From: Heptranchias perlo
Lineage: Eukaryota
NCBI RefSeq assembly: GCF_035084215.1
Contig: NC_090341.1
Span: forward strand, 28,334,001 to 28,398,000
Reading direction: 5' to 3'
DNA length: 64,000 bases
Position numbers and translations under genes: made by a program. Position 1 is the stretch's first letter; the number at the start of each line of letters is the position of its first letter. Positions 1 to 64,000 of this stretch are shown here, piece after piece. A model generated the notes under the pieces. It was not told the origin of the DNA. It was given only the letters and a program-made list of their open reading frames with translations, and searched no databases.

Positions 1-878
1 GGAGGACGCAAAGAGACTGCAAAGGGATATAGGCAGGATAAGTGAGTGGGCAAGAAGGTGGCAAATGGAGTATAATATGGGGAAATGTGAAATTATCCAC
101 TTTGGCAGGAAGAATAGAAAAGCAGAATATTGTTTAAAAGGTGAGAGACTAAGAAATGTTGGTCGTCACAGGGATTTGGGTGTCCTTGTACATGAATCAC
201 AGAAAGTTAACATGCAGGTATAGCAAGCAATTAGGAAGGCAAATGGTGTGTTAGCCTTTATTGAAAGGAGGTTTGAGTACAAAAATAATGAGGTCTTGCT
301 GCAATTATATAGGGCTCTGGTGAGACCACACCTGGAGTATTGTGTACAGTTTTGGTCTCCTTATCTAAGGAAGGACATACTTGCCTTAGATGGGGTGCAA
401 CGAAGGTTCACTAGATTGATTCCTGAGATGAGAGGGTTGTCCCATGAGGAGGGATTGAGTAGATTGGGCCTATATTCTTTGGAGTTTAGAAGAATGAGAG
501 GCGATCTCATTGAAACATATAAAATTCTTAGAGGGCTTGATGGTAAATGCTGAGAGACTGTTTCCCCTGACTGGCGAGTGTAGGACTCGAGGTCATAGTC
601 TCAAGATAATAGACGGCCATTTAGGAACGAGATTAGGAAAAATTTCCTCACTCAGAGGGTTGTGAATCTTTGGAATTCTCTACCCTAGAGTGCCGTTGAT
701 GCTTAGTCGTTGAGTATATTCAAGACGAAGATCGATGGATATTTGGACACGAAGGGAATCAAGGGATATGGGGATAGGGTGGGAAAATGGAATTGAGGTA
801 GAAGATCAGCCATGATCTTATTGATTGGCAGAGCAGGCTCAAGGGGCCATATGGCCTACTCCTGCTCCTAATTCTTAT
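1..878 (+). mobile_element. CR1 LINE 3' fragment (RT C-terminus and 3' UTR), cut by the window edge
   Basis: ORF 248-553 [20 protein letters not shown]...RRMRGDLIETYKI; CR1 3' UTR ending cctaattcttatg. Confidence 0.92.
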
Positions 879-881
879 GCA

Positions 882-1050
882 CTTAAGAGGAAGCTAGATA
901 AGCACGTGAGGGAGAAAGGAATAAAGAGTATGATGATAGGGTTAGATGAAGTAGGGAGGGAGGAGGCTCGTGTGGAGTATAAACGCTGGCATAGACCAGT
1001 TAGGCCGAGTGGCCTGTTTTTGTGCTGTAGATTCAATGTAAGTCAATGTA
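882..1050 (+). mobile_element. Short 3'-end fragment of a second CR1 family
   Basis: gggagggaggaggctcgtgtggag...ggcctgtttttgtgctgtagattcaatgtaa; the same 3' UTR occurs inverted near 30160, 38370 and 62975. Confidence 0.7.
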
Positions 1051-1873
1051 ATACAAGCAAAAACTTTAAGAATTGGTCATTGGACTTTGCAAGTTCACAA
1101 TAAATGACAAAAGAAGTTTAGCAGCATTCAGTGGAAACAAGCACTCTCTCAGAATAATACGTACAGCTTCCAATACAAATCATTTTAAAGAAGATTGTTT
1201 CACTAAATCCAAGATAATATGGTTCTAATTTAACAGAATGATTTAATGGCCTTACAGAAACTGGTACTTGAACTTAAAAAATTCTATAATTGAAAAACAT
1301 TCATAGTAGTGGAAGTTAGGTAAGTATTATGCATTAGAAGTTACCCATTGTTCATAATCTTGATTTTAAATGCCAATTGAACTACCAGTGGGTCCTGGTA
1401 CTGAAGATACAGCAGATTTCTCAGCAATCATTATTTTTCCATTTGCAACAACGGTATCACAGAGCTAGGATAGTAATTCTTCAGGCATGAATTATTGTGT
1501 TAAATGATTGAAAGTAGGATAAAGTTAGAAATCCCATGTAAGTCAGTTGTACCTTTTTTTAAAAAAAGGGAATAAGTGCCAGCAGATCTATAAAGCAATA
1601 ATCAGGGTCAAACACATTGGCCCCGATATTAGCGGGGAGGCGGGATGGCAGCCAGGTCGGGGGGTGATTGGGCACGTGGGGAACCAGCCCAATAAAATCT
1701 GTCCGCAATCGCGGGTCAATTGGAACCACTTAACGTGGTTTCCAGGTTTACCATCCGAAAGCTGCGCAGTGGGCAGATTGCTCACCCGCATCACAGGCTG
1801 TCAGCTGGAGGAGCTCTACTTAAAGGGGCAGTCCTCCAATGGCTGCTCCTGGAGCAAACACCCACTCAGCACA

Positions 1874-3721
1874 ATGGAGCAGCACAGGGGAAAGGCTGCT
1901 TCTCAATTTAGTGATGCCTCACTCCAGGTGCTACTGGATAGGGTGAGGAGGAGGTGGAATGTCTTCTACCCGGCACCAAGAAGATCTGGCTCGAGGTAGC
2001 AGAGGAGGTCACCAGCAGCAGCAACATCTCGCGCACCTGGATCCAGTACAGGAAGCGCTTCAATGACCTAACTAGATCAGCCAAAGTGAGTACACTTACT
2101 CATTTTCCTACATTCCGTCTTCAACATCACCGCCCCCTCCCCCCAACTCATTCTGCACTGCCAACACAACTCTATCACATCACTCCTCACACCCACTCAA
2201 ACCTCATCCTCATCTTACCTGCACTTCCTCACCTCCCCATTGCTCACCCCACCACTACCACTCAACCCAATCCTCATACAACGTCATGGCTCTGTCTCAT
2301 ACTCACCCTCTGATCCATCTCTTTCAGGGTCAGCCGTACCCAAACCAATCCATTCATCGGTTGGCCATGTCACCATCACTCACTCATGCATCTGTACTTT
2401 CTCTCCTTATAGGAGAAGAGAGCCCAGAATGCACGGGAGAGGGCAAGGATCGGAGGGGGCCGCAACAGATCGTTGTCCTCACAGACGCGGAACAGGAGGC
2501 TCTGGACCTGAGCCGCACCCTCGAGTGCCTGTCCCTCGGGGACGCCGAGACTGGCACCCAACAAACGTCTGGTGACAGAAGTTTAACATTCAGCACACAC
2601 AATATGAATTAATGTTAACATGCCTTCTTCAGCACCTCAGTATGCTCATCACAACATGACACATCTGTGATCATGCTTAACATTGCTTTCTGTTCTCTTA
2701 CAGGGCCTTCAGCGACCGCTGTGATGGCAGAGGGCGATTCCTCAGAGGATGTGCCGGCCTCTGAGGTTGCACTGTCACATCTGAGCGAGCCATTCACCAG
2801 CGCAGATACACACACTTCGGTAGGTCCCAGTCCGCAGTTAGATGAGGTCGCACGTGGGAGTTACCACACACGTCAGCACAAGCAGACACTGGTGGCAGGG
2901 CCAGCTGTGGAGACTCCTCGTCGGTGGGAGCGTTCTTCTCCAGGCTCTGCTCAGCTGGACATAGAAGCTGAACCCTGGAGGCCATCCTTCAAAAGGACAA
3001 TGATCGAGGGGCAGCAGCACTTTTGCGAGGTGCTGGAACAGGTGCCACGTGCACTCTCCACAATCGTGCAGAGGATGGAGGAGTCCAACTCCTGCATGAG
3101 TGGAATGGTAGCACAGGCACGGGAGGGAATCTCAGATACTGCCACAGGGACGTGAGGGCATCTCTGAGATAGTGTCGCGGGTAAATGCAGGAACGTCTGC
3201 AATGGAGGGAAGGCTAGCCTCCATGGAGCTTCAAGCATAGCTCGCAAATGACTCCATTGAGGCCCTGACAGTGACCGTTCGGACTAAGGGTGAACAACTT
3301 TCTGCCGCCTTAAACAGGCAGGCAAATACACTAGCACTGGCCTTACAAGGTTTCACACATGTCCTCCAAACTGTCGTCCAGCAGAGTGGTGTGGGCCTGG
3401 CCCAGGGGAGGGATGATGGCAAAAGGGGACATGGAAGTGGGGACGCCACTCAAAGCACCCCCACGTCTCACCCGTTGCCCTCCCTCTCAACCAGTACCCG
3501 CAATGCTGCCTCCTCTCCAGGTGGTCGAGTCTGCCCCTGCACAGGTGCAGGCGGAGCAGTCTTTGGAGGAGCCCTCCCAGACACCAAAACCCAGAGGGCG
3601 TAGGTCCAAAGCATCTAATCGGTCAGGGCATAAACAAGAACGACCTGCCACTACCTCTGCTGCAGCCACAGGGGATCTACCATGTAGAAGTAGTCGGAAG
3701 CAAAAAGCAAAGGTTTTGTAA
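1874..3721 (+). pseudogene. Harbinger Myb/SANT (trihelix-like) DNA-binding gene with 3 exons (1874-2085, 2413-2571, 2704-~3721), frameshifted
   Basis: MEQHRGKAASQFSDASLQVLL...KKIWLEVAEEVTSSSNISRTWIQYRKRFNDLTRSAK|gtgag; ccttatag|EKRAQNARERARIGG..PQQIVVLTDAEQEAL...QTS|gtgaca; cttacag|GPSATAV. Frameshifts and a premature stop near 3153. Confidence 0.8.
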
Positions 3722-4001
3722 GCACGAAGGGGATGCACAAGGGGTTTGACAGTTGGTCATGTTTTTTATTTATGTTTGCTTTTTGTTAAACTAAACATTA
3801 CTGCCACATCTTGGCCAAGCTTGACTGGCTTCTGCAATAAGACCCTTTCACGAGGTTCACCGTGAACGCCGATACTTGATGCCACCCACTGAATCACTCT
3901 ACAGTGGCTGTATGTGTAGCTGCAGGACTGTTTTGTGCAGGGAGGGAGGGGGTGCTGCTCTATCCAGGTGGTGAGGACTGCACTCATCATACTGTCTGAT
4001 G

Positions 4002-5647
4002 TTAGGAGAACCGTTCACATATCAGTGATTCCCTGGCCTCATGAGCAGCCAGGTGAGCTGCTGTTCTGCCCATGGGTTGCTCCAACTCCTCCTCCTCCAC
4101 CACCTCCTCCTCAATGTGGGTGGCAGATGTGGATGGGGCCTCCTCAAGCAGCACCCCTCTCTGTTGTGCTATGTTGTGCAGGGCGCAACACACGACTATA
4201 ATGCCTCCCACTCTGTCTGGTGCGTATTGAAGCGCTCCCCCAAAACGATCAAGCCACCTGAAGTGCATCTTGAGCAGTCCTAGAGCATGCTCAATTGTAG
4301 ACCTGCTGGCGATATGGCTGTCGTTCTATCGACGATGTTGGTTAGTGATGGGGGTTCCTCAGAGGTGTTATGAGCCACGTGTGCAGGGGGTATCCCTTGT
4401 CCCCGAGGAGCCAGCCCTTATGGGTGGTCGGTACGTGGAAGAGGGGCGGGATGTTGGATTCCTGGAGGATGAAGGAATCGTGGCAGCTGCCAGGGTATCT
4501 GCCGCATACGTGAAGGAATCTCTTGCGGTGGTCACAAACAAGCTGAGTGTTGGTGAACAGTCTTGGCTCGTGTGGAGGTGCTCACATTGCTATATGGGTG
4601 CAATCGATTACACCATGCACCCGTGGAAGCCAGCCACAGCGTGGAATCCCACTGCCCTCTCCGTCTGGCTGAGGTCATCCATGGGGAAGTTGACATAGTG
4701 CAAGGCCCTGCGAAACAAGCTATCGGTGACCTGCCTATTCACTTGTGTGCAGACAACTGAGAGACCCCGACGATGTCCCCGGTGGCACCATGGAATGATC
4801 CGGAGGCGAAGTAGTTCGACACCATCCAGGACAAAGCAGCCTGCTTGATTGGCACCTCATCCACCACCCGAAACATTCACTCCCTTCACCACCTGCGCAC
4901 TGTGGCTGCAGTGTGTACCATCCACAAGATGTACTGCAGCAACTTGCCAAGGCTTCTTCGACAGCACCTCCCAAACCTGCGACCTCTACCACCTAGAAGC
5001 ACAAGGGCTGCAGGCACATGGGAACAACAACACCTGCACGTTCCCCTCCAAGTCACACACCATCCCAACTTGGAAATATATTGCCATTCCTTCATCGTCG
5101 CTGGGTCAAAATCCTGGAACTCCCTTCCTAACAGCACTGTGGGAGAACCTTCACCACACAGACTGCAGCGGTTCAAGATGGCGGCTCACCACCACCTTCT
5201 CAAGGGCAATTAGGGATAGGCAATAAATGCTGGCCTCACCAGCGACACCCACATCCCATGAACGAATAGAAAAGAAAGTTGAGGGCAGTGGTGACTTTGA
5301 CAGCGACAGGTAAGGAGATGCTGCTCGGCCGAGCAGGGAGTAGCTCGGCATGAAGGAGGCTGCAGATGTCTGCAACTACTTGGCGACTGACTCTGAGCCT
5401 CCGTATGCACTGCTCTTCAGAAAGGTCCAGGAAGCTGAGCCTCGGTCTGTAGACCCTGTTGCGAGGGTAGTGCCTCCTGTGACGTCGCTCTCTGTTGTTG
5501 CCCTCCGTGCTCTTGTGCAGGTGCCTGTGGCGCAGCACTGTATTGTGGAGCTCCACCTTGCGGTGGTGGACGCCTGCCTGACGAAGCTGGTGATGTTGCT
5601 CGTCCTCGGATGAAGTGGTGAATGCAGCCACGGCACCCCCCCGCCAT
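4002..5647 (-). pseudogene. Harbinger DDE transposase (HARBI1-like), interrupted by a LINE fragment
   Basis: RVYRPRLSFLDLSEEQCIRRLRVSR...VAVKVTTALNF/FASGSF; catalytic motifs VIDCTHI, LGDKGYP and IEHALGLLKMHFRWLD; C-terminal CCALHNIA. Confidence 0.9.
4817..5273 (+). mobile_element. Family B LINE 3' fragment inserted in the Harbinger transposase
   Basis: DTIQDKAA..IGTSSTTRNIHSLHH...SKSWNSLPNSTV, 3' UTR gggcaattagggataggcaataaatgctggcc and A-rich tail. Degenerate target duplication gaagtagtt / aagaaagtt. Confidence 0.88.
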
Positions 5648-6634
5648 CCTGACGGTGTGAGTTTGAGGGGATCCATAAAGTAGTTAAATATGTTTGCGCA
5701 GCAGAGTTTTGGGTGGAAAGTAAGAATTTTGAGTGAAAACACAAAGGTCTTGCAGCCAAAACTTTGTCTGAAGTGACAGAGTGCCCTGTTGCAATAAATG
5801 ATGTTTTCTCCCCACCTGTCAAATAAGTATTTGCATCTCCCACTGGCTGCTGGCTGAAACACATCTGTTGCAACACGGAGTGTTTCCCACAGCACGGGGA
5901 ACATGCTGAGGATGCTTCAAAATTGCACCCCTGCCAAATGTCTAGTCAATCAAGTAGTTCAAGTACCTCAACTATCGGACAAACCATGCAAATTATCATC
6001 CCACCGGCTTTAATTGCAGGTGGGACTCCCACATTCGGGAGGTGTGCACACACCCGAACGTGTCACTGGGGAACCCGAAAGTCAGCGGATAGGAGCTGGG
6101 CTCCGAACCCGCTCGGCATTTTAGCGATTTTCGGAGCCCCCCCACCCCCAACGCACCCGCTCTATCACCCGAGAATCAACCCCTCGGATGGAAAGTTAAT
6201 GGATGGACGCTGAGGAAAAATTAAGGTTGTCAGAAATAAAACTAACACTATCAGTGTGCATCAAATTCTGCCTGCTACAATAATCAATCCCAAGTAATTC
6301 ACAGCAAACGTCTACAATTTCAAATCAATTCAAGTTACAGATTTTGAGGGAGAAATTGGGCCTTGTAATCAAGGTGGCCCCAGATTTGCGCCAAAAGTGC
6401 ATCATACACGATTTTTGGTTCATGCACCCCTTAGTTATCCCAGGTGCCTGCCTAAAATAAATGTTCAACCAGTTAAAATATTTAAATCAGGGTCCTTCGC
6501 CTGTTTCAGGACCCTTCCATGGAACTGGTCTGTGGCAGTGCCTGATTTGCTAATTCTTAAGCCCACCCAACAAACCATGGCAGAAAGAGTCAGGAAGCAG
6601 AATTGAGAATCGCTATTTAAAAGGGATCCTCACT

Positions 6635-8949
6635 TAGAATCATAGAATCATAGAAGTTTACAACATGGAAACAGGCCCTTCGGCCCAACATGTGCATGTT
6701 GCCCAGTTTATACCACTAAGCTAGTCCCAATTGCCTGCACTTGGCCCATATCCCTCTATACCCATCTTACCCATGTAACTGTCCAAATGCTTTTTAAAAG
6801 ACAAAATTGTACCCGCCTCTACTACTGCCTCTGGCAGCTCGTTCCAGAAACTCACCAACCTTTGAGTGAAAAAATTGCCCCTCTGGACCCTTTTGTATCT
6901 CTCCCCTCTCACCTTAAATCTATGCCTCCTCGTTATAGACTCCCCTACCTTTGGGAAAAGATTTTGACTATCGACCTTATCTATGCCCCTCATTATTTTA
7001 TAAACTTCTATAAGATCACCCCAAAACCTCCTACTCTCCAGGGAAAAAAGTCTCAGTCTATCCAACCTCTCCCTATAAGTCAAACCATCAAGTCCCGGTA
7101 GCATCCTAGTAAATCTTTTCTGCACTCTTTCTAGTTTAATAATATCCTTTCTATAATAGGGTGACCAGAACTGTACACAGTATTCCAAGTGTGGCCTTAC
7201 TAATGTCTTGTACAACTTCAACAAGACATCCCAACTCCTGTATTCAATGTTCTGACCAATGAAACCAAGCATGCCGAATGCCGCCTTCACCACCCTATCC
7301 ACCTGTGACTCCACTTTCAAGGAGCTATGAACCTGTACTCCAAGATCTCTTGGTTCTATAACTCTCCCCAACGCCCTACCATTAACAGAGTAGGTCCTGG
7401 CCCGATTTGATCTACCAAAATGCATCACCTCACATTTATCTAAATTAAACTCCATCTGCCATTCATCGGCCCACTGGCCCAATTTATCAAGATCCCGTTG
7501 CAATCCTAGATAACCTTCTTCACTGTCCACAATGCCACCAATCTTGGTGTCATCTGCAAACTTACTAACCATGCCTCTTAAATTCTCATCCAAATCATTA
7601 ATATAAATAACAAATAACAGCGGACCCAGCACCGATCCCTGAGGCACACCGCTGGTCACAGGCCTCCAGTTTGAAAAACAACCCTCTACAACCACCCTCT
7701 GTCTTCTGTCGTCAATCCAATTTTGTATCCAATTGGCTACCTCACCTTGTATCCCGTGAGATCTAACCTTATGTAACAACCTACCATGCGGTACCTTGTC
7801 AAAGGCTTTGCTAAAGTCCATGTAGACCACGTTTACTGCACAGCCCTCATCTGTCTTCTTGGTTACCCCTTCAAAAAACTCAATCAAATTTGTGAGACAT
7901 GATTTTCCTCTCACAAAACCATGCTGACTGTTCCTAACCAGTCCCTGCCTCTCCAAATGCCCGTAGATCCTGTTTCTCAGAATACCCTCTGTAGATGTCA
8001 GGCTCACCGGTCTGTAGTTCCCAGGCTTTTCCCTGCCTCCCTTCTTAAACAAAGGCACAACATTTGCTACCCTGGGCCAGACCTATCATTCTCCATAGCT
8101 ATCCTAAAACTAATGGAATTATGATCACTGGTCCCAAAGTGATCCCTCACTAACACTTCTGTCACCTGCCCTTCATTATTTCCCAAGAGGAGGTCAAGTT
8201 TTGCCCCCTCTCTAGTCGGGCCATCCACATACTGAATGAGAAATTCCTCCTGAATACACTCAACAAATTTCTCTCCATCCAAGCCCCTAATGCTATGGCT
8301 GTCCCAGTCAATGTTGGGAAAGTTAAAGTCCCCTACTATTACCACCCTATTTTTCTTGCAGCTGTCTGTAATCTCCTTACATATTTGCTCCTCAATTTCC
8401 CGTTGACTATTTGGGGGTCTGTAGTACAATCCTATCAACGTGATCTCTCCCTTCTTATTTTTCAGTTCTACCCATATAGACTCCGTGGGCGAACCCTCGG
8501 ATGTATCCTCTCTCACTACTGCCATGATGTTCTCCCTAATCAAGAACGCAACTCCCCCTCCTCTCTTACCTCCTGCTCTATCTTTCCTATAGCATCTGTA
8601 CCCTGGAATATTGAGCTGCCAGTCCTGCCCCTCCCTTAGCCATGTTTCAGTAATAGCTATAACATCCCAGTCCCATGTGCCCATCCATGCCCTGAGTTCA
8701 TCTGCCTTGCCCATCAGACTTCTTGCATTGAAATAAATGCAGTTTAATCTAGACTTCCCTTGGTGTTTGCCCTGCTTTCTCAGACCATCTGTCCGGTCAT
8801 GTTTTGTACACTCTCCCTTACTGCCTTTTGTTTCTGTCACCACTTTACTTCCCACTGACTTCCTGCATCGGTTCCCATCCCCCTGCCACTTTAGTTTAAA
8901 CCCTCCCCAACAGCACTAGCAAACACTCCCCCTAGGACATTGGTTCCAG
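6635..8949 (-). mobile_element. Young CR1 LINE with end of ORF1, APE endonuclease (8067-8855) and RT (6721-8058), internally deleted
   Basis: YFNARSL, ITETWL, GDFN, SDH endonuclease motifs; QHGF, DFSKAFD, GVPQGSVLGP, KFADD RT motifs; (ATTCTATG)n tail. The linker between APE and RT is missing. Confidence 0.95.
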
Positions 8950-9079
8950 ACTTCCATTAAGATAAGTCATTTTAGGCTGCTTGTGGGCCTTTTTTGGTTG
9001 TTTTGACTGCAGTAGCAGTGCTTAAAAATTTGTTAGCACAATTATTTTTATAACGGTGTTCCGCCGGGTTTACCATTGG

Positions 9080-9890
9080 AGCTGGAACATGAGGACGAGC
9101 AGCAACAGCAAGGAAAGTGCGCAGACCAGGAGATGCTGGTAAAAAAGGGTGAAGGAGGGAGGGCGTAGGAAGCCGTACACCATGCGTGTGTATAGGAACT
9201 GCATTTCCTACCTGAACCTGATTCAGGAGCAGTGTACGAGGCACCTCTGCTTCACGAGGGATGCTGTCACTGAACTGTGTCACCTGTTGCAGACCAACTA
9301 GAATCCTGCACCAGGGCATAGACAACCCTGTGGCTGTTAAAGTGATGGTGGCCCTTAATTTCTAACAGGGTCATTTCAGTTTGCAATCCACTGCTTCATC
9401 AGGGATGTGATGGAAGCGCTTTACTCCAAGAGGAACCAATTCATCTCGTTCCCAATGGAGGCAGCAAAGCAACAGAAAGAGCTGTGGGCTTCAACAGGAT
9501 AGCAGGCTTCCCACAGGCGCAAGGCACCATTGACTGCACGTATATTGCCTTGGGTGTTTCACGTGAAGAGCCAGGGATATAAGTGAACAGGAAGGATTCC
9601 ACTCCCTGAATGTCCACCTCTTGTGCGCATGGTTTCTTGGCAATGGTCATGATGCCTTTATCCTGCAGCAGTCCTCAATACCAACCCCCTTTTCCACCCA
9701 GACCTTTGGGTGTCAGGTTGGCTGGTTGGGGACAAGGGGTTTACCCTGACCACCTGGCTCATGACTCCTATCAGGAACCTGAGCACAGATGCTAAGGAGC
9801 GCTACAAACAGAGACATGTTTCCACCAGAGTCCTGATAGAACAAACCATCAGCCTTCTAAAGCAGAGGTTCTGCTGCTTGGACAAGTCTG
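9080..9890 (+). pseudogene. Degenerate Harbinger transposase
   Basis: RKPYTMRVYRNCISYLNLIQEQCTRHLCF, GFPQAQGTIDCTYI, NRKGFHSLN, WLVGDKGF, IEQTISLLKQRFCCLDKSG. Confidence 0.85.
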
Positions 9891-10542
9891 GACAGGTTTT
9901 AAGCAGAGTCTTAAAGGAGAGGTGGAGGCGAAGAGGTTTAGGGAGGGAATTCCAGAGCTTAGGGCCTAAGCAGCTAAAGGCACAGCCGCCAATGGTGGGG
10001 GATGCACAAGAGGCTAGCGTAATAGGAACGTAGAGTTCTCGGAGGATTATCAGACTGGAGGTAGTTAGAGATAGGGAGGGGCGAGGCCATGGAGGGATTT
10101 GAACATGAGGATAAGAATTTTAAAATCGAGGCATTGGTGGACCAGGAGCCAATGTGGGTCAGTGAGCACAGGGGTGATTGGTGAATGGAACTTGGTGTGA
10201 GTTAGGATTTGGGCAGCAGAGTTTTGGATGAGCTCAGGTTTACGGAGGGTGGAAGATGGGAGACTGGCCTGGAGAGCATTGAAATAGTTGAGTCTGAAGG
10301 TAACAAAAAGCATGAATGAGGGTTTCAGCAGCAGATGGGCTGAAGTAGGGGCGGAGACGGGCAATATTATGGAGATGTAAGTGGTCAGTCTTTGTGATGG
10401 AGAGGATATGGGGTGAGCTCAGGATCAAATAGTTTGTTGAGGTTGTGAACAGTCTGGTTCAGCCTCAGATGGTGGCCAGGGAGGGGGATGGAATCGGTGG
10501 TTAGAGAACAGAGTTTATGGCGGCGGCCGAGGATAATGGTTT
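9891..10542 (-). mobile_element. L2 LINE 3' part
   Basis: ORF 10065-10364: LIQNSAAQILT...HSPITPVLTDPHWL...FKILILMFKSLHGLAPPYL. Confidence 0.88.
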
Positions 10543-11900
10543 CATGAATGCCTTCAAAGTGTACACTTCCTTGGATGATGCACTCACATCACTATGAATG
10601 TTAAGACCAACAGCTAAGTTAAGAAAAAGCCAAAAACACCAAGATACTTAATTTCATACTATCAAAAATTACCAATTGAGAATTGAAAATTGCCTTTGTC
10701 CTTGTATGAAGCCCTAGTTTCTGACTTCCGTACCCTTTTGCTTAATCTGATGCTCCTACAAGATAGTTCCCCTTTGGCTACAGCTTAGGAGGCGGAATGC
10801 TGCTGAACTTCCACTGATCCACTGAGGGCATTTGCGATGGCTGTGGTGGACAACCTGGACGAGCTCCAGCCATAGAGGGCCCGGCTGCAGACTGGAGCAT
10901 CTTGGCACCAGCCAGGGCAATCTGGCCCAGCTGGCTGACCAGAACAACAAGGGCACTGGCTGAGAGGCTGGCAGGGAGCAGGGTACTATCACCCTGAGAA
11001 AGGACAGCATGTGCCTCTTCCATGGTGGCACTACTACTCTCACAGGGCTGAGCCTCAGCACTCCCACCACCTGCAGGGCAACTGAATACAGGAATGATGT
11101 GACACTGTCAAAGCCCCTATCCATGATCTCTTTTATGCTTTGAAAGCCAGAGATGATGTGGTGTCTGAGAATCTGGGATCTCATGCTGCACCAACTATTT
11201 CTGCCATTTTCAACGTTCACAATTGAAGGTGTCTGCAGCTAAACTGCACCTTCCCTTTAAATGGCATCAGTAGCGCCCGATATGTGCCCCCCCTCCCCAA
11301 TTAGGTGAGCTGTCAATAAACAGTGCCACGTAGCCTGTTTTAATCAAATGAGGCACAAGCACCAGTATTGCTCATGCCTCGTGCCCACATGTTCAGATGC
11401 AAGGAGCGATTGCTCCACACATTACCCGGCCAATTACCGGCCTGAACGAATTTCTCCTCCTTCATTTTTGTTCAGAACTCTATTACAAATCATCATGTCC
11501 TTCCATAATTTTCACTGAGGTGATCTGTTTTTCCCCCACCAACTCTGTTGATATGACAAATTTTACAAAATTAATTGGAAGTGAAAGATGCATGAATTGT
11601 CAGATTTTTGCTGTCACACACCTCTGATTATACTGTACACTTAATTAGAGCACTAACATATATCCAACTGTGCAATGATCATTTTATTTTAAGCACATGC
11701 TCACTAATTAAACCTGCATAATTAACAGCATTCAGTAAAAAAGTCTATCATTGCACCTCCAAGATCAAAGAGGGCTGTCTGATATTGTAACTCGTAATCA
11801 CAATGACATATGTTCGGCTGAAAGCAACGTAGGCTGTTAGAGGATTAGGTAAATTACCATCATTAAACTGAGGTGATCTGATCAGCTCATAAAACACTAA

Positions 11901-12230
11901 AGGGTCGATATTAACCTTACCTGCCTGACAGATACAGGACGGGCGGGCAGATAAAATGGATGCAGCAACGTACCCCACCAAACCCCCTACCTACCCACGG
12001 ATTGCAGTTTCAACCTGCTCATGAGTAGGCGAGAGGGACGCCCGTCGAAAGACAGCAGATACTTCTTAAAATATGCATACTGGGCTCCGATTACGCTATC
12101 GGGTCCCAACTATAATTTTAACTTGAGACTTGCATGAGGAAGCCATCATGGCTACTCCACCAGACCAACCTGGTGGCCAGACAAGGCCCAGAAAGGTGAG
12201 TTCATTTAATTTTTTTGTTTCCTTATGGTC
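11901..12230. mobile_element. Harbinger-type MITE fragment
   Basis: Starts gggtcgatattaacc, resembling the termini at 1618 and 27241; GC-rich, non-coding. Confidence 0.45.
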
Positions 12231-12240
12231 TAAGCCCCAC

Positions 12241-12330
12241 AGTTCTGATAAAAAGTCAACGACCTGAAACATTAACTCTCTCCACACATGCTGCCTAACC
12301 TGCTGAGTGTTACCAGCATTTTGTATTTTG
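12241..12330 (+). mobile_element. Short repeat with a degenerate hammerhead-ribozyme core (Penelope-like terminus)
   Basis: AGTT-CTGATAA-aaaGTCaacGACct-GAAA-CATT-AACT followed by atgctgcctaacctgctgag. Confidence 0.5.
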
Positions 12331-12349
12331 ATACCATCTATTTCTGCCC

Positions 12350-13197
12350 CAACAAACAACAACAACAACTTGCATTTAAATTGCGCTTTTAACATATTAA
12401 AACGTCCAAAAGTGCTTCACAGGAGTTTTTTCAAACAAAATTTGACACCAAGCCACATAAGGAGATATTCGGACAGGTGACCAAAAACTTGGTCAAAGAG
12501 GTAGGTTTTAAGGAGCGCATTAAAGGAGGAGAGAGAGTTAGAGAGGTGGAGAGGTTTAGGGAGGGAATTCCAGAGCTTAGGGCCTAGGCAGCTGAAGGTG
12601 GAACGATGAAAATCGGGGACGTGCAAGAGGCAAGAATTGGAGGAGCGCAGAGATCTCGGAGGGTTATAGGGCTGGAGGAGGTTACAGAGATAGGGAGGGG
12701 CAAGGACATGGAGGGATTTGAAAACAAGGATAAGAATTTTAAAATAGAGGTGTTCCCAGACCGGGAGCCCATGTAGGTCAGCGAGAACAGGGGTAATGGG
12801 TGACCGGGATTTGGTGCTAGTTATGATACGGGCAGCAGAGTTTTGGATGAGCTCAAGTTTATGGTAGGTAGAAGATGGAAGACCAGCCAGGAGAGCATTG
12901 GAATAGTCGAGTCTAGAGGTAACAAAGGCATGGATGAGGGTTTCAGCAGCAGATGAGCTGAGGCAGGGGCAGGCGATGTTACGGTGGTGGAAGTAGGCAG
13001 TCTTGGTGATGGAGTGGATATGTGGTCGGAAGCTCATCTCAGGGTCAAATAGGATGTTAAGGTTGTGAGCGGTCTGGTTCAGCCTCAGACAGTGGCCAGG
13101 GAGAGGGATGGAGTCGGTGGCTAGGGAACGGAGTTTGTGGCGGGGACCAAGGACAATAGCTTCGGTCTTCCCAATATTTAGTTGGAGGAAATTTCCG
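12350..13197 (-). mobile_element. L2 LINE 3' part with (TTG)n tail
   Basis: ORF 12417-13211 NFLQLNIGKTE...AFVTSRLDYSNALL...LWNSLP; (caa)n at ~12350-12369. Confidence 0.92.
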
Positions 13198-13351
13198 TAT
13201 TTTAACTCCAACCTTGAAAGAGCGTCATCTTACAACAGAATGATTTTTCCCATTTCGACATCTTCATGAGGACTCTGAGTGAAATTTTTCGTTTCATGCC
13301 AATACAACAGCCATGCCCCTTTCCTCATCCAGTTTTATAATTTTGAAGGGG

Positions 13352-13606
13352 TCAACCTTGGTTCAGTTGTAGCAATCTCATCTGAGTCAGAAATTCGTGG
13401 GTTCAAGCCCCACTCCAGAGACTTGAATAATCTCGGCTGACACTTCAGTGCAGTTCTGAGGGAGTGCTGCACTGTCGGAGATGCCATCATTCAGAGGACT
13501 GGTTAAACGGAGGCCCCATCTGCCCTCACAGGGGGACGCAAAAGATCCCATGGTGCTATTTGAAGAGCAGGGTATTTCGCTGTGTCCTGGCCAACATTTA
13601 TCCTTT
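13352..13606 (+). mobile_element. tRNA-derived Deu-type SINE (SacSINE1-like), 5' part; continues at 16541-16562 and 17869-17968
   Basis: tRNA boxes (tggttcagttg / gggttcaagccc) and Deu-like core (taaacggaggcccc...aaaagatcccatgg). The 3' part caaattggctgcc...gtgactacatttcaaaag resumes after two insertions. Confidence 0.7.
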
Positions 13607-16537
13607 ACTTTTTTCTTTATTCGTTCATGGGATGTGGGCGTCGCTGGCAAGGCCAGCATTTATTGCCCATCCCTAATTGCCCTCGAGAAAGTGGTGGTGA
13701 GCCGCCTTCTTGAGCTGCGACAGTCCGTGTGGTGAAGGTCCTCCCACAGTGCTGTTAGGAAGGGAGTCTCCAGGATTTTAACCCAGCGGCGACGAAGGAA
13801 TGGCGATATATTTCCAAGTCAGGATGGTGTGAGACTTGGAGGGGAACATGCAGGTGGTGTTGTTCCCACGTGCCTGCTGCCCTTGTCCTTCTAGGTGGTA
13901 AAGGTCGCAGGTTTGGGAGGTGCTGTCGAAGAAGCCTTGGTGAGTTGCTGCAGTGCTGTCGATCATACACACTGCAGCCATGGTGCGCTGGTAGTGCAGG
14001 GAGTGAATGTTTAGGGTGGTGGATGGGGTGCCAATCAAGCGGGCTGCTTTGTCCTGGATGGTGTCGAGTTTCTTGAGTGTTGATGCAGCTGCACTCATCC
14101 AGGCAAGTGGAGAGTATTCCATCACACTCCTGACTTGTGCCTTATAGATGGTGGAAAGGTTTTGGGGACACTGCGCAATCATCAGCAAACATCCCCATTT
14201 CTGACCTTATGATGGAGGGAAGGTCATTGATGAAGCAGTTGAAGAAGGGTGGGCCTCAGAGGAACTGAGGAACTACTGCAGCAATGTCGTGGGGCTGAGA
14301 CAATTGGCCTCAAACAACCACTACCATCTTCCTTTGTGCTAGGTATGACTCCAGCCACTGGAGAGTTTTCCCTCTGATTCCCATTGACTTCAATTTTACT
14401 CGGGCTCCTTGGTGCCACACTCGGTCAAATGATGCCTAGATGTCAAGGGCAATCACTCTCACCTCACCTCTGGAATTCAGCTCCTTTGCCCAGGTTTGGA
14501 CCAAGGCTGTAATGAGGTCTGAAGCCGGGTGATCCTGGCGGAACCCAAACTGAGCATCGGTGAGCAGGTTATTGGTGAGTAAATGCCGCTTGATAGCACT
14601 GTCGATGACTCCTTCCATCACTTTGCTGATGATTGAGAGTAGACTGATGAGGCAGTAACTGGCGGGATTGGATTTGTCCTGCTTTTTGAGGACAGGACAT
14701 ACCTGGGCAACTTTCCACATTGTCGGGTAGATGCCAGTGTTGTAGCTGTACTGGAACAATTTGGCTAGAGGCACGGCTAGTTCTGGAGCACAAGTCTTCA
14801 GCACTACAGCCGGGATGTTGTCGGGGCCCACAGCCTTTGTGTACAGTGCACTCAGCCGTTTCTTGATATCACGTGGAGTGAATCGAATTGGCTGAAGACT
14901 GGCTTCTGTGATGGTGGGGATATTGGGAGGAGGCCGAGATGGATCATCCATTCGGCGCTTCTGGCTGAAGATGGCTGCAAATGCTTCAGCCTTGTCTTTT
15001 GCACTCACGTGCTGGACACCGCCATCATTGAGGATGGGGATGTTCACTGAGCCTCCTCCTCCTGTTAGTTGTTCAATTGTCCATCACCATTCACGACTGG
15101 ATGTGGCAGGACTGCAGAACTTTGATCTGATCCATTGGTTGAGGAATCGCTTCGCTCTGTCCAAAGCATGTTGCTTCCGCTGTTTAGCATGCATGTAGTC
15201 CTGTGTTGGAGCTTCACCAGGTTGACACCTTATTTTTTTTAGGTATGCCTGGTGCTGCTCCTGGCATGCTCTTTTACACTCCTCATTGAACCAGGGTTGA
15301 TCCCCTGGTTTGTTGGTAATGGTAGTGTGAGGAATATGCCGGGCCATGAAGTTACAGATTGTGCTGGAATACAATTCTGCTGCTGCTGATGGACCACAGC
15401 GCCTCATGGATGCCCAGTTTTGAGCTGCTAGATCTGTTCTGAATCTATCCCTTTAAGCACGGTGGTAGTGCCACACAACACGTTACATGGTGTCCTCAGT
15501 GTGAAGACAGGACTTTGTCTCCACAAGGACTGTGCAGTGATCACTCCTACCAATACTGTCATGGACAGATGCATCTGTGACAGGTAGACTGGTGAGGACG
15601 AGGTCAAGTAGGTTTTTCCCTAGTGTTGGTTCGCTCACCACCTGCTGCAGGCCCAGTCTGGCAGCTATGTCTTTCAGAACTTGACCAGCTTGGTCAGTAG
15701 TGGTGCTACCGAGCCACTCTTGGTGATGGACATTGAAGTCCCCTACCCAGAATACATTCGGTACCCTTGCTACCCTCAGTGCTTCCTCCAAGTGGTGCTC
15801 AACATGGAGGAGGACTGATTCATCAGCTGAGGGAGGGTGGTAGGTGGTAATCAGCAGGAGGTTTCCTTGCCCATGTTTGACCTGATGCCATGAGAATTCA
15901 TGGGGTCCGGAGTCAATGTTGAGGACCCCCAGGGCCACTCCCTCCTGACTGTATATCACTGTACCGCCACCTCTGGTGGGTCTGTCCTGCCGCTGGGACA
16001 GGTCATACCCAGGGATGGTGATGGAACAATCTGGACGTTGGTTGAAAGGTATGATTCCGTGAGTATGGCTATGTCAGGCTGTTGCTTGACTAGTCTGTGG
16101 GACAGCTCTCCCAATTTTGGCACAAGTCCCCAGATATTAGTGAGGAGGACCTTGCAGGGTCGACTGGGCTTGGTTTACATTTGTCGTGTCCGGTGCCAGG
16201 TGGTCCAATCGGTTTTATTCTTATTATGAGAGATTGTACAACCGAGTGGCTTGCTCGGCCATTTCAGAGGGCGATTAAGAATCAACCACATTGCTGTGGG
16301 TCAGGAGTCACATATAGGCCAGACCGGGTAAGGACGGCAGGTTTCCTTCCCTAAAGGACATTAGTGAACCAGATGGGTTTTTACGACAATCCGGATTTTT
16401 TTAATTCCAGATTTTTAAAAATTTAATTTATTGTATTTAAATTGCTGCCGTAGCAGGATTTGAACTCATGACTCCAGATTATTAGTCCAGGCCTCTGGAT
16501 TACTAGTCCAGTCACATAACCACTATGCTACCGTACC
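13607..16537 (-). mobile_element. Near-full-length family B LINE (CR1/L2 group): tRNA-like head plus APE-RT ORF, no ORF1; frameshifted
   Basis: Head at 16537-16450 with A and B boxes. APE begins ~16160 (LLTNIWGL, ILTESYL, GDFNVHH, SDH). RT: YCLISLLSIISKVMEG, QFGFR, ALDI. 3' tail at ~13607-13630; internal deletion near 14170. Confidence 0.9.
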
Positions 16538-16562
16538 ATACTCAACATCACCAAAATCAGAC

Positions 16563-17869
16563 TGGTTTGGAATTCATTGCGATAGCAGTATTGGCGACGA
16601 ATGCCATAAGTCAGACCATTGTGCTGCCAAGCTCTGCCAAAATTTGCTGGAGAACTGATTGGAATACACCACAACGAGCATTGCGGCGAATCAGAAGCAG
16701 TGCAGCGAATTACCAATGTAATGATCCCACTGATTAGGTAGTTTGTAAATCAGATTGCCATCAAGTTCTCAGAAGTTCATTTAATTCTTTTAGGTAAAAC
16801 CAGTTTCAAGGACCAACTGTAACAGAACATGTAGAGACGCCTGAACGTGATTCTTAATAAATTAATTTGTCATTCAGGTTTGAATGTGTATTTGTGAGCC
16901 ATCAGAGCATGAGAGGCAGATTTCACTACCTCACTTAACAAATGGAATGGAGAAAGTTAAGGAGATATATAAGCACTCACTATTATTCTGCTACCATTCA
17001 TTATTATGTTATATTTCATTCAGGCCACAGTTAGTTTCCTGAGGAAGACACTGCATGCTGTTCGACACAATGTGAAACAGGTGATTGTTGTCTGTTTACT
17101 TGCCTGTACATACAGTATTGCAACGGTTAGGAATATTACTATGCACTGCGGTCTGATCTGAATCCATGCTTACCGTGAACAATCATTAGGATATCAATAT
17201 GGAAATAATTAGAATTTAGCGCATCCATAGGAGATGATCTAATGGTGCGATTTTTTTTGGTATGGTGGTGATGCTGAAGTGCTGAGCTCAACAGCAATAA
17301 GGCAACAGGAAATATTTTGTTACCCATGACAATGGGAATGATTATGATGCCAAATGATGTATCTCAATGAGGGAGCTTCGATCAATGACTTTTCGGCAGC
17401 TAAGTTGAATTCTATGGTCCTGTGGACAAAGGTGATAACTGTGCTTCCATTTATGATAATGGTTCTGGGGATTCTCTTTGGATTGATCTCATGTGCACTG
17501 AGTGTGGATAATGAGGCATCAGAAGCAAAAAGGATATCCCTGCTACAACCATCTTGAATAAACACATAAATCAGAACTCTGCCAGGTCTCCAGCGCCATT
17601 ATTTTTCAGTCTAAGTGACAAAGGCATGAAGACTGGCATAAATACAGTAAGTCTGCGATCGCCATTAATTTTAATGATAATTACTTCTAGCTGTTTTCGG
17701 TGACGGTTAATATCGTAACAGTGCAAAAATCCCAGGAAATTATGGAATGGCCTCAGTAATAGCATAAGTCCCTCAGGCCATAATTTCCTGGAACTTCTGC
17801 ACTGGAGTAATTGCATACGACATAGATGCACCACTATTACAGTGCACGTTTTCAGCAAATTCCAGGCCA
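16563..17869. mobile_element. Non-autonomous DNA element (Harbinger-like) inserted in the SINE
   Basis: Termini tggtttggaatt and aattccaggcca followed by TTA. The SINE sequence is collinear on either side. Confidence 0.55.
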
Positions 17870-17969
17870 TTATTTCAACATTTATCTCATTGTTGTTTAT
17901 GCATTTTTGCTGTGTTCAAATTGGCTGCCATGTTTCCCTACATTACTCCAGTGACTACATTTCAAAAGT

Positions 17970-18918
17970 TACAGAATTATCGAAAGGTTACAGCACGGAA
18001 GGAGGCCATTTGGCCCATCGAGTCTGCGCCAGATCTATGCAAGTGCAATCTAGCTAGTCCCATTCCCCCGCCCTATCCCCGGAGCCCTGCAAATGTTTTC
18101 CTTTCAAGTACTTCTCCAGTTCCCTTTTGAAGGCCATGATTGAATCTGCCTCCATCACCCCCTCGGGCAGTGCATTCCAGATCCTAACCACTCGCTGTGT
18201 AAAAAAGTTTTCCCTCATGTCACCCTTGGTTCTTTTACCAATCACCTTCAATCAATGACCTCTGGTTCTTAACCCTTCCGCCAATGGGAACAGTTTCACA
18301 CTATCTACTCTGTCTCGACCCTTCATGATTCTGAATGCCTCTATCAAATCTCCTCGCAACTGTCTCTGTTGCGAGGAGAACAACCCCAGCTTCTCCAGTC
18401 TATCCACGTAACTAAAGTCCCTCATCCCGGGAATCATTCTCGTAAATCTCTTCTGCACCCTCTCTAAGGCCATCACATCCTTCCTAAAATGTGGTGCCTA
18501 GAACTGGACACAATACTCCAGTTGTGGCCGAACCAGTGTTTTATAAAGGTTCATCATGACTTCCATACTTATGTACTCTATGCCTCTATTCATAAAGCCC
18601 AGGATCCCATATGTTTTTTTAACCGCTTTCTCAACCTGCCCTGCCACTTTCAATGATTTGTGCACATATACCCCCCCAGATCTCTCTGTCCCCATACTCC
18701 TTTTAGTGTTGTGCTCTCTAGTTTATATTGCCGCTCCTCATTCTTCCTACCGAAATGTATCACTTCGCATTTTTCTGCGTTAAATTTCATCTGCCACGTG
18801 TCCATGCCACCAGCTTGTCTATATCCTCTCAAAGTCTATCACCATCCTCCTCACTGTTTACTACCCTTCCAAGTTTTGTATCATCTGCAAATTTTGAAAT
18901 TGTGCCCTGTACACCCAA
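17970..18918 (-). mobile_element. CR1 LINE 3' part (family also at 32712-36875 and 46395-47522)
   Basis: ISKFADD, WQMKFNAEKCEVIHFG, LVRPQLEYCVQF, FFTQRVVRIWNALP on -. Confidence 0.92.
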
Positions 18919-19062
18919 GTTAATAAAAAAGTGAAAGATAAACAATTAAAAATGATGAGGCATAAAAAAAGAAAGCAATAATAAGACAGAATGAAAATAG
19001 AACAAATAATATAAAATAGATAGATTTAAAATCAATTTCCCAAAACGTGAACTTAGATATTA

Positions 19063-20085
19063 TGGCCCAGAAATTGCTCTGAGTGGCAAACTTACCGTGG
19101 TCTTTACTGTGGGCACTTCCTCTAATGGGAAGCAAAGAAGAGCCCAGTGTTAGCCCCAGTGAAGCTAGGACCCATGGAAGAAGCGAGGAGTTCACGCTCT
19201 CCCCTCGACCAATCAGAATGCAGCATTTTTGACAAGCTGCAAATGGTTACTGCAAGCTGGAATGTAAAATCCAGAAAGTGAAATGTACAACACTAAAATC
19301 ATTTGTAAGAACAGTTATTGACAGAGAAAAAAAAGAGGGTAAGAAATAATCAAATTAAATAAAAGAAACCGAAGGAAAAAGTAAAAAAATTTTTTTTAAT
19401 GTTTTAACTAAAAAATCATTTTTTGTTAATGACCAAAAACTATTAAAATAAGGAATAATTAAATGAGACTCCACATTTTTAAAAGTTAATTTTTAGTTGT
19501 TTGGCAGTCATTAAGACTTAGGTTAGCACCTCCCAACCCCGCGACCTCTACCACCTGGAAGGACAAGAGCAGCAGGTACATGGGAACAACACCACCTGCA
19601 CGTTCCCCTCCAAGTCACATATCATCCCGACTTGGAAATATATCACCATTCCTGCATCGTTGCTGGGTCAAAATCCTGGAACTCCCTTCCTAACAGCACT
19701 GTGGGAGAACCTTCACCACATGGACTGCAGCGGTTCAAGGCGGCGGCTCACCACCACCTTCTCGAGGGCAATTAGGGATGGGCAATAAATGCTGGCCTCG
19801 CCAGCGATGCCCACATCCCATGAACAAATAAAAAAATTACCTGTTTTGTAGCAATATAAGTTACTTTCCAGCTGGGCAGAAGAGCAAGTTGGCACTGGTC
19901 CACTGATTCTGTTGATTGCAGCCGGCACTATCCCTTCAATGCGAACCTGTCATATTGCTGGCGAACCAGGAGGAGCAAGTTCCAGATTTCCGCATTTGAC
20001 ACAGGGACTTGCTCCTTGATTATGCCACTAACAACAGTGAGCGCTGTTGAGCTCACCGTTCTTTTTTTAAGCAATTTCTGGGCCA
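19063..20085. mobile_element. PIF/Harbinger MITE with perfect 16-bp TIRs and TTA target duplication
   Basis: TTA|tggcccagaaattgct (19063-19078) and agcaatttctgggcca (20070-20085)|TTA. Confidence 0.9.
19525..19836 (+). mobile_element. Family B LINE 3' fragment nested in the MITE
   Basis: cacctcccaacccc...gggcaattagggatgggcaataaatgctggcc...aataaaaaaa. Confidence 0.85.
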
Positions 20086-20679
20086 TTAATGTGATTAAAG
20101 CAAGTGGAGCTACTAGCAGTAGCATTGGTGCACTTCCATAAATTAAAATAAACTAATTGTCTGTGTCAAGAAACAATCTCAAGTACAAAGCAAACACAAA
20201 TTGCTGTGCTGCCCAAAATAATATAGCAATGTAATAAGAACACTGCATTTCCCAAACCAGGAGTTGTTATTCACAGATGTTTTTATAATTGGGCCTCATT
20301 GTTTTGTATTATCTCAAAAGTATTAAGTTTTTAAAAAGACACACAGACCACAATTAACAGCAAATTACTGAACCTTTAACAGTTACACATTAGAAGTGTG
20401 TTTATTACAGTTAGTGTTATAAATGCCCTGTATGATAGGTTTTATAAGTTGAAATCCAGAATGTGAGAAGCTCATCAAGAAAGCTTAATGAGGGTGTGAA
20501 CAGATGGTTGTCAGCACCTACAGTGGATTGCAAGTTCAATGAAGGAATGAAAGGGTGACAATGACAACAGTGTTTCAAATATGTTTCTCAGAACAAAGTG
20601 TCAACATATGTATATAGCAACTTTGAAACTTGCCACAGGGCTCATCAATGCTCATTAGGTAAATACAACTCACAATATG

Positions 20680-20947
20680 GAACCTGAGCTGCATAACTAG
20701 GAAGGTTCCAAATTACATTCCTGGTCTGTGCTCAGACAGCTGATCCCTGTCAGGGTAATTGGGATAAACAAAATCAGCCGTGATTCTGTCATATCCAGTA
20801 GCCCATGCTGAAAGGTAGGGGAGGGGGGGCTGGATACTACTGCACTGAAATGTCAGCCTAGATTTTATCTTCAAGTCCTGGAGTAGAGCTTGAACCCACA
20901 ACCTTCTGCCTCAGAAGTGAAAGTGCTGCCACTGAGCCAAAGCTGAA
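20680..20947. mobile_element. Two abutting SINE fragments: old tRNA SINE (+, ~20680-20820) and Deu-type SINE head (-, ~20835-20947)
   Basis: ctggtctgtgctcagacagctgatc matches the SINE at 61610. The minus strand reads tggctcagtggcagc...gggttcaagctctactccag. Confidence 0.55.
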
Positions 20948-21124
20948 ACCCCTGAAATCCTGGGGTTACATTGTGGGGCAGAGGTCTGGTGCAACGGGTT
21001 ATCGTCCCCATTTCCTCTTTGCTGTGTTTGGGAACTGAGTGTTCTCCAGGCATATTAAGCAGAAAACCTGCCCTATGTAGCTGCACTGGAATGGGAAGAA
21101 AAGAGCAGTGAGACTGATTCCCAG

Positions 21125-22175
21125 TTTATGGCATCCTAGCTAGCAGGAGAGGTTAAAAAACCTGGGATTGTTTACTCTGGACAACAAAAGTTTCAAAGGA
21201 GATATTATTCAAGTATTCAAATTTCTTAACGGAACAAATAAATTGAACCCCAAAAATACGTTTGAGGTTTCCAGAAATTCAAGGCTGCATATAATGACAC
21301 CACTAATCCTGGCCAGAATGGAGATGGTTGGGCAATTCCCTCATCAATCACGCCTGGAGACCGCACTGTTCCAAGTGACTCGGATTGATTTTGCATGCAT
21401 AATTTATATGTAATTATCCTCCACTCACTGTTTTATTTCTCCAGCAAAATGCAATTTGTATTATGTAATTATCCTCCACTCACTGCATTTTGCTGGAGAA
21501 ATCACTACTTTTATCGGGAGAAGTTGCTGCAGTTTCGGTTATGAGTTTGGTTTGCTGTAGCTTGTAGAGACTCTTTTCAAATAGAAACTGTAGACAGTTT
21601 GCTGTAGTGCGCTGTTTGCTGAGTAATTTGACTTTGTTTTCTTTAAAATAGACTGTTTGCTGTGAATCCTGCCATAAATCCTGCCCCGCCTCCAACTCAT
21701 TGGCTGACAATGCAACTCATTGTCTATTGACACCACTGTCAGCCATTCTGGAAATTCTAGAACCTGGGGACACAGGCTCAAGCTTAGAAGATGGAAGATG
21801 CACAGACAGTTTATATTTAGCTACTTGATGTGTGGAGGCAGGGAGTGGGGAAAATTAAGGGAGAATTGGTTCGAAATTTGAAGGAATGGCCATTAATTTT
21901 TGAGATTGGCCAAATGGACTGTAAAGTCTTTTTCAGTCCTGCACTTTCCAATGTCCCTATTGGAAAGGGGATGTGCTATGAGGGAAGATTGTAGGAGTTT
22001 ACAGGTTTAGAATTAAGTTGGTTACAGGGATGTCAATGAAATATATGACACATTAAATGCTATGGATAAGGTAAATCCAGATTAGTGAGCCAGAAAAGTG
22101 AAGTTATAGGAAATAGGTTCAACAAAGTGAAAAGCGAATTTAAAAAAGATTACTGTGGAAGAACGACTGTATTCA
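21125..22175 (+). mobile_element. Cluster of old CR1 3' fragments interleaved with a small non-coding repeat
   Basis: aaaacctgggattgtttactctgg, ggagatattattcaagtattcaaa, agaacctggggacacaggctcaag, atggataaggtaaatccag. Confidence 0.5.
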
Positions 22176-22177
22176 AG

Positions 22178-22790
22178 GGAAGGACGCCGCGCGGGAGTGG
22201 GGGGGGGGGGGGGGGGGGGGAGGCGGGAGGGACGCCGCGTGGGAGTGGGCGGGGTGGGAAGGACGCCGCGCGGGAGTGGGCGGGGTGGGAAGGACGCCGC
22301 GCGGGAGTGGGCGGGGTGGGAAGGACGCCGCGCGGGAGTGGGCGGGGTGGGAAGGACGTCGCGCGGGAGTGGGCGGGGTGGGAAGGACGTCGCGCGGGAG
22401 TGGGCGGGGTGGGAAGGACGTCGCGCGGGAGTGGGCGGGGTGGGAAGGACGTCGCGCGGGAGTGGGCGGGGTGGGAAGGACGTCGCGCGGGAGTGGGCGG
22501 GGTGGGAAGGACGTCGCGCGGGAGTGGGCGGGGTGGGAAGGACGTCGCGCGGGAGTGGGCGGGGTGGGAAGGACGTCGCGCGGGAGTGGGCGGGGTGGGA
22601 AGGACGTCGCGCGGGAGTGGGCGGGGTGGGAAGGACGTCGCGCGGGAGTGGGCGGGGTGGGAAGGACGTCGCGCGGGAGTGGGCGGGGTGGGAAGGACGT
22701 CGCGCGGGAGTGGGCGGGGTGGGAAGGACGTCGCGTGGGAGTGGGCGGGGTGGGAAGGACGTCGCGCGGGAGTGGGAAGGACGTCGCGGG
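22178..22790 (+). repeat. 31-bp GC-rich minisatellite (gggaaggacgtcgcgcgggagtgggcggggt), about 17 full units plus degenerate ends and a poly-G tract
   Basis: Directly visible tandem array. It explains the stop-free repetitive ORFs in several frames. Confidence 0.97.
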
Positions 22791-24699
22791 GGTCACGCAG
22801 TGGCAGAGGAAGTCGTGCAGGGACAGGGGGTCACAGCAGGGTCGTGCCAGGGTGAGGGGTGGTGTGGCAGAAGAAGATTTGCTTGAGGAACCAACGGGTT
22901 GGGACTACACACATTGCTGGAGCCAACTTCTCAAAGAGGCCCTTTTCCACAAAGAACGGATAAGGCCCACATCTTCCATTTTAAAAATGAGATACATTCA
23001 TAAAAAATATGCTATCGCCCAGACTCCTGCTGCTCTGTCAGATGTGAAGTCCCACCTCCCACTGAACTTCTGACCTGAAGCTGAGTGGAAGAGTTGCATG
23101 GATAGTAAATTCTACCAGGTCCTGGCAATAACAACTTAATCCGCTGGATCAAGAACTCAGAGCTTGTAAAAAAAATTCAATTAAAACATTCAATTACATT
23201 TTAGCTGGTTTATGCAATACTAAACCGACTCCCACAAAAATTATCCACACTCCTGATTATTAATCAAGGTTCTATTGTAATCTAAAATCCAAAAAACCTA
23301 TAGTCCATCTGGGCTAAAATTGGTTGAAGATAGTAAATTTGCATTTTGTTTTTTAATTTTCAAGCTTGACTATACATAAATTGCAGATTGCTGTATACCA
23401 GATAAAATTTGTGGTAATTCTTTGAAGAGAAAACAACCATTTAATACCATATCCAAAATGATTGTATCATTAAGACACAATGCATGCTAGGTCATTGCAA
23501 CAAATTCACAGCTTTGAGTGTTAATAAATTTCACTACAGACCTTCATCCACAGGGTTTTTACAAAGTGCAGTCGAACTGTCCAAATGAAAACATGTTGGT
23601 GGTCAATTTAATTATTATGAGTGATGCCTGGATACGCTCTGCACAACGTTGATGCTGCGGAACCTAAAACATGCTGAGTTTCAAAATCAATATCAATACG
23701 CCAACCTCACTTTTCCACTGTGGAAAATCTAATTAATGCAGTGTGATGGGGAATCCTCCGTTATTTGGAATTAAATAATAACCATGCAATTGTACATGCA
23801 TTCAATGAAACACACAGCATTGATCTTCTTTGTATGTGGATTAGACACTGCTGAAGGATGAGATGAACATTTTAAAGCTGTTGATCAAACAAACTTTAAA
23901 TTCATACTTCCCATAATCCTCTATTTGACTACTTCCATGTATCCTTTGTCAGCTGAAAGATGAGAATAGAGAGAGATTTTTTGCTTGCAGGCAAGAAATT
24001 TTGATTTCTTAATAAACTATCCCTATTAGAATATTAAAATGGCTGGCAGAAATTATAAACCTGCTCTAACCTTTGCTGCTATAACTCAAATTGTTATACC
24101 AAAAAAATCATTTGAAGGTTCCAGTTTAAACCTCACACAATAGTTGGGTTTAAAGATTACAATAGACTTAAATTACAATCTTCAACCATGTTAATCCCTT
24201 ACGGTTTATGGGGGAAGATTTTCTCTGTGAGCTATGTGTAGCAAAATGATAAACACATTTATAATGAACTCGCAGATCTCTTGTGGGATTGCTCATGGTG
24301 TCAGAGGTTACATTGTTATAATGGATGTGTGGAAATGTGGAAGTGTGGAAGTGGGGTAGAACTGCACACTTACACTGAAAGAATTCGGAAAGAAGTTTCC
24401 AAGAGATCTGCTCAGATAGCATTTCTGTTTGTCGTTATCACTGCAGGTAGATAAATAAATTTGTTCCCCTCATACCACAAATACATTAGCGTCTGCTCTG
24501 TCAGATTAAACAAAATTATAAGTAGCCACTGAGGATACACCTCATTGAAGCACTAGAACAGATAAACAAGCACATTAGACAGACACTAAGGAGTTGCATA
24601 ACGGTGATTCTTAATTATTCTTGTTAAATATTAGACACAGATGGAATTAAGTTGTTACATTAATTTTTTTTTCTGGATTTGATGTTGGTGTAAACATTT

Positions 24700-25900
24700 G
24701 TAGTGAAGTGAGGGCAAGCCTCATAAGCCTGGACCGAAGGAAGGCAATCAGATGGTGATCGTAAGGATGGTGGTGATGAGGATAGTGGGGCTGTTTGTGT
24801 AATGGGGATGGGAGGGATGGTTCACATGAAGCACACTTGGATGAGCTGCTGTCTAAGAGCTCTGGCAGCTAGGGGCACTGGTGCTTCTGCTCTTTCTCCT
24901 CTATGTGCTGCTCTTCCTCCTCCTGCTACTGCACTTCTTGCAGACAGCGGAAGCGTTGCTTGAGCATGCCGACTGCCAGCTTTATGACATTTCTGGTGAC
25001 GGCATGGCTCTACTTTTACACCAGCTATGCAACTGTGCCGAGGCTCCTGACAGGAATCATGAGCCATGCCTGAAGGGGATAGCCCTTATCGCCAAGTAGT
25101 CAGCCTGTGACCTGCCAACCTGGTTGGAATAAAGACAGCACAGAGGGCTGGCACAGGATGGATGAATCATGACTACTACTAGGAAACCCGGCACAGACCT
25201 GCATGACGCGCTGCCCGATTGCAAACGGGCTGGATGTTGAGGGAGTGGAATCCCTTTCTATTCAGAATGATGCCAGGCTAGTGATGGTGAGCACGCAAGG
25301 CAATGTGGGTGCAGTCTCTGGCACCTTGCACCCTGGGGAACCCTGAAATGCTGGCAAAGTCTAGTGCTCTCTCACCTGCTTCACTTTGTCCATTGGGAAA
25401 AGGTGTCGATGTTCCTTCTGGTGTGGAGAGCGTCATCGGCCTCCCATTCATCCTCCAGCCCAAAAGACAGACCTACCAGACCACCCATGACTGCAGTAAA
25501 ACTGTTTTGATGGCAGACAAAAGCAGTCCAGCATCAGGAAAAAGTTGTTAGCATGTCAGAAATCAGCTGTAGAATGCAGAAAATAGGCAAAAAAAATGCC
25601 CTGAAGTTTACCAGCAGCCTAAAAGGACAAATCAGCAACAAACCTGTATGGAGTGGAGGAGCCCTTTAAATAAATTTAAATGGCACTGCTGAAGGATCCT
25701 AGCTGTCTGTTAGTGCCACAAGTTATGAAGCAAGTTTATGGTGAGTCAGGCACTGGGGAAGCCCAATTGTACAAAAACATCCTACAACAAGGGTGGAAAC
25801 TTTATTTAAATATTTTAATGTCTTTTTAATAATTCCGCCATGCACCCTGGACACCTACGGAGAAGCCCAATTCAATATAGTGGGTGACGCACTTCTGGTA
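24700..25900 (-). mobile_element. Third decayed Harbinger element (transposase remnant ~24820-25500)
   Basis: Minus strand: GFPRVQGARDCTHIAL, RKGFHSLNI, LGDKGYP, GMLKQRFRCL. Confidence 0.8.
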
Positions 25901-27099
25901 CAGAATGAGCAAGTTCATGACAGCTGTACATATTGGAACCTTAGGGGTCCGTTTTACACCTGTACTATTCAGTGTAGCTTTTTCTTTTGCTGGAGGGTTG
26001 AAATTCGTGATGGAATTTTCTGTTGCATTAAAACAAGAATCCATTTCACTTTTGAACCATACAGCCATTTGAGTTGTTCTTTTACTTCATTTTTAAAAAC
26101 TTGTTTTGAATACAGTTACCAGTTTCATAATAATTAAACATCGGTTTCAGCAAAACATATTTTTCCATGCCCCTTCCCAGTACGTTTTGTTAAAACAGAT
26201 GTTTTAATTATTATTTAAAAATCCTAAATTAAAAGCTCTTTTCAGTTGCACATTCATATTTAAATATTAAAAGAGTTATGTAGAATACATTAACAGCATA
26301 GACACGTTTCCAGTGTAAACCATTAAATTTTTAATTAACTTAAAAAATTTACATGCTTTTCTAAAAAGATTATAAATACTTCCCAGAACAAAACTCTTTC
26401 TAGAGTAATGATGCAGTTGACAATAAGCATGGCAATTTGTAAGCTTATACAACTGCCAAGGCCAGATTCATAGGAAAGCTGAATCAGATTTTTATTTTAC
26501 AATAATTAAACAAATTGGTTATTACATGGGATCCTGCTACCTTAACCCAATTTGTAAATTGTTCCTTTTTTTCTGTTTCAGTCATATAAGTCCGGATACC
26601 ACATAGTTTCCATGAAAGGCAATGATCCACTTCCTATCATTAAGTAAAGCTACTGATCAAGATATCCTTCTGGGAGAAATAAAATAAAGTTGATCAGTAT
26701 TTATAATCAATTAATTTAACTTACTTTTTTTGAATATTAAACAAAATTCAATTCCAGGTAATTGCTCAACTGACTGGTACTGAATTCAGCCATCCCTGAA
26801 AAGGTTATTTAGACTTGCATCAAACAAAGTGTGTTTTGGTCATAAAGTACAAGGCCATTTCTAGTTTGTTCTTAAAACAGCCTCAGCTGTATAAATTAAA
26901 ACATTTATATATTTTCATGCAATGAGGTTTTTTTTTGAGTATTCACAAAATTTAACAGTTGTATCGTAATTTCTCTCCCTCCCTCAAACTTGAGGACGAC
27001 AACCCCCCGGGTCCAGCTGGATTGCACCTGAAATTACTCAAAAGAAACTAGGGAGGAGGTAACATGGTTACCAGCGTGCATATATAAAAATTCAATAGA

Positions 27100-27935
27100 A
27101 AAATGAATAGTCAGAGGACTGGCGGACAGCAAAAGTAATTCCTATCTTCAAAAAGGGAGACAGAACTAATCGAGGTAACTGTGGGACTATAGCTTAACAT
27201 CAGTAGTAGGAAAGGTACTAGAATCTTTGCTAAAAGATCAGGGCCCCAATATTAATGGGAAGACGGGGAGGATGCGGGGTAAGCTGAAAATGTCCTAAGA
27301 ATCTGGCAAGGCCGGGGAGGCCCTGCCAATCTTAACGGCAGGACCTCAAAAATATATAGTAGCTCTGTCTCCCACCCAGCAGTTGGCCAAATGGGCAGTC
27401 TGACTGGCAGCGGGAGGGAATTCTAGTAGCAGGAGGCCACAGCCAGGGGCTCTTGGGGACGGTTCCCAGCGATCGGGGGAGGGGAAAGGTCAGCAATCAG
27501 GAAGGGGAGAAGATCGGCAATAGGGAGGGGGGAGGAAGCTCCAGTCGGGAATCGGAAGTGGGGAGGGGAAGGTCAGTAATTGGAAAGAGGGGGGCTGCAG
27601 GCTTCCTTGAGAAGCCTGGGAGGGAGGACTCCTGCTCCTCCTGGCCCACAAGGTGTGTTGAAAGAACCACTTATCTTCGGGAGTCGGCAGCTCCTACAAT
27701 GCTTCTCGGTTCAGCTGCCGGGAATCCCACAGCTCGGATCTCCCCGTCGCTTTCTGTTAAATTTAAGTCGCGGTGCTGATGATGTCAGGTTGCCCGATCC
27801 TGATATTTTAACCCTCTCTCGCCCATCGGTGGGAGGTTAAAATCGAGACAAAGATAACAAAACATTTAGAGACAGAGAATATAATTTTAAAAAAGGCAGC
27901 ATGGATTTCTAAAAAGATGATGTTGAATCAACCTC
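27100..27935 (+). mobile_element. CR1 RT fragment interrupted by a GC-rich MITE (~27241-27848)
   Basis: EDWRTAKVIPIFKKGDRTNRGN..SLTSVVGKVLESLLKD, then an insert starting gggccccaatatt, then cagcatggatttc (QHGF). Confidence 0.65.
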
Positions 27936-27984
27936 ATCCCCATATCTCAGACCCCTGACACTGGGGATCAGTCACATGGCTCTC

Positions 27985-28990
27985 CTCTACAATGCATTCA
28001 ATACTTCAATATCTTCCTTGTGTCTCAATGGCCAGAACTGGACACCGTACTCCAAGTGGTCTGACCAGAGCACTGCACAGTTTGATCAGGATTTCCTCTG
28101 ATTTATATTCAATTGTTTTGGACATGTCGTTGGCTTCGTGAATTACTGTTCGACATTGCTAAATATGTCCAATCATGGAAACTACTAGGGTCTTTTTCCA
28201 TTTCATCCTTAGCTATTTCAACAGAATTCATGGAATATGTGTGTTGTTTATTTTTATATCTTATGTCCAGTACTTTGCACTTGTTTGCATTAAAGTTGAG
28301 CTGCCATTTATCTGCCCAAATAGTTATTTGGGGTTTCTGCTACAGTTCCGGTGAAGTTAGGATGACAGAGCCAGAGGGCCTCAAAGGAATTTCTGGCCTT
28401 TGTCTTTTAAAGCATGTGTATTATTTCTTACGTTGTTTACTCAGACACGGACTACCACCATGGAGTCTCTTCTGTCCCCTTCAATATCCCTTCTAACCTT
28501 TCCAAAATATGTACTACTCTAGCTCCAGGTAGACGACTTGCCATCCTGTGGGTATTGTCTTTATAACATACATGGCTATCCACTTTCCTGAGGAAAGAAT
28601 CCCCCATGACTATAATCTCCCTCTAACTTGCAAACTGCTTCTTAGTCCAAGCTGCCTTACCCATTTTTCTAGCCAGCTGCTCCTCGGAGACCTTGGAACT
28701 GAATTTTACTTTTGGTATGGGCGGTAAACTGGCAGTTGTGGATCGGCCACCCATTAAACGCCCCGCCCGATTTTCAATTCCACTTAAGTCAATGGAAAAG
28801 AAAATTGAGCGAGGCATATAACGGGCGGCTGATCAGCAACTGACAAATTATCGCCCGCACCAAAAGTGAAAATTACCGCCCCTTGTTTCTTCCTCCCTTA
28901 TTGTTAGGTGATTATATCAACGAACCGCTACAGGAATTGAGGTGCATCCTCTTACAAATTTATTTTAACCTTTAGATCCCTTTGATTGCT
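27985..28990 (-). mobile_element. Old CR1 fragments (RT C-terminus and APE)
   Basis: ccagaactggacaccgtactccaagtgg (HLEYGVQFW on -); atcccccatgacta (VMGD on -). Confidence 0.55.
28694..28881. mobile_element. About 190-bp palindromic (hairpin) MITE
   Basis: aattttacttttggtatgggcggtaa...ttatcgcccgcaccaaaagtgaaaatt; the imperfect inverted symmetry continues to a central ttaagtcaa. Confidence 0.7.
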
Positions 28991-30156
28991 CACTTGGCTC
29001 TGACCAACACTCCCAGATCTTGGTTTCTTCCTGATTGTTTACCTTCAACTCTGCTTCTGCTGATGTTGCATTTTATACTCCTACTTAGACAGAGATCTCC
29101 TTGTAACTGCTCCTCATTTCACTGGTCTGCTGAGAACCTGCACTATTTGGGAAGTTTAGATCAATGGATTTCTCCCAGTGGCAGACTATGTCCCGATCTG
29201 AATGGCCTAAATATAGAATTGGAAAGCTCCCGATGAAGTCTGTCATCCATTAAATCGATATGCAGCTGTTGATTGACCTACGGTATCTGTCCGCTGCAGT
29301 GCCTGCATATTCTTTTAGAAGTCTGAAGTTGGGATGCCAGAACTGTCTAGGAACGCAGCCATGCTGACAAAGCTGGTAAATAATTTTGCACACGGGAAAA
29401 TCTTTGGATAAAACATACACTTGAGCCCTTCACAGCATATCTTGTCAGTGCTGTCTCAACTGTGAAAAATTTGTGATACAGGTAAATCTCGTCAAGCTTC
29501 TGCTTATCTGCTGAATACTGACTTCTTGTTACTAGTATCACTACGGAGGTTCACCACTTAAAATAATACGTGACACATCAGAGTCAGAATATCTCATAAT
29601 GACACTCCTGGTAATTAGTAAATAAGTAATCTTGATTGTATCAAGTGGCAGAAGATGAGGAAATCAGCTAGGTTGCCAGCTCCCACATCCCTGTCGTCAT
29701 TTAAATAAGCCAAGGTGGTGAAGGGGCAGCCGGCGGCCTTCCCTACTGGAGCTGGGGGAGGAAAATCCAGGTCGGGACAGGGATGTGCAACAGGCCTCCC
29801 CGCTAGATTACTGCATTGGAACTGAGCCAAGGATTCGATCATTTTCCACCAGCTTCTGAGGGTTTCACTTTGGTAGCTAGAGTGTGATCGATCCTCTCTA
29901 AAATTTCTGGCCTCAATCTCTGCTTACACACCAACTTCAGAATCCAACACAGGGGGTACTAATTCGCCTTGATACTGAAGCTGGTGCACCCTTAGTGTAA
30001 CCACAAAGGAAACCAATAAATTTAAATATACATTAGTTCTTTCTTGTAGGACAAAAAGAACAACTAAATGCGAAAGCCTTTTGCGTCTTTGTTAATTAAT
30101 CCATAATATGACTACATAATAGTCACTACACTTCAAAGTAATTTGCTATATATTAT

Positions 30157-30703
30157 ACAGAATTACATAGAATGTACAGCACAGAAACAGGCCATTTGGC
30201 CCAATAGGTCCAAGCTGGTGTTTTTGCTGCATATGAGCATCCACCCTCCCTACTTCATCTAACTCTATCAGCTTATACTTCTATTCCTTCCTCCCTTGTG
30301 TTTATCTAGCTTCCCCTTCAATGCATCTATGCTAGTCGGCTCCACTACTCCAAGTTCCACATTCTAACCAATCTCTGAGGAAAGACGTTTCTTCCCAATT
30401 CCCTATTGGATTTATTAGTGACTATCTTATATTTATGGCCCTGAGTTCTGGTCTTCTCCACAAATTGAAACGTCTTATTTACGTCTGCCCTACAAACCTT
30501 TCATAATCTTAAAGAACTCTATCAGGTGACCCCCTCAGTCTTCTGTTTTCTAGAGAAAAGAACCCCAACCAGTTCAATCTTTCCTGATCGGTATAACCTC
30601 TCAGTTCTGGTATCATCCCAATAATTCTTTTTTGCGTCTTCTCCAGTGCCTCTGTATCCTTTTTATAATATGGAGGCCAGAACTGTTCACAGTACTCCAA
30701 GTG
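30157..30703 (-). mobile_element. CR1 3' fragment inserted in a Deu-type SINE tail
   Basis: HLEYCEQFWPPYYKKD..RRLRG on -. The SINE tail actacacttcaaagtaatt (30125) resumes as tgtgaagcaccttgagac (30702). Confidence 0.8.
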
Positions 30704-32711
30704 TGAAGCACCTTGAGACATTTTAAGATGTGATAAGGGGCTATACAAGCACAAGTCTTCATTTTAAAAATCTGATTTTTTTTCTGCCATAACAGCCATT
30801 TCAGTTAGTGCAATCAAATCTTGCCATTCTTGATGAAGTGCCTTCCACTGTAATATCCAGTACCTTAAGTGCCAGAGCAGCAGGTTTCCTTGCTTTATCC
30901 TGCAGTTCTAAATACACATGGTTACTTGGACCTATCACAGCTGCTTCTGGTGTATAGTAAACGATTACTGTTGCACCAGAACCAGCTCTGGTAGGTCCAA
31001 TGTTCGCTTCTCGAAATCGGCAGGGGTTCAAACATGCCATGCTGTGCTGAGATCACCCCAGAATGCACCTCTTCTGGCTATGCAATGGTACATCAAGTAT
31101 GAAAAGACATTTCTGTGGCATCCCATGATTCATGCATTTAAATCGAGATCCCTGAAGTGGTTGGCTATTTGAAGCACTCAATCCCCACATGACTGCTCAG
31201 CAAAAAAAGTTTGTGAACCTCTGCCTTATACGTTCTATTTATACCACGGCAGTTGAGTAATAAAAACTAATAAAAGGAGAGTTTAATTTTAAGTGGGAAC
31301 TAAATGGATGCTAATATTGGTTCTGGCAACAGCAACACAAAACATTTTATTTGGCAGGAAGTCTGAGATGTCATCACACTTGAAAACAATGAAACAAGTA
31401 AAAGATTAGTGGAGACAATTACGTGTGGTATAAAGTTCACTGGTCACTCAGTTTAGATGACAAGCACCATATGCACGTTTTAAAAACACGATATTAGGAT
31501 GGGGCATTTAATTCTAACAGGGATCCCTGAGTTAATTAGGTCCACATTTATGACAACAGCAATAGAGAACAAGCAGGATAAATACAAACTAATCAATTCA
31601 GCTAATTGAAGGTTTATAAAAATGAGAATATATGAGAAAGTAAAGATAGATTAAACAATATTGGAATTGCCTTTGCACAGAAACATGGCACTGCATTTCA
31701 CACACCACATGAATTACTGGAATTGTTTCACAAATGTGGAAAAGAAGTGTAATTTACACTGTCGCCCTGCAAGCAATAACTCCAAAAAAAACTAAAGTAA
31801 TCATGAAGTTCAGATATGCAGTTACACAAAACCTTCCCATATATAATTTCATGTAATTTTTCAGTTACATTTACTTCGTTTTCTATATAATTTCACACTA
31901 CCATTCACTACATTTACTGTCAAGATACCTGAAATGTACTGTCAGAAGAATGCACTCTCCATCCTACGTATAATCCGCCTCTCTTTATCAAAAGACATCC
32001 TCCAAATTTGCATGAAAAACACTGACAGATTCCCAAAGCACGAATAAAAATTGCAGAATGCGATGCATTAAAAACTGAATCTGACTTGTTTAGTGGCCCT
32101 GATAATACATTGTGGGTTATAAAACAGCAAATCCTCTGAGTCACTGAGTAATACTATGGGAGATCTGTTAATGGAAATAAAAAAAATTAACAGTTACCCT
32201 TCTTTCAAAAAAATTGAACTAATTTTTATATTTTGATAATGCTATAAGAGTTGATTTTAAAAATATAGCCTCACCTGCCAGCTGCTCCTATCTCAAAATC
32301 AAGGGCAATTCAGCTACAATTTCCTGCAATGAGCAGCCAACAGGCAAAGCTCCCACATTTGTAAAACTGCCTCTATGATGTGGATGGAAGGAACTGTTCC
32401 CTCTATCTCTGTGCCCAGCGAAGACCATCTAGTTCAAATGTTAATTCTATTTTAGTTTCCAAAAGTCTATGGAGTTATTAACATCCAGTAGATATACAAT
32501 GTAAAGTTCAGGTCCATCATCTGCATCACGTGACTTTTGCGCACAATCTTCTTCGATTCTAGTATAAACTGATGGCTTCAGATAACACAGTCAATGGAGG
32601 CTTCAATTGGTGCAAATTTTTACGTCTTAATTTAGGTCAAATGTAAGCACTATTTATATTATTGTTGTATTGGAGTGGTCAAATTTTAGGGTGCCACTTT
32701 GAGGCTTTCAA

Positions 32712-35700
32712 ATTTGGCCATAATCTTCCAATCCTCCTTAGATATGGGGGTGGTGCCAGAGGACTGGAGAATTGCAAACGTTACACCCTTGCTCAAAAAA
32801 GGGCGAAAGGATATACACGGCAACCACAGGCCAGTCAGTTTAACCTCGGTGGTGGGGAAGCTTTTAAAAACGATAATCCGGGACAAAATGAATAGTCACT
32901 TGGACAAGTGTGGAATAATAAAAGGAAGGCCAGCATGGATTTGTTGAAGTCAAATCATGTTTAACTAACTTGATTGAGTTTTTTTGATGAGGTAACAGAA
33001 AGGGTTGATGAGGGCAGTGCGGTTGATGTGGTGTATATGGACTTTCAAAAGGCATTTGAAAGAGTGCCACATAATAGGCTTGTCAGCAAAACTGAAGCCC
33101 ATGGAACAAAAGGGGCAGTGGTGGTATGGATGCAAAATTGGCTAAGCGACAGAAAACAGTGTAGTGGTGAACGATTGTTTTTCAGACTGGAGGAAGGAAC
33201 ACAGTGGAGTTCCCCAGGGGTCGGTACTAAGACCACTGCCATTTTTGTTATATATCAATGACTTGGACTTGGGTGTACGGGGCACAATTTCAAAATCTGC
33301 AGATGACACAAAACTTGGAAGTGTAGTAAACAGTGAGGAGGATAGTAATAGACTTCAAGAGGACATAGACAGGCTTTTTTAAAAAATTGATTCATGGGAT
33401 GTGGGCATCACTAGCAAGGCCAGCGTTTATTGCCCATCCCTATTTACCCTTGAGAAGGTAGTGGTGAGCTGCCTTCTTGAACCACTGCAGTCTGTATGGC
33501 GAAGGTACTCACACAGTACTGTTAGGTCGGGAGTTCCAGGATTTTGACCTAGCGACAATGAAGGAACGGCGATACATTTCCAAGTCAGCATGATATGTGA
33601 CTTGGAGGGGAACATGCAGGTGGTGGTGTTCCCATACGCCTGCTGCCTTTGTCCTTCTAGGCGGTAGGGTTTGGGAGGTGCTATCAAAGAAGCCTTGGCG
33701 AGTTGCAGTAGTGCATCCTGTGGATGGTACACATTACAGCCACGGTGTGTCGGTGGTGGAGGGAGTGAATGTTTAAGGTGGTGGATGGGGTGCCAATCAA
33801 GCGGGCTGTTTTGTCCTGGATGGTGTTGAGCTTCTTGAGTGTTGTTGGAACTGCACTCATCCAGGCAAGTGGGGAATATTCCATCACACTCCTGAATTGT
33901 GCCTTGTAGATGGAGGAAAGGTTTTGGGGAGTCAGGAGGTGAGTCACTCGCAGCAGAATACCCAGCCTCTGACCTGCTCCTGTGGCCACTGTTTTTATGT
34001 GGCTGGTCCAGTTAAGTTTCTGGTCAATGGTGACCCCCATGATGTTGATGGTGGGGGATTCGGTGATGGTAAGGGATTCGGTGATGGTAATGCCGTTGAA
34101 TGTCAAGGGGAGGTTGTTAGACTCTCTCTTGTTGGAGATGATCATTGCCTGGCACTTGTCTGGTGCGAATGTTACTTGCCACTTACCAGTTACCAGCCCA
34201 AGCCTGAATGTTATCCAGGTCTTGCTGCATGCGGGCACGGACTGCTTCATTATTTGAGTGGTTGCGAATGGAGCTGAACACTGTGCAATCATCAGCAAAC
34301 ATCTCCACTTCTGACTTTATGATGGAGGGAAGGTTATTGATGAAGCAGTTGAAGATGGTTGGGTCTAAGACACTGCCTTGAGGAACTCCCACAGCGATAT
34401 CCTGGGGCTGAGATGATTGGCCTCCAACAACCATTACCATCTTCCTTTGTGCTGGGTATGACTCTAGCCAATGGAGAGTTTTCCCCAATTCCCATTGACT
34501 TCAATGTTACTAGGGCTCCTTGATGCCACACTCTGTCAAAGGCTGCCTTGATGTCAAGGGTCGCCACTCTCACCTCACCTCTGGAATTCAGCTCTTTTGT
34601 CCATGTTTGGACCAAGGCTGTTATGAGATCTGGAGCCGAGTGGTCCTGGCGGAACCCAAACTGAGCATCGGTGAGCAGGTTATTGGTGGGTACGTGCCGC
34701 TTGATAGCATTGTCAACAACACCTTCCATCGCTTTGCTGATGATTGTGAGTAGGCTGATGGGGCCGTAATTGGCCAGATTGGATTTGTCCCACTTTTTGT
34801 GGACAGGACATACCTGGGCATTTTTCCACTTTGTCGGGTAGATGCCAGTGTTGTAGCTGTACTGGAACAGCTTGGCTAGAGGCACGGCTAGTTCTGGAGC
34901 TAGTTCTGTATTCTTCAGCATCACAGCCGGGATGTTGTTGAGGCCTTTAGCCTTTGCTGTATCCAGTGTACTCAGCTGTTTCTTGATATCACGTGGAGTG
35001 AATTGAATTGGCTGAAGACTGGCTTCTGTGATGGTGGGGATCTGGGGAAGAGGCCGAGATGGACCATACACACGGCACTTCTGGCTGAAGATGGTTGCAA
35101 ACACTTCAGCCTTGTCTTTTGCACTCACGTGCTGGACTCCGCCATCATTGAGGATGGGGATGTTCATGGAGCCTCCTCCTCCTGTTAGTTCTTTAATTGT
35201 CCACCACCATTCACGACTGGATGTGGCAGGACTGCAGAGCTTTGATCTGATCCATTGGTCTATAGCATGCAGCTTCCGCTGTTTAGCATGCATGTAAGTC
35301 CTGTGTTGTAGCTTCACCAGGTTGGCACCTCATTTTTAGGTACGCCTGGTGCTGCTCCTGGCATGCTCTTCTACACTCATTAAACCAGGGTTGATCCCCT
35401 GGCTTGTTGGTAATGGTAGAGTGAGGGATATGCCAAGCCACGAGGTTACAGATTGTGGTGGAATACAATTCTGCTGCTACTGATGGCCCACAGCGCGTCA
35501 TGGATGCCCAGTTTTGAGCTGCTAGATCTGTTCTGAATCTATCCCATTTAGCATGGTGATAGTGCCACAACATGATGGATGGTGTCCTCAGTGTGAAGAC
35601 TGGACTTCATCTCCATGAGGGCTGTGCGGTGGTCACTCCTACCAATACGGTCATGGACAGATGCATCTGCGACAGGTAGATTGGCGAGGATAAGATCAAC

Positions 35701-36875
35701 TAGGCTTTTCCCTCATCTTGGTTCTTTCACCACCTGCCGCAGACCCAGTCTGGCAGCTATGTCCTTCAGGACTCGGCCAGCTCGGTCAGTAGTGGTACTA
35801 CCGAGCCACTCTTGGTGATGGACATTGATGTCCCCCACCCAGAGTACATTCTGTGCCCTTGCTACCCTCAGTGCCTCCAAGTGGTGCTCAACATGGAGCA
35901 GTACTGATTCATCAGCTGAGGGAGGGTTCCTTGCCCATGTTTGACCTGTGCCATGAGAATTCATGGGGTCCAGAGTCAATTCAGAAGCCTAGACTAATAA
36001 TCCAGAGACATGAGTTAAAATTCTGCAACTACAGCTGGGGAATTTAAATTTAGTTAATTGAATAAAATCTGGAGTAAAAGTGATACATTTTGGCAGGAAG
36101 AATGAGGAGAGGGAATATAAACTAAATGGTTTAATTCTGAAGGGTTCAGGAAGAGAGAGATCTGGGGGTACATGTGCACAAATCTTTGAAGGTGGCAGGA
36201 CAGGTTGAGAAAGCGGTTAAAAAAGCACACAGGGTCCTGGGCTTTATAAATAGAGGCATAGAGTACAAAAGCAAGGAAGTTACGTTGAATCTTTATAAAA
36301 CTCTAGCTCGGCCACAACTGGAGTATTGTGTCCAAATCTGGGCACCACACTTTAAGAAGGATCTGAAGGTCTTAGAGAGGGTGCAGAAAAGATTTACCAG
36401 AATGGTTCCTGGGATGAGGGACTTCAGTGATGTGGATAGACTGGAGAAGCTGAGGTTGCTCTCCTTAGAGCAGAGATGGTTAAGAGGAGATTTGATAGAA
36501 GTGTTCAAAATCATGAAGGGTTTAGATAAAGTAAATAAAGAGAAACTGTTCCCATTGGCGGAAGGGTCGAGAACCAGAGGACATTTATTTAAGGTAAATG
36601 GCAAAAGAATCAAAGATGACATGAGGGGAAACTTTTTTTTAACACAGCGAGTAGTTATGATCTGAAATTTGCTGCCTGAAAGGGTGGTGGAAGCAGATTC
36701 AATCATGGCTTTCAAAAAGGAATTGGACAAATTCTTGAAGGGAAAAAATTTGCAGGGCTACAGGGAAAGAGTGAGAGAATGGGACTAACTGGATCGCTCT
36801 CACAAAGAGCCGGCACAGGTTCAATTGGCCAAATGGCATCCTTCTGTGCTGTAATGATTCTATGATTCTATTCTA
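32712..36875 (+). mobile_element. CR1 LINE RT region (32712-33375 and 36078-36875) split by a family B LINE
   Basis: VPEDWRIANVTPL, DFQKAF, GVPQGSVL, ADDTKL, then HKSLKVAGQVEKAV, EYCVQIWAPHF; tail attctatgattcta. Confidence 0.9.
33376..36075 (-). mobile_element. Second long family B LINE copy, with an inverted piece of the tRNA-like head at ~35981-36072
   Basis: ORFs 34334-35317, 34183-34488 and 33684-34298 give the RT (DIKAAFDRVWH, GVPQGSVL, FADDC); APE remnant 35580-35977. Head sequence cctagactaataatccagagacatgagttaaaattc lies on +. Confidence 0.9.
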
Positions 36876-39800
36876 GGAAATATATCAATATTTGGTATAA
36901 AGCAACCACCTGTTGACAAAGATCAATGAATGTCCATCTCAAAGCTAGTCCCAATGGTAGTCCTCTGACACGAGATTTAATGCATTTCGATTTAAATTTA
37001 AACTTCGCTTAAATAATGTTGAAACAGTTTTGAGTGAGTTGGAGTCAATATGAACGAGATGTAGTTGGAATTTGAATCTGATCAGTTAATGATGTACCTA
37101 ATGGCCATTCAAATAAGTGTAGTTTATGAATGGGATCTGTTACTGTTATGTATAAAATCAAAATCCTTTTGTGGTCAACTCCTGAGTATTCAGGGAAGAT
37201 GGATATTCTGGCCCTTAACTTTCTTTTGAGTAAGCACCATCCACTGGACTTTAACATCTTCTCACCAATATTTGAACCTTTTCTCTTTGAGGTATGATCA
37301 CAAAATGGCGAGCTTTTGATTTCACAGCATCAAGCTATAGATTTAAAAGTTACAACACAAAGGAAGTTAGATAACAGACAAGAGAATACACTTAAAAGCT
37401 GTAGCAGTACGGTGGATATAAAAAAAGATTAAATTATTCCCTTCTGCCCTTTCAAGGAAACCAATATTCCAGACTGTCAAGCAAAAATTGTGCATCCACT
37501 CCTGTCAACAATCCAATTTCTCAGCCTACCTTTCAAGCTTTACCAAATTATTCTAGATCATCTGAGCTGCTCTCATTATGCTCCACTCCACACAAGCTTC
37601 CTGAAATTTTATGCTTCACATCAGTGAATTACTATTATAACTGGCAAACTAATTTCAGAGGTCCAAACACAATGACTTTATAACATTGATCTCAGAGACC
37701 ACATACTACGTAACTCCCCTCACATTCAAAGAAGCATTTTGTAAAAATAAATTCTGCATCTGTACCACTTTTTTATATTCATGGCTTCAGACAATGTCCT
37801 TTATTAACATGTCAAATTTTATTTTAGTTTTTTTTATTGCTTTCCCTAAACAAAGCATTTAAAATATTGGAGGGGTATTTTTAAGCCACATGTTGGGAAC
37901 TGATAAAGCTATTAGCTGTGTTGGATTAATTATTTTAATACATATAAACTGCAACTGCATTATAAGTCTTGCAAATAACACCAATACGTTTTGGTAGACA
38001 GCTTCGACATCCCTTATTGATGTCACTATCTGAAGTACATTCTGTTGTTTGAATACTAATCATACCTGTGATTATCTTCCCATGTTCGTTTCTGTGTCCT
38101 TTTCAACATCTTCAGATGTTACATGTCTTTATACAAAAATATCCGTGTCTGAAGTATGACATAATTGGCAATATAACAGTCCCTGTACCAAAGCTGCTGG
38201 AGCAAGTGAGACACTTCGAATCATGTCACCTCATGCCTTAGCCAGGTTAAATTGTCCAGATATATACAGGTAATCCAGCTACTTCCAAAACTTGAAGCGG
38301 CAACACCCATGTGCAAGTAAATAGAAATTGCGTGCTGCACCATATATTCACATTGCACAAACAGTAATACATCGAATTACGAAGAATGTACAGGCCATTC
38401 GGCCCAACAGGTCCATGCTGGTGTTTATGCTCCACACGAGCCTCCTTCCTCCCTACTCCATCTAACCTTATCAACATATCCTTTTATTCCCTTCTCCCTA
38501 ATATGTTTATCCAGCTTCCCCTTAAATGCATCTGTGCTAGTCGCCTCAACTACTCCTTGTTAAGAGTTCCACATTCTAACCACTCTCTGGGTAAAGAAGT
38601 TACTCTTGAATTCCCTATTGGATTTGTTAGTGACTATCTTATATTTATGGCCCCAAGTTCTGGTCTCCCCCACAAGTGGAAACATCTTCTCTAAGTCTGC
38701 CCTATCAAACCCTTTCATAATCTTAAAGACCTCTATCATGTCACCCCTCAGTCTTTTTTTTACAGATAAGAGCCCCAGCCTGCTCAATCTTCCCTGATAA
38801 GGATATCCTCACAGTTCAGGCATCATCCTTGTGAATCTTTTTTGCACCCTCTCCAATGCCTCTACATCCTTTCTATTATATGGAGACCAGAACTGTGCAC
38901 AAGACTCCAAGTGTGGTCTAACCAAGGTGCTATACAAGTTTAACATAACTTCTCTAATTTTCAATTCTATCCCTCTAGAAATGAACCCCTTGGTTTGCTT
39001 TTATTTTTAAAATGGCCTTATTAACCTGCATCGCTACTTTTAGTGATTTGTGTTTCTGTACCCCCAAATCCCTCAGCTCCTCCTCCCCATTTAGACTATT
39101 ATCCAAGCAGTATGTGGCCCCCTTTTTCCAAATTATTACTTTGGTCTTTGTTTTACTTATGTCCTTCTCAATCTTTATCTTAAACCTTCTTATTGCTATT
39201 GCCTAGGTGTTCCCCTACGCTTACTTCTCTTACCTGTTCTGGTTCATTTCCCGTTACTAGATCCAGCAGTGCTTCCTCTCGTTAGGCTTTTTACATACTG
39301 GAAAGGAGTCCAACACACATTGTAAAAACTCCATTCCCTTTATTCCTTTACCTACCTCTTCTTGCCAGTTTATTTAGGGGTAGTTAAAATCCCCCATGAT
39401 TATTATTCATTTCACATATTTGCTTACATATTTCTTCCCCCACCTCCTTTCCACTCTTTGGTATACCCCTGTTAGTGTGATTGATCCCTTCTTATCTTTT
39501 ATTTCAATCCTGTTTCGAGCCTTCTGTTGGTTATGTCCCTTTTTTCTACTGCCACTATGTTATCTCTAATTAATACAGCTACTCCACCACCCCCACCCCC
39601 AGTTCTTCCTTCCCTATTCTTTCTGACTATGTTATAACCAGCAATATTTAGTTCAGAGTCCTGTTCTTTACGTAGCCATGTTTCAGTTATTCCGACTACA
39701 CCTGGCTCCTCGCTACGGATTATTGCCTCCAGTTCCCCCATTTTATTTTGGGTGCTGTGTACATTGCTGTACAGGCAGTTTAACTCATCTTTAATAGTTA

Positions 39801-39964
39801 TTCCTTTTACTTTATTTTTAACAGTCCTTTTATTCTTCTGTTTTATAAACTGTACTTGTTCCTTGACTGTTTGTTATCTTTATTCCTTACCCTGGTCTGA
39901 TCTTCACAGTCATCTCCTGTTTCTTTTATTTTAACCTTTTGTTATTGCCAACAGATCCCTCTCC

Positions 39965-41001
39965 CTGTCTTGCTAGTTGAAAGCCTTATGCAATGCCCTA
40001 TTTATCCTTTCCGCTCGGACTCTGGGCCCTTTCCGGTTCAGGTGGCGCCTGTCCCAATGGTACAGCTCCTTCCTGTCCCAGTACCGGTGCCAGTGTCCCA
40101 TGAAATGGAAACCCTCCTTCCCACTCCATTCTTTCAGCCACGAATTCACCTTTTTGATCTGCCTATCCATATATGTCAATTAGCACGTAGCTCAGGTAGT
40201 AAACCTGAAATTACCACCTGTGAGGTCCTGCTTTTTAAATTTAGTTCTGAGCTATTAATTGTATCTATATCATTTATATCAATTATTGTTAATTGTATTC
40301 AGGTAGTGGGTATCAATTGGGACTCTCGTATCTATTCATAAGAGGGTGTGTAATGTTGAGCTGTGTGAATAAAGGCTTGGAAGCAACTGAAGACCAGGCT
40401 CTAGTATTCTACCCTTCACCACCTGGCTATCCAATTTATAACACCAGCTTCTGATATTCCCTTAGCAGGACCTCTTCCTTACGTCATTGGTGCCGACATG
40501 GACCACGACAACTGGATCCTCCCCCTCCTGTTCCAAGTTCCTCTCCAGTTGCTCCAAGATGTCCTTTACCCTAGCACTAGGTAGGCAACACACCCTCCTG
40601 GACTCTCGGTCGCGACTGCAGAGGACGTTAACTATCCCCCTGATTATAGAATCCCCTATGAATACAACCTTTCTGTCCTGATCCTTCCCCCCTTGGACCG
40701 TCTCATGCTCCAAGGTGCCATGGTTAGCTTTCTGAGCATCTTCCCTGCAGCCTTCATCCTTATCCTCACAGGTGTCAAGTATCTTGTACCTGTTGGAAAG
40801 GACCAGTTTCTGCGCGACCTCCTTCTCTACTTCCTCCTCCCTCACGTGCCAGAGTGTCTCCAATACACACTCCAGCTCAAAGACTCTGAGCTGGAGTATC
40901 TCAAGCCAGAGATATTTACTGCAGATGTGGCAATCCGGGACAGTCTCGCTGTTCATAAACTCCCACATATTACAGTCCCGACACACAGCCTGTACTGCCA
41001 T
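39965..41001 (-). pseudogene. CR1 ORF1: N-terminal zinc finger and coiled coil plus SGNH esterase domain
   Basis: CRDC...CSK, IGDSIIR (block I), VHVGTND (block III), DRRHLN (block V). Confidence 0.85.
40253..40443 (+). mobile_element. Probable solo LTR (~190 bp) inserted in CR1 ORF1
   Basis: Ends tatta...taaca (degenerate TGTTA/TAACA), internal AATAAA, imperfect 5-bp flanks tgagc/ccagc. ORF1 is collinear across it. Confidence 0.6.
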
Positions 41002-41517
41002 TCCTAGTTTTTATTTATTTTACCAGTAGTTTATTTCTAGGGCTAATAGAATCACTTGAGATCAAGATTAGATTTAATAAATGGATTTAGCTTGATTTCA
41101 AAATAATTACTTAGTTTTTTCTTTAATTTTATGTTTTTTTTAATTTAAGTTTTAAAAGTTGCTAGATTAGTTTATAGTCCCTTGGTTTAAATCGCTTAGC
41201 ACCTCCTTTCCCCTCTGCACCTAAATCCCACACTCACCAAATTCCCAGTTGAAAGTCCGTACTCTGTTAGCAATTCACTCCGTCAGAGGTTCACTGTCTG
41301 TCTTTACCAACTTCTGTGCTCAAGCAGAGTAGTTGTTTAATTCTGCTGGTTATTAACGATAGATTACCATTCTTCTGGCATGTCTCTCTCTCTCTCTCTC
41401 TATACCCTCAATATTTTTTTTTAAATAGATCGGTTTAAAAAAAACAGTTGAGAATGGTTCAGGAGTCAAAGGTTAAAGAAAAGAAAATAACCATATTTTT
41501 GTTCAGTCAAGTCACTT

Positions 41518-42188
41518 TGGGCCACATTTTGCTGTAGCAGCACATCTAACAGCATCTGTCGTTAGTTAGAATTGCCCCTACACCCTTCAGTTCAAAAAGA
41601 TTTTGCCCACTATGTTGCTGAAAGTGCTAGCTGATAAACTGAAGGATTAAGGAATAAAAAAAGAGGAAGGATGGAGAAGAAAGTGTAAATTAGAGTGGGT
41701 GAATTCAATGTCAAATCAAGTACAGAAAGAAAAATAAAGGGAAAGAAAAACTGAATTACGTAAAGAAACAATAAGGTTAAGTAAAAACATTCTTTTTAAA
41801 TTTGACATTTTTAAAATCTCCAACAATTAATAGCTGAAGGAATGAGAGTCCACACTTGTAATAGTTAATTTTCAGTGCGCGGTTGATTGGCAGTAATTAA
41901 CAATTATCACATCATTAAAAAGGCATTTACTTTTGTAATGATGTGACTTAACTTTCTATGGCGAGTTTAGTTCGTATCTACCACCTAAATACAGCAATTT
42001 CTTGACATTCAACGGTGAGACAGACAGCAAAATGCCATTTTCGCAATGCTAACGCCAGCGCAGCAACTTTTTAATATTGGCATTTAACCGCGCATCTGCC
42101 CCTTGCCTGAAGTTGCTGTACCATTTACACAAAAATAACGCCGAGCGGCATTAGCCTCACCGTTATTTTGACAGCAAAATCTGGCCCA
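41518..42188. mobile_element. Harbinger-type MITE related to 19063-20085
   Basis: TIRs tgggccacattttgctgt and acagcaaaatctggccca (17/18 complementary); shared internal motif aatgaga(c/g)tccaca...ttggcagt(c/a)attaa. Confidence 0.8.
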
Positions 42189-42717
42189 TTGCATTTAAGC
42201 CCAGTACATAAGTGTCTAAATTTGGTGGTTAAATATGGTGCAATCCACTGCCTTCCAACTGGAATAGAAGACAAAACAATAATGGTACAGACAAGATGGT
42301 TGCTCAAAATATACAAAATAAATTGTCTAAACTTCTTTAAATTGAATAAAATATCCCTCCACATTAGCATTTCTTGGCTAAACCATGCCATTATGTTTCT
42401 GTAGTAGGATCTGCAGACCAAGAAGTAAACAAGAAGCAAAAAGGTCACAAATCATTAGTACCCCATTAAGTATGTCAAAGGGGTATAAATTTGCATGCAC
42501 ATTTTGCTAAATTTAACTTAGCTTTGCCACATTATGAACTCTATAATTCTGCTTGGTGTCCGAGTTGGTCAATACTCTTCTCAGACCTTGTTGATACCTG
42601 AACCAAACAGGATTCTTTGTCGCTGAAGAATGCAGGGTTCCAATTGCCGAGATATGCCGAGAGTACAGATCAGTGCCTTCCTTGACTGTTCCCGCCATCT
42701 CATAGCAGCCATGTACC

Positions 42718-43370
42718 TTACGAACAAGAAAAGACCCTTTGGTCCATCCAGCCTGTCCCACACAATTATGACATCTCGTGCATCACAATATATACATTTG
42801 CCAACCCACCCGAAACCATGTGATCTCCTGGGAGAGGCGAGAAACCAGATAGCAAACCAGGCCAATTTGGGAAATAAAAATCTGGGAAAAAAAAATCTGG
42901 GAAATTCCTCTCCAACCCCCCCACCCCAGCCCCCCCAACCCACCCCCCTGCTCTGACCCCCACCAACCCCCCCTCCCCCCAAGCTCTTTTAGCCTATCTT
43001 GATAATTAAGATGCTTCAAACTGGGAATTAATCTAGTGGCCCGCCTCTGCATCCTTTCCAAAGCCTCAATATCACCCACCAATACTGGACACAGTATTCT
43101 AACAGAGGCCTGACCAAGGTCTTGTACAAGTTCAAAAGAGTATGCTGTCTTATAGTCAATTGCACAATAAATGCACCCCAACACCCTATTTGCTCTATCA
43201 CTTCACGGCATTACTCACGAACCTTTAGAGATCTGTGTTTTAGGACGCCCAGATCGCTCCTTCTCTCCACCTGTTTTAATGCTTTTTCCTGAAGGATGTA
43301 TGTATGTTCAGCATTCACCCTGCCCACATGCATAAAACTGCACTTTTCCAAGTTAAACACCAGTCACAAG
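42718..43370 (-). mobile_element. CR1 3' fragment of another family
   Basis: DIEALERMQRRATRLIPSLKHLNYQDRLKEL on -. Confidence 0.75.
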
Positions 43371-43419
43371 TCCAATCCCCCTAAGGCAAGCTGTGGATCT
43401 CTTAACCTTTCCAATTCTC

Positions 43420-43725
43420 AAAGACTAGCTGAAGAATGTGATGAGATGCTGAAAAGAAAATCCCATCTGTCTACTCTGGTGATTCAGGTGGACATTAAAG
43501 ATCCAATGACACTATCCAAAGAGCAAGGACGTCTCCCGGTGTTCTAATTAATATTCTTCCCTCGACCAATACCTCCAAAAAACAAAGCTGTTTATAGGAT
43601 GTTATGAGTTCAGAATGGCAGCTGTGTTTGCTGACATTAACAGTCAATGTACTATAAAAGTAATTTGTTGCGTGTAGAACTTTAAGACATTTCAACTTGA
43701 TGAATGTCCTACATGAGTCCAAGTA
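43420..43725 (+). mobile_element. Old Deu-type SINE fragment
   Basis: caggtggacattaaagatccaatgacacta...gagcaagg..tctcccggtgttct, same core as 13520-13600. Confidence 0.55.
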
Positions 43726-43899
43726 TTATTTTAATGAGCACAAAAGATTAAACATCATAAAAATATACTGTACGTTTCGAAGTTATTTCTGGGTTTTGTG
43801 CTTTCTCTCCCTTTGGTTCTTCTGCTAAATGGCTTATTACGTCAATGTGTTTTTTCCCAAAGCAACACTGAAAATAAATCTACCCATACTGATACTGGC

Positions 43900-44330
43900 A
43901 AAAGACCTGAGCCTGGAAAGTCCTGAGTTCTACTGGCACTGAAATATGGCCACCGAAATTAAAGGAGGCTGACCCCATCAGAAATTCCAGGGTCAGTTAA
44001 TTTAAATAATGCTGGCAGGAGTCCTGCCGATGGGGGCCTGAAAAATTTATTATGGGGGATGGAAGAGGGACTTAACTGGCTCAAGCTGAAGGAAGAAAAA
44101 GGCGAGTTTCCAATTTTTCAGAGGCTGACATGGAAGTGCTCCTGGCACAAATTTAAAAATGGAATGCCACTGTTGGGAGTACCAGGGAAGATGCCATCAC
44201 ATGCAGCAGCAGAGGCAATGTGGAAAGAGGTGGCTGTGGTTCTAAGCATGATCTCCACATCCCCAAGGATCCCTGCAATGTCAGAAGAAGGTTAATGACC
44301 TTACTACATCAGTAAAGAGTGTTTTCAGGT
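43900..44330 (+). mobile_element. Harbinger fragment with the first Myb/SANT exon
   Basis: RVSNFSEADMEVLL...AMWKEVAVVLSMISTSPR..QCQKKVNDL (frameshifted). Confidence 0.65.
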
Positions 44331-44649
44331 AACTAACAGGGTAGATAACGGAGTCACAGAAGTACATGGGTATTCCCTAGAACAATAGTCAAGCTTTAGG
44401 ATATCACATGGTACCTGTCCCTTGTTGCAGAAGCAAAGTCACTTGGCAGCACTCCTGTTAAGTGCTTCATATCCTATAATACATGCTAGCAATTTCAAGT
44501 CTCAAAAACTAGGTCTTTGCTCCCTGACACTTACTCTAACTATCATCCATCCCATGAATCCTGGTGGGTTGTGCTCAGGGGAGAAAGGGAAACTGCAGAA
44601 TGGGGGTTTGGGGGGAGTCTTGGGAATGGGGTGGGGTGGGGCCCAGCAT

Positions 44650-44862
44650 TATTTTTTATTCGTTTATGGGATGTGGGCGTCGCTGGAGGGCAGCATTTAT
44701 TGACCATTCCTAATTGCCCTTGAGAAGGTGGTGGTGAGCCGCCTTCTTGAACCACTGCAGTGCGTGCGGTGAAGGTTCTCCCACAGTGCTGCTGGGAAGG
44801 GAGTTCCAGGATTTTAACGCAGCAACGACAAAGGAACGGTGATACATTTCCAAGTCAGGATG
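44650..44862 (-). mobile_element. Family B LINE extreme 3' fragment
   Basis: Reverse complement of the family B tail (ttttttattcgtttatgggatgtgggcgtc...). Confidence 0.8.
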
Positions 44863-46394
44863 GAAGCTGCGTCGAGAGAGGTGCAGCCAGCAAAAGGGCA
44901 AGTGAAACATGGGGACTTTACTGTGGGTAAATAGCGAAAGATTGTTTCCATTGGTGGGTGAATGAGGAACAAGGGGACAGGGACTGAGGATTCCCACTGC
45001 AAGAATGAAGGGGGAAGGGAGAAGAAAAGTTTTTGAACTGAGAGCTATTACACCATGGGATGCATCACCACAAGTGGCTATTGAAACAGAGACTAGACCA
45101 TCATTTGAATGGGATAAGTATTTGAAAAGAAATATTGAAGGATCTAGGAGAAATGAGGTTACAGGAGAGAATAACAGCATCAGCACAGGCTGGGGCTTTC
45201 TCCTATGCTGTAATTTCTATCATTCTATGAAAGCTCTTCTTGAGTCTGAGCCCAGAGAGCCATTTAGAAACATTGATGCTGAGCTGAGTTTAGGACAATG
45301 TGCCTTGTAAGGAATGCTCCAAACACTGAGCCTGCTGCCCTTTGTGCAATCTCTCAGTTTGAGTTCAGATCAGTCTGTGCCGACTGGTTTAGACGTGTAA
45401 AGTCCAAGTACAAATTGGCTCTCATTGGGGCTCCCAGTTCAGTGTTGTCACCTTCACACAGAACCTGAGTCCAAACTAGAGTCCAAGGAGATAGGTACAA
45501 GATGGGGACTTTTAAAAGTGGCATTGACTGGGAAGCCTGACCGCATCTTGTCCAGCGCAGGGAGATTCTGGTTGTAGTTTCAGGTTGAATATCAGTACTA
45601 CTAGGATTACTGACAGTTACAGGTAGGATATCGGGGCATTACACCTTTTACTACCAGTTACATATGGACTATCAGTGAGTTATTGTAGTTCTGCTGGCTA
45701 TGAGAGGATTCTGAGTGTTAGCAGTATTACTATTAGTTATTGGTGCAATTTCAGTGAGTTACTATCAGTTACTGGTGGAATCAAAGTTCCTCCCAGCTCT
45801 GGCTGCTCCCCCCTGTAAATCCCTCCACCACCTTCGGTTTCCCCTCTTTCCCAACCTCGGTTTCCCTTATTCACCTGCTCGTGGGTGGCCTCCTGGTTCT
45901 CGGAGCTTCTCACTCAACAGCTGCTGGCGCGAACCACAAGCAAAGGTGCTCAACTATAGGGGACCCAGCCTTTTAAGGTAAATGAACCAACATTTGCAGA
46001 TGTTACATGAATAGATGCTACATAATCAGACATCACATGGTCAGACATCCAGGAATACCTCCAACCAGTGTTCGCAATCCTACCTACAAATATTGACACC
46101 CCCCAACCCCCAAAGAGCCCCAGTCCTAATTTCTAAAAGATAGCGTCAGCCTCAGTGGAAAACAGTGCTATCACCATAAAAAACATGCTCTATTAGTCTC
46201 GAGCAACAGAAATAATGTGCTGGTGAGTCAACAAATGCAGAAAATCTTAGAAATCTGAAAATCTTGGGCACCCTCTTAGATAGCCTCACAAAAACCCTAG
46301 TGTCCAAACACCCCAGTTTGAAAACCTGTGTGCTTCTTAACAGAGGTGAAGGTCACAATATAACCTTAAGGACCATCTCGGGGGTCTCCCACAG

Positions 46395-47522
46395 CAAAAT
46401 TGAAATTTGTGGAATAAAAAAGGCAGTGGCAGCATGGATACGAAATTGGCTAAGTGACAGGAAACAGAAAGTAGTGGTGAACGGTTGTTTTTTGGACTGC
46501 AGGAAGAAATACAGTGATGTTCCCCAGGGGTCGATACTAGGACCACTGCTTTTTTTGATATATATAAGGACTTGGACTTGGGTATACAGGACACGATTTC
46601 AAAATTTGCAGATAACACAAAACTTGGAAATGTAGTGAACAGTAAGGAGGATAGCAACAGACTTCAAGAGGACATTGACAAGCTGGTGGAATGGGCAGAC
46701 ACATGGCAGATGAAATTTAATGCAGAGAAGTGTGAAGTGATACATTTTGGCAGGAAGAACGAGGAGAGGCAATATAAATTAAATAGTACAATTCTAAAGT
46801 GGGTGCAGGAACAGAGACACCTGGGGGTATATGTGCACAAATCTTTGAAGGTGGCAGGATTGATTGAGAAAGCAGTTAAAAAAGCATACAGGGTCCTGGG
46901 CTTTATAAATAGAGGCATAGAGTACAAAAGCAAGGAAGTTATGTTGAACCTTTATAAAACACTGGTTCAGCCACAACTGGAATATTGTGTCCAATTCTGG
47001 GCACTGCACTTTAGGAAGGATTTGTAGGCCTTAGAGAAGGTGCAGAAAAGATTTACTAAATTGGTTCCAGGGATGAGGGACTTCAGTTATGTGGATAGAC
47101 TGGAGAATCTGGGGTTGTTCTCCTCAGAGCAGATAAGATTAAGAGACGATTTGATAGAAGAGTTCAAAATCATGAAGGGTTTAGATAAAGTAAATAAAGA
47201 GAAACTGTTCCCATTGGCAGATGGATCGAGAACCAGAGGACACAGATTTAAGGTGATTGGCAAAAGAACCAATGGCAACATGAGGAAAAACTTTTTTTAA
47301 CGCAGCGAGTAGTTATGATCTGGAATGCGCTGCCTAAAGGGTGGTGGAAGCAGATTCAATCATGGCTTTCAAAGAGGAATAAATACTTAGAGAAAAAATT
47401 TGCAGGGCTACGGGGAAAGAGTGGGGGAATGGGACTAACTGGATTGCTCTTAAAAAGAGCCAGCACAAACTCAATGGGCCGAATGGCTTCCTACTGGGCT
47501 GTAACCATTCCATGATTCTATG
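46395..47522 (+). mobile_element. CR1 LINE 3' part
   Basis: VPQGSILGP, SKFADNTKL, EYCVQFWALHF; tail attccatgattctatg. Confidence 0.92.
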
Positions 47523-47859
47523 TGGTCCCCAGATCTACAGTGGACAAGCTGTGCTCATAATGAATGATAGGAGATGGAAGTGTCAGGAGTAGGGTACAAC
47601 TGGGTGAACTGGAAGGTAACTAGGCATGGTCTACGATAACTCTTTGCCTTATAGGAACATAGGGCGAGGAACAGGCAATGCAGCCCCTCCAGCCTGCTCC
47701 GTCTTTCAATTAGATCATTACTGATCTGTATCTTAACTTCATTTATCCACTTAGCTCCAGGAAATAATTACTCTATATCTACCCCATCGAATCCTTTTAA
47801 CATTTTCAACACCTCGATCAGATCACCCCTCAATCTTTATACGTTGCTGCATGTGAATC

Positions 47860-48460
47860 AAGGTAAGTATAACTGCTTCAGGAAGAAGCCTATCCCAAAG
47901 CATGTCTTCTTTGAGTTGCATCAGAAGGTGAATTCATGTTCTGTACGAGGTAAAGTCCTCCATCCACTAATCCCAGGGTGCTACACTGTCTCCACATTTT
48001 TGTGGCTTCTTGTCCCAGATGTTTTGTGTAAGGTTGGAGTCTATTTCACTGATAGTGGAGGGCACAGTTTAGATCTCCACCCATGATCACGATTCCACAT
48101 GTGCAAGCATGAGACATGTTACTGTGGGGAATGTTGGAGAGTCCACATTTCGGCACAGACAGTTGCACTATTCAATTATTAATTAGGATTGAATTGCCAT
48201 CCTCACTGGGGATAGTGGCCTCCAGGGTTAGAGGAAGGTTTTTGTTGATAAGAATGGCCACTCGCCTATTTTTCAGTGGGCATTAGGTGGCCAGTATTTG
48301 GCATGCTTTGAAGAGATGAAGTGGGTCTCTCATAGGAATGTCTGGTTTGTCTTTAAAGATTTTTTTTTTGCTTGGTTGAGTGTTGAGTCACTTGATGTTG
48401 AGGAGTTTAATGTTCAGCAGTGAAACCGATATGTTGTGGGCTGTACATTTGTCTTACATC
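47860..48460 (-). mobile_element. Old L1/Tx1-type endonuclease fragment
   Basis: Minus strand reads ETHF, RVAILINKNLPLTLEATIPSEDG and IVIMGGDL. Confidence 0.55.
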
Positions 48461-48489
48461 TTCAGGTCCTAAAGTAAGGATCCCTAACT

Positions 48490-49680
48490 AGCAGGGTAGA
48501 TAAGGGGGAACCAGCAGTATACTTGGATTTTCAAAAGGCATTCAATAAGGTGCCACACAAGAGGTTGTTACACAAGATTAGGGTTTATGGGATTGGGGGT
48601 AATGTATTAGCATGGATTGAGGATTGGTTAATAGACAGAAAACAGAGAGTAGGAATAAACATTTTCAGGGTGGCAGATTGTAACGAGTGAGGATCAGTGC
48701 TTGGGCCTCAGCTGTTTACAATTTATAATCGATGACTTACATGAGGAGACCGAGTGTAATATATCTAAGTTTGCTGACAATACAAAGCCAGGTGGGAAAG
48801 TAAGCTGTGAGGAGGACGCTAAGAGGCTACAAAGGGTAATAGACAGGTTAAGTGAGTGGGCGAGAAGGTGGCAGATAGAGTATAATGCGGGGTAATGTGA
48901 AATTATCCACTTTGGCAGGAAGAATAGAAAATCAGAATTTTTTTTTTAAAAAGGTGAGAGACTAAGAAATGGTGGTAGTCAGAGGGATTTGGGTGTCCTT
49001 GTATATGAATTATAGAAAGTTAACATGCAAGTACAGCATGCAATTAGGAAGACAAATGGTAATTGCAAGGGGGTTGGAGTATACGATTAAGGAGGTCTTG
49101 CTGCAATTATATAGGGCTCTGGTGAGACCACACCTGGAGTTCTGTGTACAGTTTTGGTCTCTTTACCTAAGGAAGGATATACTTGTCTTAGAGGGGGGGG
49201 GGTGCAATGAAGGTTCACTTGATTGATTCCTGGAATAAGAGGGTTTGAGTAGAATGGGCCTATATTCTCTGGAGTTTAGAAGAATGAGAGGTGATCTCAT
49301 TGAAACGTATAAAATTCTTAGAGGGCTTGACAGAGTAGATACTGAGAAGCTGTTTCCCCTGGCTGGAGAGTCTAGAACTAGGGGGGTCATAGTCTCAAGA
49401 TAAGGGGTCCACCATTTAGGACTGAGATGAGCAAACATTTCTTCACTCTGCGGGTTGTGAATCTTTAGAATTCTCTATCCCAGAGGACTGCAGATGCTCA
49501 GTTGTTGAGTACGTTCAAGACTGAGATCGATAGATATTTGGACTCAAAGGGAATCAAGAGATATGGGGGTAGGGCGGGAATGTGGAGTTGAGGTAGAAGA
49601 TCAGCCATGATCTTATTGATTGGCAGAGCAGGCTTGAGGGGCCGTATGGCCTGCTCCTGCTCCTATTTCTTATGTTCTTA
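48490..49680 (+). mobile_element. CR1 LINE 3' part (same family as 1-878)
   Basis: [38 protein letters not shown]; tail cttatgttctta. Confidence 0.9.
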
Positions 49681-49714
49681 GAACAAAAAGTATGCTGGTT
49701 TGGAGGACTAATGC

Positions 49715-50030
49715 AACCGAGGGCAAACAGCTGTAGGGAGTGGCAAGGCCATGGATGGATTTTGATGTGAAGATGAAGATCCTGAAATCAATTTGCTGGG
49801 CACAGGCAGGCAGTACAGATTTGCAAAGGCGAAAGTGATAGGAATGCAGGTGAGGATGTGGGCTGCAGCATTCAGTATGAGTTGTAGTTTGTGGAGGGTG
49901 GAAGCAGGAGGACACTGGAAAAATTAAGTCTCTTATGATAAAGGTGTGGATTATGGTTTCAGCAGTAGTGGAAGAGAGATATGGACAGAGGCAATGTTTT
50001 GGAGGTGAAAGTCAACAGAATTGAATAATA
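49715..50030 (-). mobile_element. Old L2 fragment
   Basis: FRIFIFTSKSIHGLATPY on -. Confidence 0.5.
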
Positions 50031-51034
50031 AATCAGATGTGAGGAAAGACCTTCTCCTGTCACTCAGTTTGTAGATTTAATACCATAAGCATATAATTGC
50101 TGCCTGTCACAACGCTGTACTAGCTGAAAGGCTAACTTTACCAAACAAAAACAGTGATCTCAGAAATTTAATCATACTGTTATGTTACGCCAAATTGAGT
50201 CCAGTTAAAGCTGTGCTACTATAATGCTAAAGTTGAGTTCAAGGATACATTTGTGATGGTTACATTGACAATTGCATGTGTCAAAGTCATGAAATAAAGC
50301 ACTTAATAGCATAACATCAAAGTATGCTTTGTCCAGTCCTTGGTAGCTGTCAAAAGCTAAATGGTATTTCTACAGCCTGCAGTTAACTCATCACAAAGCT
50401 GTGTCTTTTCATTTGAGTCAGTTTATGGAAAATGACCTTTGAGCCAATTTAGGCATCACATGTAAAGCTCCAGACAAAGACCTAAATCCTATCTATTTTT
50501 CCTACGAAACCTAGGAATGTCTTTGGAGGACTAAATTAATGTAATTTTCTCACATGTTTCACCGACATTAACATAAGATAGTTCCATTTTGACCGTCAGA
50601 TTGTTCATGCAGTCTCCCAAAGATCAATTCAAGCAGTTAAGTTATAGTTAAGGAACAGAACCTCCAGGATAGTAATCCCTGAATTACTCCCAATGCCATG
50701 TGCTGGACCAGACAGGGAGAGAGAGATTATGATTGTCAATGCATGGAAGAATGGTGTAGAAGGGAGGTTTTGAGTTTGCTGGGACCCTGGGACAACTTTT
50801 TGGGCCAGGCAAAGCTGTAAGACAGACGTTTACCTCAACCAGAGAGGCACCCCTGTCCTTAAGTAAAGCGTAAGTAGGGCAGTGGGGAAGGATTTAACAG
50901 AGTTAAGGGGATGGGGGGGGGGGGGGGGGAAATCTGCACAGTAAGTTACAAAAAGAGTAAGAAAAAAAAAATCAGCAGGACATTTGGGCAGGGCAGAGAC
51001 AGTCACCCAAATTAGAGTTCTGTACATAAATGCA

Positions 51035-52096
51035 TTTATGGTAGGGACTTCCAGGATTTTGACCCCGCGATGCATGTCCAAGTCAGGATAGTGTGTGACT
51101 TGGAGGCAATCTTGAATGAAATGGTGTTTCCATGCATTTGTCCTTCTGGATGATGGAGGTCATCAGTTTGGGAGGTGTTGCTAAGGAGCCTTGGTGAGTT
51201 TCTGCGGTGTATCCTGTCATACATACTGCAGCCACGGTTCACCGTAGTGGAAGAGGTGGATGTTTTGGCTACTGGTGAAATGGCAATCGAGAGGACTGCT
51301 TTGTCCTGGAGTGTGTCAGGCTTCTTGAGTGTTGTTCCAGCTGCATCCATCCAAGCAAGAGGAGAATATTTCATCATACTCCTGGCTTCTGCCTTGTAGG
51401 TGGTGGAGAGGCTTTGGTAATCAGGAGGTCAACCATTCGCGAAAGAATACCCAGCCTCTGACCTGCTCTAGTAGCCACGGCAACGATGTGGCTGGTCCAG
51501 TTGAGTTTTTAAGTCAATGATGACGCCCAAGACATTGATGGTGGGGGACTCGGCGATGGTAATGTCGCTGAATGTCAAGGGGAGCTGATTAGGCTCTCTC
51601 TCTTGTTGGAGCTGGTCATTACCCGGGACTTGTGTGGCACGAATGTTAATTGCCAACTGCCTCAATATCAAAGGTAGTCACTCTCACTTCGCCTCTGAAA
51701 TTCAGCTTGTGTCCATGTTTAGTCCAAGGCTGTAATGAGGTCTGGAGCTCAGTGGTCCTGGAGGAACTCAAACTGGGCAACAGTGAGCAGGTTATCGGTG
51801 AGTAAGAGCCACTTAATAACACTGTTGGTGACTCCTTCCATTACTTTGCTGATAATTGGGAGTCGACTGATCGGGCAGTAATTGGCAAAGTTAGCTTTAT
51901 CCTGCTTTTTGTGGACAGGACATACCTGAACAATTCTGCACATTGTCAGATAGATGTTAGCATTGTAGCTGTATTGAAACAGCTTAGCTCAGGGCGCAGC
52001 TAGTTCTGAAGCACAGGTCTTCAGCACTACAGCCGGGATGTTGTCGGGGCATGTAGCCTTTGCAATGTCCAGCACACTCAGCCATTTCTTGATGTC
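51035..52096 (-). mobile_element. Older, internally deleted family B LINE
   Basis: PDNIPAVVLKT, VCPVHKKQDK..NYCPIS, MKYSPLAWM..QDKAV, SKSWKSLP. Confidence 0.82.
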
Positions 52097-53547
52097 AAAC
52101 TCTTGTTACTTCTTGTCTATCTTCTCACTCAATGATACACAAGCATGCACACCACTATAAAAGCATTGCAATAAAACAAGCTCTGTTTGAAGTTGTCTCT
52201 TGGTGCCTGCATATGAATACAGGTTTCTTTCCTGCTATTGTTGGCCTGGAAGATCAGTCTGCCAGCACAGCTTAGGGACACTGCCAGATCAGTGTCCCTA
52301 AGCAAACCACACAACAATCTGCTTCACACTCAGAAAAGTTTCTAAGCAGCAGCATAGCTACAACAACCTCCCAAGAATGCAGACAGTGATCTTGAGGATG
52401 CAGCAATTGATGAGTCATAGTGCATAGGATGAGCAAGTGTTTGTGCTGGAGGAAGAGCAGGAACCTGCTGCTTAGATTGCATGTGGATGACCCTCCTCTA
52501 CTTTGAGAAATGCAACAGCCAGATCATGTATTAGTTGAAAGGAGATGGAAATGCTGGCAATCCTATACAATGCACCAATCAATTCTTTGACATATGTGTG
52601 GCACAAAATTGGCTAACACTGTAGATTATCATTATGCTAGCTTGGAAGGAGGCAAAGACAAACAAGATGAGGGAGGCAGTCACTTTGATTACTGTAGACA
52701 GTGCTGACCTAATGGTGGAGTGTGATAGTGTGTCTTCTTGCAGATTAGCTCAACAACTGCCTTCCTAATGAACCAAAGCCCACAGAGGCAGTTCCCTTCA
52801 GTCATTGCCAGGTAGCTGTGCCTAGGCTGCAGGTGCACTTGCTGGCATAACGGCAGATATGAGCAGTCTTGCTTGTGGTGCCTTCTGATCTTCCTAGCAT
52901 GCCTTCTTTGATCTTTTTCATTCACTTTCATGAAATCTTAGGGCAATTTAAAACAATCCACATATCTTGCACGAGAATGGCAGATTTTAAAAAATTAACC
53001 TGCATCTTTAAGAGTTCTCTTTGTGATAGGCAATAATCTTCTTGGCCTTTAACATTCATTTTAAATGGGATGTCCTTGTGCTGACATGTAATCCAGTGAA
53101 TAGAGTCCTCATGTGAATGGAATTCCAATGTCCAAAACTCTCACAAAATGTGAGAAATGTGAAAGTGAGATGCTAGCAAGAAACCAGGCACAGAAACTTG
53201 TGCAATGTACAAAACAAGTGGATGGCGTTTCACTGGCTGAATTTTTTACCCTTATATTCACAAATGAATAACTGTTCAGGAGCTTAGTTTATAAAATAGT
53301 GTGGAGTAAAACACATGTTTTATGTGAAAATGTTCTTTTGAAGTTGTTGAGGTTATCCAACTGAAAGTTAATTATTTCCATATAATGTATTCAAAGCAGT
53401 ATCACCAAATAATATACACACCTTACCTCAATACGTGTTTAAACAAAATGGAAAGATGAGAAGCCAAGGAAAACTCTATGGCAAGCAGGGTGTTCTGCAG
53501 ACATGGATGCTGCTAGACCAGTAGGCTTCACTTCCTAAATGGTTTTA

Positions 53548-53674
53548 TGATGTGGAGATGCCGGTGATGGACTGGGGTTGACAATTGTAAACAATTTTAC
53601 AACACCAAGTTATAGTCCAACAAATTTATTTTAAATTTCACAAGCTTTCGGAGGCTTCCTCCTTCCTCAGGTGA
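53548..53674 (-). mobile_element. Penelope-like terminal repeat fragment containing a hammerhead ribozyme
   Basis: Minus strand: TCAC-CTGAGGA-AGGAGGAAGCCTCC-GAAA-GCTT-GTGA, then AATAAA and ...cagtccatcaccggcatctccacatca. Confidence 0.7.
53638..53674 (-). ncRNA. Minimal type I hammerhead ribozyme
   Basis: Core CUGANGA and GAAA, stem II GGAGG/CCUCC, stem I UCAC/GUGA, palindromic AAGCUU at stem III. Confidence 0.65.
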
Positions 53675-54459
53675 ATGGTGGTTTAGGCAGTGTATTCACA
53701 TTATACCCAAATTATTCGCAATTATCACAACAAATGACCACTCCTAAAATAAAATCCGTTGTAACAAATGCATTTTTTCTCTTCCATTATATCAGTGAAT
53801 TATAGGGTAAATGCATCGATCCCACGCTACCAGCGGGGAGCCATGATCAGAGAGTGCAGGTTGAAGAATCAGTGCTGCAGTCCTATTTCCAATCTGCGTT
53901 CCCTTTGAACACAACTCCACACTGTGAGTGGAGGATTGGTGAATTTACCTTTATACATCAAACATTCATGGTTGGTGTATGCACGTTGAATCATACTGCG
54001 ATGGCATTTTCACTTTAACTCTACTTAAGTCCTGGTACAAGATTCAACAGCTCCAACTTTTAGCACTTGGTTTTGCACTCACTCCCTGCACACTTTCAAC
54101 TAATCTAGTTAATAATTCTTCAAGTGTTTAAAATATTGCAAACACATCCTATTTAATATAGAAATTGTAAAAAAAAAATAGGCTGATTCAAATAAATATT
54201 ATATGAAACATTTCTATTCAAAGTGTTGTAATTTTCACATTTCAAGTGGATTTTTTACTGGTGCAGCTTACAAACAACTTTCGTGGATTCAAAATTGAAG
54301 GCGGCAATGTGCTGTGCAGGGTACATCTTCATTCAGTATTTGTTCAACTCTCTGGAGAGATGTTAATAATAGATTAATTTGTGGCTTGGAATGAAGGACA
54401 GTTCACAGGTTTAGAACTGGGTGTACAGTGGATCTTTCACCATCTATCCAAGGTCCCAC

Positions 54460-56905
54460 ATTGGACCTAAAAAAGATAGATCAGAGTACTTACTAAATGG
54501 TGTCAAGCTTGAAATAGTGGAGGTCCAAAAAGACTTAGGGGTCCATGTACACAGATCATTAAAATATCATGGACAGGTACTAAAAATGATCAAAAAGGCT
54601 AAATGTGATGCTGGCCTTTATATCTGGAGGACTAGAATATAAGAGAGTAGAAGTTATGCTACAGCTATACAAAACCCTGGTTAGACCACACCGAGAGTAC
54701 TGTGTTCAGTTCTGGGCACTGCACCTTAGGATGAATATATTGGCCTCGAAGGGAGAGCAGCGTAGATTTACTGGAATGATATCTGGACTCCGAGGATTAA
54801 ATTATGAGGAGGGATTACACAAACTAGGGTTGTATTCCCTGGAATTTAGAAGATTAAGGGGTGATTTTATCTAAGTTTTCAAGATACTAAGAGAAACTGA
54901 CAGGGTAGATAGAGAAAAACTATTTCCACTGGTTGGGGAGTCTAGGATTAGGGGCCTTGGGGATGTTAGGGAACTTGGGGAAATAAATAGTGATGTCTTG
55001 AGGAGTGTACTTATTACAGAGAGAGAGGTGCTGGAAGTCTTAACGCGCATCAAGGTAGATAAATCTCCAGGACCTGATGAAATGTATCCCAGGACGTTAT
55101 GGGAGGTTAGGGAGGAAATTGCGGGTCCCCTAGCAGAGATATTTCAATCATCGACAGCTACAGGTGAGGTGCCTGAAGATTGGAGGGTAGCAAATGTTGT
55201 GCCTTTGTTTAAGAAGGGAGGCAGGGAAAAGCCTGGGAACTACAGACCGGTGAGCCTGACATCTACAGAGGGTATTCTGAGAAACAGGATCTACGGGCAT
55301 TTGGAGAGGCAGGGACTGGTTAGGAACAGTCAGCATGGTTTTGTGAGAGGAAAATCATGTCTCACAAATTTGATTGAGTTTTTTGAAGGGGTAACCAAGA
55401 AGATAGATGAGGGCTGTGCAGTAGACGTGGTCTACATGGACTTTAGCAAAGCCTTTGACAAGGTACCGCATGGTAGGTTGTTACATAAGGTTAAATCTCA
55501 CGGGATCCAAGGTGAGGTAGCCAATTGGATACAAAATTGGATTGACGGCAGAAGACAGAGGGTGGTTGTAGAGGGTTGTTTTTCAAACTGGAGGCCTGTG
55601 ACCAGCGGTGTGCCTCAGGGATCGGTGCTGGGTCCGCTGTTATTTGTTATTTATATTAATGATTTGGATGAGAATTTAGGAGGCATGGTTAGTAAGTTTG
55701 CAGATGACACCAAGATTGGTGGCATTGTGGACAGTGAAGAAGGTTATCTAGGATTGCAACGGGATCTTGATAAATTGGGCCAGTGGGCCGATGAATGGCA
55801 GATGGAGTTTAATTTAGATAAATGTGAGGTGATGCATTTTGGTAGATCGAATCGGGCCAGGACCTACTCCGTTAATGGTAGGGCGTTGGGGAGAGTTATA
55901 GAACAAAGAGATCTAGGAGTACAGGTTCATAGCTCCTTGAAAGTGGAGTCACAGGTGGATAGGGTGGTGAAGGCGGCATTCAGCATGCTTGGTTTCATTG
56001 GTCAGAACATTGAATACAGGAGTTGGGATGTCTTGTTGAAGTTGTACAAGACATTAATAAGGCCACACTTGGAATACTGTGTACAGTTCTGGTCACCCTA
56101 TTATAGAAAGGATATTATTAAACTAGAAAGAGTGCAGAAAAGATTTACTAGGATGCTACCGGGACTTGATGGTTTGACTTATAGGGAGAGGTTGGATAGG
56201 CTGAGACTTTTTTCCCTGGAGAGTAGGAGATTTTGGGGTGATCTTAAACAAGTCTATAAAGTAATGAGGGGCATAGATAAGGTAGATAGTCAAAATCTTT
56301 TCCCAAAGGTAGGGGAGTCTATAACGAGGGGGCATAGATTTAAGGTGAGGGGGGAAGAGATACAAAAGGGTCCAGAGGGGCAATTTTTTCACTCAAAGGG
56401 TGGTGAGTGTCTGGAACAAGCTGCCAGAGGCAGTAGTAGAGGCGGGTACAATTTTGTCTTTTAAAAAGCATTTGGACAGTTACATGGGTAAGATGGGTAT
56501 AGAGGGATATGGGCCAAGTGCAGGCAATTGGGACTAGCTTAGTGGTATAAACTGGGCGACATGGACATGTTGGGCCGAAGGGCCTGTTTCCATGTTATAA
56601 ACTTCTATGATTCTATGATTCTATAGCCTAAAAATTAGAGACAGGACTTTCAGGAGTGAAGTTGGGAAACACTCCTAAACGCAAAGGGTGGTAGAAGTTT
56701 GAAACTCTCTTCCATAAACGGCAGTTGATGCTGGCTCAATTGTTAATTTTAAATCTGAGACTGATAATACCTTTTGGTTAACAAAAATCTAAGGGATATG
56801 GGGCTAAGGCGGGAATATGGAGTTAGGTCACAAATCAGCCATGATCTCACTGAATGACTTTATACATCGAGGGGCTAAATGGCCTACTCCTGTTCCTATG
56901 TTCCA
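54460..56905 (+). mobile_element. Older CR1 3' part (54460-54956 and 56624-56905) split by a young CR1
   Basis: LYKTLVRPHREYCVQFW...gagtctaggattaggggc | insert | agcctaaaaattagag...cctatgttcc. Confidence 0.85.
54957..56623 (+). mobile_element. Young 5'-truncated CR1 LINE (RT ORF 54998-56464), same subfamily as 6635-8949
   Basis: Almost identical RT protein; (ATTCTATG)n tail; one late frameshift near 56355. Confidence 0.95.
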
Positions 56906-58159
56906 AAATGCTGCACAACGCAGTCATTAATTTTCCACAGATATGCTTTGTTTTTCAATTTTCTTCATAAAAGAAAGACGTAACATATTAAAATGGAACA
57001 GTTCTGTGTTTGCTCTAAAATTGAAACGGACAAAACTCAATGTACTCTTCCGAATAATCACCGCAAGAATGTATAAAAAGTCATCTTGCTTGAACAAAAT
57101 GCATTCTTTCTTTCCTCAGACTGCTTTTGTTTCAAAGGGATCACAGAAATGCATTATAAATGCTGGAAGTATATTCTAAGGCTAGTAACATAATCTTGCA
57201 TAAACTCCAAGAGCAAGGCTGAAAATTATTTCTAAACATCATCTGAATCTCTAAAATAAGAAGCATGTTATGATGAGGTGGCAGATAGAAAGGGTGATTT
57301 TATATGCATTATCTACTGGTGAAATATTATTGCTCTACTTTCTTTCCTTGCATAACACAGAGATCAGACAGTCTGCAAATGATATGAAAAATGTGTACTT
57401 TTTACTGTCATGACAGGTATGGCTAAGTCAATATGTGGACACTGTGTTACTTACATCATTATCAGTAAGGAAGCAATAAATCAAAATGAAATTGTTGATA
57501 GCAGACCAAATAAAGATAGAGAAAGAGTAAGGATGGATTTTTCCTCCCCAAGTAGTTTACTGTAGTTTCAGTTATTGATCCATCAACAGTTAAAACATTC
57601 AGTGTTTCCTTCCTTGTAATCAAAATGTTCTGAATTATGTCAATGTATCACTGTCAAATGCATTTTACTCAATGTTTCTGCTATGTACTCTAATTTAGCA
57701 TTTTTCATCATTCACATGATCCAATTATACCTGACAGACAAAATCTGTGCAAGTTATCAAGAAATAAATTCTTCCTACCTATAAATTGAATTTAAATATC
57801 TGAAGTACTTCACAATTTATCTATCAGTTTTACTACAAAATGAGAACAAATTTTAACTTTTTAAGCAGCTTTACCCTTATTCATGCAGTAGTGACAGTCC
57901 TTTATTCACATACACTTTCTGAACTATTGCAATTAAGAAAGTAACTGCTATAACAGATGGTTTCTGCTTTTAATTCCCATGCTAGTGCATAATACACCAG
58001 TTGTTGAGAACCAACAATTAAATTAGCTTAATTACTTGAAGCCAGCCTAAATCATTCTTCTGCTGCAGGAGTTACCACTTGCAATTAATGAATACTATTT
58101 GTGGTTCAATTTATTAACTGTCTAACACATATAAAACATTTAGTAATGTTCATTCTTAC

Positions 58160-58232
58160 CGCAATTCTGTAGAGAAGTCTTGTCCCACAGGCACACAGAG
58201 CTGTAGCACAAGGAACCGCTGGATAAGGCCAA
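58160..58232 (-). CDS. CFAP20DC: Internal coding exon (73 nt) of CFAP20 domain-containing protein (CFAP20DC/C3orf67)
   Basis: Strong acceptor (ttatttcttttattttag) and donor (G|GTAAGA) on the minus strand. Translates [24 protein letters not shown](R), matching the human CFAP20DC segment [25 protein letters not shown] as I recall it. Phase 1 to phase 2. Confidence 0.9.
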
Positions 58233-58299
58233 CTAAAATAAAAGAAATAATACAAAAATTACTTATTTTTACTCTATACGATATCGAATGAAACATAAC

Positions 58300-58545
58300 T
58301 GTGCGGAGACAATGACCATGAACGCTGCTGGACTATCATAAAACCCAACTGGTTCACTGATGTCTTTTAATAGATGGGAACCTGCCACTGCTACCCAGTC
58401 TGGCCTGGACATGATTCGTCCCAGGCTACTTGGTTGACTCTTAATGCTCTTTGAAGTGACCGAGCAAGCCACTCGGCCACCGTTATTTAGGTCAACTAGG
58501 AATGAGCGACCTTGTCAGTATTGCCCACATCCAGAAAAGAAATTA
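58300..58545 (+). mobile_element. SINE body and tail sharing both the 5' UTR and the 3' end of the family B LINE
   Basis: aaaacccaactggttcactgatgtc...gaccgagcaagccactcgg matches the reverse complement of ~16240-16385. It is followed directly by caactaggaatgagc..ttgcccacatcc. Confidence 0.65.
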
Positions 58546-58939
58546 CAAAGACAAGATTTTTTTTCCGTTTATAGCTGCTAAGCCCTGCAGATATTTCTTT
58601 TTACAAATTGAGAAACCAATGTAAAGGACATGTTGCCCATAGTGCAGGGCAGCAAGATTCAAAATGGTAAAAGATGAAGTGGATCAGGAAGTAGTGATTA
58701 GATGATTGTTTATAATTCCTATTTTCTCCCAAACACAGTTTGTGTTCAAGGCAGAAAGACAGTTTCCGCAAGCAAATAGAATCTCCTCATTGAAACTTGC
58801 ATCTTTATATGTCCCTCTGAGTGGGGTAAAGTGTCACCTTTTGATTCAGGCATCGAAAGAAAAATTTCTTATTGATGGTGGTGCTCAGACAGGGTCTGCT
58901 CGTTACCAACTGAAAATACATAATAAATCCCCAAATAGT

Positions 58940-60010
58940 GGGGGGGGGGGAAACAAAATCAAGGATGAGATTTGTGGGCAATTCAGAAAGCTTGGCACTA
59001 GTAACATTATAATAATTGGGGTATTGAATTACATTATGGACTGGGATAAGATGAAAGTTTATGGTCAAAATCAGGAAGGGTTCTTAAAATGAAATCAGGA
59101 CTTTTTCCTTAATCAGTATACTATATGTTCAAGATTCCTGGGATGAGAGGGTTGTCCTTTGAGGAGAAATTGAGTAGAATGGGCCGATACTCTCTGGAGT
59201 TAAGAAGAATGAGGTGACCTAATTGAAACATAAGATTCTGAGGGGGCTTGACAGGGTAAATGCTGAGAGGTTGTTACCCCTGGCTGGAGAGTCTAGAACT
59301 AGGGGGCATAGAATCAGGATAGAGGAGCGGCCATTTAAGATTGAGATGAAGAGGAATTTCTTCACTCAGAGGGTGGTGAATTTATGGAATTCTCCACCCC
59401 AGAGGGCTGTGGATGCTGAGTCATTGAGTATATTCAAGGCTGAGATAGATAGATTTTTGGACTCGAGGGGAATTAAGGGATAAATATAGGGGGGCAGGGG
59501 GGAGAAACAGAAAAAAAATCAAGAAGGCTAAAAGGAAGTGTAAAAAAACAAGTCATCATAAAGGGAAAAAGATAGGGTGTTTATCAGCAGATAAGTAAAA
59601 CGATACTCAAAGAAGGGGTGAGATCACTTGGAGTCCAACTTTTACTTGAGTTAGCAAATGGTGCAAATACTTAATAATCTCAGTTTAAACAGAAGATGAT
59701 GAAAGTAGTTCAGTATGAGTACTTGAAGAGGATGTGGAAGAGCTGTGACTGGAAGTAAATAGGCAAATGGAAACTATATTGAAAAAGTTATGGGACTAAA
59801 AGTTAAAAAAAGTTACCAGGTGCAGATCATATCCAGCACAGAATATTGTAGGAGGTTGGAAGAAGAAAGAAGAGACATAAGTTTCCAAAATTTTTGAAAA
59901 TGGGAATGGCTTCAAAGTATGGGAGAGTGGCAATTGTTGCACTTCTGTTCAACAAAGAAAAAGGGGATAAGCTCGGAAATTATAGGTCATTTATTCTCAT
60001 CTAAGTAGTA
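58940..60010 (+). mobile_element. Assorted CR1 fragments (APE, 3' end 59135-59485, RT N-terminus)
   Basis: IIIGVLNY..DW; RNFFTQRVVNLWNS; WRVAIVALLFNKEKGDKLGNYRS. Confidence 0.65.
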
Positions 60011-61607
60011 GATTAACTTCTAAGACTGGATTTTTTGTGGGATCTCAATTCTATTTGGAAATATAGCAGGGCAGGACTCACACTCCACATTATGGTCACT
60101 GACCCACCATCATTTCTGGGATTAGCATGACTTGCATAATTAGGGCGTACTTCAGGCAGGCAACTCATTTCTTTCAGGTGAAAATAGCATGCTGCTGCTG
60201 GATATAAAGGCCACAACACCTAACTTGGTTTTGGCTGCACCAAAGCAATTTCTTCATCTAGAAACGTTAAGACACAAATGATGCAAGGCACAGAATCCAC
60301 CCCCATTGCATCCCCTTTGCAGGTTCTGGTGTTGAAGTGCTGCTTCAGAAAGTTAGGTTGAGGACAGAAGCCCTCTTTGAAACTGACAAAGGGACTATCC
60401 CAAGGAAAGCTGCAGTAGATAACACGAAGGAGGTGGCCTAGGCAGTAAATGCCAATTCTACCATTTAACACATTGCTATTCAGTACTGCAAAAAGCTTTT
60501 TGACATAAACAGGTCAGGAAAGCTAAGAGGAACCAGCAACACTTTCAAAGACACACTGTACTAAACTTGTCTGCCACTTACAATGACAAACTAGTAAACT
60601 TTCCAATGCAATATATGTGAGTGATACATTTCCTTGGATGATTTCATGCAATACAACTTCACAAGCAAACTGAACTCAAGCTGAGCAGCTAGAGCAATGT
60701 TTTTTGTTAAAACACAACTGACTAATGTCAATTCTTTAAAATCACATTTACTTGGTCGACCTAAAGTCACATAAAATATATTTATATATAGAAGTTTCCC
60801 TATTTGATGCAGGACAAAAACTCTGTTCTTGTCATAATGATGAAAAGTTTGGGTTTTAAAACCTTGAAGATTATTAGAAGAAAAGACAAAGGTAAGGTTT
60901 TTTGACGTTCAGGGAAAGGGAAAGAATATATTGCATGGAGAGTTGCATATTTAGAGTTCAGAAGGAACAAGTAAGAACATTTTGAACATGCATTGACAAA
61001 GTAGTTGCATTGATACTAGCCACGGTAGCGTTGATAAAATAGGGAGCGGCGGAGAAAGAAAGGTTGGCAACTAGAAGTTAGAGAGGGATCATCTATTAGA
61101 GATTCGGATATTTGTTATATCCTGCCCAGGAGTGCATGAGAGATGTCAGAAGAACCTTCCAAAATATGGAAGTAATATTCAAGTTTTCAATGGGTTGAGA
61201 TTTATACAGAATTAAGAATTGTTGAAGAAGGAATGAAAAAGGAAACCAACCTTTATGAAGGCAATTTTAGCAAAGGAGAAGATGTATTTTAGGTCAGAAG
61301 AGATAGTGAGTGCAAGAATGATCATAGATGGAGGACTACGGGTGGTGCCATTAAAAGGCAAGAGGTGCTAACGGTTGGTCATATGAAAAAACTCTCTTTG
61401 AATAAGCGAAAGAAGATTTTCATCACCCCATCAAATCGCATGGAGCAGATCAAATGGACACTTAAACTAAAAAATAACAGCCAACATTATTACAATGACC
61501 ATAGCTTTCAGAAATATCCCTGATGATGTGCATCACTCCAGTCTATACATATCTGGAACACACTCTAAAGAGTCAATTTCTGCCCATTTAAATGTAATTA
61601 GAAACAT

Positions 61608-61965
61608 CTGGTAGCTCGATAAGTGCAGAGTGGTGTAGAAGACAGACCGGTTCAATCCCCAGTCTGTGCTGAGACAGCTGATCTTAGAGGAGCAAGATGT
61701 GGAGTAATAGTGTGGGTGCTACAATTAGCAGCAATGCCCTTGGGCAAAAAAAGGAAATTCAGTCAAGGTTCCCATTCTGAATTTCTATGCAGTGACTCAT
61801 ACTTAAAAGTTGTCTGAATGTTGGGCAAGAACAAGATGATGCCCTCCATAGTCTGCTACCACTCTGTCCAGAAGCACACATGCAGAATGACCATTTGAGC
61901 AAGAATTGGAGGATGACCAGTGTTTGTTAAGTCATACTCCTGTACAAAGAGAGGAGAGGAGAAAA
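61608..61965 (+). mobile_element. Old tRNA-derived SINE
   Basis: gtagctcga...ggttcaatcccc B-box, then tctgtgctgagacagctgatct; purine-rich tail gagaggagaggagaaaa. Confidence 0.55.
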
Positions 61966-62969
61966 CAAGTGAAGGAAATGAGAAAATAAGCAGGATTGTA
62001 ACTCTCTGTTAAACATGCCCAATTTTGGGTAAGCAAAAGTTAGAGAATAGAAATGCAATGCTACATGTGTAATTGCAAGATCATTATCAAAAACAAGAAT
62101 CTATGTAAAATAAAATATCTTGCAATCAAATATTAAAGCTTTTTCAAATAAAGAGAGTCTAACCTGGACAGATTTTTAAAAATCTGTGGCTATAAACCCA
62201 TCTCACCAGAGTGATAATATTCCAGTTAGTCCAAGCATTTCTTGACAACAAAATGACAACTATAACCACTGAAGATTTAACATATGTCTTACTTCAGTTA
62301 CAATTATTATTACATGGAAAATTAGTAAAATAGATTTGGAAAATAAACATCTTAACACAAATTGAATTTGAACAATTTGGTTTCATACTACAAATGCTAA
62401 GCTGTCCATTTGTATTTAAATCTGTTCACCACAAAGCTAGTTTAACCAATCTCCTTGAAACAAATGTACATTGTCATCACATAACTATCAAAACGAATGT
62501 TACAACAGCCAAAAGCATTGAGGGGATGTCAGGCCACCTCAGGTGTCCAGATGTACGCCACAGTAAAGAAAAAAAGAAAACTTTAGTTAAGTTAATTTAG
62601 TGTCACACAAATGAAGCAAGAAAAATGCATATGTGGTTCAAATTTGCACTGATCAGATTTCATTTTAAGTATCACCCAGAGAACCAGAGAGAGGGTACAG
62701 TGAAATTCTGTCATAGTTGGCAAACTGAAAATGAATGCAAGGGTTATGCAATAGAACAGTATGTAATATTAGTTACTACAAAAAGGACAAAATTAGGAGT
62801 CAGTAGATTTCAACACTTATTTGCATACATCAAGACTGAAAATTCCTCTACCACAAACATAATTTTTTACTATTTCTAGAACATTCTTTTAAAAGATAAT
62901 CCATTTTATTAAAATAGGCAACATGATTTTGAAAGATTTCAAAGATTTCTTGTCTTCAGTACACAGATA

Positions 62970-63262
62970 TAATTACATTGAATGTACAGCACAGAAACAA
63001 GCCATTCGGCTCAAAAGGTCCGTGCCTGTGTTCATGCTGCACACGAGCCTTCCCCCCACCCCTCTTCATCTGACCTCATCAGCACAATCTTCTGTTCCTT
63101 TCTCTCTCTCTCTCTCGTGTGTTTATTGTAGCTTCCCCTTAAATGCATCTATGCAATTAGCCTCAACTAGTCCTTGTGGAAGTGAGTTCCACATTCTAAC
63201 CACTCATTGGGTGAAGAAGTTTCTCCTGAATTCTCTATTGGATTCATTAGTGACATATCTAT
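62970..63262 (-). mobile_element. CR1 3' end fragment
   Basis: NFFTQ*VVRMWNSLP on -; 3' UTR shared with 30160 and 38370. Confidence 0.75.
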
Positions 63263-64000
63263 GTTTTTGGGATGAAATTAGTAAAAAGAAACTAATATGC
63301 TCCCCCTTAAAACAAAATAACTCATTATACAAATAAAGGTCTCTGTGTGATATATTTATGCAAGTTGTAAACTTGATTAGATATGTAATACATTGAAGTT
63401 ACATGGGTATAATGTGGTGGGTTCTACTCAACATCACATAAATGGTATATGACTTAGAGAATCTTGTGGTATCCTCAGTAGAGGTGCTGTTTGACTGTAC
63501 AGTTGCATTGGGTCAAAAAACATCTCCACACCAACTCAATTTACTCAGACAAATACTACCGAAATTGCAAATATTCATTGTACATTAAGCTTTCAAAAAA
63601 TCAAATGTAAATATTCTCCCCGTTTAGAAAACAAACTTTTTGGGCATTATTGGATTAAAAAATAAACTCTTCAGCAGGAATTAAACCCCATATTTAGCAA
63701 GACCAGTCAATTAGTCCACTCTATTTAGCAGGCAGATGAAGATTGAACCAAAGACACATGTTTTTTTAAGGTCTCCTAAAGTGCTACTATTTATTGAAAA
63801 TCACAAGTACTTGGATCATTGCTTTTTCATACTTTTTTGAAATGAAAAAACATAACTGTTTTAGAAATGCTTATGGAAGGATTTATTGATGAGAATAATG
63901 GCACTATGCCCTGCAGATTTTACCCAACTTTCACAAATGTCTCAAGTGGAATAAAAATGTCAAATATAGCATTGTGAATACCTGAAGTAAATTTATCTTA

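Follow-up and report, generated by a model that had tools for sequence, protein, structure and literature searches.

LINEs are by standard coding elements of RNA polymerase II (Pol II), and SINEs are non-coding elements of Pol III. The element at 13607 to 16537 of the window, by which we mean the whole 64,000-nucleotide stretch of Heptranchias perlo DNA analyzed here, raised the question of whether the two can be joined in one unit. The first-pass annotation had read it as a LINE with a tRNA-derived head and no ORF1. We therefore asked whether the junction belongs to this locus or to a family, and how an element built in this way could be transcribed and translated. In the parts of PMC10886601 that bear on this point, non-LTR elements are described as Pol II transcribed, and Pol III as limiting length, which speaks against a Pol III-transcribed LINE.

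Layout of the window copy and origin of its head

The window holds two LINE copies of the family and one companion SINE, and their features are as follows.

13607-16537, minus strand: dead LINE copy of Zenon type, 2931 bp, 91% identity to the unbroken copy L078
16444-16537, minus strand: tRNA-Thr(AGT)-derived head, anticodon arm present twice (16511-16495 and 16490-16474)
16530-16520, minus strand: A-box, TAGCATAGTGG
16465-16456, minus strand: B-box, GTTCAAATCC
16393-16443, minus strand: A/T-rich linker with T5 at 16421-16417, shorter than that of sister copies by about 40 nt
16230-16392, minus strand: conserved 5′ UTR core of 163 nt, beginning with GGATTG and reaching the ORF junction, a candidate IRES
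16247-16261, minus strand: hairpin TGGC-[CNAGCAA]-GCCA, with a 7-nt anticodon-like loop (AGC)
13673-16229, minus strand: single ORF, comprising a basic N-terminal extension, APE endonuclease and RT
about 16150-15520, minus strand: APE endonuclease within the ORF
from about 14680, minus strand: RT within the ORF
13607-13672, minus strand: short 3′ UTR and A-tail, common to the companion SINE
33391-36079, minus strand: second family copy, LINE part at 33391-35980, 5′-broken at q644 (q, query position), after which other repeats interrupt
58340-58540, plus strand: old companion SINE copy, 5′-truncated, UTR core joined to the 3′ tail

The A- and B-boxes were found where they had been claimed, in a copy whose 5′ end is GGTACGG at 16537 on the minus strand. 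Some 400 bp into the element comes the endonuclease motif TNIWG, Pfam Exo_endo_phos_2 matched at 15483-16073 (E 3e-13) and RVT_1 follows, so that the proposed order of head, endonuclease and RT also held; no ORF1 fits in between, and none is present anywhere in the family. The ORF of this copy carries stops and frameshifts and has lost 322 bp of RT at 14168, and about 11 nt are missing at its start. GCT, the putative partner of the AGC loop, is deleted here and present in 68/99 LINE copies, and the T5 at 16421-16417 is absent from most copies. The full family length is 3.2 to 3.3 kb.

To place the head, tRNA-Thr(AGT) genes of the genome were located by pattern search and ARAGORN. The window head aligned to one of these genes with a local score of 34, a value reached by 0/500 shuffles (15±3), and a SINE head with one arm scored 38. 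The Rfam tRNA score of the head was 23.2 bits, under the cut-off of 29; ARAGORN and Rfam probably miss or under-score the LINE head because its anticodon arm is doubled. Judged by these alignments, the head is derived from tRNA-Thr(AGT). A single arm is found in older SINEs and in the old LINE copy L239, and the source of the first head may have been either a SINE or a tRNA. As in SINE2 elements, the LINE begins with a tRNA-derived head bearing A and B boxes; it is not short and non-coding as they are, being 3.3 kb long with an ORF under purifying selection, and only the companion derivative is. Separately, L166 (G000:C31:22406748-22409794) holds a pair of tRNA-Thr(AGT) genes 490 bp apart.

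Other repeats share the window. A tRNA-headed SINE, presumably SacSINE1-like (DeuSINE), abuts the 3′ end of the element at 13350-13600 (plus strand), with a second copy near 20839-20953. Fragments of another LINE, which we take to be L2-like, lie at 12417-13229 (minus strand) and 9894-10543; they hold a 270-codon open frame and served as a T-run control. Two CR1 pieces (6635-8073 and 55184-56623), which lie 47 kb apart and point in opposite directions, share 98% identity, and the young CR1 family has frames of up to 910 codons elsewhere in the genome (L190). A G-rich minisatellite occupies 22225-22776 (31-bp unit, 17.8 copies, 99% matches).

The junction across the family and its Zenon identity

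When the 3.25-Gb host genome was searched with a head-plus-endonuclease query, 5365 candidates were obtained, of which 40 were scored and 30 fetched. All 29 other loci fetched aligned from q1-13 through the start of the endonuclease, with an identical junction and 26 distinct flanks. Since this query selects for the junction, unselected queries were also run. The UTR-only query yielded 19/29 loci that are LINEs running into the endonuclease and 10/29 that are head-plus-tail SINEs. With the RT query, 6/19 loci included head or UTR and 4/5 extended loci began at q1; with a diverged endonuclease query, head or UTR was reached in 17/29. No common alternative 5′ end emerged from the RT and endonuclease queries, whose copies either extend into the head or end at varied places short of it. 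In a set of 32 copies broken at q≥300, no rival 5′ UTR or ORF1 was found, and pairwise comparison gave no shared foreign sequence at the break, bar one 43-bp match that we read as the old subfamily's own N-terminal extension.

The same head-UTR-ORF join occurs in an older subfamily of this genome, 78 to 83% identical to L063. The position of the 5′ boundary is also the same, beside unrelated flanks, in contigs of four further organisms (31 to 59 records each); pieces bridging UTR and endonuclease are listed in run X1 only, of those four runs. A separate "old-family" query mostly returned the same family. Full copies of 3.2 to 3.3 kb are held by 18/20 fetched stretches (L071 and L073 are duplicates), and 18/20 reach the 3′ end, closing in an A-run. 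Target-site duplications are not established: matches of 5 to 18 nt were seen in 7/18, mostly short or in repeats. A G stands directly before the head in 26/31 LINE copies and could be a copied cap, although it is found in 6/7 SINE copies as well.

Could the window copy be a local accident, a truncated LINE that landed beside an independent SINE? A SINE with the same head is indeed abundant, making up 10/29 of the head-query loci. The remaining 19/29 run into the endonuclease, however, and the junction is identical across loci, subfamilies and species; this explanation is refuted, and we give it practically no weight. That the head is the fixed 5′ end of an element without ORF1, family-wide, is virtually certain.

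Side observations concern rearranged copies. An inverted head piece (35978-36079, plus strand) abuts the second window copy and looks like a 5′ inversion, a product for which twin-priming is a known mechanism. In the old copy L239 (G000:C9:63524910-63528027), an inverted stretch of its own head, about 130 nt long, lies between UTR and ORF. L074, L056 and L212 are inserted into same-family copies, and nesting is apparently frequent.

Catalogue status, which the first-pass annotation had left open, is settled for the family itself: it was catalogued in 2026 as LINE/Zenon (Stuart et al. 2026, PMC13343379), and the head is the part that the text of that paper leaves undescribed. Zenon is reported there to lack ORF1 in general and to carry a poly-A tail; our family likewise lacks ORF1, encodes APE endonuclease and RT in one ORF, and ends in a poly-A tail. 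Published Zenon rows were compared by eye over their first 400 characters. Seven elasmobranch rows of five species in Supplementary Table 2 (CarCar, HypSab, RhiTyp and ScyCan Zenon-1, and SquAca Zenon-1 to -3) begin with the head and UTR, and SquAca_Zenon-1 is about the same sequence as the family over the 400 characters. Sharing the same head and UTR motifs, a length of 2.9 to 3.3 kb, an A-tail and the lack of ORF1, these rows are the same family. The UTR motif occurs six times in the supplement, every time in a Zenon row, and the tRNA head is absent from the hagfish and coelacanth rows within their first 400 characters. As far as the main text of PMC13343379 is concerned, tRNA, promoter and polymerase III go without mention, and the sections considered carry no remark on the missing AUG. 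The combination of SINE head and ORF2, suspected from one copy, is thus borne out for the whole family, the older subfamily and the rows of five other elasmobranchs; the observation is real, in a known clade with a 5′ architecture so far undescribed. The absence of ORF1 stands as well, but it is not unusual as had been supposed: because PMC13343379 reports it generally, ORF1 loss is ordinary for the Zenon clade.

Canonical vertebrate CR1 elements have ORF1 before ORF2, whereas the ORF here begins 330 to 350 nt from the 5′ end. In a 45-row RT tree, which includes no labelled Zenon and in which the CR1 row is a long branch, the family belonged to a clade of 35 rows (98/96), with the genome's CR1 outside it. 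RT active-site motif FADD, not YADD, is found in the unbroken copies L061 and L063. The head as a clade-wide trait was rejected: by pattern, no A/B pair was found upstream among 80 metagenome relatives (26 to 41% identity), many of whose contigs hold little upstream DNA, and the Rfam tRNA search found none in the 6 closest relatives with upstream DNA. Most full-length metagenome relatives have an early Met and many T-runs, the latter being confounded by host A+T content. Because distant relatives go without it, the head looks like a gain of the elasmobranch lineage. Viral contigs gave no match to the UTR motif, to the single protein or by alignment.

The companion SINE consists of the head and UTR joined to the last 70 to 130 nt of the LINE at several different junctions, and the SINE copy L046 carries diagnostic bases of the young LINE. 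At least some SINEs have therefore arisen by repeated internal deletion.

Probable initiation without AUG and the case for Pol III

Three of the 18 full copies keep one open frame of 967 to 969 codons, which begins after a TAA; their first Met comes only after the endonuclease, at codons 245, 271 and 245. The claim that the window copy has no initiator ATG thus extends to the family, the older subfamily and the published consensus rows of five other elasmobranchs, but the ATG-TAA near 16180 that had been offered with it is private to this copy (1/30 rows) and irrelevant to initiation. An upstream in-frame ATG in strong context is present in 79/99 LINE copies; it is open to GCT in 7/99 and stop-closed in 68/99 (10/99 with gaps), and the old subfamily has GTG at the site. 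In addition, the sense strand of the L063 UTR (155-260) has an ATG-started frame of about 34 codons in young copies, the first ATGs of which are missing in the old subfamily.

Over 18 copies, with CpG sites left out, dN/dS was 0.13 for changes common to at least 3 copies versus 0.71 for private ones. For codons 1 to 244 in the 15 TAA copies, shared changes were 0 nonsynonymous and 7 synonymous versus 78 and 21 private (Fisher 5e-5). On this pattern of substitution, the Met-less part is under purifying selection, which argues that the masters made endonuclease without an AUG. The old-copy majority has no Met in codons 1 to 244 either, and where indels of the N-terminal extension recur in several copies, their length is mostly a multiple of three. 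A distant relative, P0004, starts MATKK where the family reads (x)ATKS, although the M may be a GTG or TTG of the caller. From the substitution data, non-AUG initiation of the ORF is very probable. A vertebrate LINE with an endonuclease made without AUG and without ORF1 was not described in the literature searched.

The UTR core precedes this start. Six sites within it distinguish the old from the young majority, and by a column measure the core is not more conserved than the ORF (92% versus 92 to 94%). Its folding energy was not better than that of shuffles (z +0.6 to -1.1), and RNAalifold on decayed copies gave almost no structure. One compensatory pair is seen in helix (T/A)CTGG:CCAG(A/T), T-A in 87 and A-T in 24 of 135 copies, as one event; in X6 and X10 (2/4 runs), where the contigs are unphased, its depth-weighted shares did not covary (about 55% on one side, 8% on the other). 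Covariation at AATCG:CGGTT was rejected as CpG decay plus query bias (TC/G 11, TC/A 11, TT/G 12). No triple pseudoknot could be fitted, the helix list giving one compensated helix, and no Rfam IRES family matched to E 10. A Deu domain comparison with one decayed neighbour SINE, its identity presumed, scored 23 (P=0.22), which is not significant.

Just before the ORF, the hairpin TGGC-CTAGCAA-GCCA appears in both the MFE and the centroid structure. By the usual tRNA pattern, its 7-nt loop resembles an anticodon loop with AGC; an in-frame GCT complementary to it follows after a sequence-variable spacer of 7 to 8 nt. The 4-bp TAGC:GCTA is retained in old and young majorities, and both loop and GCTA are present in 6/7 published Zenon rows (PMC13343379). 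The second loop base varies (CTAGCAA 52, CGAGCAA 22). No compensatory change for the loop:GCT pairing was found: copies with GCG (9) and GCC (4) are uncompensated in the loop, which fits a decoded Ala equally well. An IRES acting by anticodon mimicry is therefore a tentative suggestion from these motifs, and we would not expect it to hold.

As for transcription, T≥4 is absent from 14/18 full copies, and its density is 0.10 per kb in the family versus 6.4 per kb in the window. Within the ORF, T≥4 runs numbered 0 versus about 2 expected (P~0.08 to 0.11, codon-aware nulls), T≥3 runs 5 to 7 versus 12 to 16 (P≤0.02, two synonymous-codon nulls) and 4-T-in-5 windows 2 versus 10 (P 0.017). A, C and G runs were at expectation, so the depletion is limited to T, and the old-copy majority has 0 T4 over 2252 columns. 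CR1 controls from the same genome, with frames of 853 to 910 codons, contain 8 to 11 T≥4 runs including T5-T6 and show no T3 depletion, which is absent from the L2 fragment control too; two of the three CR1 controls were below T4 expectation under one null (P 0.017, 0.049). Heads and linkers of old copies are less clean. T≥4 follows the head in 11/29 old-head loci (mode T3; in a few cases the stretch examined ran past the head or was in the wrong orientation), and runs of T4-T7 are present in some old heads. With a stricter match, T≥4 was found in 1/39 young and 1/2 old LINE heads. T5 stands in the linker of the old LINE copies L273 and L278 and of the window copy; in the linker of a master, it would stop Pol III. 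Linker T-runs in old copies are probably due to post-insertion slippage at a T/A boundary. Overall, run statistics and promoter boxes are indirect signs that make Pol III somewhat more likely than not as the polymerase of the element.

We favor, with modest confidence, a Pol III transcript translated cap-independently from the conserved GCT-ACN junction. An autonomous single-ORF Zenon LINE would have acquired a tRNA-Thr-derived head in an elasmobranch ancestor, and through its internal A/B boxes it would draw in TFIIIC and Pol III. Meeting no terminator, the polymerase would read 3.3 kb, and each insertion would regenerate the promoter. Translation of the uncapped RNA would start without AUG from the structured UTR core of 163 nt, at the conserved GCT or just past it; ribosome placement is the least certain step, with anticodon-loop/GCT pairing as one candidate. 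Binding in cis to the 3′ tail, the protein would carry out target-primed reverse transcription, and it would mobilize the SINE-like derivatives in trans. In its most specific form, a factor-independent nuclear-encoded IRES with a tRNA-Ala-like loop (CUAGCAA):GCU on an uncapped 3.3-kb Pol III RNA, kept in sharks and rays and spawning SINEs, the proposal is speculative, and we think it rather improbable.

The main competitor, doubtful in our judgment yet to be taken seriously, is a Pol II RNA, from a promoter in the head or UTR or from host read-through, on which ribosomes re-initiate independently of AUG after a short frame such as ATG-GCC-TAG; L1 ORF2 re-initiation is a known parallel. The head would then serve the SINEs or be a relic. 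The strong-context ATG of 79/99 copies, with an in-frame stop next in most, is what such re-initiation needs, and the G before the head, the T-runs in some old linkers and the AATAAA plus A-tail at the 3′ end agree with Pol II, as does the weakness of the T4 statistics taken alone. But the old subfamily has GTG at the ATG site, and a T-specific run depletion across the ORF, missing from the CR1 and L2 controls, is not predicted by Pol II transcription. The A/B boxes retained in the rows of five other species and the insertions that begin precisely at the tRNA +1 region also count against it.

Two further schemes would supply an AUG by other routes. In one, ribosomes would start on an overlapping UTR frame (ATG TGG..., about 68 codons) and shift by -1 in the A-rich patch ahead of the endonuclease to reach the main ORF. 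L061 (209-508) and L077 (222-524) do contain overlapping frames of 100 codons, counted from stop to stop, and the junction is A-rich, both of which would suit this, but many old copies have ACG for ATG, no canonical slippery heptamer was seen by eye, and in one published row, where consensus errors are possible, the spacer before GCT is of other length; we consider it very unlikely. Slightly less credible still is that the true masters are only the open-ATG minority, including the lineage of the window copy, and copied the stop-bearing majority in trans. An ATG open to GCT does exist in 7/99 copies and in 6/36 of another set. Purifying selection among TAA-only copies, TAA in all three unbroken frames and a youngest supported clade that is all TAA have, however, largely refuted this scheme already.

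Meaning and comparison with known systems

The family combines LINE and SINE features across at least 6 elasmobranch genomes. If Pol III drives the element, as we favor, it would represent a natural 3.3-kb coding Pol III transcript, which would explain the need for an IRES. The searched literature, largely open-access and with Repbase and Dfam outside its scope, gave no description of a Pol III-driven coding LINE or of this head. At 163 nt, the UTR core would fit into a reporter for AUG-independent initiation, and it could bear on the origin of factorless IRESs, which is called unknown in PMC12221177.

In type 6 (dicistrovirus intergenic) IRESs, a pseudoknot mimics the anticodon:codon pair, and GCU mostly serves as first codon, with ACA in its place in subtype 6f (PMC10275262, PMC12221177). 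The UTR core resembles these, as described in the cited parts, in its putative non-AUG start with GCU or ACA beside an anticodon-like hairpin, in the size of the structured region (about 160 to 190 nt) and in the variable spacer. It differs in that L1.1 motifs and three pseudoknots were not identified, Rfam matches none, and the loop is complementary to nothing but GCTA itself, and not to the preceding triplet; the likeness was drawn post hoc.

A tRNA-like piece inside a LINE is not unprecedented, since RTE-1_DAn and elements related to it are said to hold one (Kojima 2018, PMC5786205). RTE-1_DAn belongs to the RTE clade, and in the covered text of PMC5786205 the position of its tRNA-like sequence, promoter use and translation are undescribed. 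Lepidopteran Zenon and the internally deleted Persaeus likewise show a Zenon spinning off a short element from its 5′ and 3′ ends (PMC6740152); Persaeus, however, is reported there to lack both tRNA homology and a Pol III promoter, whereas the derivative here is a tRNA-headed SINE in form. CoeSINE4, SINE2_Gav and Bov-tA also join a tRNA head to a LINE 5′ UTR and a LINE 3′ tail (PMC5786205). According to that account, their head was added to a non-coding deletion derivative, while here the full coding LINE carries the head. With the coding LINE already headed, SINEs can arise by deletion alone, which provides a direct route from LINE to SINE.
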